64,000 nt of DNA, taken from the NCBI GenBank assembly GCA_902595845.1, contig CACJRN010000006.1:1531-65530 (forward strand), in the 5' to 3' direction. The notes beneath the pieces were generated by a model. It saw only the letters and a program-made list of their open reading frames with translations, was not told the DNA's origin and made no database searches. A program made the translations under genes and the position numbers. This document shows, one piece after another, positions 1 through 64,000 of this stretch. The stretch comes from an uncultured Gammaproteobacteria bacterium. Lineage in GTDB: Bacteria; Pseudomonadota; Gammaproteobacteria; Steroidobacterales; UBA11654. Position 1 is the first letter of the stretch. Each line of letters starts with the position of its first letter.

Positions 1-1
1 A

Positions 2-823
2 AGAGGTTACAAACCAGGAGGTTCGAACTTAACATACGGCAGAGAGGATGAGGTTGCACAAATTGTTGTATTACCAACATTTCAAGAGGAAATTGTAGAC
101 GCTTTTGAGGTGGGACTTAAAACAGACCTCGCAGATGGCAGGGCGAGATTAAACGCGGCGGCATTCCTTTACAACTACGAAGGGCTTCAATACCAAGCCA
201 CAGACCCCGAGGTTTTTGAGGGTGGAGTTGGAAATATTCCTGACTCAGAGATATATGGCGCAGAACTGGAGCTCTCAACATTCTTGTCAGACTCAGTCAT
301 TTTGGATTTGAGAATGTCTTGGTTGGATACGGAAATCACAGCAGACCACTTGGCATTGGATAATGTTGAGTCTGAGGCAGCAACCAATGCATTGCTTGGA
401 CAAGGCATAGGGCTTTTTAGCAATGAAGTGCAAATTGCGCGTGCTGGAAGAATACAAAACGTCCGTGGCAATGAGTTAGCTAAGACTCCTAGCTTTACAG
501 GTAATGTTGCACTCAATTGGACCAATGAGCAAAACTGGGGAGAGTTAAAGGGCACGCTTCAATACACTTATCGTGGCGGCTTTAAACATAGAATTTTCAA
601 TAATTCACAAACAGATATTGTTCCAAACTATGATGTGCTTGATATCATGCTCGGCTTTTACCCATCAAGTGCAGAGAATCAGCATTTTGAAATCATCGGC
701 AAAAACCTTTTTGATCAGGACGGCATTAACGCCAGGTTTACCGATGTTTTTGGTGTTGGAGCAACAGGGGATGAACTGATAGCGCCAAGACAAATAATGC
801 TAAGGTTTGTTACACAGTTCTAA
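2..823 (+). CDS. TonB-dependent outer-membrane receptor, C-terminal part (5' truncated by window edge)
   Basis: Frame is open from base 2 (RGYKPGG...AFEVGLK), with beta-barrel strands, a KNLFD motif and a terminal Phe (PRQIMLRFVTQF). Confidence 0.9.
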   Translation, partial: RGYKPGGSNLTYGREDEVAQIVVLPTFQEEIVDAFEVGLKTDLADGRARLNAAAFLYNYEGLQYQATDPEVFEGGVGNIPDSEIYGAELELSTFLSDSVILDLRMSWLDTEITADHLALDNVESEAATNALLGQGIGLFSNEVQIARAGRIQNVRGNELAKTPSFTGNVALNWTNEQNWGELKGTLQYTYRGGFKHRIFNNSQTDIVPNYDVLDIMLGFYPSSAENQHFEIIGKNLFDQDGINARFTDVFGVGATGDELIAPRQIMLRFVTQF

Positions 824-833
824 AACAAAAGAA

Positions 834-866
834 ATACCTCTAGGCACAAAAAAAGCCTAGAGGTAT
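834..866. terminator. Perfect 12-bp stem-loop after the TonB receptor gene (terminator-like)
   Basis: ATACCTCTAGGC-ACAAAAAAA-GCCTAGAGGTAT; A-rich tract 5' of the stem gives a U-tail only on the minus strand. Confidence 0.6.
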
Positions 867-878
867 AACTAAGAATCA

Positions 879-1448
879 ATGGAAAAACACTTTATCCAAT
901 CTCAGCAACTCTTAAAAGACTCCTTTGAGCTCGCCTGGAGTGTTTATGACAGCGGCTATAGGCCCAACTATATTGTGGGTGTTTGGCGGGGCGGTGCTCC
1001 AATTGGGATAGCGGTTCAAGAGTTTTTAGATGTCCTGGGCGTTCAATCAGATCACATAGCCATCAGAACATCTTATTATTCAGGAATTGCTGAACGAAAA
1101 AAGAGCGTACAAGTTTACGGACTAAATTATGTAATCAAAAAACTCGAGTCAGAAGACTCTTTGTTAATAGTCGATGATGTTCATGATACCGGCGTGTCAG
1201 TAGACCAAATAATTAACGATATAAAAAAAGCATGCAAAAAAAACACGCCGGAAATAAAAGTAGCCACACCATATTTTAAACCAAACAACAATGAGACAAG
1301 CAGAACACCAGATTATTTTCTACACGAAACAGATCAATGGCTCGTTTTTCCGCATGAGCTGGAAGGCCTTTCTGCGAAAGAAATTGCCGAAAATAAGCCA
1401 GAGCTTTCAAGGCTAATAGATAAAATAGAGCCGCTTCTAAAAAAATAA
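879..1448 (+). CDS. Purine phosphoribosyltransferase family protein
   Basis: VGVWRGG and PRPP-binding loop LLIVDDVHDTG; C-terminal WLVFPHE. Confidence 0.85.
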   Translation: MEKHFIQSQQLLKDSFELAWSVYDSGYRPNYIVGVWRGGAPIGIAVQEFLDVLGVQSDHIAIRTSYYSGIAERKKSVQVYGLNYVIKKLESEDSLLIVDDVHDTGVSVDQIINDIKKACKKNTPEIKVATPYFKPNNNETSRTPDYFLHETDQWLVFPHELEGLSAKEIAENKPELSRLIDKIEPLLKK

Positions 1449-1495
1449 AGCAGCGTTACCAACCCGCTTGACAATCCCAACACAAATTGCAAACA

Positions 1496-1753
1496 ATGAG
1501 GCAAACAAAAACACTACCCGAAAATGAACTTGGGCTAGAGAAAATAACCAGGACAAGAAATGTTTTTTTGGTCTGGATGTTTGGCTTCTTTGTGTTTTTA
1601 TCCTTTGATCTTTTTGTTGAAGGGATTGTTTTTGAGTGGCTTGCTTGGAATGGAACTAAAAAAAATGATTGGTTTTTTGTGCTTTGGTGGGGCGCAGTAA
1701 TGGCCTGGTTTTTTCATGGCGTTTTCACACTTTATGAAAGGTGTTCGCAATGA
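1496..1753 (+). CDS. Small hypothetical membrane protein (2 TM)
   Basis: Two hydrophobic aromatic-rich segments; stop overlaps the next ATG (ATGA); start uncertain. Confidence 0.65.
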   Translation: MRQTKTLPENELGLEKITRTRNVFLVWMFGFFVFLSFDLFVEGIVFEWLAWNGTKKNDWFFVLWWGAVMAWFFHGVFTLYERCSQ

Positions 1754-2955
1754 TGTTTGACGTTCTAATCATAGGCGGAGGGCAGGCGGGGAGCATGACT
1801 GCTATAAACCTAAGAAAACAAAAGTATGAAGGCAGTATTGCGATCATCACAGAAGAAAGGCATCACCCTTACCAAAGACCACCTCTTTCAAAAGGCTTTC
1901 TATCAGGACATATCAAACAAGAAAGTCTGTTTTTTAAGTCAGAACACTACTATGAAAAAAACAACATAAAGGTTTTTCTAAAAAGCCGTGCAGTTGGCAT
2001 TGAAGCAAAAAAACAAAAAGTCATTTTAGAGCGAGGCGAGGAAATAAAATACAAAAAGCTTATTATCGCCACAGGAAGCAAACTCAACAAAATAACCCCA
2101 GAAGAGGACGAAAAGATTGTTTATCTTAACTCCATTGCCAATGCAGTGAACCTGAAAAAAAGACTCGAAGAACACAAAAGTATAGGGATTGTTGGGGCTG
2201 GATATATAGGGCTAGAGGTTGCAGCAACAGCAAAAAAAATGGATCTGAAAACAACCGTGTTTGAGACAGAAAAAAGAATTATGCAAAGATCAGCAAGTGA
2301 TGAAATTGCAAACTTCATAAAGAACTACCATGAGAAAATGGGTGTTGAGTTCAAACTGGGGTCACGGGTACAAAAAATATCGACTGAAAACAAAACAAGA
2401 ATCATTCTTGATGACGGACAAGTTTCAGACCCTGATTTTGTTGTTATTGGCGTAGGTGTGCATGCCGCTTGCGACATAGCTCAAGAGGCTGGAATTGATT
2501 GCAACAACGGCATTTTAGTTGACGAGACCTGCCTAACCAGCGAAGAAAACATTTATGCCGCAGGAGATTGTGTAAGCTATTATTTTTCTAGGTATGGCTC
2601 AAGGCAACGACTGGAATGTGTTCAAAACGCAATTGATCAAGCCACAATTGTTTCCGCAGCAATCATGGGTGAACCAACTGCTTATAAATCAATCCCATGG
2701 TTTTGGTCAGACCAATATGATTTAAAAATTCAAATTGCAGGCCTATCACAAGACAGCGATTTTTTGGTGACCAGAGGCAATAAAAATGACTGCAAGTTTT
2801 CGGTATGTCATTTTAAAAACAACAAGCTGAGGGCTGTAGAATGTGTGAACGACCAAAAAACATTTATGTTGGGAAAAAAGCTAATCGAAACAGAAAGCAA
2901 GATCACTCCCGAGGCAATTGAAAATATTCAAACAAACCTCAGAGACTGGAAATGA
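1750..2955 (+). CDS. FAD/NAD(P)H ferredoxin reductase (putidaredoxin-reductase-like)
   Basis: GGGQAG, PYQRPPLSK, GAGYIGLE, AAGDC, PWFWSDQY. Confidence 0.9.
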   Translation: MMFDVLIIGGGQAGSMTAINLRKQKYEGSIAIITEERHHPYQRPPLSKGFLSGHIKQESLFFKSEHYYEKNNIKVFLKSRAVGIEAKKQKVILERGEEIKYKKLIIATGSKLNKITPEEDEKIVYLNSIANAVNLKKRLEEHKSIGIVGAGYIGLEVAATAKKMDLKTTVFETEKRIMQRSASDEIANFIKNYHEKMGVEFKLGSRVQKISTENKTRIILDDGQVSDPDFVVIGVGVHAACDIAQEAGIDCNNGILVDETCLTSEENIYAAGDCVSYYFSRYGSRQRLECVQNAIDQATIVSAAIMGEPTAYKSIPWFWSDQYDLKIQIAGLSQDSDFLVTRGNKNDCKFSVCHFKNNKLRAVECVNDQKTFMLGKKLIETESKITPEAIENIQTNLRDWK

Positions 2956-3182
2956 GCATGAGGAAGGTTCTTGGCAGCATTTTGTTTTTTGGCTCTTGGC
3001 TGGTATATGCATTACTGATCTTTATTGCAGCTGACGCAGAATGGACGACTGCAGAAAAGTTCGGCATAGGAGCCGCTTTATATGGTGTAAGCTGGATAAC
3101 CTTTGTAGCGGGCAGCATATTGCTTGGGCCAGACTTTATAGAAAAGATTAAACTAATGATAAAACCTAAAAATAAAAAATAA
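2952..3182 (+). CDS. Small hypothetical membrane protein (2 TM)
   Basis: Two hydrophobic helices and a basic tail; ATGA overlap with the upstream gene. Confidence 0.65.
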   Translation: MSMRKVLGSILFFGSWLVYALLIFIAADAEWTTAEKFGIGAALYGVSWITFVAGSILLGPDFIEKIKLMIKPKNKK

Positions 3183-3183
3183 G

Positions 3184-4539
3184 ATGCCATCATTTAAAAA
3201 CTTAGTTGATGATAAAAAAAACACCGAACCAGGCGATGTCGTGACGACAAAAAAAGCAGGCGGGCTAACATTTGATTTTAGTTTTCAGCGCTTCTCCGAA
3301 ACATATCTTGATTCATTTATAGAGCATGTAAAAGAAGCAAAAGTCATTGAAAGGTTTGACGCAATTTATTCAGGAGAACAAGCAAACACAACAGAAAACA
3401 GACCAGTTGACCACTTTGGTTATAGAAAAGAAAACAGCGCTAGAGAGCAAAGTGTTTTAGATGAACAAGAGAAAGCATTGGTTCTGAGCGAACATATCAA
3501 TAAACAAGAATATGAAGCAATCATCTTTTTTGGTATCGGCGGCTCACAACTTGGGCCCGAGCTAATTCAACAAACACTCTGCTATAACAAAAACAAAAAA
3601 ATCGTTTTTATAACTGGAAGCGATCCACTGGAGGCTGAATTTAAAACAAAAGGCTTAAACCTTGATGCATGCGCTTTTATCTTGGCGTCAAAATCTTTTT
3701 CCACCATAGAGACATTAAAATCATTTGAGCTGGTGACCCAAAAAGCACACATGCAAAACACATATGCAATTACATCAAACATCGCTGGAGCAGAAGCCTT
3801 CGGCGTATCGCGCAAAAATATACTGACCTTTAGTGAGGCAACCGGAGGCAGGTTTTCGATTTGGTCTCCAATCAACCTGCTTTTCTTGATACAGTTGGGC
3901 GAACAATCCATAGAAGAGTTCTATTTGGGAGGACGAGAGGCAGACGAAAGCCTTTTAAACGCCAGAACACTAGACACTCCTGCAAGTGTTTATATGTCTG
4001 CCCAAGACATTCTACACAACAATATTTTGGACAATGAAACAACAGTAATCCTCGCATATGATTGGCCACTCAGAGGTTTTTATAAGTTCGCTCAACAGCT
4101 TGAGATGGAGTCAAATGGTAAACGAGTAGATCAAAACGGGAATAATATAGATTATCAAACAAACCCAATTGTTTGGGGTGGTTACGGCCCGGTATCCCAG
4201 CACTCTTTTTACCAGCAAATCTTTCAGGGTACAAAAGACATGAACCTATACTTTCTTGCCTCAAGAGAGAATGAAAAGAAGCTCAACACGGCACAATACC
4301 AAGGGCAAACAGATAGTTTATCAGAAGGAACAAAAGCCAATATCCCACCACATAAACAGGTAAGCACAAGGCGCTTCACCACCATAGAAATGGAAAGCAT
4401 ATCACCTAGGACAGTAGGCAATCTAATTGCTACATGGGAGAATAAAACCATTCTTAATAGCCTTCTTTGGAACGTCAATGCATTTGACCAGTGGGGCGTC
4501 GAGCTAGGAAAAGTAAACACAAAAAAATACTTAAAATAA
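3184..4539 (+). CDS. pgi: Glucose-6-phosphate isomerase (short form)
   Basis: GIGGSQLG, ASKSFSTIET, GGRFSIWS, QQLEMESNGK, QHSFYQ, AFDQWGVELGK. Confidence 0.93.
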   Translation: MPSFKNLVDDKKNTEPGDVVTTKKAGGLTFDFSFQRFSETYLDSFIEHVKEAKVIERFDAIYSGEQANTTENRPVDHFGYRKENSAREQSVLDEQEKALVLSEHINKQEYEAIIFFGIGGSQLGPELIQQTLCYNKNKKIVFITGSDPLEAEFKTKGLNLDACAFILASKSFSTIETLKSFELVTQKAHMQNTYAITSNIAGAEAFGVSRKNILTFSEATGGRFSIWSPINLLFLIQLGEQSIEEFYLGGREADESLLNARTLDTPASVYMSAQDILHNNILDNETTVILAYDWPLRGFYKFAQQLEMESNGKRVDQNGNNIDYQTNPIVWGGYGPVSQHSFYQQIFQGTKDMNLYFLASRENEKKLNTAQYQGQTDSLSEGTKANIPPHKQVSTRRFTTIEMESISPRTVGNLIATWENKTILNSLLWNVNAFDQWGVELGKVNTKKYLK

Positions 4540-4548
4540 CAACCCCCG

Positions 4549-5748
4549 ATGCCCAAAGGAAAGGAACCCATTTTAATTGTTGGCGGAGGCCCGGTTGGAC
4601 TAACGACAGCATTAAGATTGAGCCAGTTTGGGGTCAGATCAATAGTTTTAGAGAAAAACAAAACAGTCCAAAACGAGCTCAGGGCAAGCACTTTTCATCC
4701 TCCCACCATTGAAATGTTAGACGAGCTTGGTGTCGCTGCAGAGTTAATATCAATAGGGCTGAAAACAAAATGCTGGCAGTTCAGGGTGCATGAAACGGGC
4801 GAAAAGGCGGTATTTGATTTAGGACATATAGCACAGGACACAAAATACCCTTATAGGCTTCAAGTTGAACAAAAAGAGCTTTGTAGACTTGCTACAAACA
4901 AAGCAGAGGCTGATGAGAACATTGAACTAAGAATGGGTCACAAGTTTGAGGGGTTGAGACAAAAAGAAGGGTTTGTTGAAATAAAGGTCAGGAATAAAAA
5001 CCATAAAGAATATAAAATCGAAACCCCGATTTTGATTGCTGCAGACGGAAGCAGTAGCGAGATAAGAAAAACCATGGATTTGGAGTTCCCTGGGTTAACC
5101 TACCCAGAAACATCCATATTGGTGGCCACTGAGTTTCCCTTTCATGAGCACATTAACGGTCTTTCAAACGTGAACTATGTTTGGAGCAAATGGGGAACTT
5201 ACTCATTGCTTAAATTGCCTGGTATATGGCGTTGTTCATTATACCCAGATGTAAACGAGAGCATTGAACATGCTGTGAGACCAGAAAGCATCAGCGAAAA
5301 ATTAAACCGAATCGTGCCAAATCAGAATGACTTTAGGGTGTTAGAGGTTAGGCCATATAAGATTCATCAAAGAATATTAAAAAAATATCACCACGGAAGG
5401 GTTGTCTTTGTAGGAGATGCAGCGCATCTGAATAGCCCATCTGGCGGCATGGGAATGAATGGCGGTATACACGACGGGTGGAATCTCGCTGAAAAATTAA
5501 AAGAAATACTTTTTGATGGGCGGCCTCTAACAAGATTGGATGTTTATAGTGAACAAAGACAAAAAATAGCTGAAAATGAAATTTTAAAAAATGCACATAA
5601 AAACAGATCAAGAATGCAAGAAAGAGACGAAAGCATTAGGATAGCAGAGCTAAAAGAGCTGAAAAAAATAGCAAGCGACCCCGAAAGGGCCAGAGAGTTT
5701 TTGTTGAGGTCAAGCATGATTGCAGGACTGAGAGAAATTGAAAGCTAA
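4549..5748 (+). CDS. FAD-dependent monooxygenase, MhpA/PHBH-like aromatic hydroxylase family
   Basis: GGGPVG, AADGSSS, GDAAHLNSPSGGMGMNGGIHDGWNL. Confidence 0.88.
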   Translation: MPKGKEPILIVGGGPVGLTTALRLSQFGVRSIVLEKNKTVQNELRASTFHPPTIEMLDELGVAAELISIGLKTKCWQFRVHETGEKAVFDLGHIAQDTKYPYRLQVEQKELCRLATNKAEADENIELRMGHKFEGLRQKEGFVEIKVRNKNHKEYKIETPILIAADGSSSEIRKTMDLEFPGLTYPETSILVATEFPFHEHINGLSNVNYVWSKWGTYSLLKLPGIWRCSLYPDVNESIEHAVRPESISEKLNRIVPNQNDFRVLEVRPYKIHQRILKKYHHGRVVFVGDAAHLNSPSGGMGMNGGIHDGWNLAEKLKEILFDGRPLTRLDVYSEQRQKIAENEILKNAHKNRSRMQERDESIRIAELKELKKIASDPERAREFLLRSSMIAGLREIES

Positions 5749-5756
5749 ATAGATTA

Positions 5757-6479
5757 ATGATGAAAGACTACGCAAGGAAAGGAAGGCTGGCAGTTGCAAC
5801 GCCGCAGGCCAACCCAACAGTTGAGGCTGAGCTGAGGAGAATGCTGCCATATGATGTTGATTACTGTACTTTGAGACTTGTGAGCGAAAGCAGCGACCCA
5901 AAAACACGATTAATTGAATATTTAACAACGCTTCCCGAAACAATAAAAAGTCAGCTTTCAGGAATGGCTGCTGACACACTGCTTTTTGGGTGTACAGCTA
6001 GTTCATACCTAACAGATGAAAAAACAGAAAAAGACGTCATGGCAGAGGCAAGTGAGATCCTCAACGGGGCTGAAATAATTAATGCTGCAAAAGCAATCAA
6101 AAAATACTTTACCCAGAACAAGATAAAAAAAATTGCCATTTTGACCCCATATCCTCAGTGGCTTCAAGAGCATGCAATGAGATACTGGACAGAACAAGGT
6201 ATTGAAGTGGTTGCCACAGAGCAGGTTGATATTGGCGGAGAGGACACCTATAAAATTTATGAACTATCATCCAATGACGCAAAGCCTGGCCTAATAAACC
6301 TTATGGAAGCTGATTGCGAGGCAATTTTAATCTCTGGTACAGGTATGCCATCTCTGAGGTTGATTGCTGAGTTTAATCAACCAAGTAAAAAAATCATTTC
6401 ATCCAACTACGCAATGACCATAATTGGGTTATCCTATCTTGGTTTGAAACCAAAAAAACAAACCGAGTGGTTTTCGTAA
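5757..6479 (+). CDS. Asp/Glu racemase superfamily protein (maleate isomerase / arylmalonate decarboxylase-like)
   Basis: PQANPTVEAE, FGCTASS, ILTPYP, ISGTGMP, ISSN. Confidence 0.82.
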   Translation: MMKDYARKGRLAVATPQANPTVEAELRRMLPYDVDYCTLRLVSESSDPKTRLIEYLTTLPETIKSQLSGMAADTLLFGCTASSYLTDEKTEKDVMAEASEILNGAEIINAAKAIKKYFTQNKIKKIAILTPYPQWLQEHAMRYWTEQGIEVVATEQVDIGGEDTYKIYELSSNDAKPGLINLMEADCEAILISGTGMPSLRLIAEFNQPSKKIISSNYAMTIIGLSYLGLKPKKQTEWFS

Positions 6480-6504
6480 AAACAAACAAAAAAACAAAAA
6501 GAAT

Positions 6505-7992
6505 ATGACACCAAAGATCGTAACCAGCTTCATAGGGGGGGAATGGGTAGAGCCCAATGAGAGCTCACACAAAATAAAAATAATTCATCCGGCAGATGAA
6601 CAACATATCTCAACCCTTTATGAGGCAGACACCAATGAAGTGAGCAATGCTGCAGAGACAGCAAAAAAAACATTTGATAGTGGCGTGTGGTCAAATGCGA
6701 GTGTCGACGATAGAAAAAGCGTTTTGTTGGCAATCAAAGATCTCATTATTGAGAACAAAGAGGAGATCGCAGAACAAGAGGTAATGAATACAGGTGCGCC
6801 AATAGCACAAGCCTATGGCAGACAAATACCTAGAAGTGCGATGAACTTCGAATTTTTTGCCGAATTTATTTCTCAAGCCTCAAGCCCCGTCTTTGATCAA
6901 AACCCAGATTATATTACCTATGTCAGAAGAGAGCCGATTGGTGTTGCTGGCTTAATCGCTCCATGGAATGCACCGATGGCATTAGCAACAATGAAAATTG
7001 CAGGAGCAATTGCTTTTGGGAATAGCTGCATATTAAAACCATCTGAATTAACACCACTTGGATTTGTTCCATTTATGAATTTACTCAAAAAAGCAGGCCT
7101 GCCAGACGGCGTGATAAACATGGTCAATGGAAGAGGGTCAGTAACAGGTACTGCGATCACACAAAATGAAAACATCGATGTAATCGCCTTTACTGGGGGG
7201 ACTGAGACAGGAAGGGTCATAGGCGCAGAGTCGGGCAAAACACTTAAAAAAATTGTTACTGAACTGGGCGGTAAATCAGCAAACATTATATTTTCAGACG
7301 CAGATTTTGAACGAGCACTGGACGCAGCAATGGTTGCAATATTTTCAAATAACGGGCAACAATGCTTAGCTGGTTCCAGAATCCTTGTTGAAAAACCCAT
7401 TGCAAAGGAGTTTAAAAAAAGGATGGTAGAAAGAGCGAGAAACTTGATTATCGGCGATCCTTTTGACTCAAAAACAGAGATTGGCCCCCTTATTTCAAAA
7501 GAGCAAATTGAGAAAGTCATGTCTTTTGCTCAAACAGCCGAAGAATCCGATGACACCAACATACTTTGTGGAGGAAAGCGATGTGAGTCCTTTCAAAAAG
7601 GTTATTATTTTGAACCCACCATTGTAGAAACGAAGAGCAATCAAAACACTGTATGCCAAGAAGAAATTTTTGGCCCTTTCGCGACCATTCTCGAGTTTGA
7701 TGGCATTGATGAGGCAATAGAATTAGCCAATGACAGCGAGTTTGGTTTGGTGTCATATATATGGTCTACTGACATTAGGAAAATCATGCGAGCTCAAGCC
7801 GAAATAAGAGCGGGAGTGGTTTGGGTCAATACGCCCCTGATGAGAGAGCTCAGAGCACCATTTGGGGGGTATAAAAACTCTGGAATTGGCAGAGATGGAG
7901 GCGAATGGAGCAGAAATTTATTCACGGAGGAAAAAACCGTATCCATTCCATTAAAAGACTTTCCAATTACAAAGCTCGGGGAAAACGATTGA
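6505..7992 (+). CDS. Aldehyde dehydrogenase, hydroxymuconic-semialdehyde dehydrogenase-like
   Basis: APWNAP, FTGGTETG, ELGGKSA, NNGQQCLAGSR, EEIFGP, RELRAPFGGYKNSGIGR. Confidence 0.88.
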   Translation: MTPKIVTSFIGGEWVEPNESSHKIKIIHPADEQHISTLYEADTNEVSNAAETAKKTFDSGVWSNASVDDRKSVLLAIKDLIIENKEEIAEQEVMNTGAPIAQAYGRQIPRSAMNFEFFAEFISQASSPVFDQNPDYITYVRREPIGVAGLIAPWNAPMALATMKIAGAIAFGNSCILKPSELTPLGFVPFMNLLKKAGLPDGVINMVNGRGSVTGTAITQNENIDVIAFTGGTETGRVIGAESGKTLKKIVTELGGKSANIIFSDADFERALDAAMVAIFSNNGQQCLAGSRILVEKPIAKEFKKRMVERARNLIIGDPFDSKTEIGPLISKEQIEKVMSFAQTAEESDDTNILCGGKRCESFQKGYYFEPTIVETKSNQNTVCQEEIFGPFATILEFDGIDEAIELANDSEFGLVSYIWSTDIRKIMRAQAEIRAGVVWVNTPLMRELRAPFGGYKNSGIGRDGGEWSRNLFTEEKTVSIPLKDFPITKLGEND

Positions 7993-8942
7993 AGAACTAC
8001 AAAATAAGTCCTTTTCATACAGCGTTTATAATCAGTATCGCTTTTTTATTCGGATATATTTCTCTCGCATCAATGGGCTATATGCTATCTATTGAGCCAG
8101 GCCTCTCCATCGGGGGCATTTCAAGATGGTGTGAAAGAATAGTGGATGGAATATTCAGAGAGCCTGCGAACGCGCTCAGCAACCTTGGATTCATGGTTTC
8201 TGGCTTGCTCATGTTTAAAGTCTTGTCTGATGAGAAAACAAGGGATAACCAAAGGTTTTACGGGGTGAACAAAACATCAGGAATTTTTGCCGCGGCGGTT
8301 ATTTATTTGGGGCCAGGATCAATGCTGATGCATGGTACACACACCGAGTGGGGCCAGTGGGCAGACAACCTTAGTATGGTGATGTTTATTGTTTTTCCTT
8401 GGATCTATAATCTCAAATGCATGGGCGGCTGGAGCGATAAAGGCTTCGTACAGGTTTATGTCTTGGTGGTGATTGCCTATGCGGTCACCCGATGGATTTT
8501 TGGTGACGGCCTTGGTATCGGACTAGACCTTTTTGGCCTTTCAATTGGGCTTTGGGTTATCTCTGAGTCTTTGCACAGGTTTTGGTCGCCAACATTTAGA
8601 TGGGCATCAGGGTTCGTGGGCTTTATCGTTGCAGCCGCTTTTGGAATAATGCCAACGGAGATCCTTCAGGATCCAGAGACATATTGGTGGACCATTCTTT
8701 TTTGGGTCCCAGCAATTTTTTCAAAACAAGCCCCAGACACCGAAAGAACATATAACCCATGGTTTTATCTAGGTGTTGTGACCTATATTACAGCTTTTAC
8801 AATATGGCTCAATCAGTGGTCAGACCTATTATGCTACCCTGATTCATGGTTCCAGCCACATGCAGCTTGGCACTTGCTTTCAGCGCTCTCAACATGGTTC
8901 TTTTTTGTGTTTTTTAGAACAGAAAAAATTATCAAAGCATGA
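7989..8942 (+). CDS. Alkaline ceramidase-like (CREST superfamily) integral membrane hydrolase
   Basis: WCE...REPANALSN, GSMLMH (SxxxH), WADN, HAAWH (HxxxH) and multiple TM helices; TTG start at 7989 overlaps the upstream TGA. Confidence 0.8.
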   Translation: MKNYKISPFHTAFIISIAFLFGYISLASMGYMLSIEPGLSIGGISRWCERIVDGIFREPANALSNLGFMVSGLLMFKVLSDEKTRDNQRFYGVNKTSGIFAAAVIYLGPGSMLMHGTHTEWGQWADNLSMVMFIVFPWIYNLKCMGGWSDKGFVQVYVLVVIAYAVTRWIFGDGLGIGLDLFGLSIGLWVISESLHRFWSPTFRWASGFVGFIVAAAFGIMPTEILQDPETYWWTILFWVPAIFSKQAPDTERTYNPWFYLGVVTYITAFTIWLNQWSDLLCYPDSWFQPHAAWHLLSALSTWFFFVFFRTEKIIKA

Positions 8943-8951
8943 ATTGCTGAT

Positions 8952-10220
8952 ATGCCAAGACTCTTTCTAGCCCCTGTATTCGCAGTCGCCGCACTTCTTA
9001 CAATGTCTTCAGAGGCTAAACAGGAGCCGTCGCCAGCTGATTATGCAAGAGCACAAATCGAAAACCTTCCAGAAGACGACATTTGGTGGACTAAAAATGG
9101 TGAAACCATGCTATGGAGCTTTAAAAATCTACATACAATTTTTCCAACAGTAACGTTGCACCGCAAAGGAGCGGTTAAAGAGCTTGAGACATCGATAGAT
9201 GAAGATATAGGCTCAATATATATCCCTACGAATGCCGGCAATATGCAGCTAAATAGTTTTTTGGACAGCGATGAGTCAACCGCGATTTCTGTTCTCATAC
9301 TTCATAAGGGTAAGATCGTTTTTGAGCGCTATCCAAGAATGAAGCCCCATGAGAAGCCAGTGCATTGGTCTGTTACTAAAGTCTTGGTTTCTTCCTTGGT
9401 GTCAATTCTTGAATCCGAAGAAAAAGTGAATGTGGAGCACACAATAGAGCGTTATATTCCAGAGCTTTCTGGATCAGACTTTAAGGGCGTTAAAATTAAA
9501 AACATACTGGATATGGCAACCGGACTGAAATGTCCTGAAGAGTATGTTGATAAGTCAGCCTGTTACTACGTTTATTCATCGGCCATAGGTGACGGATATT
9601 GGAATGAGCGCTCACCAAATAATCCATATGAATATGTCTCTAAACTTAAGGTTGGAAAATATGTTGAGCAGGGAAAAGAATACGATTATTCAGGAATAAA
9701 TACTTTTGTATTGGGGTGGCTTGTCGAGAGAGTAACAGGCCTTCAGTTACATGAGGCAGCGAGCGAAATGATATGGTCTAAGATTGGTGCTGAAGCAGAT
9801 GCATCCTTCTTTGCCCCCAGATATGGCGTGCCGGTTATTCATGGCGGTCTTTTGGCAAGACCAAGAGACTTGGCAAGGTTTGGGCTTTTATTCACCCCAA
9901 GCCACAATGTTGTCAGCGAACTTCCTATAATAACCGAGAAGCATATTAGGAGGCTTCTATATCAAGGCAGGCCAGAGCTATTAGCGAACCAAAAAAACCT
10001 ACCTGAAGGCGCCAAGCATAACGCGTATCAATGGGATTTTGTTTTTGAGGATGGAACGCTATATAAAGGAGGTTGGGCGGGACAAGGAATAATGGTTAAT
10101 CCTGTTCACGACTATGTGTTTGTTTGGAATAGTTATTTTAAGGATAAAGACGAGAGCGAGACAAAATTAACACCTATAATGTTTCAAGTAGCAAAGAGCT
10201 TAATCAGAGAAAATAAGTGA
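8952..10220 (+). CDS. Exported serine hydrolase, beta-lactamase class C/NylB-like
   Basis: Signal peptide, WSVTK (SxxK), ILDMATG, YSGINT, DLARFG, KGGWAGQ. Confidence 0.85.
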   Translation: MPRLFLAPVFAVAALLTMSSEAKQEPSPADYARAQIENLPEDDIWWTKNGETMLWSFKNLHTIFPTVTLHRKGAVKELETSIDEDIGSIYIPTNAGNMQLNSFLDSDESTAISVLILHKGKIVFERYPRMKPHEKPVHWSVTKVLVSSLVSILESEEKVNVEHTIERYIPELSGSDFKGVKIKNILDMATGLKCPEEYVDKSACYYVYSSAIGDGYWNERSPNNPYEYVSKLKVGKYVEQGKEYDYSGINTFVLGWLVERVTGLQLHEAASEMIWSKIGAEADASFFAPRYGVPVIHGGLLARPRDLARFGLLFTPSHNVVSELPIITEKHIRRLLYQGRPELLANQKNLPEGAKHNAYQWDFVFEDGTLYKGGWAGQGIMVNPVHDYVFVWNSYFKDKDESETKLTPIMFQVAKSLIRENK

Positions 10221-11245
10221 CAGAAAAATACTCAATCTATGGCAATGATCTCTCACCTTATTCTGTAAAGATAAGGTCATATTTTAGGTACAAAGACATT
10301 GAGCACGAGTGGATAGAAAGAAACCTAAAAACTCAAAAAACATTCAATAAGCTCGCAAAAATTCAAATCATTCCTTTGATTCTGTGCCCAGATGGTGAGG
10401 TCCTCCAAGACTCAACACCAATTATTCTAAAAATGGAAAAAAAGTTCATAAAAAACCCAGTTGTTCCAGAAGAGCCTGTCCTGTCTCTTTTATCAAGATT
10501 GCTAGAAGAGTATGCAGATGAGTGGGCCGTCAAACACATGTGCCATTATCGGTGGCATTATGAAGAGAATCTGGATGCCGCCGGCAAAAGGTTTGCAAAA
10601 CTTTATGTCCCACAAACAATCCAACAAATCGCTTGGCTTAGAACATTTTTCTTAAATAAAGCAACCAATGCTTTTAAGGCCAGGATGTCAAAAAGGCTCT
10701 GGGTTGTTGGGTCAAATGAAATAACCAAAATACCAATAGAGGAGTCATTCAAAAACCTAATAGAGCTTCTCGATAAGCACTTAGAGGCAAGACCATACAT
10801 ATTTGGAAGCAAACCCTCTATTGCAGATTTTGCTTTGTGGGGCCATATTTATAATGCCAACAATGATGTCACTGCACGCAAGCTTATTCAGAAGCATGTG
10901 CCCAAATTGAATAACTGGATTGAGAGGATGGAGGACCCAAAAGAAATGGGCGATTTTGAAACATGGCATGACTTAAAGCCAACGCTTTTACCTTTGATAA
11001 AGGAAGAAGTTGCAGAAACTTTTTTGCCCTGGGTTATAGCAAACAATAAGGCAGTTAAAAACAATAAAGACAAGGTTTCAATAACCTTAAAAGGAAGACC
11101 TTTTGAGCATAAAGTAACTTCTGTGCAGAAGTTTCATGCAAAATCGTTCAGTTTGCTCATGGAGCACTATAAATCAATTTCTCGTGATCAGGAGTTGGAG
11201 GAAATGCTTGTTGAAACAGGCGTTAAGGAGCATCTGGATGCATAG
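10217..11245 (+). CDS. Glutathione S-transferase-like protein (extended)
   Basis: SPYSVKIRSY, IP...QDSTPI, PYIFGSKPSIADFAL. Confidence 0.82.
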   Translation: MTEKYSIYGNDLSPYSVKIRSYFRYKDIEHEWIERNLKTQKTFNKLAKIQIIPLILCPDGEVLQDSTPIILKMEKKFIKNPVVPEEPVLSLLSRLLEEYADEWAVKHMCHYRWHYEENLDAAGKRFAKLYVPQTIQQIAWLRTFFLNKATNAFKARMSKRLWVVGSNEITKIPIEESFKNLIELLDKHLEARPYIFGSKPSIADFALWGHIYNANNDVTARKLIQKHVPKLNNWIERMEDPKEMGDFETWHDLKPTLLPLIKEEVAETFLPWVIANNKAVKNNKDKVSITLKGRPFEHKVTSVQKFHAKSFSLLMEHYKSISRDQELEEMLVETGVKEHLDA

Positions 11246-12083
11246 TCTGGAGGTCTATCAGTCTCTCTGGGGGATGGAGCAAAGACACCCGACAAAACAA
11301 GAGCCCTCAGATGAACAGAACTTTCAAAAAATAAAAGGCGGGGGCTTTGCTGGAGCAACGATCGACTTAGCGGCCCATGAGATTAAAGAGTTCCAGAAAA
11401 AAAAGCATTATTTTGTTGAGAATAATTTGGGATGCATGGTCAATGCTTTTCCTTATTCTAAAGAAGATCTTTTGCCGCTCTTGAGACTTGCCAAAGAGTT
11501 TGACGCATGCTTTGTAAACATTATTGGCGGTGTTATGCCAATTGATTATAAAGACGCAATACCATTGGTTTATGACTGGATGGAGGAAGCTGACAAAGAG
11601 GGGGTTCAGATATTATTTGAGACCCATAGAGACAGTTTATTGAATGATCTTTATTACACGCTTCAACTAATCGAAGAAGTTCCTGAAATGAGGTTAACAG
11701 CAGATTTGTCACACTTCGTGGTGGACAGAGAGATGTGGACGCCGATAAACAATAGAGATCAGAAGCATATAGAAAGAATACTCAATCGATCAGACTGTTT
11801 TCAGGGCAGGGTTGCATCAAGAGGGCAAATACAGGTTCAGATAGACTTTCCACAACATAAAGAATGGGTATCTATTTTCAAAGGTTGGTGGAAGTACGGC
11901 CTAGAGCAATGGCAAAAAAGACAAACAGAAGATTCAACAGTGAGATTTCTATGTGAGTTGGGACCACCAACAAGTTATGCAATAACAGATGCAGCTCAGT
12001 TAGAATTATCAGATCGATGGGAAGAAGCATTGACAATAAAAAAATGGATAGAAGACATGTGGCAAGAAATAGAGAAAGCATGA
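11238..12083 (+). CDS. Sugar-phosphate isomerase/epimerase (xylose-isomerase-like TIM barrel)
   Basis: SLWGM, FETHR, LTADLSHF, QGRV, CELGPP; AAGGAG RBS before ATG 11238. Confidence 0.78.
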   Translation: MHSLEVYQSLWGMEQRHPTKQEPSDEQNFQKIKGGGFAGATIDLAAHEIKEFQKKKHYFVENNLGCMVNAFPYSKEDLLPLLRLAKEFDACFVNIIGGVMPIDYKDAIPLVYDWMEEADKEGVQILFETHRDSLLNDLYYTLQLIEEVPEMRLTADLSHFVVDREMWTPINNRDQKHIERILNRSDCFQGRVASRGQIQVQIDFPQHKEWVSIFKGWWKYGLEQWQKRQTEDSTVRFLCELGPPTSYAITDAAQLELSDRWEEALTIKKWIEDMWQEIEKA

Positions 12084-13132
12084 ACAGTAATTTTTCTTTT
12101 CCAGTGCTCGAGCACCCAGCACCAAATTGTGACAACAAGAATGCCCTTGATTTAGCGAAGGACTGGATGCAGCTGGATCAAAATTCAATTGTTACACCCT
12201 TGGTGAGTGAAAGAGATCGCAACTTCCTTATCTCATCAAACCAAGAAAAAGCAATTCTGAAAATTTCAAACCATAAAGAGGAAAGGGGCGTCCTGGAGTT
12301 TCAGACTGAGGCACTCCTTCACCTCCAAAAAACAACAAGCCTAAATTTACCAAGGGCAAAAAAGAACATTGACGGCGAATACCTTGTTACAAAGAATGTG
12401 GGCGGCGAAGACTGTTTTGTGAGAATGGTCACTTATTTAGAGGGCATCCCTTTGGATGATATCAGAGCAGTGATTATAGACCCAAAAATGCTGCACCTAT
12501 CCATGGGTAATTTTTTGGCAAAGCTGGGCAACGGGCTAGATGGATTTTCACACCCTAACCAAAATCATCCGCTCCTTTGGGATGTTGGTAAAACTGAAAG
12601 CCTTTTTGATGTTTTGGGCGGTATACAAGATGAGCAGAAAAGAAAAATGGCTGAACTTGCATTGTTCTTCTATCAAAACAATACAAAAGAGCTTTTATCA
12701 GAACAAAGAAAACAAATCATTCACAATGACATGAACCCGGACAATGTTTTGGTTTCCAAGGAAGACCCAAGCTCTGTGGTCGGAATGATAGATTTTGGTG
12801 ATATGCTCCACGCACCCCTGATCAATGACTTAGCTGTAGCTTGTGCATATGAAACAATAAGGGTTGAATCGCTTTATAGCGGCTCAAAAGACCTCTTGCT
12901 TGGCTACCACAGTGAAAATAACCTTTTAGAAAGTGAGGCTATGCTATTGCCGATGTTGGCATACAACAGAATTGCAATGTCTCTAATCATATCCGAGTGG
13001 AGAGCAAGCAAACACCCAGAAAACAGAGAATACATTCTTGGAAACATTAACCACACGTGGTCCATTTTTAAAGAAATAAATGAAGAAGAAATTAAAAAAA
13101 CCGGGACCCAGCTTGTCGACCTTCTGGTCTGA
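12080..13132 (+). CDS. Aminoglycoside-phosphotransferase-fold kinase, hydroxylysine kinase (HYKK/AGPHD1)-like
   Basis: SERDRNF, LKIS, LLWD, IIHNDMNPDNVLV, IDFGD; ATGA overlap with the upstream gene. Confidence 0.85.
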   Translation: MNSNFSFPVLEHPAPNCDNKNALDLAKDWMQLDQNSIVTPLVSERDRNFLISSNQEKAILKISNHKEERGVLEFQTEALLHLQKTTSLNLPRAKKNIDGEYLVTKNVGGEDCFVRMVTYLEGIPLDDIRAVIIDPKMLHLSMGNFLAKLGNGLDGFSHPNQNHPLLWDVGKTESLFDVLGGIQDEQKRKMAELALFFYQNNTKELLSEQRKQIIHNDMNPDNVLVSKEDPSSVVGMIDFGDMLHAPLINDLAVACAYETIRVESLYSGSKDLLLGYHSENNLLESEAMLLPMLAYNRIAMSLIISEWRASKHPENREYILGNINHTWSIFKEINEEEIKKTGTQLVDLLV

Positions 13133-13141
13133 TTTGAAAAA

Positions 13142-14365
13142 ATGAGCATATTAAGCAGGAGAAAGAAGCACCTTGGAAACGGCTCCAAATATTTTTATGA
13201 AAAACCGCTTCATATAATCAAAGGTGAAGATGTTTGGTTGATCGACGAGAAGGGCAAAAGGTTTTTAGACGTTTATAACAATGTGGCTCATGTCGGTCAC
13301 TCCAACCCCAGGGTGGTGAGTGCAATAACCGAACAAAGCAAAACGCTCAATACAAACACCAGATACCTTCACGAAAAGATTATTTTATTGGCCGAGAGAC
13401 TGGCAGCAACTATGGAGGAGGGTTTAGATGTGGCCTATTTCTGTTGTTCAGGCAGCGAAGCAAATGATTTGGCGGTTCAGCTCGCAAAGGCGCATACAAA
13501 ACACCAAGGATGTATCGTTCTTTCAAACGCATACCATGGAAACACCACAGAGATTTTTCAACTAAGCCCAGAAGATTGCCCAAAAGAGCAGAGAAAAGAT
13601 TGGATAAAAACAATCCCAGGACCCAGAGGTTTTATAGGAAACGAAAGCGCTTACATAAAAAAACTAAGGGAAGAGGCAGAAACCCTTGCCAGCAGCAGAC
13701 ATGGCGTTGCTTGCTTCATTGCTGACAGCGTTTTTAGTAGTGACGGGATTTATGAGATACCAAAGGGTTTTTTAAAAAAAATTTACCAAGAAATAAGAAG
13801 CTTTGGTGGGGTTGTTATTGCAGATGAGGTTCAGTCAGGTTTTGGTAGGCTTGGTGACCAAATGTGGGCTTATCAGGACGATGCAGTGGTTCCAGACATC
13901 GTAACCATGGGCAAACCAATGGGAAACGGCCACCCAGTATCGGCTTTACTTACACACAGAGAGCTCATTGAGTCCTTAGATCAGGCATACAATGGCAACT
14001 CTTACTTTAATACATTTGGAGGAAACCCTGTGTCAGCAGCAGCAGCGCTTTCAGTTTTAGATATTATCGAAGAAGACAGCCTCATAGATCAGGCCGGACA
14101 GGTTGGAGACTACTTGAAAAAACAACTTAGGAACACCTTGCAAAACAAGGAAAGCGTTGTCGAGATTAGGGGGAAAGGCTTGTTTTTAGGTATCGAGCTT
14201 GATGACCCATCAAAGACAGCAAAAACAATGGAAGAGATGATGCGTCAAGGTGTTTTAGTCGGCAAAACAGGACCAACAAATAGCGTGATAAAACTAAGGC
14301 CTTCAATGACATTTAAAAAAGAACACGCAGATTTGCTGGTAGAAAAACTAAACCAATGTTTGTGA
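13142..14365 (+). CDS. Class III PLP enzyme, ethanolamine-phosphate/phosphohydroxylysine phospho-lyase (AGXT2L)-like
   Basis: YNNVAHVGH, NTNTRYLH, SGSEANDLA, DEVQSGFGR, PDIVTMGKPMGNGHP, YFNTFGGNP. Confidence 0.85.
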   Translation: MSILSRRKKHLGNGSKYFYEKPLHIIKGEDVWLIDEKGKRFLDVYNNVAHVGHSNPRVVSAITEQSKTLNTNTRYLHEKIILLAERLAATMEEGLDVAYFCCSGSEANDLAVQLAKAHTKHQGCIVLSNAYHGNTTEIFQLSPEDCPKEQRKDWIKTIPGPRGFIGNESAYIKKLREEAETLASSRHGVACFIADSVFSSDGIYEIPKGFLKKIYQEIRSFGGVVIADEVQSGFGRLGDQMWAYQDDAVVPDIVTMGKPMGNGHPVSALLTHRELIESLDQAYNGNSYFNTFGGNPVSAAAALSVLDIIEEDSLIDQAGQVGDYLKKQLRNTLQNKESVVEIRGKGLFLGIELDDPSKTAKTMEEMMRQGVLVGKTGPTNSVIKLRPSMTFKKEHADLLVEKLNQCL

Positions 14366-14369
14366 ACAA

Positions 14370-15134
14370 TCAGCCAAGCTCTACAACCACCGGAGTGTGG
14401 TCTGAGGGTTTTTCAAGCCACCTTGGTTTTTCATCAATATAGCTTTTTTTACAAAGAGGTTTGAGCTCATCCGAGACGAGTAACAAGTCGATTCTCAGAC
14501 CAAGCTCCTTGGTGTATGCTGCAGTTCTATAATCCCACCAGCTATGAAACCCAGCGCCTTTCTCAAACAATCGAAAACTATCATGAAAACCCATAGAAAG
14601 GATTTGTTTAAACATTGTTCGTTCTTGATCGCTACATAAAATTTTATCTCTCCATTTTTCAGGATCATGTACATCTTCATCACAAGGAGCTATGTTGAAA
14701 TCACCAAGCACAACCATCTTAGGATATTTTTTTAAATCGTCATTGAGCATTTTTTTTAAATGATCTAACCAATCAAGCTTGTAAGCAAACTTCTCAGAGC
14801 CAACGGCTTGTCCGTTTGGAACATATACGTTAACTACCCTAATGTCTTCATGTGTGGTCGATACCACCCTCGTTTGTGGGTCATCAAAACCTCTGATTCC
14901 TTTACTTGTCTTTGCCGACCCATTTTTTATTATGTTGGCGACACCGTTGTATGATTTTTGACCAAAGGCTTCAACAGAATAGGACAAAGCCTCAAAAGCA
15001 TCATAAGGAAAAAGCTCATCCACAACTTTTGTCTCTTGCAGGGCGAGTACATCGGGTTGATTGTCTTCGATCCACGCAACCACATGATCAATTCTTGCTC
15101 TGATGCCATTGACATTCCAGCTTGCAATCTTCAT
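14370..15134 (-). CDS. xthA: Exodeoxyribonuclease III
   Basis: SWNVNGIR, LQETK, YVPNG, GDFNIAP, WWDYR, GLRID, PSDHTP. Confidence 0.93.
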   Translation of the reverse strand: MKIASWNVNGIRARIDHVVAWIEDNQPDVLALQETKVVDELFPYDAFEALSYSVEAFGQKSYNGVANIIKNGSAKTSKGIRGFDDPQTRVVSTTHEDIRVVNVYVPNGQAVGSEKFAYKLDWLDHLKKMLNDDLKKYPKMVVLGDFNIAPCDEDVHDPEKWRDKILCSDQERTMFKQILSMGFHDSFRLFEKGAGFHSWWDYRTAAYTKELGLRIDLLLVSDELKPLCKKSYIDEKPRWLEKPSDHTPVVVELG

Positions 15135-15227
15135 AAAAATGAATGTAAACCATTTGTATGTGAATGTAATGAAATTTTATTAAAAAACATCTATATTTGT
15201 TTGATAAAAACCCAAACAAATAAAAGC

Positions 15228-15458
15228 ATGAAAGCAGAAATTTTTGGAAAAACCGATTGCATACATTGTGAAAAAGCAAAGATGTTATGCTCCCAGAAAG
15301 ACATCGAGTTTATTTACCAAGAGCTCGGCAAAGATTTCGAAATGCAATTTATCTTAGAAAAGTTCCCTGGAGCGAGAACATTTCCACAAATTACAGTTGA
15401 TGGAAAGCATGTGGGCGGATTTGATGACCTTGAAGTTTTCTTAGCAAACCAAGATTAA
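15228..15458 (+). CDS. Glutaredoxin
   Basis: CIHC dithiol, TFPQI, HVGGFDDL; probable start is ATG 15228 (MKAEIFGK). Confidence 0.85.
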   Translation: MKAEIFGKTDCIHCEKAKMLCSQKDIEFIYQELGKDFEMQFILEKFPGARTFPQITVDGKHVGGFDDLEVFLANQD

Positions 15459-15468
15459 GGAGGAAACT

Positions 15469-15732
15469 ATGAAGAAACTGATTATCTTTGCGATGATTTT
15501 TTTTGTTGCGCCAATGGCGAGTGCTGATGAACATAAAAGCGAAACAACATTTATGAACAACCAGGAATGCAATGAGCTTAAGAATGGTATCGCTGAGCTT
15601 TTGATGGTTACAGATTATTATTGGAAAGAGATAGAGAAGGATAATGAGAACAAAGATCTCTATGAGGCAGTTGCATTTTATTCACAACAAGCAGCAAATT
15701 ATTCCACTATTTACGATGTATGGTGTGATTAG
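15469..15732 (+). CDS. Hypothetical exported protein
   Basis: Strong RBS TAAGGAGG, Sec signal peptide (MKKLIIFAMIFFVAPMASA), two Cys. Confidence 0.75.
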   Translation: MKKLIIFAMIFFVAPMASADEHKSETTFMNNQECNELKNGIAELLMVTDYYWKEIEKDNENKDLYEAVAFYSQQAANYSTIYDVWCD

Positions 15733-16544
15733 TTTTCCACTTCTGACTGAAGACGATTAACCACAATAACTGTTTCTGGACGAACTCCTCTCCAGATAGA
15801 AAAAGACTCAGCAGCTTGTTCTACGAGCATTCCCCACCCTTGCAAGGCAGATCTTGAGCCGTTTTCGCTTGACCAATTTTGAAAGAGTGTTGGCTCGTAA
15901 GAATAATTGACATCATATGAATGGGCCCCTTTTATCGCAATTTTGCTGACAGAGGGCACAGTGTTTGATAATTGTGAAGAAGTCGTATTTATGACCAAAT
16001 CATAATTTCTATCGATGTTTTCGCCTGAAACGCAATCAATTTGGAAAAGGTGTGAAAAAGTGTCTCTCAATGACTCGGCTTTTTCCTCTGTTCTATTGGT
16101 TAGGGTTATGTTTTTGGGGTTCATATCAATAATAGAAGGCAATATGCTTTTGGTGGTCCCTCCTGCGCCAATCAGAAGAATTGAGCGACCTTCGATATTT
16201 ATGTTGTTATTGCTTAAGTCTCTGATTAGCCCTATGCCATCGGTGCTCTCCCCATAAACGCGTCCATCCTCAGAAAAAGAAAGCGTATTAACAGCACCAC
16301 AGTTTTTTGCTTGTGAGCCAAGCACATCTGAAATCTCATAAGCCAAACCCTTGAAAGGAAGGGTTACATTGATGCCCTTGCCACCAGATCGAAAAAACTC
16401 CTCAACAACAGCAAAAAATGTGTTTTCTGTTGCCTCAAGTTTTCCGTAAGAGATCTTATGACCAAGCTGCTCGCCGAATAAGCGATGAATTTTGGGCGAC
16501 TTACTGTGCCCAATCGGGTTTCCTATTACCGCATATTTATCCAC
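15729..16544 (-). CDS. aroE: Shikimate dehydrogenase
   Basis: GNPIGHSKSPKIH, NVTLPFK, GAVNT, TDGIG, GAGG, MLVEQAAESF. Confidence 0.93.
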   Translation of the reverse strand: MDKYAVIGNPIGHSKSPKIHRLFGEQLGHKISYGKLEATENTFFAVVEEFFRSGGKGINVTLPFKGLAYEISDVLGSQAKNCGAVNTLSFSEDGRVYGESTDGIGLIRDLSNNNINIEGRSILLIGAGGTTKSILPSIIDMNPKNITLTNRTEEKAESLRDTFSHLFQIDCVSGENIDRNYDLVINTTSSQLSNTVPSVSKIAIKGAHSYDVNYSYEPTLFQNWSSENGSRSALQGWGMLVEQAAESFSIWRGVRPETVIVVNRLQSEVEN

Positions 16545-16558
16545 TTATTGGTGTATCG

Positions 16559-17104
16559 CTAACCACGAATTATTTCGTTTGTAAGTATATCAACAATTCT
16601 TGAAGGTTTTGCGTTTGCATCTGAGGGACCTTCGAGTATAAAGTCAACAATGCCAGAAAGCTCATTTTCAACCTCCGCAAAGGATTTCAACTCAGGGCCA
16701 CCATGAAAATTGGCACTCGTAGAAACAATTGGTGATTCTAAAATAGAGTGTAATAGTGGAACAGGATCTTTTTTTGTGATCCTTATGGCGATTGAAGGAT
16801 GTTTTCCTGAAATCCAAGGCGGAGCATGTTTTGTTTTTGGAACCAAATAGGTCGTTGGAAGATCGTTTTCGTTTTCAAGGGTCTCTTTTTGTTGCTTGTT
16901 AATATCAAGCCATTCCTCAACCCCATCTATAGAGCTACCTAACAAGATTAAACCCATGTCCACAGGCCTTTCTTTGATTTCTAGAAGTCTTTCTACCGCC
17001 GCTTTGTTTTTTGGGTCACAACCGAGGCCATAAACTGTATCAGTTGGGTAAGCGATCACGCCTCCCGACTCAAGAGCGTTGACTACTTGGTTTTTTTCTT
17101 TGAT
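16559..17104 (-). CDS. tsaC: Threonylcarbamoyl-AMP synthase (YrdC/Sua5 family); start uncertain, ATC 17104 or GTG 17059
   Basis: VIAYPTDTVYGLGCDP, IKER, STSAN, PSRIVD; frame stays open and homologous upstream of the GTG. Confidence 0.88.
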   Translation of the reverse strand: MKEKNQVVNALESGGVIAYPTDTVYGLGCDPKNKAAVERLLEIKERPVDMGLILLGSSIDGVEEWLDINKQQKETLENENDLPTTYLVPKTKHAPPWISGKHPSIAIRITKKDPVPLLHSILESPIVSTSANFHGGPELKSFAEVENELSGIVDFILEGPSDANAKPSRIVDILTNEIIRG

Positions 17105-19548
17105 TTTCTCTTACCTCTTTTTTTGGCAGGAGCCTTTTCTAACAGCTCGAGACAGTCCTTTAGTTCCAGGCTCTCAGGGTCCTTGTCTTTTGGTATAGAG
17201 GCATTTTTTTTGCCATCTGTGACATAGGCGCCCCATCTCCCATCTACAATTTTAACAGGGCTGTCATCAAATGTTTTTAGCGCTCCAGATCCTTTTGAGC
17301 TCGATATGCTCGAGAGAGCTTCTTCAAGATCAACAGAAAAAGGATCTAGGCCTTTTCTTCCTCTAAAGTTCTTGGACCCACGTTTGAAATAGGGACCATA
17401 GGGACCAATGGTGACAAGAATTTTTTCTCCAGATTCAGGGTCAACACCTAGCTCTTTTGGAAGGCTCAAGTAATCCAAAGCCCTTTCAAAGGTCATCTCT
17501 TCTATAGTGTCTGTTTTAAGTAGCCCCACATATCTTGGTTTGTTGCCATCCTCTTTTGAGCCAAGCTGCACGGTCGGACCGTATCTTGCTTCTCTAACGA
17601 TTACAGGCTCGTTGGTCTCTGGGTGGTAACCAAGAATATTCTCGCTTGGCTTGTTTAAAAGCTCACAAGCTGTTTGGAGGTTGATTGAAAAAAGTGACTG
17701 CCCCTCTTTTATAGCTGCCCACTCAAGCTTCTCATCTTTTTCCATGTCACCCACCTGAACCGCAGGACCGTTTTTTGTCATTCTTGCGAATACTGGACGA
17801 CCTGTTTCTGGGTGGCTACCCAGCGGTCTTTGTGGGTTTACATCTTTTCTTGTAACCACGCCACTGACCTCGTCAACAGTATCTATTAATGGAGACCAAA
17901 AGGCATTTAGAACATCTTGCTTGCTTCTTTGTCCGCTTGAGATTTCATCCAAATTGTTTTCCATATTCGAAGTAAACTCATCACTGATATATCCACCGAA
18001 GCGTTCATTTAAAAAATTGCTCACAAGACGACCCATGTCTGATGGCTCGTATCTTTTTTGTTTAAGCCAGATATACTTTCTGTCTGTCAGCTTAGAGAGT
18101 ATGTCAGCATATGTTGAAGGCCTTCCAATGCCTTTTTCTTCAAGCGCCTTAATCATGCTCGCGTCATTGTAACGAGGAGGCGGATCAGTAAAATGCTGGG
18201 TTTTTACGAGCTCCTTAAATCCAATTGCATCATTCTCATTGATCAAAGGCGGCTTATTGTTTGTAACTTCTTCTTGGGTTGCTTCTAAATAACCACTGAA
18301 AATAAGTTCCTGGTCAGAAAAAGAAAATGTTGCCAAGCTCTCATCGCCGGTAGGCACAAACTCGATAGATGTTCTTTCAAAGATTGCATCCTTCATTTGG
18401 GATGCGACAGTTCTTTGCCAGATTAGCTGATAGAGTTTGAACTCGTCATCTTTCAAAATCTTTTTGGCATCAGCCGGGACAAGGCTTATGTCAACAGGGG
18501 TTATTGCACCATGGGCCTCTTGGATATTCTTGGCCTCTTTTTTATTTTTATAGTTTCTAGGTTGGACAAAGTCTTCACCGAACATGCTCGCTACCTGAGA
18601 CCTTACGGCCGGCACCTTTCCTTCATCGATTTCAATTGAATCTGTTCTAATATAGGTGATTAGTCCGCCACCCTCACGCGCATAGAGTGATTGCGCGACC
18701 TGCATGGTTCTTTTTGGCGTAAAACCAAACCTGTTGGATGCTTGTTGTTGGAGCACAGATGTTCTAAATGGCTCTCTTGGTGAGCGCTTAATGGTTTTTT
18801 TAGAGATCGACTTCGCGACAAGACCTTTCTTGCATTGCTCTTCCAGATCTTTGCTTGCCTTCTCAACAAGTGTGGTTGAGTCAAAAGTGAACTTTTTTAC
18901 AGGCTCTTGTTTAAAAGCCGATAGTTTGGCGTCATATTCTCCATCTTTTTCTAGTTTTGCTGAAATGGTCCAATACTCTTGTGGAACAAAGGCCTCAATT
19001 TCTCTTTCACGCTCTACAATCATCCTTAATGCGGGGCTTTGCACCCTTCCCGCAGAATGATTATTGCTAGGAAATAGTCGCCACAACAATGGCGACAATG
19101 TAAAACCAAAGTGCCGATCAAGCGCCCTTCTGGTTTCTTGGGATTGAACCAGATCCATGGCTATTTCACCCGGATTGCTGACAGCATCCTTGACTGCTTT
19201 TTCGCTTATTTCATAAAAAACAGCCCGCTTAATATCTGGTTGTTCGAATTTAGCATTTGAAATAATGTCTGCCACATGCCAAGCAATAGCTTCCCCTTCT
19301 CTGTCTGGGTCTGTGGCAAGAATCACTTGCTCAACATTCTTTGCTTCGTCCTTAATTTTTTTCACCGCATCTTCCTTGCCTGGACTCACAATATATTTCA
19401 TCGAATAACCATTACCCGGATCAATGGCGTCTTTTTTTGGAAGCTCTCTGATGTGACCAATGGTTGGCAAAACAGCATAGCCACCACCCAGATATTTCTG
19501 AATTGTTTTTGCCTTGGCTGGCGATTCTACGATGACTAGTTTGCTCAT
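17083..19548 (-). CDS. topA: DNA topoisomerase I with C-terminal repeats and Lys-rich tail
   Basis: VIVESPAKAK, ATDPDREGE, SAGRVQS, ITYIRTD, QEAH, GIGRPSTYA; repeated GxHP/GxYGPY units. Confidence 0.96.
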   Translation of the reverse strand: MSKLVIVESPAKAKTIQKYLGGGYAVLPTIGHIRELPKKDAIDPGNGYSMKYIVSPGKEDAVKKIKDEAKNVEQVILATDPDREGEAIAWHVADIISNAKFEQPDIKRAVFYEISEKAVKDAVSNPGEIAMDLVQSQETRRALDRHFGFTLSPLLWRLFPSNNHSAGRVQSPALRMIVEREREIEAFVPQEYWTISAKLEKDGEYDAKLSAFKQEPVKKFTFDSTTLVEKASKDLEEQCKKGLVAKSISKKTIKRSPREPFRTSVLQQQASNRFGFTPKRTMQVAQSLYAREGGGLITYIRTDSIEIDEGKVPAVRSQVASMFGEDFVQPRNYKNKKEAKNIQEAHGAITPVDISLVPADAKKILKDDEFKLYQLIWQRTVASQMKDAIFERTSIEFVPTGDESLATFSFSDQELIFSGYLEATQEEVTNNKPPLINENDAIGFKELVKTQHFTDPPPRYNDASMIKALEEKGIGRPSTYADILSKLTDRKYIWLKQKRYEPSDMGRLVSNFLNERFGGYISDEFTSNMENNLDEISSGQRSKQDVLNAFWSPLIDTVDEVSGVVTRKDVNPQRPLGSHPETGRPVFARMTKNGPAVQVGDMEKDEKLEWAAIKEGQSLFSINLQTACELLNKPSENILGYHPETNEPVIVREARYGPTVQLGSKEDGNKPRYVGLLKTDTIEEMTFERALDYLSLPKELGVDPESGEKILVTIGPYGPYFKRGSKNFRGRKGLDPFSVDLEEALSSISSSKGSGALKTFDDSPVKIVDGRWGAYVTDGKKNASIPKDKDPESLELKDCLELLEKAPAKKRGKRKSKKKTK

Positions 19549-19590
19549 AACGAATTAAAAATAATCACAACAAGGGTTCGTGAGGCAGTG

Positions 19591-19620
19591 ATTATAAATA
19601 CAAAAGAATTATTAATTCAA
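19591..19620 (-). promoter_or_regulatory. Sigma70 promoter for topA
   Basis: Minus strand TTGAAT-N18-TATAAT, about 40 bp upstream of the topA start. Confidence 0.55.
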
Positions 19621-20100
19621 TGTTTTTGGCGAATCAATTACTTCGTCGTTTTCATAAGCATGCAGTTTGACTTCAACCGATGGCTCCTGAAAAAGCATTA
19701 AAATACTTAATGCCTTTACTACCTCTAGGTCCATGGGTTCAAAGCCTATCGATGTGAGCTTATCAATCAATAATTCTCGCTTTTCAGGAGTCAGAAGGCC
19801 GAACTTCTCTAAACGAGTAATGTAGTTCTGGCATTCAATATCGAGCAAGTTTTTCTCATCATCACTGAGTATTCTTATCGAGGAACTACTTGGACTATGA
19901 AGCATCGGTGTTTCTGTTGAGTTTTTGAAAATCTCAACCCAGTCCATCGCATGATCAATGGCATCATCCTGAAAGCCCGCGCCTATGAGGTGATCACGAA
20001 TCTCAAAGGATGTTTCTGACTCTCTGACAGGGTCTTCAGAGTAGTATTCAAAAAGATACAGGAGGATGTCGAGAAAATCTTCTTTTATGTTTTGGTTCAT
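19612..20100 (-). CDS. smg: Smg / DUF494 family protein
   Basis: FLDILLYLFEYY, LIGAGF, RILSDDE, RELLID; usual position between def and topA. Confidence 0.88.
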   Translation of the reverse strand: MNQNIKEDFLDILLYLFEYYSEDPVRESETSFEIRDHLIGAGFQDDAIDHAMDWVEIFKNSTETPMLHSPSSSSIRILSDDEKNLLDIECQNYITRLEKFGLLTPEKRELLIDKLTSIGFEPMDLEVVKALSILMLFQEPSVEVKLHAYENDEVIDSPKTLN

Positions 20101-20258
20101 TGAAAGAAAACAATTAAGTTACCCCGAGCATGAATCAAAAAAGACAGGAGGTCAACGTATTTTTCGTGAAATTTTTTTGAGCACTAAAAAAAGCTATTTT
20201 TGGAAAAAAACAACAACATCATGATAAGATAACTTTCCCTTATTTAATGGTGTTTAGC

Positions 20259-20795
20259 ATGTTTGAGAACTTAGAAATTTTGCAATTTCCAGATGAAAGA
20301 CTGCGCCGCTTATCCAGGCCTGTTGAAAGCTTCAATAGGGACCTGAAAACATTGGCAGACAAGATGTTAGAAATCATGTATGACTCAAACGGGATTGGAC
20401 TGGCTGCTCCTCAAGTTAACCAAACAATTCGGCTTATAGTTATCGATGTTTCTGAGGACAGAGATAATCCATGTATTTTTGTAAACCCGAAAATAAAAGA
20501 GCCCGCAGGCTCTGTCGACAGCAGCGAGGGATGTCTTTCTGTTCCCGAAATCAGAACAACAATCAAACGATATGAAAACATCATCCTCGAATATCAAGAT
20601 CTCAATGGAGAAAGGCACGAAGAGACCCTTGGTGATCTGATGTCAATATGCGTTCAGCATGAGATAGACCATTTAGACGGCAAGCTTTTTATTGATTATG
20701 TTCCAGACGTTAAGCTACAAAGGCTTAGAAAAAAAATTGCCAAAAACAAAAAAAATCAGCTGCCAACAGAAGGAACAACTGTGAGGGTTGTTTGA
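20259..20795 (+). CDS. def: Peptide deformylase
   Basis: GIGLAAPQV, EGCLSVP, QHEIDHLDG. Confidence 0.96.
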   Translation: MFENLEILQFPDERLRRLSRPVESFNRDLKTLADKMLEIMYDSNGIGLAAPQVNQTIRLIVIDVSEDRDNPCIFVNPKIKEPAGSVDSSEGCLSVPEIRTTIKRYENIILEYQDLNGERHEETLGDLMSICVQHEIDHLDGKLFIDYVPDVKLQRLRKKIAKNKKNQLPTEGTTVRVV

Positions 20796-21745
20796 TGTTG
20801 GACAATCAGCACCCGAACATAACAATTGTTTATGCAGGCTCTGATGCTTTCTCGATTCAGCCGCTTAAAAAAGTATTAAGTTTGAAATACAAAAAAGTCA
20901 CTGTCCTAACAAGGCCGCCCAAAAGGCAGGGCCGAGGGATGAAAGAAAAAAACAACCCGCTTGCAGAGTTTGCATTACACAATAATCTTGAGACACTCAT
21001 GCCAGAGAGCCCAAACGACAATAATTTTTTAGCAAAACTTGAAGAAAAAAAATATGACCTACTTATTTCATGCGCCTATGGAAGGATCATGTCTGAAAGA
21101 CTTTTTGGCTGCTTTCATATGGGCAATATCAACATTCACCCTTCGCTTCTTCCAAGATGGAGGGGCCCTTCACCAATAGAGTCATCTATACTCGAGGGCG
21201 ATAAGATAACCGGCGTTAGTTTGATGCAGATGACAGAAGAACTTGATGCCGGACCAGTATACGAGCAGAGATCCATTAACATGAATAGCGAAAATACAAA
21301 AACCTTATCAGAGAAACTCGCACTTCTTGCTGGAGACATGATTGAGAGCTTTCTACCGTCTTTTTTTGAAGGCGATATAAAAGCAAAGCAGCAGGATGAA
21401 CGCCTTGTAACAGAAAGCAAAATTATAAAAAAAGAGGACGCAAGATTAGATTGGAACGAGACCTCAGAGGTTATAGATAGCAAAATAAAGGCCTATTATC
21501 CATGGCCGGTAGCTCACACCTATCTTGATGACAAATACCTCAGAATATTGGATTCAGAAGCAATAGCAGAAGATGAAGACGGCACCGACCCAGGCCAAAT
21601 AGTGGACATCAATAACAAGGGCGTCACTGTTAAGTGCAAGAGAGGCAAGATCATACTCAAGGGCATTCAACCTGAGGGCAAAAAAGAAATGCTCGCAGCT
21701 GATTTTGCAAGAGGAAACAATTTAGAGGGCAAGCGATTTTCATGA
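20795..21745 (+). CDS. fmt: Methionyl-tRNA formyltransferase
   Basis: AYG, NIHPSLLPRWRGPSPI, ELDAGP, PWP; follows def. Confidence 0.95.
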   Translation: MLDNQHPNITIVYAGSDAFSIQPLKKVLSLKYKKVTVLTRPPKRQGRGMKEKNNPLAEFALHNNLETLMPESPNDNNFLAKLEEKKYDLLISCAYGRIMSERLFGCFHMGNINIHPSLLPRWRGPSPIESSILEGDKITGVSLMQMTEELDAGPVYEQRSINMNSENTKTLSEKLALLAGDMIESFLPSFFEGDIKAKQQDERLVTESKIIKKEDARLDWNETSEVIDSKIKAYYPWPVAHTYLDDKYLRILDSEAIAEDEDGTDPGQIVDINNKGVTVKCKRGKIILKGIQPEGKKEMLAADFARGNNLEGKRFS

Positions 21746-22293
21746 GTATGAGGCCAAAAATAAAAGTCCTGTCCCTTTTCTTTATATTTTTTTTAAGTTC
21801 GCAAGGCATCGCAAATGTAGGCTCAGGAAGCTCTTATGTGAAAGACGGAGTCTATTTCAGCGATGTCCTGCTACCATTCAAGCTTGAAAAGCAACAAGTC
21901 GAAGCGCTAAGCTCTGGCCTTACATTAAAGTTTCAGCTGGATTTCTCTATAGTAGACATAAGAAATTGGAGAATAGACCGTGACATTGGGACATTAAACC
22001 AGTCCTATTCAATCAGATTGAACGCCTTCACAGGCAGATATTTAGTAACGAATCTAAATATTGGCACAAAGGTCACGCTTTCATCCATACAGGAAGTTGA
22101 AAGCTTTCTTTCTGAGATTAAAAACATTCCATTGGTCGACGATTCAATTTTAGACATTGAAAAAAACTATAGCGTAATAATGCAAGCAGGAATTACTGCT
22201 GAAGGCATATCACAATGGATTAAAACTCTCTCCTTCTGGAGAGAGAACTTAGACACAGAATTTGAGGTAATAGAATGGAAGCTTTTAGACTGA
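21742..22293 (+). CDS. DUF4390-like exported protein
   Basis: Signal peptide, ALSSGLTLKF...W pattern; usual position upstream of ntrY/ntrX. Confidence 0.7.
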   Translation: MSMRPKIKVLSLFFIFFLSSQGIANVGSGSSYVKDGVYFSDVLLPFKLEKQQVEALSSGLTLKFQLDFSIVDIRNWRIDRDIGTLNQSYSIRLNAFTGRYLVTNLNIGTKVTLSSIQEVESFLSEIKNIPLVDDSILDIEKNYSVIMQAGITAEGISQWIKTLSFWRENLDTEFEVIEWKLLD

Positions 22294-24026
22294 GCTCCTT
22301 AAACATAAGAAAAATTGTTTCTGTGCTCATATTTTTGAGCATTGCCTCATTGATCGCGCTTCTTTTTTCAGATGATGACCCAAGTGAGCTAAACAGAATT
22401 CAGGTTTCGTTGCTTGCTGTTAATTTGATTTCTTTTTTAGCGCTTTTTCCAATTGTTGCATTGAGTGTAAAAAAACTTGTTCTAGATTATAGACAAAGAA
22501 AATTGGGGGCAAAACTGAGGCTTCGGATGGCCTTGGCTTTTTCTGGATTAGCGCTTGTTCCTGCAATTGTTATTTTCTTTTTTGCGATCAATTTCATGAA
22601 TAAAGGCATCAGTGTTTGGTCAGATGCAGATGTTGAGAAGGGCTTAAGCGATGCTTTGATGTTGGGAAGGTCTGCCTTGGACGAAAGAATTCAAGACGGC
22701 TTATTTGCCACATCTAACATCTCTATACAACTAAAAGGAATGGAAAATATATCAGAGGCATTAGAGGCCCAGAGGAAAGAAAATAACGCAATCCAACTTT
22801 CTTTGATTGACTCAGATCTTAGGTTATTAGCTAGTAGCTCCTCTCAGGCTGACCAAGCCTCCGTTAGAGTGCCAACCAGTTTTGAAATAAACCAAGTAGC
22901 GCTCAAACAATCATGGACCAGCCTTGACTCCACTACAGATGATCGATATCTAATAAGGGTATTGGTTCCGGTAATCAGTTTCTCTTTAAACGAAAAACCA
23001 ATTTATTTACAGGCCCTTTATAGCGTTGACCCCAAGCTAAGTATGATGGCCTATTCTGTCGAAGAGACCTATGCAAGATATGGGTTGTTGAGCTTTATGA
23101 AAACACCAATACAGTATAGCTATGCATTGACTTTGGGAATCGTTGTAATGTTGGCCCTTCTGCTAGCAATTTATGGCTCATTTGAGTTTGCAGATAGACT
23201 GGTAAAACCAATTGAGTCACTCGAGAAGGAGACGGATAAAAAAACTGATTCAGAAAAAAGACTTACCAATAAAACAGATTACAGAGAAGAAGACGAAATA
23301 ACGGTACTTGTAAACTCATTTATGGCCGCACAGAAAGAAGCTGCCTGGAGCGATGTTGCCAAAAGAATGGCCCATGAAATCAACAATCCACTGACACCCA
23401 TACAATTGTCGGCAGAAAGAATTCAAAAAAAATTCAGAGGGTCATCAGAAGAAAAGGAGTTCATCGATGCTTCAACCAAAACAATCATTGCTCAAGTTGA
23501 TGTTCTCAGAGACCTGGTTAACGCATTTAGCAATTTTGCAGAACGTGAGAAACTTGCTTTCACGAGTACAGACATAAACAGCTTGATCAGTGAAAGCATT
23601 CAACTCTTTTCTAGGCAACACGAAAACATTTCTATCCAACTTGAAAAAGAAAATCTGGAACTCGTCGAAGTAGATCGAAATAAGATCCAACAAGTATTAA
23701 ACAATCTTTTGCTGAATGCGATTGATGCTTGCGAAAAGGTTGAAAGTCCAAAAATTAGATTTGAGACAAAAACTAAAAAAATCAATTCAAGAAATTATTG
23801 TGAAGTCACAATAAGGGATAATGGCCAAGGGTTTGATGAAAGTATTATTAAAAATGCTTTTGAGCCATACCAAACATCCAAAAAAAATGGCAAAGGGCTT
23901 GGGTTAGCTATCGTAAAGAGCATCATAGATCAACATAAAGGGGAAATAACTTTAAGTAACAATGATATTGGTGCAAACATAAAAATCTATTTGCCAATTA
24001 AACAAATCCAAGGAGATATTGAGTGA
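22275..24026 (+). CDS. ntrY: NtrY-like membrane sensor histidine kinase
   Basis: GAKLRLRM, AAWSDVAKRMAHEINNPLTPIQL (H-box), NLLLNA, DNGQG, GKGLGL. Confidence 0.85.
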   Translation: MEAFRLSSLNIRKIVSVLIFLSIASLIALLFSDDDPSELNRIQVSLLAVNLISFLALFPIVALSVKKLVLDYRQRKLGAKLRLRMALAFSGLALVPAIVIFFFAINFMNKGISVWSDADVEKGLSDALMLGRSALDERIQDGLFATSNISIQLKGMENISEALEAQRKENNAIQLSLIDSDLRLLASSSSQADQASVRVPTSFEINQVALKQSWTSLDSTTDDRYLIRVLVPVISFSLNEKPIYLQALYSVDPKLSMMAYSVEETYARYGLLSFMKTPIQYSYALTLGIVVMLALLLAIYGSFEFADRLVKPIESLEKETDKKTDSEKRLTNKTDYREEDEITVLVNSFMAAQKEAAWSDVAKRMAHEINNPLTPIQLSAERIQKKFRGSSEEKEFIDASTKTIIAQVDVLRDLVNAFSNFAEREKLAFTSTDINSLISESIQLFSRQHENISIQLEKENLELVEVDRNKIQQVLNNLLLNAIDACEKVESPKIRFETKTKKINSRNYCEVTIRDNGQGFDESIIKNAFEPYQTSKKNGKGLGLAIVKSIIDQHKGEITLSNNDIGANIKIYLPIKQIQGDIE

Positions 24027-25297
24027 GCATAGAAAAGCACATACTGATTGTTGATGACGAGCTTGAAATCAGAAAAATTATACAAGAGATATTGAAGGAT
24101 GAGGGGTATTCAACCTCTACAGCCTCTTCTGCAAAGGAGGCAAGAGCTGAGGTGAAAAATAAAAAACCAGACTTGGTATTTCTTGATATTTGGATGCCAG
24201 AGGAGGATGGCATTAGTTTGTTGAAAGATTGGACAAACCAACCAGAAACAGATTTTCCGGTGATTATGATTTCAGGACATGCGACTATTGAAACAGCCAT
24301 TGAGGCAACCAAGCTTGGCGCAAAAGACTTTGTAGAAAAACCAGTATCAATTGAAAAGCTGCTCGCATCAGCGCAAGAGTTTCTTGCTCAAAGTATAATC
24401 GGGGAAGATATTTTTTCCCATTTGGTGCAAAACACACCAGCATTTAAAAAAACATTGGATGAAATTAATCTTCTCGTTAAACAAAACAATATTTTTGTGC
24501 TCCAAGCAGAAGAAGGAACAGAGAAAGCCGCATGGGTTAGAGCATTATATTTAAGTCAATATAGTGATATGGGCGAGCTCCAGAAAATTCAGTTTAGCGG
24601 AGAGGAACGTGTTGAAAATGAAGAGATCGCTGCTCTTTATAAAGCATTAGAGAATGGAAATAATTCATTAGTTTATATAGAGAACATACATAAGCTTTCT
24701 GAGACTGAAAAATCAAACATTAGAGAAGGTCTAATGACTTCTTCCAAGAAGAGCAAAGCAAAGATTTTCATTGGCATTTCTGCGAAAGAAGAGACCGCTT
24801 TTATTAATCAAGAGGGCTTTACAGAATTAAATATTCCACCACTTAGGGCTTCACTTAAAGAGATCGCCCAAATACTTGATGATGCAGTTAAGTTTTTTGT
24901 TGAAAAGGATGGGCAGGGTTATAGGAGGTTTAGTTTGGCCGCTCAAAATATGCTTTCAAAATATCAATGGCCAGGAAACCTCCGTCAACTAGTGGACCTT
25001 GTTCAGTCTCTTCTCTCAAGAAGAGACAAAGAAATAGTTAATGTGGATGAAATCCAAGAAATCATTACATTGCAGGGCCCAGGCGGAAATATCCTAATAG
25101 AGAATAATATTCTTTCCTTGAGCATGAAGGAGGCCAAAAAACTTTTTGAAAGGGCCTACTTAACAAGGCAGCTGGAACTTGTTGGCGGAAAAATAAGCGA
25201 GCTATCAAGAAGAGTGGATATGGAGCGTACAAACTTATACAGAAAGCTTCAGTCGTTAGATATTGAATACAAAAAGAAGAAAAAAACTACATCTTAG
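24023..25297 (+). CDS. ntrX: NtrX-like response regulator (REC, degenerate AAA+, Fis-type HTH)
   Basis: ILIVDDE, FLDIWMP, SGHATIETA, WPGNLRQL, ERTNLYRKL. Confidence 0.85.
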   Translation: MSIEKHILIVDDELEIRKIIQEILKDEGYSTSTASSAKEARAEVKNKKPDLVFLDIWMPEEDGISLLKDWTNQPETDFPVIMISGHATIETAIEATKLGAKDFVEKPVSIEKLLASAQEFLAQSIIGEDIFSHLVQNTPAFKKTLDEINLLVKQNNIFVLQAEEGTEKAAWVRALYLSQYSDMGELQKIQFSGEERVENEEIAALYKALENGNNSLVYIENIHKLSETEKSNIREGLMTSSKKSKAKIFIGISAKEETAFINQEGFTELNIPPLRASLKEIAQILDDAVKFFVEKDGQGYRRFSLAAQNMLSKYQWPGNLRQLVDLVQSLLSRRDKEIVNVDEIQEIITLQGPGGNILIENNILSLSMKEAKKLFERAYLTRQLELVGGKISELSRRVDMERTNLYRKLQSLDIEYKKKKKTTS

Positions 25298-27023
25298 TGG
25301 GAGCGGAAACGCCTAAGATATCTAGGCCGTCCTCGATTACTGTGGACACACATTTCAATAAAAGTAATCTAGCATTTCTAAGCCCATCTTCATCTGATAC
25401 AAACTTTGTTGAACCATAATATGAATGAAAAAGCTGTGATAAAGACTTTAGATAGTTTGCTATTTTGTTCACCTCTCTGCTATTAGAGCTTTTTAAGATG
25501 GTTTCTGGGTATTTGCCTAAAAGAGAAATGATATCTTCCTCAATGGGCAGTTTAAGCTTCCCAAGATTTGATTTCCCTAAGGCTTCATCAAATAAATAGC
25601 CCCTTTTTTCATTTTCTTTGATCACGCTTTTTATCCGAGCATTGGCATATTGGATGTAGTAAACAGGATTTTTGTTGTTTTGTTTTGTTGCAAGCTCTAG
25701 ATCAAAGTCTAAGTGTTGATCATGAGATCTACTGACATAAAAAAACCTTGCGGCATCAACCCCAACTTCCGAATAAAGGTCTCTCATCGGAACAAAGTTC
25801 CCTGACCGAGTAGACATCTGAATTTTTTTCTTGCCCCTGTAAAGGGTGACAAACTGCATCAGAATTACCTCTAAGTCAGAGACCTTATTTCCTGTTGAAG
25901 CAAGACCCGCCTCAAGTCTTGAAACATAACCATGGTGATCAGAGCCTAGAACATTGATTAAAAGGTCAAAACCTCTAACCTTCTTGTGATGATGGTAAGC
26001 AATATCAGATGCAAAGTAAGTAGACCTTCCATCCTCTCTGATGACCACGCGATCCTTGTCGTCCCCATATTTTGTAGATTCGAGCCACAGCGCACCATCT
26101 CTTTCATAAGCGTTTCCATTTTTCTTAATGATCCCGCAAGCCTCTTCAATCCTGCCTTCAGAAAAGAGCGATTTTTCTGAATAAAAACCATCTTGCCTAA
26201 CCCTAAAGTCTGAAAGATCATCTTTAAGCAGTTTTGTCATCTGCAGGACAGTCTTCTCTAAAACCATCTGAAAAAGCTCATCTCCAGCAACATCCTTAAA
26301 TTCCAATATGAGAGCATCAACAATTTCATCATCCGATCCGCTTGCTTTGGCGAGCGATATTTTTTTGTTGATCGCTACACCTTCCTCTCGGAGACCTCCA
26401 GCGATCTCTTTAATGTATGAGCCTTTATAAAGACCATCAACCTGACCAAGCTTCTGCCCTTCTAGTAAAAGAAGTTCAAACATAACGCTCACACAGAGGA
26501 TGTCTATTTGCCTTCCTGCATCATTAAGATAGTATTCTGTAAAAACCTCATGCCCAGACTTTCTGAGCAAACGCGCCAATGAGTCACCAAAAGCAGCATG
26601 ACGACCATGCCCTACATGGAGCGGACCAGTTGGATTTGCTGAGACAAACTCTAAAAGAATCTTCTTTTTTTCTGAAACACAAGATGACCCAAATGCTTTT
26701 CCTTTGCTTGTGATTTCTTCAAGAACGCTATGTTTTTTTTCAGCTGAAAGATAGAAATTAATAAAACCTGGTTTTACAAACTCTGTTCGTTCAAGCTCAT
26801 CGGAAACATGAATTGAGTTGATGATTTCTTCGGCAACGACCATTGGAGAGCGCTTTAGCTTTCCCGATAACTTCAGTGCAATATTGCTCGAGAAATCTCC
26901 ATGCTCGTTATTTTTGTTTCTAGAAAGCTCGAGACCAACCTCGTTTATCTCATCATTGTTCATGCCCTGACTCTTGGTCAACGCAGTAACAATTAGCTCT
27001 TTTATTTTGTCCTCTATCCTCAT
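25287..27023 (-). CDS. argS: Arginyl-tRNA synthetase
   Basis: EFVSANPTGPLHVGHGR, DDKDRV, GSDHHGY, MSTRSG, YIQYA. Confidence 0.96.
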   Translation of the reverse strand: MRIEDKIKELIVTALTKSQGMNNDEINEVGLELSRNKNNEHGDFSSNIALKLSGKLKRSPMVVAEEIINSIHVSDELERTEFVKPGFINFYLSAEKKHSVLEEITSKGKAFGSSCVSEKKKILLEFVSANPTGPLHVGHGRHAAFGDSLARLLRKSGHEVFTEYYLNDAGRQIDILCVSVMFELLLLEGQKLGQVDGLYKGSYIKEIAGGLREEGVAINKKISLAKASGSDDEIVDALILEFKDVAGDELFQMVLEKTVLQMTKLLKDDLSDFRVRQDGFYSEKSLFSEGRIEEACGIIKKNGNAYERDGALWLESTKYGDDKDRVVIREDGRSTYFASDIAYHHHKKVRGFDLLINVLGSDHHGYVSRLEAGLASTGNKVSDLEVILMQFVTLYRGKKKIQMSTRSGNFVPMRDLYSEVGVDAARFFYVSRSHDQHLDFDLELATKQNNKNPVYYIQYANARIKSVIKENEKRGYLFDEALGKSNLGKLKLPIEEDIISLLGKYPETILKSSNSREVNKIANYLKSLSQLFHSYYGSTKFVSDEDGLRNARLLLLKCVSTVIEDGLDILGVSAPTKM

Positions 27024-29005
27024 GAGTGATCAGTGGGGTCTACATCAATTGACCATTTTACTTTTGTTCCAACTTTTTTTGTATCTACAAAGCTTAACAA
27101 TCGTCCACCCATCTCGTGTAATTTTTTTCTATTCTTGCTTTTAAGCATCAACTGCCCCCTTTTTTTTCCACGGATTCTTCCAATTGGAGATTGAATGGGG
27201 CCAAGAACTTTGATGAGCTTTTGATCTTGAGATTTTTCTATGAATTCAGCAATAGCATCTAAAAAAATAAATACATTCCTCTCGTTCGGTGATTCAGCCC
27301 TGATTAAAATTGAATAAGTGTATGGCGGCCACCCAAGACGTTTTCTATCCACCTTATTCTTTTGATAGAACGCTATATAACTATCATCAAGAAGTGCCTT
27401 CAAGGATTCGTTTTCTGGATTATGCGTTTGGAGCAACACCAACCCCTTTTTATCTCTTCTTCCACATCTTCCGGATGCTTGGTAATACTGCTGAGCAAAA
27501 CGCTCGCTACTTCTATAACCACTCCCAAAAAGGCCTTGATCAACATTCACAAAGGCAACAAGAGATAGATTTGGAAAGTCATGCCCTTTTGTGAGCATCT
27601 GAGTCCCAACTAAAATTTTTGCTTTACCAGACTTTACATGGCCAAACACCTCTTCTCTTTTCTTATTGCTTCTAGTCGTATCTCGATCAACCCTGATGAT
27701 CATCTCTTTTGGAAATTTGGCCTCTAGTTCTTCTTCAATTTTTTCGGTTCCATGCCCAATAGTTATTTTTTTACCTTCACAAACTGAACAGGCTTCCTTG
27801 ACTTCTTCTTGATGGGAACAATGATGGCATTTTAGTTTTAATGAGCCCCTATAGAATACCAAGTTGCTTTCACACTTCGGGCACTCATCTATCTTGCCAC
27901 ATTCCTCACACATGCTTATAGGTGAGTAGCCTCTTCGATTGATAAAGAGGAGTGATTGTTCGCCATTTTCTAAAGTTTGAGAGATAGCGTTTAACAAAGG
28001 AGCGCTGAGACCTTTGCTAGAAGGGTTAATATTCAGATTGACAAGCCTTTTCTCTGGCGGTTTGTTGGAAAAAACCCTCTTATCCAGTCGGACTTCATTA
28101 TATTTCCCATTTTCAGCATTCAATAGGCTCTCATAGGAAGGAGTTGCAGACCCTAGAATTAGACCACAACCCAATTTTTTTGCTCTCAATACAGCAAGAT
28201 CTCTAGCAGAGTACATTAGGCCAGATTGTTGTTTGTATGACTCATCATGCTCTTCATCAATGACTATTAGTCCTAGTTTACGAAAAGGAACAAATATCGA
28301 GGAACGCGTCCCTAATATGATAGAAAGCTTGTTCTCTCTAGCAGAAAGCCATGCCTCTGCCTTTAATTTCTCTGATGTTGAAGAGTGGATTAAGCCAACA
28401 CAATTGCCAAACCTTGAGCTTATTGCTTCAAATAATTGTGGTGTCAACCCAATCTCAGGGACCAAAAAAAGAACTTGTTGCTTTTTTTCAAGCGCTTTTT
28501 TCATCAGCTGCAAATATATCTCGGTTTTGCCACTGCCAGTAACACCATTAAGAAGAACAGGACTAGGTTTTTTGAGCAGTTCAACACAATTGTCAAAAGC
28601 TTTTTTTTGGTAAGTGGTTAATTTTCTTTCCACACCAGACTTTTGAAAAACCATACTTTCTATGGCCGGAGTTTTCCCTGATCTTAGGTATTTTGGAACA
28701 GCTGTTGCATAGGTTTTACCTAGAGGATAATGGTAGTAATTTTTACACCATGAAATTAGGCCATGAGCCTCTTTGTTGATCAAAGGAGCCTCGTCGATTA
28801 TCGACTTACAGTATTTAATCTTGCTTTTTGGCAAAGAACTTTCATCTGATACTTCATGAATAAAACCGATAACCTCTCTTCTCCCAAAAGGGACCAAAAC
28901 TCTTTGGCCTATTTTGGGTATTTGGTCTGAATCTTTGGGAAGATAATAGTCAAAAATCTGTGACACAGGCGTGTCGACAGCTATATTTAAAATTGTGTTC
29001 TTCAA
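27020..29005 (-). CDS. priA: Primosomal protein N' (replication restart helicase)
   Basis: GVTGSGKTE, VPEIGLTPQ, DEEH, SAT, Cys-rich zinc region, GHDFP, DVDP. Confidence 0.95.
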   Translation of the reverse strand: MKNTILNIAVDTPVSQIFDYYLPKDSDQIPKIGQRVLVPFGRREVIGFIHEVSDESSLPKSKIKYCKSIIDEAPLINKEAHGLISWCKNYYHYPLGKTYATAVPKYLRSGKTPAIESMVFQKSGVERKLTTYQKKAFDNCVELLKKPSPVLLNGVTGSGKTEIYLQLMKKALEKKQQVLFLVPEIGLTPQLFEAISSRFGNCVGLIHSSTSEKLKAEAWLSARENKLSIILGTRSSIFVPFRKLGLIVIDEEHDESYKQQSGLMYSARDLAVLRAKKLGCGLILGSATPSYESLLNAENGKYNEVRLDKRVFSNKPPEKRLVNLNINPSSKGLSAPLLNAISQTLENGEQSLLFINRRGYSPISMCEECGKIDECPKCESNLVFYRGSLKLKCHHCSHQEEVKEACSVCEGKKITIGHGTEKIEEELEAKFPKEMIIRVDRDTTRSNKKREEVFGHVKSGKAKILVGTQMLTKGHDFPNLSLVAFVNVDQGLFGSGYRSSERFAQQYYQASGRCGRRDKKGLVLLQTHNPENESLKALLDDSYIAFYQKNKVDRKRLGWPPYTYSILIRAESPNERNVFIFLDAIAEFIEKSQDQKLIKVLGPIQSPIGRIRGKKRGQLMLKSKNRKKLHEMGGRLLSFVDTKKVGTKVKWSIDVDPTDHS

Positions 29006-30117
29006 TAGCCCAATGATTTGATGCAGGCACTGACTAATTGTAAGCCTTCACTGAGATAATCTGGGTTTGCACCAATCCCAAACCTGAGATATCCATCCAT
29101 GCCGTAGCAATCCCCAGGAACGATCAATACACTTTGGTCAACCCTGAGTTTATGAACAAATTCAGTGCTATTGATATCCATGTTATAACCAACAAAGGCC
29201 ATGCCTCCAGCTTTAGGGGGAACAAATGTGAAAAGCCCATTGTGACTATCAAGCCAATTTTGAAATAAAGCCAGATTCTCAGTAAGCATCTTGCTTGATC
29301 GCCCTAAAATGTTCTCTCTAGTAGGCGAAGTCATAATTTTTGTTCCAATTTCTTGGGAGATCACAGAAGCACAGAGAGTCGTATAATCTTTTCTCGTCCA
29401 AATGTTTTGGATAACATCAGGTGATGCAACAAGCCATCCAATTCTTAATCCAGGGTGCGCGAATGATTTTGATAAACCACATGAGACAATCGATTTATCA
29501 TAAAAGTGAACAAAACTTTTTGTTTCATTTCCATCAAGCTCTGATCCTCTATACACCTCATCCGAGTGAATATATGCCCCATGTTTTTCTGCTATTGCAG
29601 CGATTGACTCCATCTCCTCATCAGTCATAACCGCACCAGTTGGATTGCTTGGATTACAAATTGAAATTAATTTTGTTTTGTCATTCACCATTGACTCAAG
29701 CTCATCAAGATCTAAATGCCAGTTGAGAGATTCTTTCAGATGAATTGTTTTAACTTTTGCCCCCAGATTTTTTGCTAAGCCTGGAAGCTGCATGTAATTC
29801 GGAAGCACCATTATGACTTCGTCATCGGGCTCAACTAAAGTCCAGCCAATTAAAAAATTCGCTTCAGCAGAGCCATTGGTAACAAGGATATTGCTCGAAG
29901 TAATCTTATCAGGATACCAAGATGCAATGGCAGACAAGAGGCTTGGATCACCGGTGGTATAACCATAGTATATTTCCATTTCGAGGATTCTTTTTATCTC
30001 CTCTTCGCTCATTAGTTCATTCATTGATAATGGGTGATTCCCGCTATCACTGAGGTTGTATTTCACTTCATTTTCATAAAGTGATTGGAGCCGCTCCATT
30101 TCAAATTCAACAAACAT
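29002..30117 (-). CDS. Class I/II PLP-dependent aminotransferase
   Basis: GSAEAN, NPSNPTG, DEVY, GLSKSFAHPGLRIGW. Confidence 0.88.
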   Translation of the reverse strand: MFVEFEMERLQSLYENEVKYNLSDSGNHPLSMNELMSEEEIKRILEMEIYYGYTTGDPSLLSAIASWYPDKITSSNILVTNGSAEANFLIGWTLVEPDDEVIMVLPNYMQLPGLAKNLGAKVKTIHLKESLNWHLDLDELESMVNDKTKLISICNPSNPTGAVMTDEEMESIAAIAEKHGAYIHSDEVYRGSELDGNETKSFVHFYDKSIVSCGLSKSFAHPGLRIGWLVASPDVIQNIWTRKDYTTLCASVISQEIGTKIMTSPTRENILGRSSKMLTENLALFQNWLDSHNGLFTFVPPKAGGMAFVGYNMDINSTEFVHKLRVDQSVLIVPGDCYGMDGYLRFGIGANPDYLSEGLQLVSACIKSLGY

Positions 30118-30174
30118 GATGGTGAGAATAACACAACTGGTGTGATAGGAGTACGAGGCTTAAAATTATTTTTA

Positions 30175-31548
30175 CTAGAGCTCTTTTATAGAGTTCACAA
30201 GATCTGTGGCAACAGCTTGACCATCACCGTAAAGCATCCTTGTGTTATCAAGGAAAAACAGAACATTTTCAATTCCAGAGAAGCCTGTTCCTTGGCCCCT
30301 TTTTACCACAATTACATTGGAGGCATAATCAGCATCAAGTATCGGCATTCCGTAAATTTCACTTGAAGGATCTGTTCTGGCAATAGGGTTAACAACATCA
30401 TTTGCGCCTATAACAAGCGCAACATCACAACTCTTAAATTCCTGGTTTATTTCATCTTCATCAAAAATTAACTCATAAGGCACGCCAGCTTCAGCCAATA
30501 AGACATTCATGTGGCCGGGCATTCTTCCTGCTACTGGATGAATAGCAAACTTAACATCAACACCTCTATCAATAAGGAGCTGGCTAAGCTCCCAAACTTT
30601 TTGTTGAGCTTGAGCGACTGCCATTCCATATCCGGGGATGATAATAACCTTTTGGGCAAAGGCCATCATGATTCCAGCATCACCAGCCTCTATTGGCTTC
30701 ATTTCTCCTTCGACAGCATCACCGCTTGCTTGGGCTGTTTCGCCGAAGGGAAAAAGCACACTGACAAGCGTTTTGTTCATTGCTTTTGCCATCAGCTGTG
30801 TCAGCAATGTTCCTGCAGCACCAACAACAGTCCCGGCGATAATCATAGAATAATTTTGCAAAACATAGCCTTCAAACCCAACAGCCAAACCAGTGAGCGC
30901 ATTGTATAAAGAAATGACAACAGCCATATCTCCACCACCAATTGGCATTGTCATAGCAACACCCAATAACAACGCAATTACAAAGACCACGATTACTAAA
31001 GTTGCATTTGAGTCAAATCCAGCAACAACAAGACCAGATAATACGATTGACCCAAGAAGCAAAAGAAGATTGATTTGGTGCTGCCCTTTGAACCTAAAAG
31101 TTCCTTTAATCATCCCCTGAAGTTTTCCAAAAGCTATCAAGCTTCCAGTAAACGAAATAGAGCCAATTATTCCTCCAATCAAAGCCAGAGTGGTGACACT
31201 AAGCGGCAAGTGATGATCTTTGAAGAGTTCAACGGCTGCAATAGCAGCTGCAGCACCACCGCCCATTCCATTATATAGGGCAATCATTTCAGGCATTTCA
31301 GTCATTTCAACTTTTTTGGCCGTATACCCAGCTAATACAGTACCAATCAGAATGGCACTTACAATCAAAACAAAGTTTTCAACACCAGGATAGAAAAAAG
31401 TTGCTGCAGTGGCCATGAGCATGCCAACGCCTGCCCAAACAATTCCAGTTCTTGCAGTTGTGGGTGAGCTCATTCTTTTTAACCCGACAATAAACAGAAC
31501 TGCGGCAACCACATATATGCTTTGAATTATGGTCTCAACATTACTCAT
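30175..31548 (-). CDS. pntB: NAD(P) transhydrogenase subunit beta
   Basis: PIGGGDM, PGYGMAVAQAQ, IHPVAGRMPGHMNVLLAEA, GANDVVNP. Confidence 0.96.
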   Translation of the reverse strand: MSNVETIIQSIYVVAAVLFIVGLKRMSSPTTARTGIVWAGVGMLMATAATFFYPGVENFVLIVSAILIGTVLAGYTAKKVEMTEMPEMIALYNGMGGGAAAAIAAVELFKDHHLPLSVTTLALIGGIIGSISFTGSLIAFGKLQGMIKGTFRFKGQHQINLLLLLGSIVLSGLVVAGFDSNATLVIVVFVIALLLGVAMTMPIGGGDMAVVISLYNALTGLAVGFEGYVLQNYSMIIAGTVVGAAGTLLTQLMAKAMNKTLVSVLFPFGETAQASGDAVEGEMKPIEAGDAGIMMAFAQKVIIIPGYGMAVAQAQQKVWELSQLLIDRGVDVKFAIHPVAGRMPGHMNVLLAEAGVPYELIFDEDEINQEFKSCDVALVIGANDVVNPIARTDPSSEIYGMPILDADYASNVIVVKRGQGTGFSGIENVLFFLDNTRMLYGDGQAVATDLVNSIKEL

Positions 31549-31828
31549 TTTCTTTCTTAGATTTGAACATTTCTAACATTCTTTCTGTTACAACATAGCC
31601 ACCAACTGCATTACCAGAGGCCAAAAGTACCCCAAGAAACCCTATCGACTTTTCTAAATTTGTTTCAGCCATTCCGAGAGCAATTATTGCTCCTACAAGC
31701 ACAACACCATGTATGAAGTTCGACCCAGACATTAGAGGTGTATGCAAGATTGCAGGAACCTTAGATATGACCTCAAAGCCAGTGAATGCAGCTAGCATAA
31801 AGATGTAAATCGCAATAAATGTTTCCAT
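31541..31828 (-). CDS. pntAB: NAD(P) transhydrogenase subunit alpha, part 2 (membrane)
   Basis: VPAILHTPLMSGSNFIHG, NAVGGYVVTERMLEMF. Confidence 0.93.
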   Translation of the reverse strand: METFIAIYIFMLAAFTGFEVISKVPAILHTPLMSGSNFIHGVVLVGAIIALGMAETNLEKSIGFLGVLLASGNAVGGYVVTERMLEMFKSKKENE

Positions 31829-31829
31829 A

Positions 31830-32948
31830 TCAATTTGCTCCTTGGTTAAAGGTTACTTCACCATTTCTGGTGATGTTTGCACCTTTAAATACCTCATCAT
31901 CCCAATCAATATTAAGACCTTCTTCAGCGATAGCTGGGGAGAGGAAGTTCAAAAGATTTCTTGAATAGAGTTCACTTGCATGTTTTGGCATTGTAGAAGG
32001 CAGATTGGTTGGGCCCAATATTATTACACCACCATGATCTACAACATCATCCGGATTTGTGAGCTCGCAGTTTCCTCCAGAAATGGCGCCAAGGTCAACT
32101 ATTACGGAACCTGGAGCCATAGATTCCACTGTTTGTCTATCAATGAGCTTCGGTGCTGGCTTGCCTGGAACCGCAGCAGTTGTGATCACAACATCTGACT
32201 GCCCCATTGTTTTTGAAAGGACTTGTTTTTGAGTTTCAAGCTCTTCCGCTGTTAATTCTCTTGCATAGCCGCCTTCGCCTTCTGCAGTTATTCCTGTATC
32301 TAGAAACTGCGCTCCCAATGACTCAATTTGTTCTTTAGTACTTCTTCTGACATCAAATGCAATAACCCTTGACCCCAATCTTTTTGCGGTTGCGATTGCC
32401 TGAAGACCAGCTACGCCTGCTCCAACGATTAATGTTTGTGCTGGCCTAACTGTACCTGCGGCCGTTGTCAACATAGGAAAGAATTTGTTTGCATGATTAG
32501 CAGCCAAAATCACTGCTTTGTATCCTGCTATTGAGGCTTGCGATGACAATGCATCCATTGACTGAGCGCGGGAAATTCTCGGAATCAACTCAACAGAAAA
32601 AGCATCAACACCTGATGATGCCATTTGTTTAATAAGGGCATCATTTTGAAAAGGGTTCATATAAGAGATAGCCATAGATCCTCTTTTCATTTTTTCAATT
32701 TCATCAGAGGTTGGAGGATTTACTTTGAAAAGAACGTCAGCGACCTTCAGAGCATCCTCAGAAGAGCTGACAAATTTACATGCATTTTCAGGGTAGGCTG
32801 AATCTAAAAACCCTGAAGATTCGCCAGCATTCTTTTCGATTATGAAAGTTACATTATTAGAGGCAAGTTTTTGAGCTATTTCAGGGACGAGGGCAACACG
32901 TGTTTCATTGTTTAAAGACTCGTTAACTACTGCAATTTTTATTGTCAC
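31830..32948 (-). CDS. pntAA: NAD(P) transhydrogenase subunit alpha, part 1 (soluble)
   Basis: ETRVALVP, PRISRAQSMDALSS, GAGVAGLQAI, GGYA, GGNCE. Confidence 0.95.
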   Translation of the reverse strand: MTIKIAVVNESLNNETRVALVPEIAQKLASNNVTFIIEKNAGESSGFLDSAYPENACKFVSSSEDALKVADVLFKVNPPTSDEIEKMKRGSMAISYMNPFQNDALIKQMASSGVDAFSVELIPRISRAQSMDALSSQASIAGYKAVILAANHANKFFPMLTTAAGTVRPAQTLIVGAGVAGLQAIATAKRLGSRVIAFDVRRSTKEQIESLGAQFLDTGITAEGEGGYARELTAEELETQKQVLSKTMGQSDVVITTAAVPGKPAPKLIDRQTVESMAPGSVIVDLGAISGGNCELTNPDDVVDHGGVIILGPTNLPSTMPKHASELYSRNLLNFLSPAIAEEGLNIDWDDEVFKGANITRNGEVTFNQGAN

Positions 32949-33070
32949 GTGCTTATTTTTCGTAATTCAACTCAGATGGACGGAAAGACTATCATTCCTG
33001 TCAAAAAATCCAAGCAAAAAAGTTTAAATATTTATTATTTTTAAACAAAAAAGCCTTTATAGTGTTTTTA

Positions 33071-33703
33071 ATGAATAAATTGATGAACTTTCCTTACAGA
33101 AGTCTGCGTATTGATTCTACGGGGCTTCCTCTTGAGTGGATAGACTTTAAGGAAGCAGCAAAAATTTATTCTGTTGGCGATGTGGTCTATACCTTGGGAG
33201 ATCATCTCTATACAGTCAGAGGGGGGGTCAATGCTAAGTCAGGTGAGAGGAGTCAAATAAACATTAACTCCATTATTGCAACCAGAGGTCGTTCCAAGCA
33301 TTTTCAACAAAAGCTTTCTGGTTTTACACCGCCATTGAACAATCAAACCCTTTTCAAGAGAGACGACCATTTATGCTTATATTGTGGGTCTCAATATAGC
33401 AAAAGAGAGCTAACCAGAGACCATGTGACACCCATAAGCAGAGGAGGCAAAGACATATGGCAGAACGTTGTAAGTGCTTGCAAACGTTGCAATAATCTTA
33501 AGGGCGGAAAAACCCCAGAGGAGGCAAGGATGGGACTTCTTGCAATTCCATTTGCCCCATCTTATGCAGAATATATCCTTCTGCAAGGTAGAAATATTTT
33601 AGCTGATCAAATGAGTTTTCTTTTGAGCCATATTCCAAACACCAGCCCCATTATTGAGCGACTGCAGTCAAAAGAGACTGCCTTAGAGCGCTCAAAAAAC
33701 TAA
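33071..33703 (+). CDS. HNH endonuclease domain protein
   Basis: RDDHLCLYCG, TRDHVTPISRGG, WQNVVSACKRCNNLKG. Confidence 0.88.
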   Translation: MNKLMNFPYRSLRIDSTGLPLEWIDFKEAAKIYSVGDVVYTLGDHLYTVRGGVNAKSGERSQININSIIATRGRSKHFQQKLSGFTPPLNNQTLFKRDDHLCLYCGSQYSKRELTRDHVTPISRGGKDIWQNVVSACKRCNNLKGGKTPEEARMGLLAIPFAPSYAEYILLQGRNILADQMSFLLSHIPNTSPIIERLQSKETALERSKN

Positions 33704-33720
33704 ATTTTTAAAGAATTGCC

Positions 33721-35685
33721 ATGGCAGATGAACTCATAGAGTCCATATTAAATGAGTCAAGAAGTTTTGCACCCCCGAAAGATTTTATTGATCAAGCCAA
33801 TATTGATGAAGAAAAAGTCAATAATTTAAAAAAGCAAGCAAAGGAAAACCATATTCAGTATTGGGCCACCCTTGCGAAAGATCAGTTGGAGTGGTTTCAG
33901 CCCTTTAAGAATATTCTCGATGAGTCTAAGGCTCCTAATTACGAATGGTTCAATGATGGAGTGATTAATGCTTCGTATAATTCATTGGATGTAAATGCCA
34001 GTAAGAGCCCAAACAAAACTGCAATCATCTTTGAAACAGAGGATGGAAAATCTGAGCACATTACATACAAAGAGCTTCTTTCAAAAACTTCTCAATTTGC
34101 TAACGGATTGAAGAAGCTGGGAGTAGAGCCGATGGATAGAGTGGTCATCTATATGCCTATGTGCCCTGAGGCAGTGATAGCTATGCAAGCATGCGCAAGA
34201 ATTGGAGCAATACACTCTGTTGTGTTTGGAGGGTTTTCCTCAAATGCCCTCAAAGACAGGATTGAAGATGCTAAATCCAAGATCGTGATAACCGCCGATG
34301 GGGCTTATAGGGGTGGTAATATCATTCCATTGAAGCAAGCAACAGATGAAGCGGTCTCTCAATCATCATACAAAGTAGAAAATGTCGTGGTCTTTCAAAG
34401 GACCGGAGAAAAAATAGAATTCAATGAGAAGAGAGATGTTTGGTGGAGAGACCTGGTTTCAAATTGTGATTCAAATTGTGATCCAGAGCCACTGAATGCT
34501 GAACACCCATTGTTTATTCTCTATACATCTGGCTCTACTGGTAAGCCGAAAGGAATTCAGCACTCAACAGCAGGATACATACTGCACGCAAAAACAACAT
34601 TTTCTTGGGTATTTGATATCAAAAATGATGACGTTTTTTGGTGCACAGCAGATGTTGGGTGGATCACTGGGCATACCTATGTGGCATATGGACCATTGCT
34701 GGCTGGTGCCACGATTCTTATCTATGAAGGTGCTCCCACTTTTCCAGATGTCGGAAGGTTTTGGGATATTTGCGAGAAGCATGCTGTCACCATTTTTTAT
34801 ACTGCGCCGACAGCAATTAGAGCATTGATGAAACACGGAGATGAAATTCCGCAAAGCTATGATTTGTCCAGTCTGCGTCTACTTGGAACAGTAGGTGAAC
34901 CAATAAACCCTGAAGCTTGGATGTGGTATCACAGAATTATCGGTCAAGAGCGTTGTCCAATTGTTGATACTTGGTGGCAAACGGAGACAGGCGGAGCCAT
35001 GATCAGCCCCCTTCCTGGAATCACAGAGACAAAACCTGGGTCATGTACAACTCCAATGCCAGGTATTGATGTTGATATCGTCGATGAGCTAGGAGAGCCA
35101 GTAGGAGAGGCAAATCAGGGAGGGTATCTGGTTATCAAAAAACCATGGCCCTCAATGTTAAGAACCATATGGGGAGATAACCAAAGATATATTGATACTT
35201 ATTGGGAAAAATTTGACGGAAGGTATTATGTTGCTGGCGATAGTGCATACAGAGATGAGGATGGTTGCCATTGGATCATGGGTAGAATTGACGATGTGCT
35301 CAATGTCTCAGGCCACCGCTTGGGAACGATGGAGGTAGAGTCGGCGCTTGTCGCAAATGAAATGGTTGCAGAAGCAGCTGTTGTTGGAAGGCCGCACGAA
35401 GTCAAAGGCGAAAGCATCTTTGCATTTGTTGTGACCAAAGGAGAGAGACCGATTGGAGAAGACGCAAAAAAAATGCAGGAAGCTCTTAGGGAATGGGTGG
35501 CTGAACAAGTGGGTGCAATTGCAAAGCCAGATGAAATTCGATTTTCAGATAATTTGCCAAAAACACGTTCTGGCAAGATTATGAGGAGATTGCTTCGAGT
35601 AATTGCAAGAGATGAAGCCATCACACAAGATATATCCACTCTTGAGGATGAGTCTATCATTAAGCAACTCCAAGGCGAAGATTAG
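33721..35685 (+). CDS. acs: Acetyl-CoA synthetase
   Basis: YTSGSTGKPKG, ADVGWITGH, DTWWQTETG, LPKTRSGKIMRR. Confidence 0.97.
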   Translation: MADELIESILNESRSFAPPKDFIDQANIDEEKVNNLKKQAKENHIQYWATLAKDQLEWFQPFKNILDESKAPNYEWFNDGVINASYNSLDVNASKSPNKTAIIFETEDGKSEHITYKELLSKTSQFANGLKKLGVEPMDRVVIYMPMCPEAVIAMQACARIGAIHSVVFGGFSSNALKDRIEDAKSKIVITADGAYRGGNIIPLKQATDEAVSQSSYKVENVVVFQRTGEKIEFNEKRDVWWRDLVSNCDSNCDPEPLNAEHPLFILYTSGSTGKPKGIQHSTAGYILHAKTTFSWVFDIKNDDVFWCTADVGWITGHTYVAYGPLLAGATILIYEGAPTFPDVGRFWDICEKHAVTIFYTAPTAIRALMKHGDEIPQSYDLSSLRLLGTVGEPINPEAWMWYHRIIGQERCPIVDTWWQTETGGAMISPLPGITETKPGSCTTPMPGIDVDIVDELGEPVGEANQGGYLVIKKPWPSMLRTIWGDNQRYIDTYWEKFDGRYYVAGDSAYRDEDGCHWIMGRIDDVLNVSGHRLGTMEVESALVANEMVAEAAVVGRPHEVKGESIFAFVVTKGERPIGEDAKKMQEALREWVAEQVGAIAKPDEIRFSDNLPKTRSGKIMRRLLRVIARDEAITQDISTLEDESIIKQLQGED

Positions 35686-35686
35686 T

Positions 35687-37030
35687 CTAGTTAGCAACCT
35701 CTCTAAAAACTCTTCTATACCAAACAATAGCTACACAGCCTGCAAAAATATTAGCCAGAACTTGTGCGATGAATATACCTTGAAAACCCAAATAATGTGC
35801 CAATGCATAGGCAAGTGGAACATAAATCACCAATGTTCTTGAGATTGATATTGTCATGGCAGGCAAAGGTCTTCCAAAAGCGTTAAATGAACCATTACAA
35901 ATTGAAGCGATCCCCAAAAAACCATAACCCCAAGGGCAAATCAGCAGCTGAATCATGGCCAACCTAATTACATCTTCATTATCAGTAAACACCCCGAGAA
36001 TAGTGGCTGATCCAAAATATAAAAAAACAATACAAAATATGGCATAAAACAATGCAAATCTTGCAGAAAATTTAAAACCATTGACCAAGCGATCAAATTT
36101 TTTAGCTCCATAATTTTGTCCTACATACGGAGCCGTGGCACCACCGAGTGCCATCAGTAAAACAATTACAAGCGCTTCAATTCTTCCAGCCAAACCATAA
36201 GCAGCAACAGCCTCTTGACCGTATGTGCTGACCAACGCTGTAACCAGGGCGCTTGAAACCGGGGCAATCAAATTGCTTGCAATAGCAGGTAATCCAACAT
36301 GCAATACTTGCTTCCATGATGAAATCATTGAAGTGAGACTATGCCCAATTGAGGTGAGTAAATTGTCACGAACAATGAGTACCCAGAGTGAAGCAAAGAG
36401 AAATGCGACAGTTGATATAACGCTCGCAAGAGCTGCTCCAGCCACACCCATTTCTGGAAAACCAAACCAACCAAAGATTAAAAAAGGATCCAATACAGCA
36501 TTCACTATTGCAGAGAATGCAACCAGCATAGAAGGCGTTTTGGCATCGCCATTGGCCCTTAAAATAGAATTGCCAATAAAAGGGATTCCAAGAAATAAGG
36601 AGCCCCAGTAGTAAATTGTCATATACGACTTCACATAAGGCATCGACTCTTCATTGGCACCTAGAAGACCAAAGAGCGACTCTATAGAAAGAAGTCCAAT
36701 TAGAGTGACCACAGCACCTGCGACGACGGCAAGCACCATAGAATGGGTTGCTATTTGTTTTACACTTTTTGTATCACCGGCACCGATGAATCTCGACAAA
36801 ACAGAAGAGGTTCCTGTGCCAAGGCCCATCACTATACCTGCCGCAACAAACCACACGGGAAACGCATAACTGACAGCAGCGAGCTGTGCATATCCTAGTT
36901 GTCCAATAAAATAAGCATCGACGAGACCATTGCCTATCATTACAAGGATGCCCAAAGCCATAGGCAACATCATGGATAAAATAGAGTTAGAGACGGGGCC
37001 GACTGTTAATTTGGGAGCGTTATTTTCCAT
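35687..37030 (-). CDS. MATE family efflux transporter
   Basis: About 12 TM, VDAYFIGQLG, RANGDAKTP, LDPFLIFG, GQNYGA. Confidence 0.9.
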   Translation of the reverse strand: MENNAPKLTVGPVSNSILSMMLPMALGILVMIGNGLVDAYFIGQLGYAQLAAVSYAFPVWFVAAGIVMGLGTGTSSVLSRFIGAGDTKSVKQIATHSMVLAVVAGAVVTLIGLLSIESLFGLLGANEESMPYVKSYMTIYYWGSLFLGIPFIGNSILRANGDAKTPSMLVAFSAIVNAVLDPFLIFGWFGFPEMGVAGAALASVISTVAFLFASLWVLIVRDNLLTSIGHSLTSMISSWKQVLHVGLPAIASNLIAPVSSALVTALVSTYGQEAVAAYGLAGRIEALVIVLLMALGGATAPYVGQNYGAKKFDRLVNGFKFSARFALFYAIFCIVFLYFGSATILGVFTDNEDVIRLAMIQLLICPWGYGFLGIASICNGSFNAFGRPLPAMTISISRTLVIYVPLAYALAHYLGFQGIFIAQVLANIFAGCVAIVWYRRVFREVAN

Positions 37031-37081
37031 TGGGATATGACCGATAGAAGAGAATCATACAGGTGTTTTTATTAAAAACAA

Positions 37082-38554
37082 TTAGTCTTCAATACCAGCC
37101 AGAGATACATATTTAATCTCTAGATAATCATCCACGCCATATTTAGATCCCTCCCGGCCGATTCCTGATTCTTTTACTCCGCCAAATGGAGCCATTTCTG
37201 TAGAGATTATTCCTGTATTTAGCCCAACCATTCCATAATCAAGCTGTTCCGAGACCCTCCATGATTTAGCTAGATCAGTTGTGTAAAAGTATGCGGCCAA
37301 ACCATAGGGAGTATTATTTGCTCGTTCTATTACTTCTTGCTCAGTCTCAAAACTAAAGATTGGAGCAACCGGACCAAATGTTTCCTCTTTCGAGATCAAC
37401 ATTTCATCAGATACTCCAGTTAAAACAGTCGGCTCGAAAAATAGACCTCCGAGAGAATGAGGATTGCCACCAGTTGTTATAATTGCACCACTATTCTTGG
37501 CATCCTCTATATGATTAGAAACTTTTTCAATTGCATTCTCGCTAATTAATGGCCCTTGTTGGGTGGACTCATCAAGCCCGTTCCCAACCACCAATTCAGA
37601 GGCTTTTTCAGTAAAACGCTGAGAAAAATCATCATAGATGCTCGATTGAACATAAATTCTGTTTGCGCAAACACATGTTTGACCACTATTTCTATACTTT
37701 GCAATCACCGCACCTTCTACTGCAGCCTCAAGATTTGCATCATCAAAGACTATAAACGGAGCATGCCCACCCAACTCTAAAGAAACCTTCTTAACAGAAT
37801 CAGCCGATGCCTTGAGCAAATGCTTACCGACAGCAGTGGAACCAGTGAAAGTGATTTTTTTAACATCTTTATGAGATGTCATAGCCGAACCAATTTTTTC
37901 TGCATCACCAGTGACCACATTAAATATTCCTTTAGGAACTCCTGCGAGCTCAGATAAATATGCCATTGCTGTTGCAGAAAAAGGAGTTTCAGGCGCTGGC
38001 TTTGCTACTACACTACAACCAACTGCAATAGCGGGCGCTATTTTTCTTGCCAACATTGCTGAAGGGAAGTTCCATGGTGTAATGCACCCAACAACACCTA
38101 TTGGTTGCTTGATCACCAATGTTCTTCGATCATATTGATGGCCTGGTATTAAATCGCCATAAACTCTTTTAGCCTCTTCTGAAAACCATTCAAAAAAAGA
38201 GGCTGCATAGGCGATTTCACCAAGTGATTCAGATATGGGTTTGCCACCCTCAAGCGTGATAATCGTTGCCAAGTCCATTTGGTTCTCAAGCATTAAATGA
38301 TGTAGGTTTTTAAGAACAGAAGAGCGCTCTTTTGCATCTGTTTTTGCCCAAATCTTTTGTGCTTTATTTGCTGCCGTGATGGCTAAAATGGCCTCATCTG
38401 CTCCACAATTAGGAAGTGATCCAAGTCTCTCAGAATTGGCAGGATTGGTAACCTCTGATGAAGAACCATCATTTGCTCCCATCCATTCTCCGTTGATATA
38501 ACACTGATCCTTTAGTAAGGCCTTGTTTTTGATGTTGATGGTTTCAGCCACCAC
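37082..38554 (-). CDS. gabD: NAD(P)-dependent succinate-semialdehyde dehydrogenase
   Basis: ITPWNFPSAM, FTGSTAVG, LELGGHAP, RNSGQTCVCANR, PFGGVKESGIGREGSKYG. Confidence 0.92.
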   Translation of the reverse strand: MVAETINIKNKALLKDQCYINGEWMGANDGSSSEVTNPANSERLGSLPNCGADEAILAITAANKAQKIWAKTDAKERSSVLKNLHHLMLENQMDLATIITLEGGKPISESLGEIAYAASFFEWFSEEAKRVYGDLIPGHQYDRRTLVIKQPIGVVGCITPWNFPSAMLARKIAPAIAVGCSVVAKPAPETPFSATAMAYLSELAGVPKGIFNVVTGDAEKIGSAMTSHKDVKKITFTGSTAVGKHLLKASADSVKKVSLELGGHAPFIVFDDANLEAAVEGAVIAKYRNSGQTCVCANRIYVQSSIYDDFSQRFTEKASELVVGNGLDESTQQGPLISENAIEKVSNHIEDAKNSGAIITTGGNPHSLGGLFFEPTVLTGVSDEMLISKEETFGPVAPIFSFETEQEVIERANNTPYGLAAYFYTTDLAKSWRVSEQLDYGMVGLNTGIISTEMAPFGGVKESGIGREGSKYGVDDYLEIKYVSLAGIED

Positions 38555-39374
38555 TTCTAAATCTCTCCATTACATCCGGATCCATTCCAACAGATTTAGC
38601 TAGCTCCCTGAATACCTCACCTGTGACAGTCTTTTCTTTTTTTTCTACCGCAAACTCTTCGGTATTTTCAATGACCATCTTTCTCAAAGGGGGCGGGACG
38701 CCCATGAGCATTTCAGTGGCTTCATTATCCCACTCCATAGACGTTTTTGCGTCTGCACCTTGCATTGCGCTTTTTGGCTGTCCAAGATCATGTTTAATCA
38801 ATGTTTCAGCAGTGGTGTGATAATAAGTTTGTCTGGCCTCATCACCCATTCCAATTGGCAGATCCATTGTTTTTATTCTCTCCTCTCTCCCCATGTCGAC
38901 CAATTCTTTATCAACGACTATCGCCTCTATTTTTCCAATTACAATACCAGAGCTTTTTTCTAGCTTGATGATCTCATCAACCGTGCATTCTGCGATCTGG
39001 GGACATTCCTCAAGGCTTGGAGGGGAAACTTTCTTTGATGGAATCTGAGTAAACTTTGTGAACTCCAGCTCATTGATTCCTTCAGGATAAAATTTTGCAG
39101 TTTCCATCATGTCATCGAGGTGACTCGCACTAGGGCAATTCACAACAAATTCTCCGGTTTGTTCAATATTTACAAATGTATGTGAATCCTGTCTAAATCC
39201 TATCAACATCCTGGGGTTTTTTGTCATCACGTCATACTGCATGATATGAGAATATGGACCAGCATTTACGGTGCCATTTTTATCAAGTGTAGTAATGATT
39301 GTGATAAGTTTAGGCCATAGCCAAATATCAGAGTACCAAAATGGTTTTATCTTAATTTCTTCTTTTCTAGTCAT
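38544..39374 (-). CDS. Flavin reductase-like (DIM6/NTAB) protein with a C-terminal PCP_red-like helical domain
   Basis: ITTLDKNGTVNAGPYS, HTFVNIEQTGEFVVN, VSPPSLEEC; C-terminal WDNEA...VPPPLRKMV...EEFA...VT. Confidence 0.78.
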   Translation of the reverse strand: MTRKEEIKIKPFWYSDIWLWPKLITIITTLDKNGTVNAGPYSHIMQYDVMTKNPRMLIGFRQDSHTFVNIEQTGEFVVNCPSASHLDDMMETAKFYPEGINELEFTKFTQIPSKKVSPPSLEECPQIAECTVDEIIKLEKSSGIVIGKIEAIVVDKELVDMGREERIKTMDLPIGMGDEARQTYYHTTAETLIKHDLGQPKSAMQGADAKTSMEWDNEATEMLMGVPPPLRKMVIENTEEFAVEKKEKTVTGEVFRELAKSVGMDPDVMERFRSGG

Positions 39375-39382
39375 ATTAATTA

Positions 39383-41032
39383 CTACCCAAATTCACCAGC
39401 TTTTAGTTTAGAAATATAATCTTTATAGTCTTTTATTGCTTGATATCCAAAAAGCCAGAGTATGGGAAGGTTTGCCATGATACAAAGGCCTGTGCCAAGG
39501 TTGGCAAACAGATTTAATTCTCTGTCAGTCTGAATAAAGCCAGTGGTGGACAAGACAGCCAATATACAAAATGCGAGCTTGTATGTGAGTATTGCTTTTT
39601 CACCAAGCAGAAAGGAAACACCCTTCTCACCATAGTAACTCCAAGAAATCATAGTAGATATGGCAAAAAGCCAAGAGGCAAGTGTCACCAACCATTTACC
39701 TAGACCATCTGAGACCTTATCAAATGCTGCTGCGGTCAAATTGGCGCCTACATAATCAAGATAAACTTCGCCATTTGTTTCAGGCTGTTTATTAGAGGTA
39801 ATTTCATTCCATTTGATAGATGTTTGTGTGCCATCAGTAACCACTGTCCCATAAACTTTGTTTAAAGCATTACCAGACTCAGCATTTTTTGAGCCAGAGT
39901 AAATCATGAAAACTTTGTCGCCAGAACTGAGCGTGGGAGCATCACCAATTGTTCCATCAATGGACCAATTTTGACCAGATTGATTTACTGAAAGATTAGA
40001 AAGCTGAACTTCTGCAGGTCGATTCCAAATGCCTGTAACCAAAATTACCAGCGCACTCATCGTGCAGACAACAATGGTATCAATAAAAGGCTCTAGGCCT
40101 GCTACAACACCCTCTCTAACTGGCTCATCTGTTTTGGCAGCCGAATGAGCAATGGCAGATGAACCTTGTCCTGCTTCATTTGAAAAAAGTGCTCTCTGCA
40201 TACCAAATATAAAGGCTGCTCCAGCGGTTCCACCAAGGAAGGCATTGCTTGACTCCATTGGAGAAAATGCTGCGCTCACAATGAGCCTTAGCATTTCTGG
40301 AATCGCTGTAAAATTAATTGCAAGAACATAAATGCAAGCAATGACATAAATTATGAGCATTATTGGAACAAGTTTTGATGTCACTGCTCCGATTCTTTTT
40401 ATACCGCCTATGATTACAGACCCAACAATCAAGGCCAATATGGCACCTGTAACTAGAGTTGGGACGCCAAAATAAGCTTGAGTCAGATTAGCAACATTCC
40501 AAGCCTGAAACATATTTCCTGCAGTTATTGTGTTGATTATTAGAGCAAAACAAAATGTCCCAGCAAGAAGCTTTCCGATGATTTTTATAAACCCCTTTTT
40601 CCCAGAAAAATTTCTTTCAACAACCCACATTGGCCCACCACTGGGATTGTCTGTTTCATCTATATTTCTGTGTATCATCGAGAGCGAGACTTCACTTAAC
40701 TTAATAGCCATACCTAAAAATCCTACAACCCACATCCAAAACACCGCCCCTGGGCCACCGAGCGATATAGCCAAGGCCACACCGCCAATGTTACCAAGGC
40801 CTACCGTAGCTGAGAGTGCAGTTGACAAGGCTTGAAAATGTGAGATTGCACCCGGATCATCGTCTTTATCATAATCACCTTTGATTACCTTAAAACCATG
40901 TGTCAAAGCGTAATATTGTGAAAATCCACTCCATATTGTAAAAACAATACCAGTGGCAACAACGACATAGAGGGTATAGTTGTTCCAAAGAAAACCACCA
41001 ATTGTCTCTATGATTAATTTAAACTCTTCCAT
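39383..41032 (-). CDS. Na+/alanine-glycine symporter (AGCS family)
   Basis: FQALSTALSATVGLGNI, GGPGAVFWMW, RALFSNEAGQGS, FIDTIVVC, FAISTMISWSYYGE. Confidence 0.92.
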   Translation of the reverse strand: MEEFKLIIETIGGFLWNNYTLYVVVATGIVFTIWSGFSQYYALTHGFKVIKGDYDKDDDPGAISHFQALSTALSATVGLGNIGGVALAISLGGPGAVFWMWVVGFLGMAIKLSEVSLSMIHRNIDETDNPSGGPMWVVERNFSGKKGFIKIIGKLLAGTFCFALIINTITAGNMFQAWNVANLTQAYFGVPTLVTGAILALIVGSVIIGGIKRIGAVTSKLVPIMLIIYVIACIYVLAINFTAIPEMLRLIVSAAFSPMESSNAFLGGTAGAAFIFGMQRALFSNEAGQGSSAIAHSAAKTDEPVREGVVAGLEPFIDTIVVCTMSALVILVTGIWNRPAEVQLSNLSVNQSGQNWSIDGTIGDAPTLSSGDKVFMIYSGSKNAESGNALNKVYGTVVTDGTQTSIKWNEITSNKQPETNGEVYLDYVGANLTAAAFDKVSDGLGKWLVTLASWLFAISTMISWSYYGEKGVSFLLGEKAILTYKLAFCILAVLSTTGFIQTDRELNLFANLGTGLCIMANLPILWLFGYQAIKDYKDYISKLKAGEFG

Positions 41033-41262
41033 TTTTTTCCTTTTTATTATTGCAGTTAGCCTGCCGAAGATAACGACGGAGATATGGCTGGAATATCCAT
41101 ATAATAACGTTGAACAGGAAATTTCAATTCAAATTTGCTAAAATTCATTTTCAATTTCCCAGTGATTTTGAGCAAATTTTGACCCATCGGGCCAAAAGGT
41201 AATGATGACGGACAGACAAACCAAGTTCGTTAACGGTTAAGAAAAAATAAAAAGAATTAGTT

Positions 41263-44200
41263 ATGAGGCTGAAAAAAGACTCAAATATTGGCTTGTACGA
41301 CTCCCGATTTGAAAAGGAGAGTTGTGGCCTTGGCTTTGTGGCTCAGATTAACAAAGAGCCCAGCCATCAAAACATAAAAGATGCCTTGACGATTCTATGC
41401 AATATGGATCATAGGGGCGCTAGAGGTTCGGAGCCCAACAGCGGCGATGGAGCTGGAATACTTACTGGAATGCCACACACTTTTTTTGCAGGTCTTTCTA
41501 AGGAATGCTTCGGGGTTTATTTGGAAGAAGGCAGGTATGCAGTAGGCAATATTTTTCTACCTAATGAAGGTAAAGAAAGAGAGCACTGCAAAAAATCTTT
41601 TGAAGAAATTTGTTGTGAAAATGAGCTAGAAATAATTGGGTGGAGAGATCTGCCGATTGATATAAAAAAAGCTGATATAGGCCCATCAGCTCTAAAAGCA
41701 ATGCCTAAAATAGAGCAAGTCTTTGTGAAAGATAATCGCTCATTTTTCAACCAGGAAGATTTTGAAAGAAGACTGTATCTCGCAAGGAAAAAAGTCAGCA
41801 ACCATTTACGTGTCAATTCTGAGCTTGATGAGGCAGACCTGTTTTATATTTGTAGCCTGTCTTCTAAGACAATCGTCTACAAGGGAATGCTTACTTGTGA
41901 TCAAGTAGGAAACTTTTTTAGTGACCTAACTGAACCCGATTATGCTTCTCATGTGGCCATGGTCCATTCTAGGTTTTCTACAAATACGTTTCCAAGCTGG
42001 GACAGGGCGATGCCAAATCGCTTTATGTCTCATAATGGCGAGATAAATACTATTCAAGGCAATATCAATTGGATGAAGGCCAGAGAAGGCAATATGGAGT
42101 CAGACATTTTTGGAGATAGGCTTGAGGATCTTTTTCCTATTATTGAACCTAATTGCTCCGACTCAGGAAATTTTGATAACGTACTTGAGTTTTTAACCCT
42201 TTCAGGACGCTCAATGGAAGAGTCAGTTTTGATGATGGTGCCAGAGGCTTGGCAGAAAAAGAAGACGATCTCTAAAGACAGAAAAGCTTACTATGAATTT
42301 CAGTCGAATCTCATGGAACCATGGGATGGGCCTGCATCAATTTCATTTACCAATGGCAACGCAATAGGAGCTATTTTAGATAGAAATGGACTCAGGCCCA
42401 GTCGCTATTATGTTACGTCAGATAACAGGGTAATCATGGCAAGCGAAGTCGGGGTTTTAGATATCCCTAACGAAAAAGTAATCAAAAAGGGAAGATTGCA
42501 GCCAGGAAAAATATTTCTAATCGACTTTAATAAGGGCAAGCTACTTAGCGACTCTGATGTCAAAGATCCTCTAGTACGAGAAAACCCTTATAGAGAATGG
42601 CTTCATGGCAATAGGTTTGGATTCAGAAAAATAAAACAACTTTCTAATGATCCGCTATACGAAAAAGAAGAGCTCCTCAAGCGTATGCGAGCATTCGGAT
42701 ATACCTCTGAAACATTGGAATTCATGCTTTTTCCAATGGTGCATGACTTGAGAGATCCGCTTGGTTCAATGGGCAATGACACTGTTTTAGCTTCTCTCAG
42801 TGACAACCACAGACTTATATATGACTATTTCAAGCAACGATTTGCACAGGTTTCCAATCCATCGATAGACTCAATTAGAGAAAAAATTGTAATGTCCCTT
42901 GAGTGCTATATCGGACCAGAAGGAAACCTCTTAGAGCCTGGTGAAAAACATGCAAACAGGATCCTTGTTGAGAACCCGATACTCACAAATACTGCCATGT
43001 ATGCATTAAAGCATCTAAATTATTTGAATCACAGAAGCAAGGTTATTGATATCACTTACACCAAAGAAGTTGGGTTAAATGAAAAAATCGATGAGATATG
43101 TAGAGCAGCAGAAGAGTCTGTAGATAATGGCATCGGGTTTATAGTGTTAAGTGATAGAGGGATGGATGAGAGCCGGACACCTATCAGCGCCTTGATGGCT
43201 TGTGGCGCAGTTCACCACCATCTTGTGAAATCTGCAAAGAGATCAAAGGCAGCTATAGTGGTTGAGACAGGAGAGGCTCGCGAGGTTCATCACTTCTGTC
43301 TTTTATTTGGGTATGGAGCTGACGCAATCAATCCATACTTGGCATATGAAATCCTAATGCAAGCAAAGGCTGAGAATGTCATCAAACATACTCATTATAA
43401 GAGAGGACCAGAAAATAGGGTGCCATTGGATGAATATGAAGAGGTAATCGACGCTTACCGGCAAGCTGTGGTAAAGGGTATTTTAAAAGTCATGGGCAAA
43501 ATGGGTATCTCAACACTTCAGTCTTACAAGGGAGCCCAGATTTTTGAGGCAATCGGCCTTTCTAAAGAAGTGATTGATAAATGTTTTGATGGCACTGTAA
43601 GCAAAGTCGGAGGAGTCGATCTCGATACAATTCAGCTTGAAGACTTAAGGAGGCATAGCCTCGGATGGCCAGATGACAAAAGCAAACCTTCAACAGATCT
43701 TCCAAACCCGGGAGATTTCCATTGGAGAAGCGAGGGAGAAAAAAAGGGATGGAATCCAGAAACAGTCTGGTCACTTCAATTGGCTGCGAGAACAAATGAT
43801 GAAAGCGCATATGAGAAATTCTCAAAACTCGCAAACAAGAAAGCAGAAGATGCTTTAAATCTTAGAGGGCTATTAAAGCTCAATTATCCTAATAATAAGA
43901 GCATACCACTTGAAGATGTTGAGCCAGCAAGTGAGATAGTAAAACGCTTTTGCACTGGGGCTATGAGTTTCGGCTCAATTTCCCCAGAGGCACATGAAAC
44001 TTTGGCTATTGCCATGAATAGAATTGGGGGAAAGAGTAACAGCGGTGAAGGAGGAGAAGATCCCGCAAGATATGAGCCAATGAAGAATGGTGACTCCAAA
44101 TCTTCAGCAATTAAGCAAATTGCATCAGGTAGATTTGGTGTTACAGCAAACTATATTGCGAACGCACAGCAGCTTCAGATTAAAATTGCACAAGGAGCCA

Positions 44201-45879
44201 AACCTGGTGAAGGAGGAGAGCTGCCAGGAAGGAAAGTGGATGAAAAAATTGCTTCAATTAGATACTCCACGCCTGGGGTGGGCTTAATCAGCCCCCCTCC
44301 TCATCATGACATCTATTCAATTGAAGATTTGGCCCAATTAATTTTTGACCTAAAAAATGGAAATCCGTCTGCTGACATCAGTGTTAAGTTGGTCTCGGAG
44401 AGCGGAGTAGGAACAATTGCTGCTGGCGTTACTAAGGCCCATGCTGACCATATTGTAATCTCTGGCGATGTGGGCGGGACAGGCGCATCACCTTTGACCA
44501 GTATTAAGAATGCAGGTATGCCATGGGAGCTGGGACTGGCTGAAGTTCATCAAACTTTGATTATGAACGACCTAAGAAGCAGAGTCACCTTGCAAACAGA
44601 TGGCGGCCTGAAGACAGGCAGGGATGTAATCATTGCAGCGCTACTTGGTGCTGAGGAGTTTGGTTTTTCTACAGCACCATTGATTTCCCTTGGCTGTATT
44701 ATGATGAGAAAGTGTCATTTGAATACATGTCCAGTTGGAATTGCTACCCAAAACAAAATACTTAGACAGAAATTTAATGGACAACCAGAGCATGTTATTA
44801 ATTACCTATTCCTAGTTGCTGAAGAGGCAAGAGCAATCATGGCAAGACTTGGGATAAAGTCCATTGGCGATCTTGTGGGAAGGACAGACATTCTATCAAC
44901 TGAGAAAGTAAAGCAGCATTGGAAATCAAGCCAGCTAGACTTAAGCCCGCTTTTAGTGAGTGCTGAAGAAATCAGAAGCGATGTTGAGATAAGGAAAACA
45001 ATTGATCAGGTTCATGATATAGACTCGGTCATAGACCACAGTCTGATCAAAAATTGTAAAGATGCACTTAACAAAAAAGACAGAGTTGAGTTTGACCATG
45101 AGATAACAAACCTCAATAGAGCTACAGGTGCAATGCTGAGCCATGAAATTGCAAAACTATGGGGAGAAGAAGGACTGCCTGAAGACACTATTCGAGTGAA
45201 CTTTTCTGGTTCTGCAGGTCAAAGCTTTGGAGCTTTTTTGTCAAAAGGAGTGACCTTTAACTTATTTGGCGATGCCAATGATTATGTTGGCAAAAGTCTT
45301 TCAGGAGGTAAAATTATCGTTCAGCCTCCAGAGAACACCAACTTTAAATCTGAAGATAATATCCTTATTGGTAATGTCGCACTTTATGGCGCCACCTCAG
45401 GTTTTGGTTTCTTCAGGGGAATAGCGGCTGAACGATTTGGCGTTAGAAATAGCGGAGCATGGTCTGTTGTTGAGGGTGTTGGTGATCATGGTTGTGAATA
45501 TATGACAGGCGGAAGGGTTTTGGTTTTGGGAGAAACTGGTGTCAACTTCGCAGCTGGCATGTCTGGAGGAATTGCTTATGTCTTTGATCCAAGAGATGAG
45601 TTTGAGCCCAAGTGCAATACTGGCATGGTTCAACTTGAAACTCTGGAAGATGAGACCAGCATTTCGGAAATACTCAGGCTACTCGAGCTACATCATGAAT
45701 ATACTGATTCACCATTGGCTGAGGCAATCATGAATGACTGGGATAATAGCTTGAATAAGTTTATTAAGGTCATGCCAATTGATTATAAGCGTGTCATGAA
45801 CGAAAGAGCAGAACACAATGAAGAAATCGAATCTATCTTTGATGTGGATGATAGAAAGTCACAAAGGAAGGGGGTATAG
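41263..45879 (+). CDS. gltB: Glutamate synthase large subunit
   Basis: SCGLGFVA (N-terminal Cys), HSRFSTNT, HNGEINT, AQGAKPGEGGELPG, CIMMRKCHLNTCPVG. Confidence 0.98.
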   Translation: MRLKKDSNIGLYDSRFEKESCGLGFVAQINKEPSHQNIKDALTILCNMDHRGARGSEPNSGDGAGILTGMPHTFFAGLSKECFGVYLEEGRYAVGNIFLPNEGKEREHCKKSFEEICCENELEIIGWRDLPIDIKKADIGPSALKAMPKIEQVFVKDNRSFFNQEDFERRLYLARKKVSNHLRVNSELDEADLFYICSLSSKTIVYKGMLTCDQVGNFFSDLTEPDYASHVAMVHSRFSTNTFPSWDRAMPNRFMSHNGEINTIQGNINWMKAREGNMESDIFGDRLEDLFPIIEPNCSDSGNFDNVLEFLTLSGRSMEESVLMMVPEAWQKKKTISKDRKAYYEFQSNLMEPWDGPASISFTNGNAIGAILDRNGLRPSRYYVTSDNRVIMASEVGVLDIPNEKVIKKGRLQPGKIFLIDFNKGKLLSDSDVKDPLVRENPYREWLHGNRFGFRKIKQLSNDPLYEKEELLKRMRAFGYTSETLEFMLFPMVHDLRDPLGSMGNDTVLASLSDNHRLIYDYFKQRFAQVSNPSIDSIREKIVMSLECYIGPEGNLLEPGEKHANRILVENPILTNTAMYALKHLNYLNHRSKVIDITYTKEVGLNEKIDEICRAAEESVDNGIGFIVLSDRGMDESRTPISALMACGAVHHHLVKSAKRSKAAIVVETGEAREVHHFCLLFGYGADAINPYLAYEILMQAKAENVIKHTHYKRGPENRVPLDEYEEVIDAYRQAVVKGILKVMGKMGISTLQSYKGAQIFEAIGLSKEVIDKCFDGTVSKVGGVDLDTIQLEDLRRHSLGWPDDKSKPSTDLPNPGDFHWRSEGEKKGWNPETVWSLQLAARTNDESAYEKFSKLANKKAEDALNLRGLLKLNYPNNKSIPLEDVEPASEIVKRFCTGAMSFGSISPEAHETLAIAMNRIGGKSNSGEGGEDPARYEPMKNGDSKSSAIKQIASGRFGVTANYIANAQQLQIKIAQGAKPGEGGELPGRKVDEKIASIRYSTPGVGLISPPPHHDIYSIEDLAQLIFDLKNGNPSADISVKLVSESGVGTIAAGVTKAHADHIVISGDVGGTGASPLTSIKNAGMPWELGLAEVHQTLIMNDLRSRVTLQTDGGLKTGRDVIIAALLGAEEFGFSTAPLISLGCIMMRKCHLNTCPVGIATQNKILRQKFNGQPEHVINYLFLVAEEARAIMARLGIKSIGDLVGRTDILSTEKVKQHWKSSQLDLSPLLVSAEEIRSDVEIRKTIDQVHDIDSVIDHSLIKNCKDALNKKDRVEFDHEITNLNRATGAMLSHEIAKLWGEEGLPEDTIRVNFSGSAGQSFGAFLSKGVTFNLFGDANDYVGKSLSGGKIIVQPPENTNFKSEDNILIGNVALYGATSGFGFFRGIAAERFGVRNSGAWSVVEGVGDHGCEYMTGGRVLVLGETGVNFAAGMSGGIAYVFDPRDEFEPKCNTGMVQLETLEDETSISEILRLLELHHEYTDSPLAEAIMNDWDNSLNKFIKVMPIDYKRVMNERAEHNEEIESIFDVDDRKSQRKGV

Positions 45880-45881
45880 AG

Positions 45882-47375
45882 ATGGGCAAACCAACAGGCT
45901 TTATGGAATACCCAAGGAGAAAGACACCCTGGCGTGATCCAGTCGATCGGGCATTGGATTATTACGAAATTTATACTCCTGCAGAAGAAGAACAGCTGAA
46001 AAAACAAGGCGCGAGATGCATGAACTGTGGCGTACCATTTTGTGAATCAGATCATGGATGCCCGATCGATAATCTAATTCCAGAATGGAATGATTTAGTC
46101 TATAAGGGAAAATGGAAAGAGGCATATGAGAGGCTTACAAAGACAAATAATTTTCCAGAGTTTACAGGAAGGGTTTGCCCAGCACCTTGTGAGGGAGCAT
46201 GTGTTTTGGGTATTAATGAGCCAGCAGTCACGATTAAAGACATCGAAAACTCAATCATTGACAGGGCTTTTGAAGAGGGCTGGGTCAAAGAGCAGCAGCC
46301 AGCTGAATCAACTGGCAAAAAGATTGCAGTTATAGGGTCAGGGCCAGCAGGACTCACCGCAGCAGATCAGCTTAATAAAGCGGGACACTCGGTCACAGTT
46401 TTTGAAAGAGAGGACAGAATAGGAGGCCTTCTTGTTTATGGAATTCCTAATATGAAGCTTTCAAAGAGTTTGTTGAATCGAAGAGTGAAACTATTGGCTT
46501 CTCAGGGAATTGAATTCAAGACTAATTGCAATATTGGAGTTAATATCTCTACTGATGAGATCAAAAAAGCATTTGATGCTGTTTTGATAGCAACAGGCTC
46601 AACCATAGCAAGAGACCTGAGTATTCCTGGAAGAGAGTCCAGCAATATACATTTTGCAATGGATTTTCTGACTCAGAACACCAAGAGCTTATTAGATAGC
46701 TCACTGTCAGATGGTAATTACATCGATGCCAAAGATAAAGATGTGATTGTAATTGGGGGCGGCGATACTGGAACAGATTGTATTGCTACTGCAATTCGCC
46801 ATGGATGCAAAAACATGGTCAATATGGAGATCATGAGTAAGCCTCCAAAAAGGAGGGGTTTAGACAACCCATGGCCACTCTGGCCAAACATTTTGAGGAC
46901 TGACTATGGGCATGAAGAGTCAGAAAAAAGATTTGGATCTGATCCAAGACGCTTCTCATTAATGAGCAAAGAGTTTACGAGCAAAGATGGACTTGTGACT
47001 GGCCTCAAGACAGTTGAGATTGAATGGGTCCAGGAAAAGAATGGAAAAATGACAATGAAAGAAATTGCCAGTACTGAAAAAACTTGGAACGCAGACTTAG
47101 TGTTGCTTGCACTTGGATTTATAGGCCCAGAACAAAAGATACTCAATGACTTTGGTGTTTCAATAGATGATATCGGAAATATTGATTCAGCCTATGGAAA
47201 ATTTACAACCAATGTTGACGGAGTCTTCTCTGCTGGGGATGCAAGAAGAGGACAGTCTTTAGTGGTTTGGGCTATGAATGAGGGGCGAGGCGCAGCTCTT
47301 GCAATTGATCGATATTTACAAGGGGCAAGCAGACTTTCGGCACCAATGATTAAGCTTGGTTCATTGAGAGATTAA
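45882..47375 (+). CDS. gltD: Glutamate synthase small subunit
   Basis: [59 protein letters not shown]. Confidence 0.97.
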
Positions 47376-48038
47376 TTTGAAACAAAAGTCATAAATCTCA
47401 TGCCCCAAAACAACTCCTCTTTCTTCAAATTTTGTGCTCAACACTCTTTCTGAAAAACCTTTTTTCTCAAAGTCTTTCCTTTTTGAAAAAAGAGCATCAA
47501 TTTGTTCCGCATAATTTTCCCAGTCTGTAGATATATTAACCAAGCCATTGGGCATTAGCTTTTTCGAGATAAGCTGAATAAAGTCACCATTAATGATCCT
47601 TCTTTTATGATGTCTTTTTTTTGGCCATGGGTCAGGAAATAGCAAATTAATCTCACTGATAGAGGCATCCACTATTCCAAATTTCAGTACTTCGACCGCA
47701 TCACCGCTTATAATCTTTAAATTCTTTAAATTGTTTTCATCGATTAATTTTAAGCAATGCCCTATTCCAGCATCATAGACCTCTATACCAACGAAGTGTG
47801 TTTGTGTATTTTCATTTGCCACAGACACCAGCAACTCGCCATTTCCAAAACCAATATCGATGATCAAAGGACTTTCAGGATCGCCAAGAAAGCTATCAGG
47901 TATTATCCCAAGGTCTGCTGAATATTGAATGCCATATTTGGGTAAAAGATTCTCTAATGCATATTTTTGAGAAGATGTGATCCTCCCCTTTCGTCGAACA
48001 AAACTTCTAACAGGCCTATGGGTTGAGGAGTTGTTCAC
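47361..48038 (-). CDS. trmB: tRNA (guanine-N7)-methyltransferase
   Basis: [41 protein letters not shown]. Confidence 0.95.
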
Positions 48039-48873
48039 GTAGATCGAGGATAGCTTGTTCTTCGATTTGTCTCACTCTCTCTAGGGAAACATTAAATTTC
48101 TTTGCAAGCTCTTTGAGGGTTACTTTTTCCTCAGTTAACCATCTGAGTTTCAACACTTCTTTGCTTCTGTTATCGAGATTATCCATTGCTTCGCTTAGTA
48201 GCTCTATATTGCTCTCAAGCCAATTTTCCTTTTCTACAAGTCTAGATGGGTCACTATTTGGCGCTGGCAAGAAACCAGCAGGACTGACGTAAGAATCACT
48301 GTCATCTTCTGGGCGATCAAATAATACATCCTTGGAAGCCAATCTTTGTTCCATGGTCTCTACATCTCTTGTTTTTACACCTAAGTCATTAGCAATTAGG
48401 CTTTTCTCGTCATTGGTTAACCAACCTATTTTCTTTTTTGAATTTCTGAGCTTAAAAAAGAGTTTTCTCTGTGCTTTTGTTGTTGCAACCTTAACAATCT
48501 TCCAGTTATCAAATACAAACTCATGTATCTCAGCTCTAATCCAATGGACAGCATAGGTAACTAGCCTTACTCCTTTATCAGGATCAAATTTTTTGACTGC
48601 CTTCATTAGACCAACATTTCCTTCTTGAATAATGTCAGCGAGAGGCAGGCCATATCCGCTGTATGTTCTTGCTATGTGCACAACAAAACGCAATTGAGAG
48701 AGAACCAATTGTCTAGCAGCATCAAGGTCATTATTCTCTTTGAATTTGACAGCAAGTGCATGCTCTTCTTCTTTTGTTAAGACGGGCGCTTGATTGACGA
48801 TGCTAATATACGCCTCTATGCTCCCAATCGGGCCAAGAAGTTGTATTTCATTTTTTATTGCTAAATCACTCAT
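48016..48873 (-). CDS. rpoH: RNA polymerase heat-shock sigma factor sigma-32
   Basis: DIIQEGNVGLMKAV, WIRAEIHEF, RpoH box VATTKAQRKLFFKLR, ERVRQIE. Confidence 0.96.
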   Translation of the reverse strand: MSDLAIKNEIQLLGPIGSIEAYISIVNQAPVLTKEEEHALAVKFKENNDLDAARQLVLSQLRFVVHIARTYSGYGLPLADIIQEGNVGLMKAVKKFDPDKGVRLVTYAVHWIRAEIHEFVFDNWKIVKVATTKAQRKLFFKLRNSKKKIGWLTNDEKSLIANDLGVKTRDVETMEQRLASKDVLFDRPEDDSDSYVSPAGFLPAPNSDPSRLVEKENWLESNIELLSEAMDNLDNRSKEVLKLRWLTEEKVTLKELAKKFNVSLERVRQIEEQAILDLREQLLNP

Positions 48874-48907
48874 AAATAACTCGAAAATAATTTCGAGGCA
48901 GTAAATA

Positions 48908-48934
48908 TTAGCACTCTCTGACCATGAGTGCTAA
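48908..48934. promoter_or_regulatory. CIRCE element (HrcA operator) upstream of rpoH
   Basis: Exact consensus TTAGCACTC-tctgaccat-GAGTGCTAA (9-nt spacer), 34 bp upstream of the rpoH start. Confidence 0.95.
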
Positions 48935-49036
48935 AAATATAGTTAAATATTTTAAAAATACTATATATATCAATAAATTATAAGGTTCAATAAATCATTA
49001 GTTATGGTAATATTTAAGCAAAATCTGCGCAAAAAA

Positions 49037-49621
49037 ATGACGACATTAAAAAAAGTAAGAAAGGTTAGAATAATTAGCGGTAAGCACAAAGGCGTTTCCC
49101 TTTCTGTAAATGATGATCTTGTTAAACCCACGCCTGACCGTATTCGAGAAACATTATTTAATTGGCTTTCTGCTAGCATTGAGGGGTCACGTGTTTTGGA
49201 ATTATTTGGTGGTAGTGGATGTTTAAGCGTTGAAAGTGTCTCCAGAGGCAGTAACTCAGCATTTTATATTGATTCCTCAAAAAAGGCCTGTAGTGCCTTT
49301 AAGGATTCACTTGTTCGATACAGAATCAACGATGTAGCGGTTAAATGCAAAGACTCAATAGAAATGATTCAAAAGAGTAATACGCAAAAGCCATTTGATA
49401 TCATTTTCCTAGATCCGCCTTATGGTCAATATGATTTAATAAAAATTATAGACACGCTTTATGATCATTATTGGGCTTCAGACGCAAGCAAAATTTATCT
49501 CGAGTCAAATGAATGTCTGGATAAAATAGTATCTTCAAAATATCAATTAATTAGGGATTCAAAGGCTGGAAATGTATATTATGGGATCCTAAAATTAATA
49601 AGCCAAAATAGTCTAAAATGA
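49037..49621 (+). CDS. rsmD: 16S rRNA m2G966 methyltransferase
   Basis: VRIISGKHKG, KPTPDRIRETLFNWL, LFGGSG, FLDPPY; precedes coaD; start uncertain. Confidence 0.9.
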   Translation: MTTLKKVRKVRIISGKHKGVSLSVNDDLVKPTPDRIRETLFNWLSASIEGSRVLELFGGSGCLSVESVSRGSNSAFYIDSSKKACSAFKDSLVRYRINDVAVKCKDSIEMIQKSNTQKPFDIIFLDPPYGQYDLIKIIDTLYDHYWASDASKIYLESNECLDKIVSSKYQLIRDSKAGNVYYGILKLISQNSLK

Positions 49622-50094
49622 TCGCACTTTACCCAGGAACATTTGATCCAATTACAAACGGACACTTCGAAATCATTAGAAGAGCTTCAACAATTTTCCA
49701 GGTTTTGGTAGTCGGCGTTGCTATCAGCGACGAAAAAAAACCTTTGTTTAAACATGAAAAAAGGCTTGCCATGGTTAATGAAGTCTTGAATGCTTTTAGC
49801 AATATTGAAGTACAGCCTTATGATGGATTAACCATTGATTTTGCAAAAAAGATTGATGCAAGAGTCATAGTAAGAGGGCTTAGATCTCCTGCTGATGGCC
49901 AATATGAATTTGAGCTAGCCAGCATGAACAAAAAGCTTGCTGATGACATCGAGACTGTTTTTCTTAGCAGCGGGGACCAAAATGCTTTTATATCATCTTC
50001 CTTAATTAGACAAATCGCACAAGAGGGAGGCGATATTTCAGATTTTGTTCATCCAGTGGTTCACCAAAATCTTTCCGAAGCATACAAAAAATAA
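49618..50094 (+). CDS. coaD: Phosphopantetheine adenylyltransferase
   Basis: YPGTFDPITNGH, IVRGLR, ISSSLIR. Confidence 0.96.
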   Translation: MIALYPGTFDPITNGHFEIIRRASTIFQVLVVGVAISDEKKPLFKHEKRLAMVNEVLNAFSNIEVQPYDGLTIDFAKKIDARVIVRGLRSPADGQYEFELASMNKKLADDIETVFLSSGDQNAFISSSLIRQIAQEGGDISDFVHPVVHQNLSEAYKK

Positions 50095-50097
50095 AGA

Positions 50098-51786
50098 ATG
50101 GCAAAGACTCTCAGACTTTTAATAGTTATCAATCTGGCATTCTTTTTTGGTGAATCCATTCATGCAGAGGGTTTTAATAAAGCGGGGATTGCAACCGCAC
50201 ATCCATTGGCAACAAAGGCAGGCTATGAAATTCTTGAAATGGGAGGAAATGCTTTTGATGCTGCTGTCACTGTTAGTGCAGTGCTTTCAGTTGTCGAGCC
50301 ATATAGCTCTGGCTTAGGAGGGGGAGGATTCTTTCTTTTGCATAATGCAGAAGATGGTCAATCTGTGTTCGTTGACGCCAGAGAGAAAGCGCCCTCAATG
50401 GCAGACCGAGACATGTACCTTGACGAAAATGGCGATGTGCTCAGAACCGCTTCTCTGAATGGACCACTGGCTTCTGGTATACCAGGATTACCGGCAGCCC
50501 TTCATCATGTTGCAAATAATCATGGCAGTATGCCCTTATATAAACTACTAGAGCCAGCTATTCGGCTTGCTCGTGATGGTTTTCCTGCTTATGAAAGATT
50601 AATCACCGCATTGAATGTTGCAAAAAAATCAAGAACGCTTTCCCCAAAGTTTAAAGCAGTATTTATGCCAAATGACCAGCTTCCAGAAGTTGGACAACTC
50701 ATAAAACAGCCTGAACTTGCAAAGACTCTAGAAATCATTGCTTCAAATGGACACGATGGTTTTTATAAAAGCTTCTTTACCCAAAAAATGATTGATGAAG
50801 CAAGACAGGATGGTTCAATCTGGTTAGCAGATGATTTTAAAAACTACTCAGTGGTTGAGAGAGAACCAATAAAGGTAAATTTCTTGGGCGCACAACTCAC
50901 AACTGCTCCACCACCATCATCTGGCGGCACAACAATCGCAACTATTTTGAACATAATCAGTGAATTTGATTTCATTGAAATGGATATTTCCACAAGAACT
51001 CACTTGGTGGTTGAATCAATGAGGAGGGCCTACAGGGATAGAGCATTCTTCTTAGGCGATCCTGATTTTGTTGATGTTCCTATAAAAAAACTCACTAGCA
51101 AAGAACATGCTTCAATTTTGGCTCAGTCTATAGATATGAACGCAGCAACCCCAATACATGAAGATGATCAGCTGGATGAAAAGTATGCATGGAATGAGGG
51201 TTCGCACACCACCCACTTCTCAATTTTAGATATGGACGGCAATCGAGCTGCAGTCACACAAACAATAAACACATGGTTTGGCTCAGGATATATGCTTCCT
51301 AGTTCTGGCTTAATACTTAATAACGAGATGGATGATTTTTCGGCAAAACCATTTGCTCCAAATCGATATGGGCTTGTCCATGGAGAGCAAAATTCTATAC
51401 AGCCAAACAAGCGTATGCTTTCAAGTATGACACCAACATTTATAGAGTCTGAAAAAGGCTTGGCTATTCTTGGAACTCCAGGAGGCGCAAGAATAATAAC
51501 AATGGTACTGCTCTCAATACTTGATTATTTTGAAGGCGGCACTGCTGAGACTATGACAGCAAAAAAAAGATTTCATCACCAATTTCTACCAGATGTAATC
51601 AGATATGAAAAAGATGCGTTCACAGAAGAGACCATTACAATTCTTGAATCAAAAGGGCATACCCTCCAAGAAATATCTAGTTATGGAAATATGCAAGTTG
51701 TCACTTGGGAGAAGGACTCCGGAGATGTAAGCTCATCCTCTGATCCGAGAGGAATCATTGAGGGCTACGATATTGACTTTTACTAA
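50098..51786 (+). CDS. ggt: Gamma-glutamyltransferase
   Basis: Signal peptide, GGNAFDAA, SGLGGGGF, HTTHFS (autocleavage Thr), NNEMDDF, LSSMTPT, GTPGG. Confidence 0.95.
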   Translation: MAKTLRLLIVINLAFFFGESIHAEGFNKAGIATAHPLATKAGYEILEMGGNAFDAAVTVSAVLSVVEPYSSGLGGGGFFLLHNAEDGQSVFVDAREKAPSMADRDMYLDENGDVLRTASLNGPLASGIPGLPAALHHVANNHGSMPLYKLLEPAIRLARDGFPAYERLITALNVAKKSRTLSPKFKAVFMPNDQLPEVGQLIKQPELAKTLEIIASNGHDGFYKSFFTQKMIDEARQDGSIWLADDFKNYSVVEREPIKVNFLGAQLTTAPPPSSGGTTIATILNIISEFDFIEMDISTRTHLVVESMRRAYRDRAFFLGDPDFVDVPIKKLTSKEHASILAQSIDMNAATPIHEDDQLDEKYAWNEGSHTTHFSILDMDGNRAAVTQTINTWFGSGYMLPSSGLILNNEMDDFSAKPFAPNRYGLVHGEQNSIQPNKRMLSSMTPTFIESEKGLAILGTPGGARIITMVLLSILDYFEGGTAETMTAKKRFHHQFLPDVIRYEKDAFTEETITILESKGHTLQEISSYGNMQVVTWEKDSGDVSSSSDPRGIIEGYDIDFY

Positions 51787-52608
51787 TTAGGTTTGGCACT
51801 TCGGACAAAAGAAGCTGTTTCGTCCGGCAATGATTCTGTCTTTTATAAGCTCTGAGCATTTTTTACATTCTTCACCAGATCTACCGTATACAAAGAGCTT
51901 TTGCTTAAAATAACCAATCTGCCTGACTTCATTGTAATAAGTGAAGTCTCGGAGTGTTGTGCCACCCATTTCAATCGCTTCATTTAAGACCCTCTTTATT
52001 TCTTCACCTAATTTTCTGTATCGCTGTTTGCTAATTCTGCTAGAAGATCGAATGGGGTTGATGCCACTCCTGAAAAGCGACTCACTTGCATAAATATTTC
52101 CAACGCCAACAACAATATTCGAGTTCATAATAAAGTTTTTCACCGCAGCTTTTCTGCTTCTGCTCATGGTGAATAAATATTCTCCAAGAGCTTTTTCATC
52201 AAGGGGTTCAATGCCAAGACTCTTTATCAGTTTATGTTCTTCAGGGCGCTCATTTGTCCATACAGCACAGCCGAATCGCCTGGGGTCGTTTAAGCGAACC
52301 ACTTTTTTGTTCTTAAGAATGAATTCAACATGATCATGTTTGTGGTATTTTGAATTTTTATCGAAGATCCCAATGCTTCCAGACATCCCAAGATGAAGAA
52401 TTAAGGCACCGTTTTCGCAAGAAATTAGGATATATTTTCCTCTTCTGTATATTTTCTTGATATCAGAATGAATGATGTTGCGAATCTTTTTTTCTTCGAC
52501 TGGCCACCGAAGCTTTTTATTTCTGATATTCACCCCAGTGATCGAGGTTTTTTTTAAAGCAGATTCCAATGCCTTCTTAGTGACCTCAACTTCGGGTAAC
52601 TCAGGCAT
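51787..52608 (-). CDS. mutM: Formamidopyrimidine-DNA glycosylase
   Basis: MPELPEVE, HLGMSG, DPRRFG, GVGNIYASE, C-terminal zinc finger CKKC...CPKCQ. Confidence 0.97.
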   Translation of the reverse strand: MPELPEVEVTKKALESALKKTSITGVNIRNKKLRWPVEEKKIRNIIHSDIKKIYRRGKYILISCENGALILHLGMSGSIGIFDKNSKYHKHDHVEFILKNKKVVRLNDPRRFGCAVWTNERPEEHKLIKSLGIEPLDEKALGEYLFTMSRSRKAAVKNFIMNSNIVVGVGNIYASESLFRSGINPIRSSSRISKQRYRKLGEEIKRVLNEAIEMGGTTLRDFTYYNEVRQIGYFKQKLFVYGRSGEECKKCSELIKDRIIAGRNSFFCPKCQT

Positions 52609-52634
52609 TTTTTAGATTATGTTGAAGAAGAATG

Positions 52635-52790
52635 TTATTTGATTTTTGCTTCTTTGTAGAGGACATGCTTCCTGATTTTAGGATCAAACTTCTTTGTTTC
52701 CATTTTATCTGGGTGTTCTTTTTTATTTTTCGTGGTCGTGTAGTAATGACCCGTTTTTGCAGATGAGACCAGCTTAATTTTTTCTCTCAT
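52635..52790 (-). CDS. rpmG: 50S ribosomal protein L33 (51 aa, below the ORF-track cutoff)
   Basis: Hand translation [51 protein letters not shown]; TAATG overlap with rpmB. Confidence 0.95.
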
Positions 52791-53026
52791 TACGCCCTCT
52801 CTCCAAAATCCTTGAGGTTTTCAAGTACATGATCGATGCCATGCTTATCGATGGTTCTTAGGCCTTTTTTAGACAAACGTAGCTTTATGAATCTGTTTTG
52901 GCTCTCTACCCAGATTCTGTGCGTATGAAGGTTCGGCAGAAACTTTCTTCTCGTCTTATTATGGGCATGGGAGACATTATTCCCACTTTTTGTTTTTTTG
53001 CCCGTTACTTGACACACTCTTGCCAT
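52790..53026 (-). CDS. rpmB: 50S ribosomal protein L28
   Basis: [31 protein letters not shown]. Confidence 0.97.
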
Positions 53027-53074
53027 TTTTGTTTTACCTCTTAGGTACTGATTTATTTTTAATTCAGGACGGCT

Positions 53075-53103
53075 TTTATACCAATAGCACAGACAGTTAG
53101 CAA
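53075..53103 (-). promoter_or_regulatory. Sigma70 promoter for rpmB-rpmG
   Basis: Minus strand TTGCTA-N17-TATAAA followed by GC-rich AGCCGTCC. Confidence 0.6.
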
Positions 53104-53169
53104 GTATTTATAGACAATTTTAATATCACTTTGGTAACACATATTCTTAAAAAGAATTAAACTAATGTT

Positions 53170-53643
53170 ATGCAAGATAGTCCTAATAGAAAAATTATTG
53201 AACTAAAGGTTCTGGACAAAAGAATCGGCGATACTTTTGATATGCCAGATTACCAAACATCAGGCTCCGCTGGGATAGATTTACTTGCATGCTTAGATGA
53301 ACCCTTGACGATCCAGCCTGGCGATACCGAGCTCATTCCAAGCGGTATTGCAGTCTATATAAGAGATTCGTCTCTGGCAGCTGTTTTGCTGCCCCGTTCT
53401 GGGCTTGGCCACAAGAAGGGCCTTGTTTTAGGAAATTTAGTCGGCTTGATTGACTCTGACTACCAGGGACAAGTTTTTATTTCATGCTGGAACAGAGGAA
53501 AAGAAAGTTGTGTGATTGAGCCTGGTATGCGATTGGCTCAAATGGTTTTTCTGCCAATTCAACAGGTCAACTTTAATTTGGTGGAGTCCTTTGAAGAATC
53601 AGATCGCGGAGAAGGCGGATTTGGACATACCGGCGAGGGTTGA
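53170..53643 (+). CDS. dut: dUTP diphosphatase
   Basis: [32 protein letters not shown]. Confidence 0.96.
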
Positions 53644-53649
53644 TATAAA

Positions 53650-54294
53650 TCAAGCGCCGTATTTTTCTCTATAGGCCTCTATTTTTTCAACAAAAGCCTC
53701 AAGTTCACTGGAGCTATTTTTTACAAATGTGAGAACCTGATCCAAGTTGACAATTGAAATCACCGGCACACCAAGCTCTTTAGAAACCTCTTCAACCGCT
53801 GATAAATCTCCCCCACCTTTTTCTTGTCTATCAAGCGCTATGAGTATTCCTGAGATTTCAGCACTCGCCTGAGTGATCATCTTTGAAGCCTCTTTGATGG
53901 CGGTCCCAGCAGTGATTACATCATCAACGATGACCACTTTGCCAGACAATGACGGGCCAACTATCTGTCCGCCCTCCCCGTGATCTTTTTTCTCTTTTCG
54001 GTTGTAGACAAAGGGAACATTCTTTTCATGGTTGACAAAGAGACTCGAACTTAAGACTGATACAAGAGGAATCCCTTTATAAGCAGGACCAAAAAGCATG
54101 TCGTATTCGATATTGCTCCCCTCTAGGGCAGCAGCATAAAAGTCACCGATATTTTTTAAGGCTTTGCCTGTTGAGAAAAGACCCATATTAAAAAAATATG
54201 GACTGACTCTTCCAGATTTAAGCTCAAACTCTCCAAATTTGAGAGCGCCAATTTGAATCGCCAGTTGTATAAAGTTCTGTTTGTAGTTTTCCAT
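53650..54294 (-). CDS. pyrE: Orotate phosphoribosyltransferase
   Basis: LKSGRVSPYFFN, FGPAYKGIP, RKEKKDHGEGG, VDDVITAGT. Confidence 0.96.
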   Translation of the reverse strand: MENYKQNFIQLAIQIGALKFGEFELKSGRVSPYFFNMGLFSTGKALKNIGDFYAAALEGSNIEYDMLFGPAYKGIPLVSVLSSSLFVNHEKNVPFVYNRKEKKDHGEGGQIVGPSLSGKVVIVDDVITAGTAIKEASKMITQASAEISGILIALDRQEKGGGDLSAVEEVSKELGVPVISIVNLDQVLTFVKNSSSELEAFVEKIEAYREKYGA

Positions 54295-54348
54295 TAACGT
54301 TAAACTAAGACTTGTATTCTGCTAAGCATCTCACAGAATGACCCGATA

Positions 54349-55146
54349 ATGAAGATAAGCATTCAAGTTGGAGAAAAAGAGATAAAGATTATTACCTTAA
54401 ATGTCAACGGCATCAGAGCAGCAAATAAAAAAGGCCTGTTTAATTGGCTCAGCGAAGAAAATGCCGATATTGTTTGTCTTCAAGAGGTCAGGGCCCAATT
54501 AGATGATATCCAAGGGGATGAGTATTGGCCAAATGGCTACCACTGTTTTCACAATCAAGCGGTTAAGAAGGGCTATAGCGGTGTTGCTATCTTTACAAAG
54601 GAAAAGCCAGAAAGTCTTATTGATACAATGGAATCAGAAGAGTTTGACCAGGAAGGCCGCTATATTGAGTGCTCGCTCAAGGAATTTAAAATTGCCTCAG
54701 CATATTTTCCATCAGGGTCTTCAGGCGACATAAGACAAGAGGCTAAATATCGCTTTTTAGATTTCTTTGAAAAGAAAATAGCTCGATATAATCAATCAAA
54801 AACTGCATTTATATTTTGCGGCGATATTAATATCGTTCACAAAGAGATTGACATTAAGAACTGGAAATCAAACCAAAAGAACTCTGGATGCTTGCCTGAA
54901 GAAAGGGCTTGGCTGGATAAAATTATTGACGAGCATGGATGCACAGATGCATTCAGGTCAATAAACACCAAGCCAGAAGAATATACTTGGTGGTCCAACA
55001 GGGGGAATGCCTATAATAACAATGTAGGCTGGAGGATTGACTATCAGTTTTACAATAAGTTTTTTCCTAAAGCACCGCTTAGATCTTCAATTTATAAAAA
55101 GGAAAGGTTTTCAGATCATGCTCCACTGATTATTGATTATGAATAG
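54349..55146 (+). CDS. Second exodeoxyribonuclease III / AP endonuclease (ExoA/Crc clade)
   Basis: LNVNGIRAA, CLQEVR, YFPSGS, GDINI, YTWWSNR, GWRIDY, FSDHAP; divergent from pyrE. Confidence 0.9.
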   Translation: MKISIQVGEKEIKIITLNVNGIRAANKKGLFNWLSEENADIVCLQEVRAQLDDIQGDEYWPNGYHCFHNQAVKKGYSGVAIFTKEKPESLIDTMESEEFDQEGRYIECSLKEFKIASAYFPSGSSGDIRQEAKYRFLDFFEKKIARYNQSKTAFIFCGDINIVHKEIDIKNWKSNQKNSGCLPEERAWLDKIIDEHGCTDAFRSINTKPEEYTWWSNRGNAYNNNVGWRIDYQFYNKFFPKAPLRSSIYKKERFSDHAPLIIDYE

Positions 55147-56413
55147 AGCGCTCTCAGAATACAGTGAAAAAGGGTTGGGTATCTATGCCAGTTCTGAGTC
55201 CATCAGAATGGTTTTTTTAGGATTTTCAGCAGGTCTGCCCCACCCACTTTTGTTTGCAACACTGACGCTTTGGCTTGCTTCTGCAGAGGTAAGCATTTCT
55301 GAGATTACAATGTTTGGATGGGTTGGGATTATTTATGCCATTAAGTTTTTATGGGCCCCCATGCTTGATCGATTAAGATTGCCTGGGCTTACAAGCTTAA
55401 TCGGGCAAAGAAGATCGTGGATGCTTCTTACACAAGCAATCATCCTGGTTGGACTGATTTATATGTCCTTTCTGCAGCCAGAAAGTGATCTTATTTTTTT
55501 GGCATATATGTCTATAATCGTCGCATTTGCATCGGCATCCCAGGATGTTGCAATTGATGCATATAGAATTGAGATAGCTGAAAGTAAATTTCAAGCAGTT
55601 CTGGGTGCTAGTTATCAACTTGGATATAGAATCTCAGCATTGACCTCTGGCGCTGGAGCTTTATATCTCGCCAGTTTTTATGATTGGAAATTAACGTATC
55701 AGATCATGTCTATGTTCATGTTGGTTGGCATCATGACAGTAATCATGATTCCAGAATCAACAAAACCCTTCGAGAAAAAGAATAATTCTGGATGGTTGAA
55801 AAAGACTCTAATAGAACCCTTCGCTGAATTTTTTAAAAGGAACGGTTATTGGTCTCTCTTTCTTCTTATGTTTATAGCAATATATCGAGTCAGTGACTTA
55901 ATCATCGGGATTGCTGCAAATCCATTCTATGCAGATCTTGGATTTAATCTTTCTGAGATTGCAACAGTGACAAAAGTTTTTGGGTTTACCATAACCATCA
56001 TTGGCGCATTCATCGGCGGACTGAGTGTGGCTCGTTTTGGAATTAGTAAGTTACTGATTATTAGCAGCATCTTATTGACGGTCACCAACCTGTTTTTCTT
56101 ATTTTTAAATAATGCAGGCCCCAGCCTACCTGCTTTGGTTTTAACAATAAGTGCAGATAACTTTGCATTGGGATTCTCGGGTACAGTTTTCATAGCATTC
56201 TTATCAAGCCTAACAAGTAGATATTTTACCGCCAGTCAATATGCTCTCTTTACATCCGTTATGTTTTTGCCCGGAATTACACTCAGCGGATTCTCTGGAC
56301 AAATCATCGAGAGCAGTGGTTGGTCCACCCTCTTTATTTATTCAGCATTGCTTGGCATACCTTCGATTGCATGCTCACTTCTAATTGTCAAAAAAGGCTG
56401 GAAGGAACAATAG
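55139..56413 (+). CDS. ampG: AmpG-like muropeptide MFS permease
   Basis: LGFSAGLP, KFLWAP, GQRRSWML, ASQDVAIDAYRIE, TASQYALF. Confidence 0.9.
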   Translation: MNRALSEYSEKGLGIYASSESIRMVFLGFSAGLPHPLLFATLTLWLASAEVSISEITMFGWVGIIYAIKFLWAPMLDRLRLPGLTSLIGQRRSWMLLTQAIILVGLIYMSFLQPESDLIFLAYMSIIVAFASASQDVAIDAYRIEIAESKFQAVLGASYQLGYRISALTSGAGALYLASFYDWKLTYQIMSMFMLVGIMTVIMIPESTKPFEKKNNSGWLKKTLIEPFAEFFKRNGYWSLFLLMFIAIYRVSDLIIGIAANPFYADLGFNLSEIATVTKVFGFTITIIGAFIGGLSVARFGISKLLIISSILLTVTNLFFLFLNNAGPSLPALVLTISADNFALGFSGTVFIAFLSSLTSRYFTASQYALFTSVMFLPGITLSGFSGQIIESSGWSTLFIYSALLGIPSIACSLLIVKKGWKEQ

Positions 56414-57271
56414 TCAGGCTTTAAAGATGAATGAGTTTTCTGTTACAAATTGAGCAAGTGACTTCGGCGAATCTCCCATAAGAGAATTGAATGTGTCTGT
56501 TTTTTCCTCAATACCACCTTCAGCAATACCTTTAAATAGATCAATGACTGCATCCAGATGCCATTGATTTGTTAAAAACTGACTCAGCGTTTCTTTATAT
56601 GCGGCCAAGGGAACGTCTACATAATCTACTTCTGTGCCAAGAACTTGGCTAAAGATTTCAGCAACCTCATAAAAAGATAAGATCTCAGGTCCAGTTATTT
56701 CGTGGTTCATCGATTCATGCCCATCTTCAGAAAGAACTTTAGCTAGAACTTTTCCTACATCAGTCGTGTCTATCATTCCGGTCTTACCTTCACCCATCGG
56801 CAGAAAGATTTTCCCCTGATCTTTTATTGTTCCAGCTGATGCAAGTAAGTTTTGCATGTAGAAATTGGGCTTAACCATGGTCCAGCTCAAACCGGACTGC
56901 TTAATATATTCCTCTGACTCAAGATGTAATTTTGGAATAGGACTCGTTGCATCGGGTGTTGCTTCAATCGAAGACATTTTTACAATTTTCTTTGCGCCCG
57001 ATTGTTTAGCAGAGTCGACGAGTTGTTTTTCTAATTTGAGTTGACCCTCTGAATTTGGAAGCAATATCAGTACCGTATCAATTCCATCCATTGATTGTTC
57101 AACTGCCTCAACATTTTCAATTGATCCAATGACTACTTCAGCGCCTAGAGATTCTAGTTCTTGTTTCTTTGCCTCGTTTCTTATCAACACTCTAAATTTT
57201 TCTCCCATATCACTGAGAGATTTTGCTGTAGCAGAGCCAGTTTTCCCTGTAGCGCCTGTGACTAGTATCAT
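56414..57271 (-). CDS. NmrA-like atypical SDR oxidoreductase
   Basis: ILVTGATGKTG, VKMSS, KPNFYMQN, ITGPE. Confidence 0.85.
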   Translation of the reverse strand: MILVTGATGKTGSATAKSLSDMGEKFRVLIRNEAKKQELESLGAEVVIGSIENVEAVEQSMDGIDTVLILLPNSEGQLKLEKQLVDSAKQSGAKKIVKMSSIEATPDATSPIPKLHLESEEYIKQSGLSWTMVKPNFYMQNLLASAGTIKDQGKIFLPMGEGKTGMIDTTDVGKVLAKVLSEDGHESMNHEITGPEILSFYEVAEIFSQVLGTEVDYVDVPLAAYKETLSQFLTNQWHLDAVIDLFKGIAEGGIEEKTDTFNSLMGDSPKSLAQFVTENSFIFKA

Positions 57272-58293
57272 TTCTTATTCTCCAAATTAAGTTTTGTTAA
57301 ATAGAGGTCATGAAAATATGCGACCCCTGTTTCATATTTTTTACTTAGCGGTCCTTCATTATATATACCTGCTTGAAGATTTTGCTGTATTTCTGGAATC
57401 AGCTTTTGATCTTCCAGGCTGACCTCTAATTGATATTTTCCCTCTTTATTTTCAAAATCCTCCACGTCGACGTCAGATGGGCGAAATAGATTATAGACGA
57501 CCCTACACCATTTGGGTTTGAGAGGCTCAATTCTTTGGAAAACAATGCCTCTTCCATAGATATTGAAAATAAAATTTGGAAAGTGCCAGCCAAAGCTTCC
57601 AGGTTGATTGCTATTAGCTCGATCTGGCACAGAGTGAACACTATATTCATTCATATTCTCTAACTTATATTCTTGCCAAACTACATCACGATTGAGCTGA
57701 GGATGGACCAGGGGGATGTGATAACCTTCTTGATAATTATCAACATATGTTTTCCAGTTTGCATGAACATCAAACCTGAGCTCATTATGGAGAATCAAGT
57801 TGTCAGTAAAATAATTACTAACAATTTTTTCAAAGCCACCAAACCATTTATCTAGAGGTTTGGATTCCTTATTAAGGTTTATAAAAATAAGACCAAAACG
57901 TTCGGCTACCGATATTTCAAAGAGAGAATGTCTGTCTTTTTCAAAATCATCATTCGCATAAAATTTTGGCGTGTCCATTAGCTTTCCATTGAGATCGTAC
58001 TTCCAACCATGATAGGGACATATCATGTGCTTGCAGACACCCTCTTTATTTGAGATCACTTTGGCCGCTCTATGCCTGCAGACATTATGAAAAGCCTTTA
58101 GATTACCCGAGTTATCTCTGACGACGATAATTGGATAGTTGATTAAATCAGTGGTTATATATGATCCAGAGGTTGTTAATTGATCTGATCTTCCGACCCA
58201 GAGCCACTCGTTTTTAAATATGCTTTCAGTCTCCTGATTGAAAACAGATGACGAGTGATAGAAGTCTGACGATAAAGTTTTTGTCCTGGACAT
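57268..58293 (-). CDS. Rieske non-heme iron oxygenase alpha subunit (choline monooxygenase/GbcA/CntA-like group)
   Basis: NVCRHR...CPYHGW (Rieske), NWKTYVDNYQEGYHIPLVHP (Fe ligands), ED...IQ. Confidence 0.9.
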   Translation of the reverse strand: MSRTKTLSSDFYHSSSVFNQETESIFKNEWLWVGRSDQLTTSGSYITTDLINYPIIVVRDNSGNLKAFHNVCRHRAAKVISNKEGVCKHMICPYHGWKYDLNGKLMDTPKFYANDDFEKDRHSLFEISVAERFGLIFINLNKESKPLDKWFGGFEKIVSNYFTDNLILHNELRFDVHANWKTYVDNYQEGYHIPLVHPQLNRDVVWQEYKLENMNEYSVHSVPDRANSNQPGSFGWHFPNFIFNIYGRGIVFQRIEPLKPKWCRVVYNLFRPSDVDVEDFENKEGKYQLEVSLEDQKLIPEIQQNLQAGIYNEGPLSKKYETGVAYFHDLYLTKLNLENKK

Positions 58294-58359
58294 AAAAATG
58301 ATTTAAAACGATATTATGATCTGTAATCATATTAAATGAAATTAGATTAAGGACCACCC

Positions 58360-59112
58360 ATTAAATTAGAAAGTAAAGTTGCATTAATTACAGGAGCCTC
58401 GACAGGAATTGGGGCAGGAATAGCAGCTGCATTTGCAAAAGAAGGCGCCAAGGTAGTTATAAACTATCCAAATGAAGAGGAAGAAGAAAACGCACAAAGT
58501 GTTTTAAGCGAGATTTCTAAATATTCAGATTCATCGACTATTTTAAAAGCAGATGTTTCTAATTCAGCAGAAGTTTCAAAAATGGTTCAATCTGTAACTG
58601 ATCAATATAAGAGAATTGATATCCTTGTTAATAATGCTGGTATCGCTACCAGTGCCCCAATACATGAAATGACAGATGCAATGTGGGATGAATTAATTTC
58701 AATCCATCTTAATGGGACCTTCTATGCGACAAGAGAATGTTTGAAGGTAATGTATGAACAAGAATATGGCAGAATAATTAATACAGCATCGCAATTAGCA
58801 TACAAAGGCAGTCCAGGTTTTTCACATTACACAGCAGCCAAAGGTGCAATCATATCATTTACCAGATCACTCTCTCTTGAAATTGGAAAAATGAATATAA
58901 GAGCAAACTGTGTAGCACCTGGCGCTACGATGACAAGGATGCTATCAGAAGTACCGACTGAGATTCTAGATGGCATCAAAGCGTCCATACCTAAAGGAAC
59001 AATTGCAAACATAGAGGAAATAGTGCCTGCATATGTGTTTTTAGCTTCAGACGACGGCAATCATTTTGTAGGACAAACGATTAGCCCAAATGGCGGAGAT
59101 CATTTCTTATAG
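58360..59112 (+). CDS. Classical short-chain dehydrogenase/reductase (FabG-like); apparent ATT start
   Basis: Frame extends upstream of the called ORF to IKLESKVALITGASTGIG; NNAGI, YTAAK; in-frame TAA at 58348. Confidence 0.88.
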   Translation: MKLESKVALITGASTGIGAGIAAAFAKEGAKVVINYPNEEEEENAQSVLSEISKYSDSSTILKADVSNSAEVSKMVQSVTDQYKRIDILVNNAGIATSAPIHEMTDAMWDELISIHLNGTFYATRECLKVMYEQEYGRIINTASQLAYKGSPGFSHYTAAKGAIISFTRSLSLEIGKMNIRANCVAPGATMTRMLSEVPTEILDGIKASIPKGTIANIEEIVPAYVFLASDDGNHFVGQTISPNGGDHFL

Positions 59113-59187
59113 AACATAATATTTTGTAAATCAGTTCTTATATTATAAGATCGTATATATTGTGATAATGAAGTATTTGAATGTCAA

Positions 59188-60494
59188 TATGTATGCTATA
59201 TGATAATAAATAGTAATAAGGTTACTCCAGAGTTCCTCGATACACTAAAGATTAAGGATAAGGCCTATTTTATATCAATTGAGGATTACAAAGGTTTTAG
59301 AATTAAGGTAAACCCTTCAGGTAGGATAAGTTTTGTAACCTACGCACGAATTAAAGGCGGCGGTAAACCTAGAACTATAACTCATGGTTCAAAAAATAAA
59401 CTCCCATTCCCAGTGGCAATTGATTTACATATTCAATCAATTGATCTCTTAAATAAAGGCATTGATCCTAACCTTCTAAAAAAAACAAAAAGAGACCAAT
59501 TTTATGGTTCTATAAAGTTTATTGATCTTGCAAATGAATATATCTCAAGTAAAAAATTATCAGGCGAACATTCTGATCAACACTCTGACCACAATTCTAA
59601 ATACTTGATTGCAACAAAACTTAAGGCATTTCATGAAGACAATATTGAAAATATTACTATAGAGAAATTAGAATCATGGTTTAGGAACAATAAGCACACA
59701 CCAGCAGCATCTAAGAATGCATTGATGCTATTATCTAAAATATTCAAATATGCAACAGCAACTGGTTTTTATCATTTACAAAATAATCCTGTAAGTGAAT
59801 TGAAAGATTCGCTTTTCATAGGCAATCAAAAAACATCTAAAAAACAGTTAGATCTAGAGAGTGAGTATTCAGAATATCTATACAATCTATGCGACCCTAT
59901 GAGCGAATACAGTTTAAACCCAATTACGAGGAATATTATTTATTTGATGACCATCACAGGGTTAAAAAAGACTGACATATTAAATTTAAAAAAGGATCAA
60001 ATTATTGAAAATAGTCATATAAATATTAATAGAAGAAAAAGCTTCATTCAGATAGTGCCAATTACAGATGACATACAGTCCATTTTAGAGCATACAAATC
60101 AGTATCTAAATTCAGAAGCTAAATCATTTAATAACGACTATATTTTTTACAACCCAGTAACTAAGAAACCGATAACAAACCTAAGAAAATCCTTTATAAA
60201 GATTTCCTCATCTTTTGATTGGAATCTATACCCAGAAGCTATCAGAAAAAGCTTTGCAAATATTTGTGATGAAGTTGCAATACCAAGAAAGCACTATTAC
60301 CAGTTACTAGGTATTAGGGAAAGTTATATTCCTCATAGTGATGGAAAACTTGAGCATGAACAAATCAATAAACTAAGGGATTCACTTCGCTGTGTACAGG
60401 ATGAAATTAATAACAAATGTCCCTTGATAGTCCCTGGAAGATATAACAGAATATCTGATCTCTTATTTTCGTAATCTATGTATGCTATTTGATA
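59188..60494 (+). repeat. 18-bp direct repeat (1 mismatch) bracketing the integrase ORF
   Basis: TATGTATGCTATATGATA (59188-59205) and TATGTATGCTATTTGATA (60477-60494). Confidence 0.8.
59200..60474 (+). CDS. P4-like tyrosine integrase homologue with substituted catalytic residues
   Basis: Arm-binding N-terminus (GFRIKVNPSGRISF...GIDP), NNPV, box I TGLKKTDI, box II PEAIRKSFA...LLGI. Confidence 0.8.
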   Translation: MIINSNKVTPEFLDTLKIKDKAYFISIEDYKGFRIKVNPSGRISFVTYARIKGGGKPRTITHGSKNKLPFPVAIDLHIQSIDLLNKGIDPNLLKKTKRDQFYGSIKFIDLANEYISSKKLSGEHSDQHSDHNSKYLIATKLKAFHEDNIENITIEKLESWFRNNKHTPAASKNALMLLSKIFKYATATGFYHLQNNPVSELKDSLFIGNQKTSKKQLDLESEYSEYLYNLCDPMSEYSLNPITRNIIYLMTITGLKKTDILNLKKDQIIENSHININRRKSFIQIVPITDDIQSILEHTNQYLNSEAKSFNNDYIFYNPVTKKPITNLRKSFIKISSSFDWNLYPEAIRKSFANICDEVAIPRKHYYQLLGIRESYIPHSDGKLEHEQINKLRDSLRCVQDEINNKCPLIVPGRYNRISDLLFS

Positions 60495-60555
60495 TATTAG
60501 AAGAGAAATATCTATAAGTTACTGATATATATATCAATAATATCAGGACATAATA

Positions 60556-61662
60556 TTAATATAATACGACTGACCTTATTGACTCACCTTTGTGCATTAA
60601 ATGAAATGCTTCATTGATTTCTTCAAGGGGCATTGTATGTGTGATCATATCGTCTATATTAATCTTTCCATCCATATACCAATCAACAATTTTTGGTACA
60701 TCTGTTCGACCTCTTGCTCCACCAAAAGCAGACCCTCTCCATACTCGTCCAGTCACTAATTGAAATGGTCTTGTCGATATTTCCTGACCTGCACCCGCAA
60801 CACCAATGATTACAGATTCACCCCATCCTTTATGACAACACTCAAGAGCTTGTCTCATTGTCTCCACATTACCAATGCACTCAAATGAATAATCGGCACC
60901 ACCATCTGTGAGATCAATTATAGCTTCCACTACATCATCTATTTTTGTTGGGTTTATAAAGTCAGTCATTCCAAATTTTGTCGCTAAAGGTACTTTCGAT
61001 TCGTTAATATCGATTCCAACTATTTTATTTGCACCAACCATTTTTGCTCCTTGGATAACATTCAGGCCAATACCACCTAATCCAAATACTACGACATTAG
61101 AGCCCGGCTCAACTTTTGCATCATAAACCACAGCACCGATGCCTGTTGTTACACCGCAACCTATGTAGCAAATTTTGTCAAACGGTGCGTCTTGTCTCAC
61201 CTTCGCAACTGCAATCTCAGGCATGACTGAATAATTTGAGAATGTAGAGCAACCCATATAGTGGTATATAGGATCACCATTCAGAGAAAATCTTGACGTT
61301 CCATCCGGCATCAGACCCTGACCTTGTGTTTCTCTAATTGATTGGCAAAGGTTTGTTTTTGGATTCAAACAAAAATTACAGTCTCTGCATTCAGGTGTAT
61401 ATAGAGGTATAACATGATCTCCAGGCTTTACAGAAGTCACATTTTTGCCTACTTCCATTACTATACCAGCGCCTTCATGTCCAAGCACTGAAGGAAAGAT
61501 ACCTTCTGGATCATCGCCAGATAATGTAAACGCATCTGTGTGACACACACCAGTTGCTTTGATCTCTACCAATACTTCATTATCACCTGGGCCATCTAAA
61601 TCCAATTCTTCAATGACAAGATCTTCACCGGCTTTAACTGCAATTGCTGCTTTTGTTTTCAT
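60556..61662 (-). CDS. frmA: S-(hydroxymethyl)glutathione dehydrogenase / class III alcohol dehydrogenase
   Basis: [42 protein letters not shown]. Confidence 0.96.
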
Positions 61663-61784
61663 TTCCCCTCCTGAATATGACTATCAATAAGAATATCAAT
61701 TATTGGACTTATATTAAACAGTCGAAGTGATTAGATTATTTTCAAATCGAATGCTAATGTAGTTAAAATTTTTTAATTTCAGAT

Positions 61785-63176
61785 ATGCATAGATCCTTCA
61801 GAGAGGTTATTGAATTACTCGAGTCACAAGACAAGCTTGTTAGGCTTAAAAACTCGGTTAACCCAAAGTATGAAATGGCAGCACTAATGAAGACTCTTGA
61901 AGACGAGTCCAAGGCTTTCATTTTCGAAAACGTACAGAATTCCAACTATAAAGCAGTGGGCGGTTTATTCACTTCGATGGGTCGTTATGGACTCATCTTT
62001 AATGAAGATGGCAGTGAAGATTTCACCTATGAGCAAGCTGGGCAAAAGGTCATGTCTGGTATTGCAAATCCAATACCATACAAAACCATTGAAGAAGGCC
62101 ATGTAACTGAAAGGATACTCAAAGGAAATGACATTGATTTAACTAAGCTTCCTGCCCCAACTTTTTTTGAGCTCGACACAGGGCCCTTTTTAACAGCTGC
62201 AGTTGGAATATTTAAAAAACCGAATGGTGAGATAAATGTTGGATTTTACCGATGTTTAATCATTGATAAGGAAAATTTATTAATCAACGCAAGTGGTTTG
62301 AGTGATCTGAGAAAAGCTTATGCTTGGCATAAAGAAAACAATAAAGAGATGAGAGTCGCTATGGTACTGGGGGCGCCACCAGCCTTACTGATGGCTGCAG
62401 CATCAAAATCTCCAGATGAGATTTCAGAGTTAGATGTTGCAGGTGGTATTAATGGCGAGGCCATTGAAGTCATAGCCGGACCAGATTCCGGCCTTCCAAT
62501 TCCTGCAGATTGTGAGATGGCATTTGAGACCATTGTTGATCTCGACAATATGGTCGAGAACACCCTAGGTGAGTTTGGTGCTCAGTACGGTACCGAGCAT
62601 GCCCCTATGTGTAAAGTAACAAGCATGCTTCAAAGAAATGACGCAATGTTTTATACATTGATGGCGGGAAGGGCAAAAGAGCACAACAATCTTGGCTATC
62701 TTACTGTCTACGGTATCTCAAAAGGACTAGAGCAGAAAATCAGACAAGGTTACCCAAATGTGACAGACATTGCTGTTCATTTTGACACAAAAATTGGCCC
62801 ATTGATGCATCTCGCGATTGCCATCAAAAAGAAAAATGACGATGAACCAGGGCAAATGATAAAAGAACTTTTTGAAATGAACATGGGCTTTTTTAATCTT
62901 GCCTGGATGGCAAAACGAATCATCATTGTAGATGATGATGTCGACCCTAATGATATGGATGATGTTGAGTGGGCTACATGGACGAGAATGGGTAGAGCTG
63001 AGAAGTTATATACTTTTCCCAATTTTGTAACGTGGGAAGTTGATAGAGCAGCACTTCCTGATGGCACATCAGCCAGAATAGGTATTGATGCAACCAAAGA
63101 TATGGATTATGCGGATGATTTAGTTAAGCCTGTAATTCCAAATGAAGAAAACATAGACCTAAAAGACTACATCTAG
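61785..63176 (+). CDS. UbiD-family (prFMN-dependent) decarboxylase, divergent
   Basis: IDLTKLP..F.LDTGPF, NVGFYR, E..GEF, IIVDDDVD..D..DVEWA..TR, IGIDATK. Confidence 0.87.
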   Translation: MHRSFREVIELLESQDKLVRLKNSVNPKYEMAALMKTLEDESKAFIFENVQNSNYKAVGGLFTSMGRYGLIFNEDGSEDFTYEQAGQKVMSGIANPIPYKTIEEGHVTERILKGNDIDLTKLPAPTFFELDTGPFLTAAVGIFKKPNGEINVGFYRCLIIDKENLLINASGLSDLRKAYAWHKENNKEMRVAMVLGAPPALLMAAASKSPDEISELDVAGGINGEAIEVIAGPDSGLPIPADCEMAFETIVDLDNMVENTLGEFGAQYGTEHAPMCKVTSMLQRNDAMFYTLMAGRAKEHNNLGYLTVYGISKGLEQKIRQGYPNVTDIAVHFDTKIGPLMHLAIAIKKKNDDEPGQMIKELFEMNMGFFNLAWMAKRIIIVDDDVDPNDMDDVEWATWTRMGRAEKLYTFPNFVTWEVDRAALPDGTSARIGIDATKDMDYADDLVKPVIPNEENIDLKDYI

Positions 63177-63185
63177 GAAATACTA

Positions 63186-64000
63186 ATGATTGATCCATAT
63201 TTAGCAGTAGCCTTACAAACCAAGGTAAAGCATGTAAAAACCAGGAATGAGGTTCAGGTTAATCTTGATCATATTGGGAATATGATTGAGATGGTTACAC
63301 ATATGTGCTCACTGGAATTACCTGTTCGATTAATTGCATTAGGAGAAGGTGCAATTCAAGGTTTTGTGGATGAGATATTGGATATGAATCAGGCAGAATA
63401 TGCAAAAACAATGGCAGCAGAAATCCCTGGCCCTGAAACAGACTTTCTAGGCAAGCTAGCAAAAGAGAAAGGCACCTATATCATTGGCCAACTCAAGGAG
63501 AAGCTTCCGGAATATAAAGATAGATTTTTCAATACAATATTTATTATTGATGAAAACGGTGATGTCATATACAAGCATCATAAGAACATTGTTGTATTCG
63601 TTGAACACTCAACAACGCCTCATGATGTTTATGACCAATGGGTTGAGCAGCATGGCGACTCAATCGAAGCTTTTTTCCCAGTTGCAAAAACACCAATAGG
63701 AAATATTGCAGGCACTGTTGGAGTTGAGGGCTCTTTTCCAGAGTCATTCAGAGCATTCGCTTTGAATGGTGCAGAAATTCTTTACCGTGCATCTTTGCCT
63801 GAGCCTTGGGTATCGAGAGAAATTTTTGAGGTTCAGAATCGATCAAGAGCGATAGACAACACTGCTTATATGATAGCGCCAAATACAGGATCATTGATAA
63901 TGCCATCAGAAAGTGGCGGCGATCCAACAATAATTGATGGTGCCTTGGGCGGTAGGTCTTCGATAATTGATTACAAAGGAACAATACTTTCTCAAACGGA
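63186..64000 (+). CDS. Nitrilase/carbon-nitrogen hydrolase fold protein (3' truncated by window edge; not in ORF track)
   Basis: Hand translation MIDPYLAVALQ...LGEGAIQG...EIPGPET...FFNTIFIIDENG...KHHK...TPIGNIAGTVGVEGSFPE...GAEIL...RAIDN; open to the window end. Confidence 0.85.
   Translation, partial: MIDPYLAVALQTKVKHVKTRNEVQVNLDHIGNMIEMVTHMCSLELPVRLIALGEGAIQGFVDEILDMNQAEYAKTMAAEIPGPETDFLGKLAKEKGTYIIGQLKEKLPEYKDRFFNTIFIIDENGDVIYKHHKNIVVFVEHSTTPHDVYDQWVEQHGDSIEAFFPVAKTPIGNIAGTVGVEGSFPESFRAFALNGAEILYRASLPEPWVSREIFEVQNRSRAIDNTAYMIAPNTGSLIMPSESGGDPTIIDGALGGRSSIIDYKGTILSQT

Follow-up and report, generated by a model that had tools for sequence, protein, structure and literature searches.

The integrase-derived open reading frame (ORF) at 59200..60474 on the forward strand of the window, as the whole 64-kb stretch of analyzed DNA is called here, most likely encodes a former mobile-element enzyme that is now kept as a DNA-binding protein. 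At a probability of roughly 0.55, it would be a non-catalytic integrase relic, exapted to bind what remains of its attL and attR and probably to repress itself. A P4/SXT-type integrative element may have shrunk to attL-int-attR in a marine gammaproteobacterial family before its two genera split, and the fossil locus would since have been passed on vertically at one chromosomal site. The three-domain architecture is kept and the catalytic set is lost, and the protein would therefore be maintained for sequence-specific DNA binding and not as an enzyme.

The ORF is uninterrupted and encodes a 424-aa homologue of three-domain P4/SXT-type integrases, in which an arm-type domain (approximately aa 1–95), a core-binding domain (approximately aa 107–205), and a catalytic-fold domain (approximately aa 237–372) are followed by a C-terminal tail. 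Pfam Phage_integrase (PF00589) matches the protein at aa 237–354 with 29.4–29.6 bits against a cut-off of 27.1, spanning profile positions 18–138 of 172 only, and Arm-DNA-bind_3 (23.2 bits) and Phage_int_M (20.1 bits) both score below their cut-off of 27. The arm domain (DUF4102, Arm-DNA-bind_3) was recognized through its structure by Foldseek, with matches to 3jtz, 3ju0, and 3rmp at target TM values of 0.75–0.81; these entries are the solved P4-like arm domains of the HPI and HAI7 island integrases. The Atlas clusters nearest to the protein contain PF13356, and the Atlas also has PF13356 clusters in which PF00589 is rare or missing. The AlphaFold model has a mean pLDDT of 82, together with a pTM of just 0.52 that leaves the arrangement of the domains uncertain. 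Foldseek also matched the protein to lambda integrase (1z1b, over the full length, E 2e-7), XerA, the Tn1549 integrase, and XerH, with E-values from 2e-7 to 4e-4, and to the non-catalytic integrase-fold repressors YopR/MrpR (8bpz, 8bj6, 8a0a) and SroF (9rd5). By the fold and profile of its catalytic domain, the ORF product is a member of the tyrosine recombinase superfamily. PDB sequence searches, run both with the protein itself and with a profile of its family, returned weak spurious matches only, NCBIfam gave no meaningful family, and a homodimer prediction lent no support to a dimer and speaks neither for nor against one. The start ATG is invariant among orthologues, and the Ser5 codons are of both the AGY and the TCN type. 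The initial annotation, which had described an intact ORF of 424 aa with a P4-type arm-binding N-terminus, is borne out on both counts.

The active site was read from an alignment of the protein with 13 more distant integrases, 11 of which are fully canonical. The catalytic positions are occupied by K256, K280, E346, R349, and I372, where K256 (codon 59965) aligns with the box I Arg, E346 (codon 60235) with the His of HxxR, R349 with the second Arg, and I372 with the His of LLxH; the Tyr is not fixed. The substitutions first read by eye (Arg to Lys, HxxR His to Glu, and LLGH His to Ile, with the second Arg remaining) are correct down to their codons, and realignment against canonical relatives leaves the canonical residues unrestored. 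K256, E346, and Ile or Leu at position 372 are invariant across the window protein and the 15 complete orthologues in the alignment, at identities down to 38%, and the same replacements are present in the 13 database homologues that cover these positions. R349 is invariant among the orthologues and the hairpin Lys K280 nearly so, and three of the six positions of the full catalytic set (Arg-Lys-His-Arg-His/Trp and Tyr) are replaced in every member. The Tyr of SYIPH (Y376), proposed at the outset as the candidate nucleophile, is doubtful: no conserved Tyr column follows LLG in the orthologue alignment, where the nucleophile would be expected, the column of Y376 itself varies among orthologues, and Y376 falls on the canonical Tyr in one alignment and approximately six residues before it in another. 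H365 and Y367 are invariant in the helix that precedes LLG, and so catalytic chemistry would still be possible as judged from sequence. In the two nearest outgroup proteins, the HxxR His is replaced by Asn or Gln, and the Arg, His, and Tyr are retained. Non-canonical active sites exist, such as that of the CTnDOT subgroup with its catalytic Arg in an alternative position (PMC8138268). The R225K variant of the Tn1549 integrase, named in the entry titles of 6emz and 6en2, has the same Arg-to-Lys change.

The protein is under purifying selection, with dN/dS of 0.07–0.23 in seven pairs with dS below 1.1, and the reading frame is intact, at 422–435 aa, in the window and in all 16 orthologues read, a divergence over which synonymous sites are saturated. 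The arm domain is the best conserved, with 58% between-clade identity and 33 invariant columns out of 95, followed by the catalytic fold (47%) and the core-binding domain (37%); altogether, 90 of 424 columns are invariant in these domain statistics. Locus L028, with 19 ambiguous residues, was excluded from the domain statistics, replaced by a database homologue in alignment A2, and included in the motif counts. Selection for a non-catalytic role, as suggested initially, is supported by the dN/dS below 1 and by the conservation of K/E/(I or L) in all orthologues. RNA-library contigs from three studies cover parts of the ORF, with DNA carry-over possible, and those of two studies begin at 59212, a weak hint that the ORF has its own transcription. 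The upstream spacer is spanned by a DNA contig and by no RNA contig, such RNA gaps not being evidence. The stretch itself is present in many marine metagenomes and metatranscriptomes.

The upstream neighbor encodes an SDR-family oxidoreductase (58360..59112, forward strand; 250 aa if the start is ATT), and the downstream neighbor is the convergent frmA, encoding S-(hydroxymethyl)glutathione dehydrogenase (60556..61662, reverse strand; TIGR02818, 639.6 bits against a cut-off of 543.95). The absence of cargo and of a tRNA target, noted from the beginning, holds for the two spacers of 87 and 81 nt, into which no further ORF fits, and for the whole window, in which no tRNA gene was found. The ORF is single-copy in its genome and occurs in 19 of 20 family genomes (two genera, 1.1–1.6 Mb), including all seven of high quality; in the single exception, frmA and the Rieske orthologue are missing as well, and so the locus is unassembled there. 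The ORF lies at the same locus in all 17 loci fetched. The gene order SDR-int-frmA is found in 14 of 14 loci of genus g1, and the three loci of genus g2 have the same neighborhood with different genes inserted outside the motifs and with the SDR gene missing. These g2 genes were considered as cassettes inserted at the outer motifs, a reading rejected on the absence of any extra outer copy between frmA and the inserted gene in L037. An apparent gene split in G006 is a run of N and not a frameshift, and G011, with the gene across two contig ends, was excluded from alignments and counts. ORF identity to the window ranks the loci nearly as the neighbors do (Spearman 0.84–0.94, with p-values that are overstated because the genomes are related and so not independent). 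Neither the 20 family genomes nor two informative metagenome contigs gave an empty site; the latter come from three close loci retrieved via the SDR protein, of which two extend beyond SDR and both carry the ORF, a sample so small that rare empty sites may have been missed. The variable presence of a mobile element beside a tRNA or conserved gene, by which IntSXT/P4 elements are recognized, is not seen. The unit had been called a minimal cassette, a view given up here: it is no present-day mobile cassette, being fixed and syntenic in 17 loci with a divergence that tracks that of its neighbors, and vertical inheritance at one chromosomal site is the best reading of the locus.

Two nested pairs of direct repeats, reported initially around the ORF, are real. 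The inner 18-nt repeat TATGTATGCTATWTGATA lies at 59188–59205 and 60477–60494, with two matches in the window and none in any of 100 shuffles. Its conserved part is the 9-mer GTATGCTAT, whose upstream copy (59191..59199, forward strand) abuts the ATG at the position of a ribosome-binding site, and whose downstream copy (60480–60488) belongs to a bipartite motif at 60471..60488 on the forward strand, where it is preceded by GTAATCTAT, which includes the ORF stop codon TAA (60472–60474). Upstream, GTATGCTAT is exact in 17 of 17 loci, 9–15 nt before the ATG, with ten invariant columns; downstream, it is found with at most one mismatch in 15 of 17 loci, 6–13 nt past the stop codon, which it overlaps in L037 and L038, and L025 and L026 have two mismatches. 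A GTAWT half-site lies 4–5 nt upstream of most inner copies on both sides and is missing at the window's own upstream copy. The only two occurrences of the 12-mer TATGTATGCTAT in the 1.435-Mb genome are those at this ORF.

The outer motif has the core AGAACA. Its upstream copy AGAACATAATATT (59111..59123, forward strand) starts within the SDR stop codon, and its downstream copy AGGACATAATATT (60545..60557, forward strand) ends in the stop codon of frmA. The repeat ACATAATATT at 59114–59123 and 60548–60557 extends to 13 nt with 12 of 13 identical; as the initial annotation had it, the repeat lies 1 nt past the SDR stop codon (59110–59112) and overlaps that of frmA (60556–60558). Taken alone it is marginal, with at least two matches in 5 of 100 shuffles, and it is credible because it is conserved across species of two genera. 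With at most two mismatches, the upstream copy is present in 17 of 17 loci, 88–107 nt before the ATG, and the downstream copy in 16 of 17, 56–79 nt past the stop codon; L037 retains just AGAACA there. AGAAC forms invariant columns within an otherwise unconserved upstream spacer, and the upstream copy is retained in genus g2 despite the missing SDR gene. A third, weaker motif CTGATATATAT with the core TGATATATA (60522..60532, forward strand) lies between the inner and outer motifs; it is found in every locus, on a side (upstream, downstream, or both) and in an orientation that differ by lineage. The inner and outer repeats are conserved islands in otherwise scrambled spacers. An explanation through RNA structure was dropped, as the Rfam scan of 58200–61000 gave no match and the folding of both spacers, with z-scores of 0.34–0.67, was not better than that of shuffles.

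Among known systems, the P4/SXT-type integrases (IntSXT), a subgroup whose definition includes the N-terminal DUF4102 arm-binding domain (PMC8138268), share the three-domain architecture, and the nearest sequence relatives of the protein are canonical integrases of this type. The nested direct repeats that flank the ORF have the layout of arm-type and core-type att sites. The protein differs from this type in its replaced Arg I, His II, and His/Trp III and in its Tyr that is not fixed, and the ORF differs in having no element, cargo, tRNA, or other known target and in its vertical inheritance at one locus. Lambda integrase (1z1b, 1z1g, 5j0n), a protein that bridges arm-type and core-type sites, is the best full-length structural match; unlike the ORF product, it is an active enzyme with an arm domain of another subtype, and the two are 15–17% identical. 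XerC and XerD of the same genome belong to the same superfamily and are its only other PF00589 proteins; they score 172–188 bits with canonical HxLR, LLGH, and Y motifs and have no arm domain, whereas the ORF protein combines its far lower PF00589 score with a degenerate site.

The closest precedent for the reading of the ORF is found by analogy in the phage repressors MrpR (YopR, Bacillus phage SPbeta) and SroF (phage phi3T), which have an integrase fold, have lost catalytic residues, and act as sequence-specific repressors on a repeated operator; MrpR retains only three of seven catalytic residues, and the same study points out that an integrase can be a repressor of its own synthesis (PMC10516654). 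The protein shares with them the recombinase fold and the loss of catalytic residues (structural E 1.4e-4 to 1.1e-3), a likeness at the level of fold with 15–17% identity, and no chain of MrpR, YopR, or SroF was found in the PDB sequence searches with the protein or the family profile. The repressors are phage-encoded master regulators of approximately 320 residues with operators in many phage promoters; in contrast, the ORF protein is longer, at 424 residues, owing to an additional arm-type domain, is encoded on the chromosome outside any prophage, and has its motifs nowhere but around its gene. In the open-access literature searched, no P4-type integrase was described as chromosomal, inherited vertically, and catalytically degenerate.

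From the co-conservation of protein and motifs, a scheme of binding can be proposed. The arm-type N-terminal domain would recognize the inner GTAWT-N4-5-GTATGCTAT sites that abut the start and stop codons of its own gene, and the outer AGAACA sites would be recognized by the core-binding and catalytic-fold domains. Integrase-like oligomers may then bridge the two flanks, and occupation of the site at the start codon would repress the gene. The conserved motifs around the gene favor such binding to its own flanks. As a self-contained module, a self-repressing gene offers no obvious reason for purifying selection in a streamlined genome of 1.4 Mb, and a function in trans would therefore be needed.

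A guard or immunity function would provide this trans function, with the dead integrase as a dominant-negative subunit or as an occupant of the att site that blocks related P4/SXT-type elements or phages at the former attachment site, while the flanking sites only set its own level. Integrases work as oligomers, and a subunit that still recognizes arm and core sites but lacks catalysis is what would be expected of a poison; the genome has no integrase besides XerC and XerD, and the window contains no tRNA or element. This function is compatible with the self-binding relic and extends it, but it is rather improbable in itself. No related active element was found, none of 46 candidate viral stretches was confirmed with the family profile, and the nearest outgroup protein (P0025) has remote partial matches only in viral contigs (26–49% identity). 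The 14-base motif pattern had at least 116 loci in viral contigs with a single match each; this is roughly the estimated chance level for a pattern with 14 specified bases, and the matches were discarded on that ground alone. No link between the motifs and foreign DNA emerged. A tentative, slightly better-placed idea is that the whole attL-int-attR unit was exapted as an intasome-like, self-regulating loop, which would guard the former site and poison incoming relatives in trans; if true, this would amount to a novel form of immunity to mobile elements, made from the integration machinery of a mobile element itself. It is very unlikely that the protein assists XerC/XerD, or some other recombinase of the host, as an accessory or architectural factor at these sites. 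The genome has no canonical tyrosine recombinases other than XerC and XerD, and a short stretch of the outer motif, read in reverse complement, recurs in the XerD-side arm of a dif-like site on contig C17, but the likeness is just 6–10 nt in AT-rich DNA, the locus has no paired inverted half-sites with a 6-nt spacer and no sign of rearrangement, and the best dif-like site lies on contig C2. A scan with short half-site motifs gave no dif-like site at this locus, and as the likeness is short and unpaired, dif was rejected as the main reading of the outer motif.

An active recombinase with a non-canonical site (Lys, Glu, and Arg with a relocated Tyr such as Y367), by which the 1.4-kb unit between the outer direct repeats is excised and re-inserted or otherwise rearranged, would fit an anatomy that is exactly attL-int-attR with direct repeats retained on both sides. 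Natural recombinases with displaced catalytic residues exist (PMC8138268), H365 and Y367 do not vary, and in the L034–L036 lineage some changes at the variable bases of the outer motif are shared by its two copies. This activity is unlikely, however, given the three catalytic positions replaced in all members and the nucleophile column that is not conserved. The two outer copies of one genome differ outside AGAACA in L032, L033, and L037–L039, and so an identical region for crossover has not been kept; each genome has a single copy of the gene, invariably at the same site, and no empty site is known from the genomes searched. No contig joins the flanks across the unit in one DNA and three RNA runs, a weak argument as contigs drop rare variants. 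About equally unlikely is that the motifs simply serve the expression of the gene and its neighbors, as a promoter or leaderless start and as a transcript end, with a protein that acts elsewhere or without sequence specificity. In 9 of 17 loci, those with the motif at −13, reading by eye puts TATGCT at 12 to 7 nt ahead of the ATG, a distance that fits the −10 element of a leaderless mRNA; none of the 17 loci shows a Shine-Dalgarno-like sequence by eye upstream of the ATG, and the start of RNA contigs of two studies at 59212 with an uncovered upstream spacer is weakly in favor. GTATGCTAT beside the ATG could be an expression signal instead of, or as well as, a binding site. Yet a promoter does not account for the second, identical copy that follows the stop codon directly, on the same strand, in 15–17 of 17 loci, and the paired outer motifs are left unexplained. 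The consensus scan gave six promoter-like sites against a shuffle mean of 10.6 and no terminator, an uninformative result in itself, and across the rest of the genome the 9-mer shows no enrichment (9 occurrences against approximately 17 expected). A neutral relic, as a decaying integrase pseudogene yet to gain a stop codon, would account for the weak Pfam score (29.4 bits) and the missing catalytic residues; it is refuted by the frames that stay intact in the window and 16 orthologues, the low dN/dS, and the invariant columns, and is scarcely credible.

The proposed non-catalytic, self-binding relic extends the idea of tyrosine recombinases recruited as DNA-binding factors, documented so far for the phage repressors MrpR/YopR and SroF, and adds a chromosomal P4-type protein with an arm-binding domain and, apparently, both att sites retained. 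With one protein of 424 aa and two spacers below 90 bp, the system is small and defined, and so the hypothesis can be tested directly without cultivating the organism. Integrase genes routinely serve as markers of mobile elements, and annotation pipelines would wrongly call an island or a "lone integrase" here; in this bacterial family, such a gene is a fixed, selected, and non-mobile part of the core chromosome, and its retention in a streamlined genome argues for a real benefit to the cell.

The integrase-like gene is an uninterrupted open frame of 424 aa on the + strand (59200-60474), located between a gene for a short-chain dehydrogenase-type protein (SDR; 58360-59112, +) and frmA (60556-61662, -). 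Its product matches the Pfam Phage_integrase profile with 29.4 bits against a cut-off of 27.1, covering only profile positions 18-138 of 172, and its matches to Arm-DNA-bind_3 (23.2 bits) and Phage_int_M (20.1 bits) stay below the cut-off of 27. An AlphaFold model of the protein, built from 19 family sequences (mean pLDDT 82, pTM 0.52), has full-length lambda integrase as its top Foldseek match in the PDB (1z1b, E 2e-7), with further matches to XerA, Tn1549 integrase, XerH, XerD, and Cre, and its N-terminus resembles arm-type domains whose structures have been solved for P4-like island integrases (3jtz, 3ju0, and 3rmp; target TM 0.75-0.81). From these matches, the protein has an arm-binding, a core-binding, and a catalytic-fold part, the architecture of the 'IntSXT' subgroup with DUF4102 (as defined in PMC8138268).

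The active site was compared by aligning the protein with 13 more distant integrases, obtained in a profile search of 1.84 billion representative proteins, of which 11 are fully canonical (TGLR, HDLRRTF, LLNH, and Y). The box I Arg is replaced by K256 (invariant Lys across the family), the His of HxxR by E346 (invariant Glu), and the His of LLxH by I372 (Ile or Leu in the family); the second Arg is kept as the invariant R349 and the hairpin Lys as the nearly invariant K280. These residues recur in all 13 close database homologues that cover the positions and, in related genomes, in 15/15 complete orthologues with identities as low as 38%. No fixed residue of the family takes the place of the Tyr nucleophile. 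Y376, the candidate Tyr of the initial annotation, does not lie in a conserved column: the residue is Thr in three orthologues (L034-L036), with a Tyr nine residues further on, and Asn in L037 and L038, with a Tyr at the following residue, and two alignments disagree on whether it corresponds to the canonical Tyr. Nearby, H365 and Y367 in the helix preceding LLG are the only aromatic or His residues that are invariant. The Arg-to-Lys change at K256 also occurs in Tn1549 integrase R225K, a variant that has been crystallised (titles of 6emz and 6en2). In the two nearest outgroup proteins (157 and 143 bits), Arg, His, and Tyr are present and the HxxR His is Asn or Gln. Judged from sequence, the protein may retain residual catalysis.

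All 16 orthologous frames that were read are open, with lengths of 422-435 aa; an apparent split of the gene in one related genome (G006) was only a run of N. In seven pairs with dS < 1.1, dN/dS was 0.07-0.23 (Nei-Gojobori), synonymous sites being saturated in deeper pairs, and by this codon comparison the gene is under purifying selection. Because the ATG is invariant among orthologues and Ser5 is encoded by AGY and TCN codons alike, translation starts at this ATG. Between the four clades, conservation is highest in the arm domain (58% identity, 33/95 columns invariant), followed by the catalytic fold (47%), the core-binding domain (37%), and the C-terminal tail (28%).

The gene is single-copy in the window's genome (1.435 Mb, 25 contigs, 92% complete), where XerD and XerC are the sole other PF00589 proteins. 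Among 60 relatives, it is present in 18 of the 19 genomes of the same family, including 15/16 in genus g1 and 3/3 in genus g2, and the other 23 families of the order yielded matches in 2/41 genomes, both weak and partial. A profile search of 20 family genomes found it in 19, including 7/7 of the high-quality ones. The sole genome that lacks it (77% complete) has neither frmA nor the orthologue of the Rieske gene, so the whole locus is absent from that assembly. Comparison of 17 of the 18 loci (G011 was excluded, its gene being split over two contig ends) revealed the order SDR, integrase, frmA, UbiD-like gene in 14/14 loci of g1. The three g2 loci have the gene in the same neighbourhood and lack the SDR gene; one extra gene separates it from frmA in L037 and L038 (by sequence reading, a putative sulfate adenylyltransferase/APS kinase) and from the Rieske gene in L039 (likewise, a putative M20-type amidohydrolase). 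Identity to the window's copy declines in parallel with that of the neighbours, with Spearman values of 0.94, 0.93, and 0.84, which are overstated by the non-independence of related genomes. A scan of 185,579 species-representative genomes gave 20 loci, all from uncultured marine Gammaproteobacteria, whose records are titled 'Gammaproteobacteria bacterium', 'Woeseia sp.', 'Woeseiaceae', and, in one case, 'Candidatus Thioglobus'. A search of viral contigs confirmed no relative, no tRNA gene lies within the 64-kb window, and both metagenome contigs extending past the SDR gene (n = 2) contain the gene. It is not mobile.

The two nested pairs of direct repeats described in the initial annotation are real. 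The inner 18-mer (59188-59205 and 60477-60494) is 17/18 identical, with two matches in the window and any match in 0/100 shuffles. The outer 10-mer (59114-59123 and 60548-60557) is marginal alone, two matches being reached in 5/100 shuffles, and extends to 13 nt with 12/13 identical (59111-59123 and 60545-60557); inspection also bore out that its copies reach into or adjoin the stop codons of the flanking genes. The spacers are unalignable between clades except for three conserved islands. The inner motif, GTATGCTAT, is exact upstream in 17/17 loci, 9-15 nt ahead of the ATG, and its downstream copy has at most one mismatch in 15/17 loci, 6-13 nt past the stop codon, which it overlaps in L037 and L038; L025 and L026 have two mismatches. 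Most copies on either side have a GTAWT half-site 4-5 nt upstream, absent at the window's own upstream copy, so that half-site and motif form two units of about 9 nt about one helical turn apart; at many downstream copies, the stop codon falls inside the half-site. The outer motif, AGAACAyAAT, is found with at most two mismatches upstream in 17/17 loci (88-107 nt from the ORF) and downstream in 16/17 (56-79 nt), L037 retaining just AGAACA, and it is retained in g2 despite different neighbouring genes. Beyond AGAACA, the outer copies differ within one genome in L032, L033, and L037-L039; their variable bases agree in L034 and L036, and one base differs in L035. A third motif, TGATATATA, lies between the inner and outer motifs on a lineage-dependent side and orientation; inner and outer copies all share one strand. 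Within the window's genome, the 12-mer TATGTATGCTAT is confined to the two inner-motif places, and the inner 9-mer is not enriched (9 observed against about 17 expected). The spacers had no Rfam family match and folded as RNA no better than shuffles.

Several other features were observed around the locus. A 7-bp inverted repeat with an 11-nt spacer (CTGATAT ... ATATCAG, 60522-60550), whose right arm runs into the downstream outer motif, is present in the closest relative (L024) and not clearly in deeper lineages. Using short half-site motifs, the best dif-like site of the genome was located outside the window (contig C2, ~62463, -), as an inverted half-site pair with a 6-nt spacer; a second dif-like sequence (C17:4261-4288) has AGAACATAAT in common with the outer motif. 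Gene content in g2 changes exactly at the edges of the integrase module (L037 3683-5386, L039 7621-9048), where the two putative genes named above take the place of the SDR arrangement of g1, and in L037 the sequence past the outer motif still resembles the 3' end of g1 frmA, with frmA 1.9 kb away. The SDR gene lacks a start codon of the ATG, GTG, or TTG kind, and its complete 250-aa Rossmann-fold product requires a start at an ATT codon (58360) with AAGGA ahead, just downstream of a 4-codon mini-ORF (ATG AAA TTA GAT TAA) that resembles the gene's first codons. ATT-AAA-TTA is kept in the orthologues whose N-terminus was found (the window, L024, L025, L027, and L028), and the Ile-Lys-Leu start region also occurs in L029, L032, and L033. 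The nitrilase/amidase-like ORF at the window end (63186-63998) is accompanied, in many relatives (L025-L028, L032-L034, and L036), by a paralogue with 39-47% identity at a distance of a few kb.

The stretch is present in marine metagenomes of 14 studies, and contigs from RNA libraries of three studies cover the integrase gene in part, at depths of 2-8 against up to 60 for frmA; these are assembled contigs with possible DNA carry-over, and their depth is unfit for ranking genes. The upstream spacer, spanned by a DNA contig, is covered by none of the RNA contigs, two of which begin at 59212; this hints weakly at a transcription start of the gene's own, at or near the inner motif. Among the assembled contigs, none joins across the integrase unit. 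By sequence reading, none of the loci has a Shine-Dalgarno-like sequence ahead of the integrase ATG; one is present at the neighbouring SDR gene.

The anatomy of the locus, with outer direct repeats at the host-gene junctions, tandem inner repeats against both ends of the integrase gene, and nothing more, is what would remain if a P4/SXT-type element had been stripped to attL-int-attR. In ancestry, the protein belongs with the P4/SXT-type integrases, but it fails their defining enzymatic and mobility features. Its fixation at one locus, its divergence in parallel with the neighbours, the purifying selection on it, and the loss of the catalytic set throughout the family show that the relic has been preserved for a role other than recombination. 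In its mode of working, it would most resemble the repressors YopR/MrpR of phage SPbeta (8bpz, 8bj6, and 8a0a) and SroF of phi3T (9rd5), which have a recombinase fold, are non-catalytic, and are also among the Foldseek matches. It does not belong to their family: PDB sequence searches gave no relationship and identity in the fold search is 15-17%; unlike them, it has an extra arm domain and is chromosomal, and its motifs lie solely around its own gene. In the open-access literature searched, no P4-type integrase was described that is chromosomal, inherited vertically, and catalytically degenerate and has conserved att-like flanks.

Within the protein, conservation is highest in the arm domain; within the spacers, it is highest in the motifs, which are unique to the locus. 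The simplest mechanism would therefore have the protein still recognising the att sites it once used, holding the two flanks of its gene together, and restricting its own expression; self-repression of synthesis has been reported for integrases (PMC10516654). One attractive candidate for the benefit to the cell is a trans function against related integrative elements, as a dominant-negative subunit or att-site occupant. Some large DUF4102 (PF13356) clusters in the ESM Atlas have PF00589 in only 15% of members or in none, and degenerate P4-type integrases may therefore be commoner than this one family.
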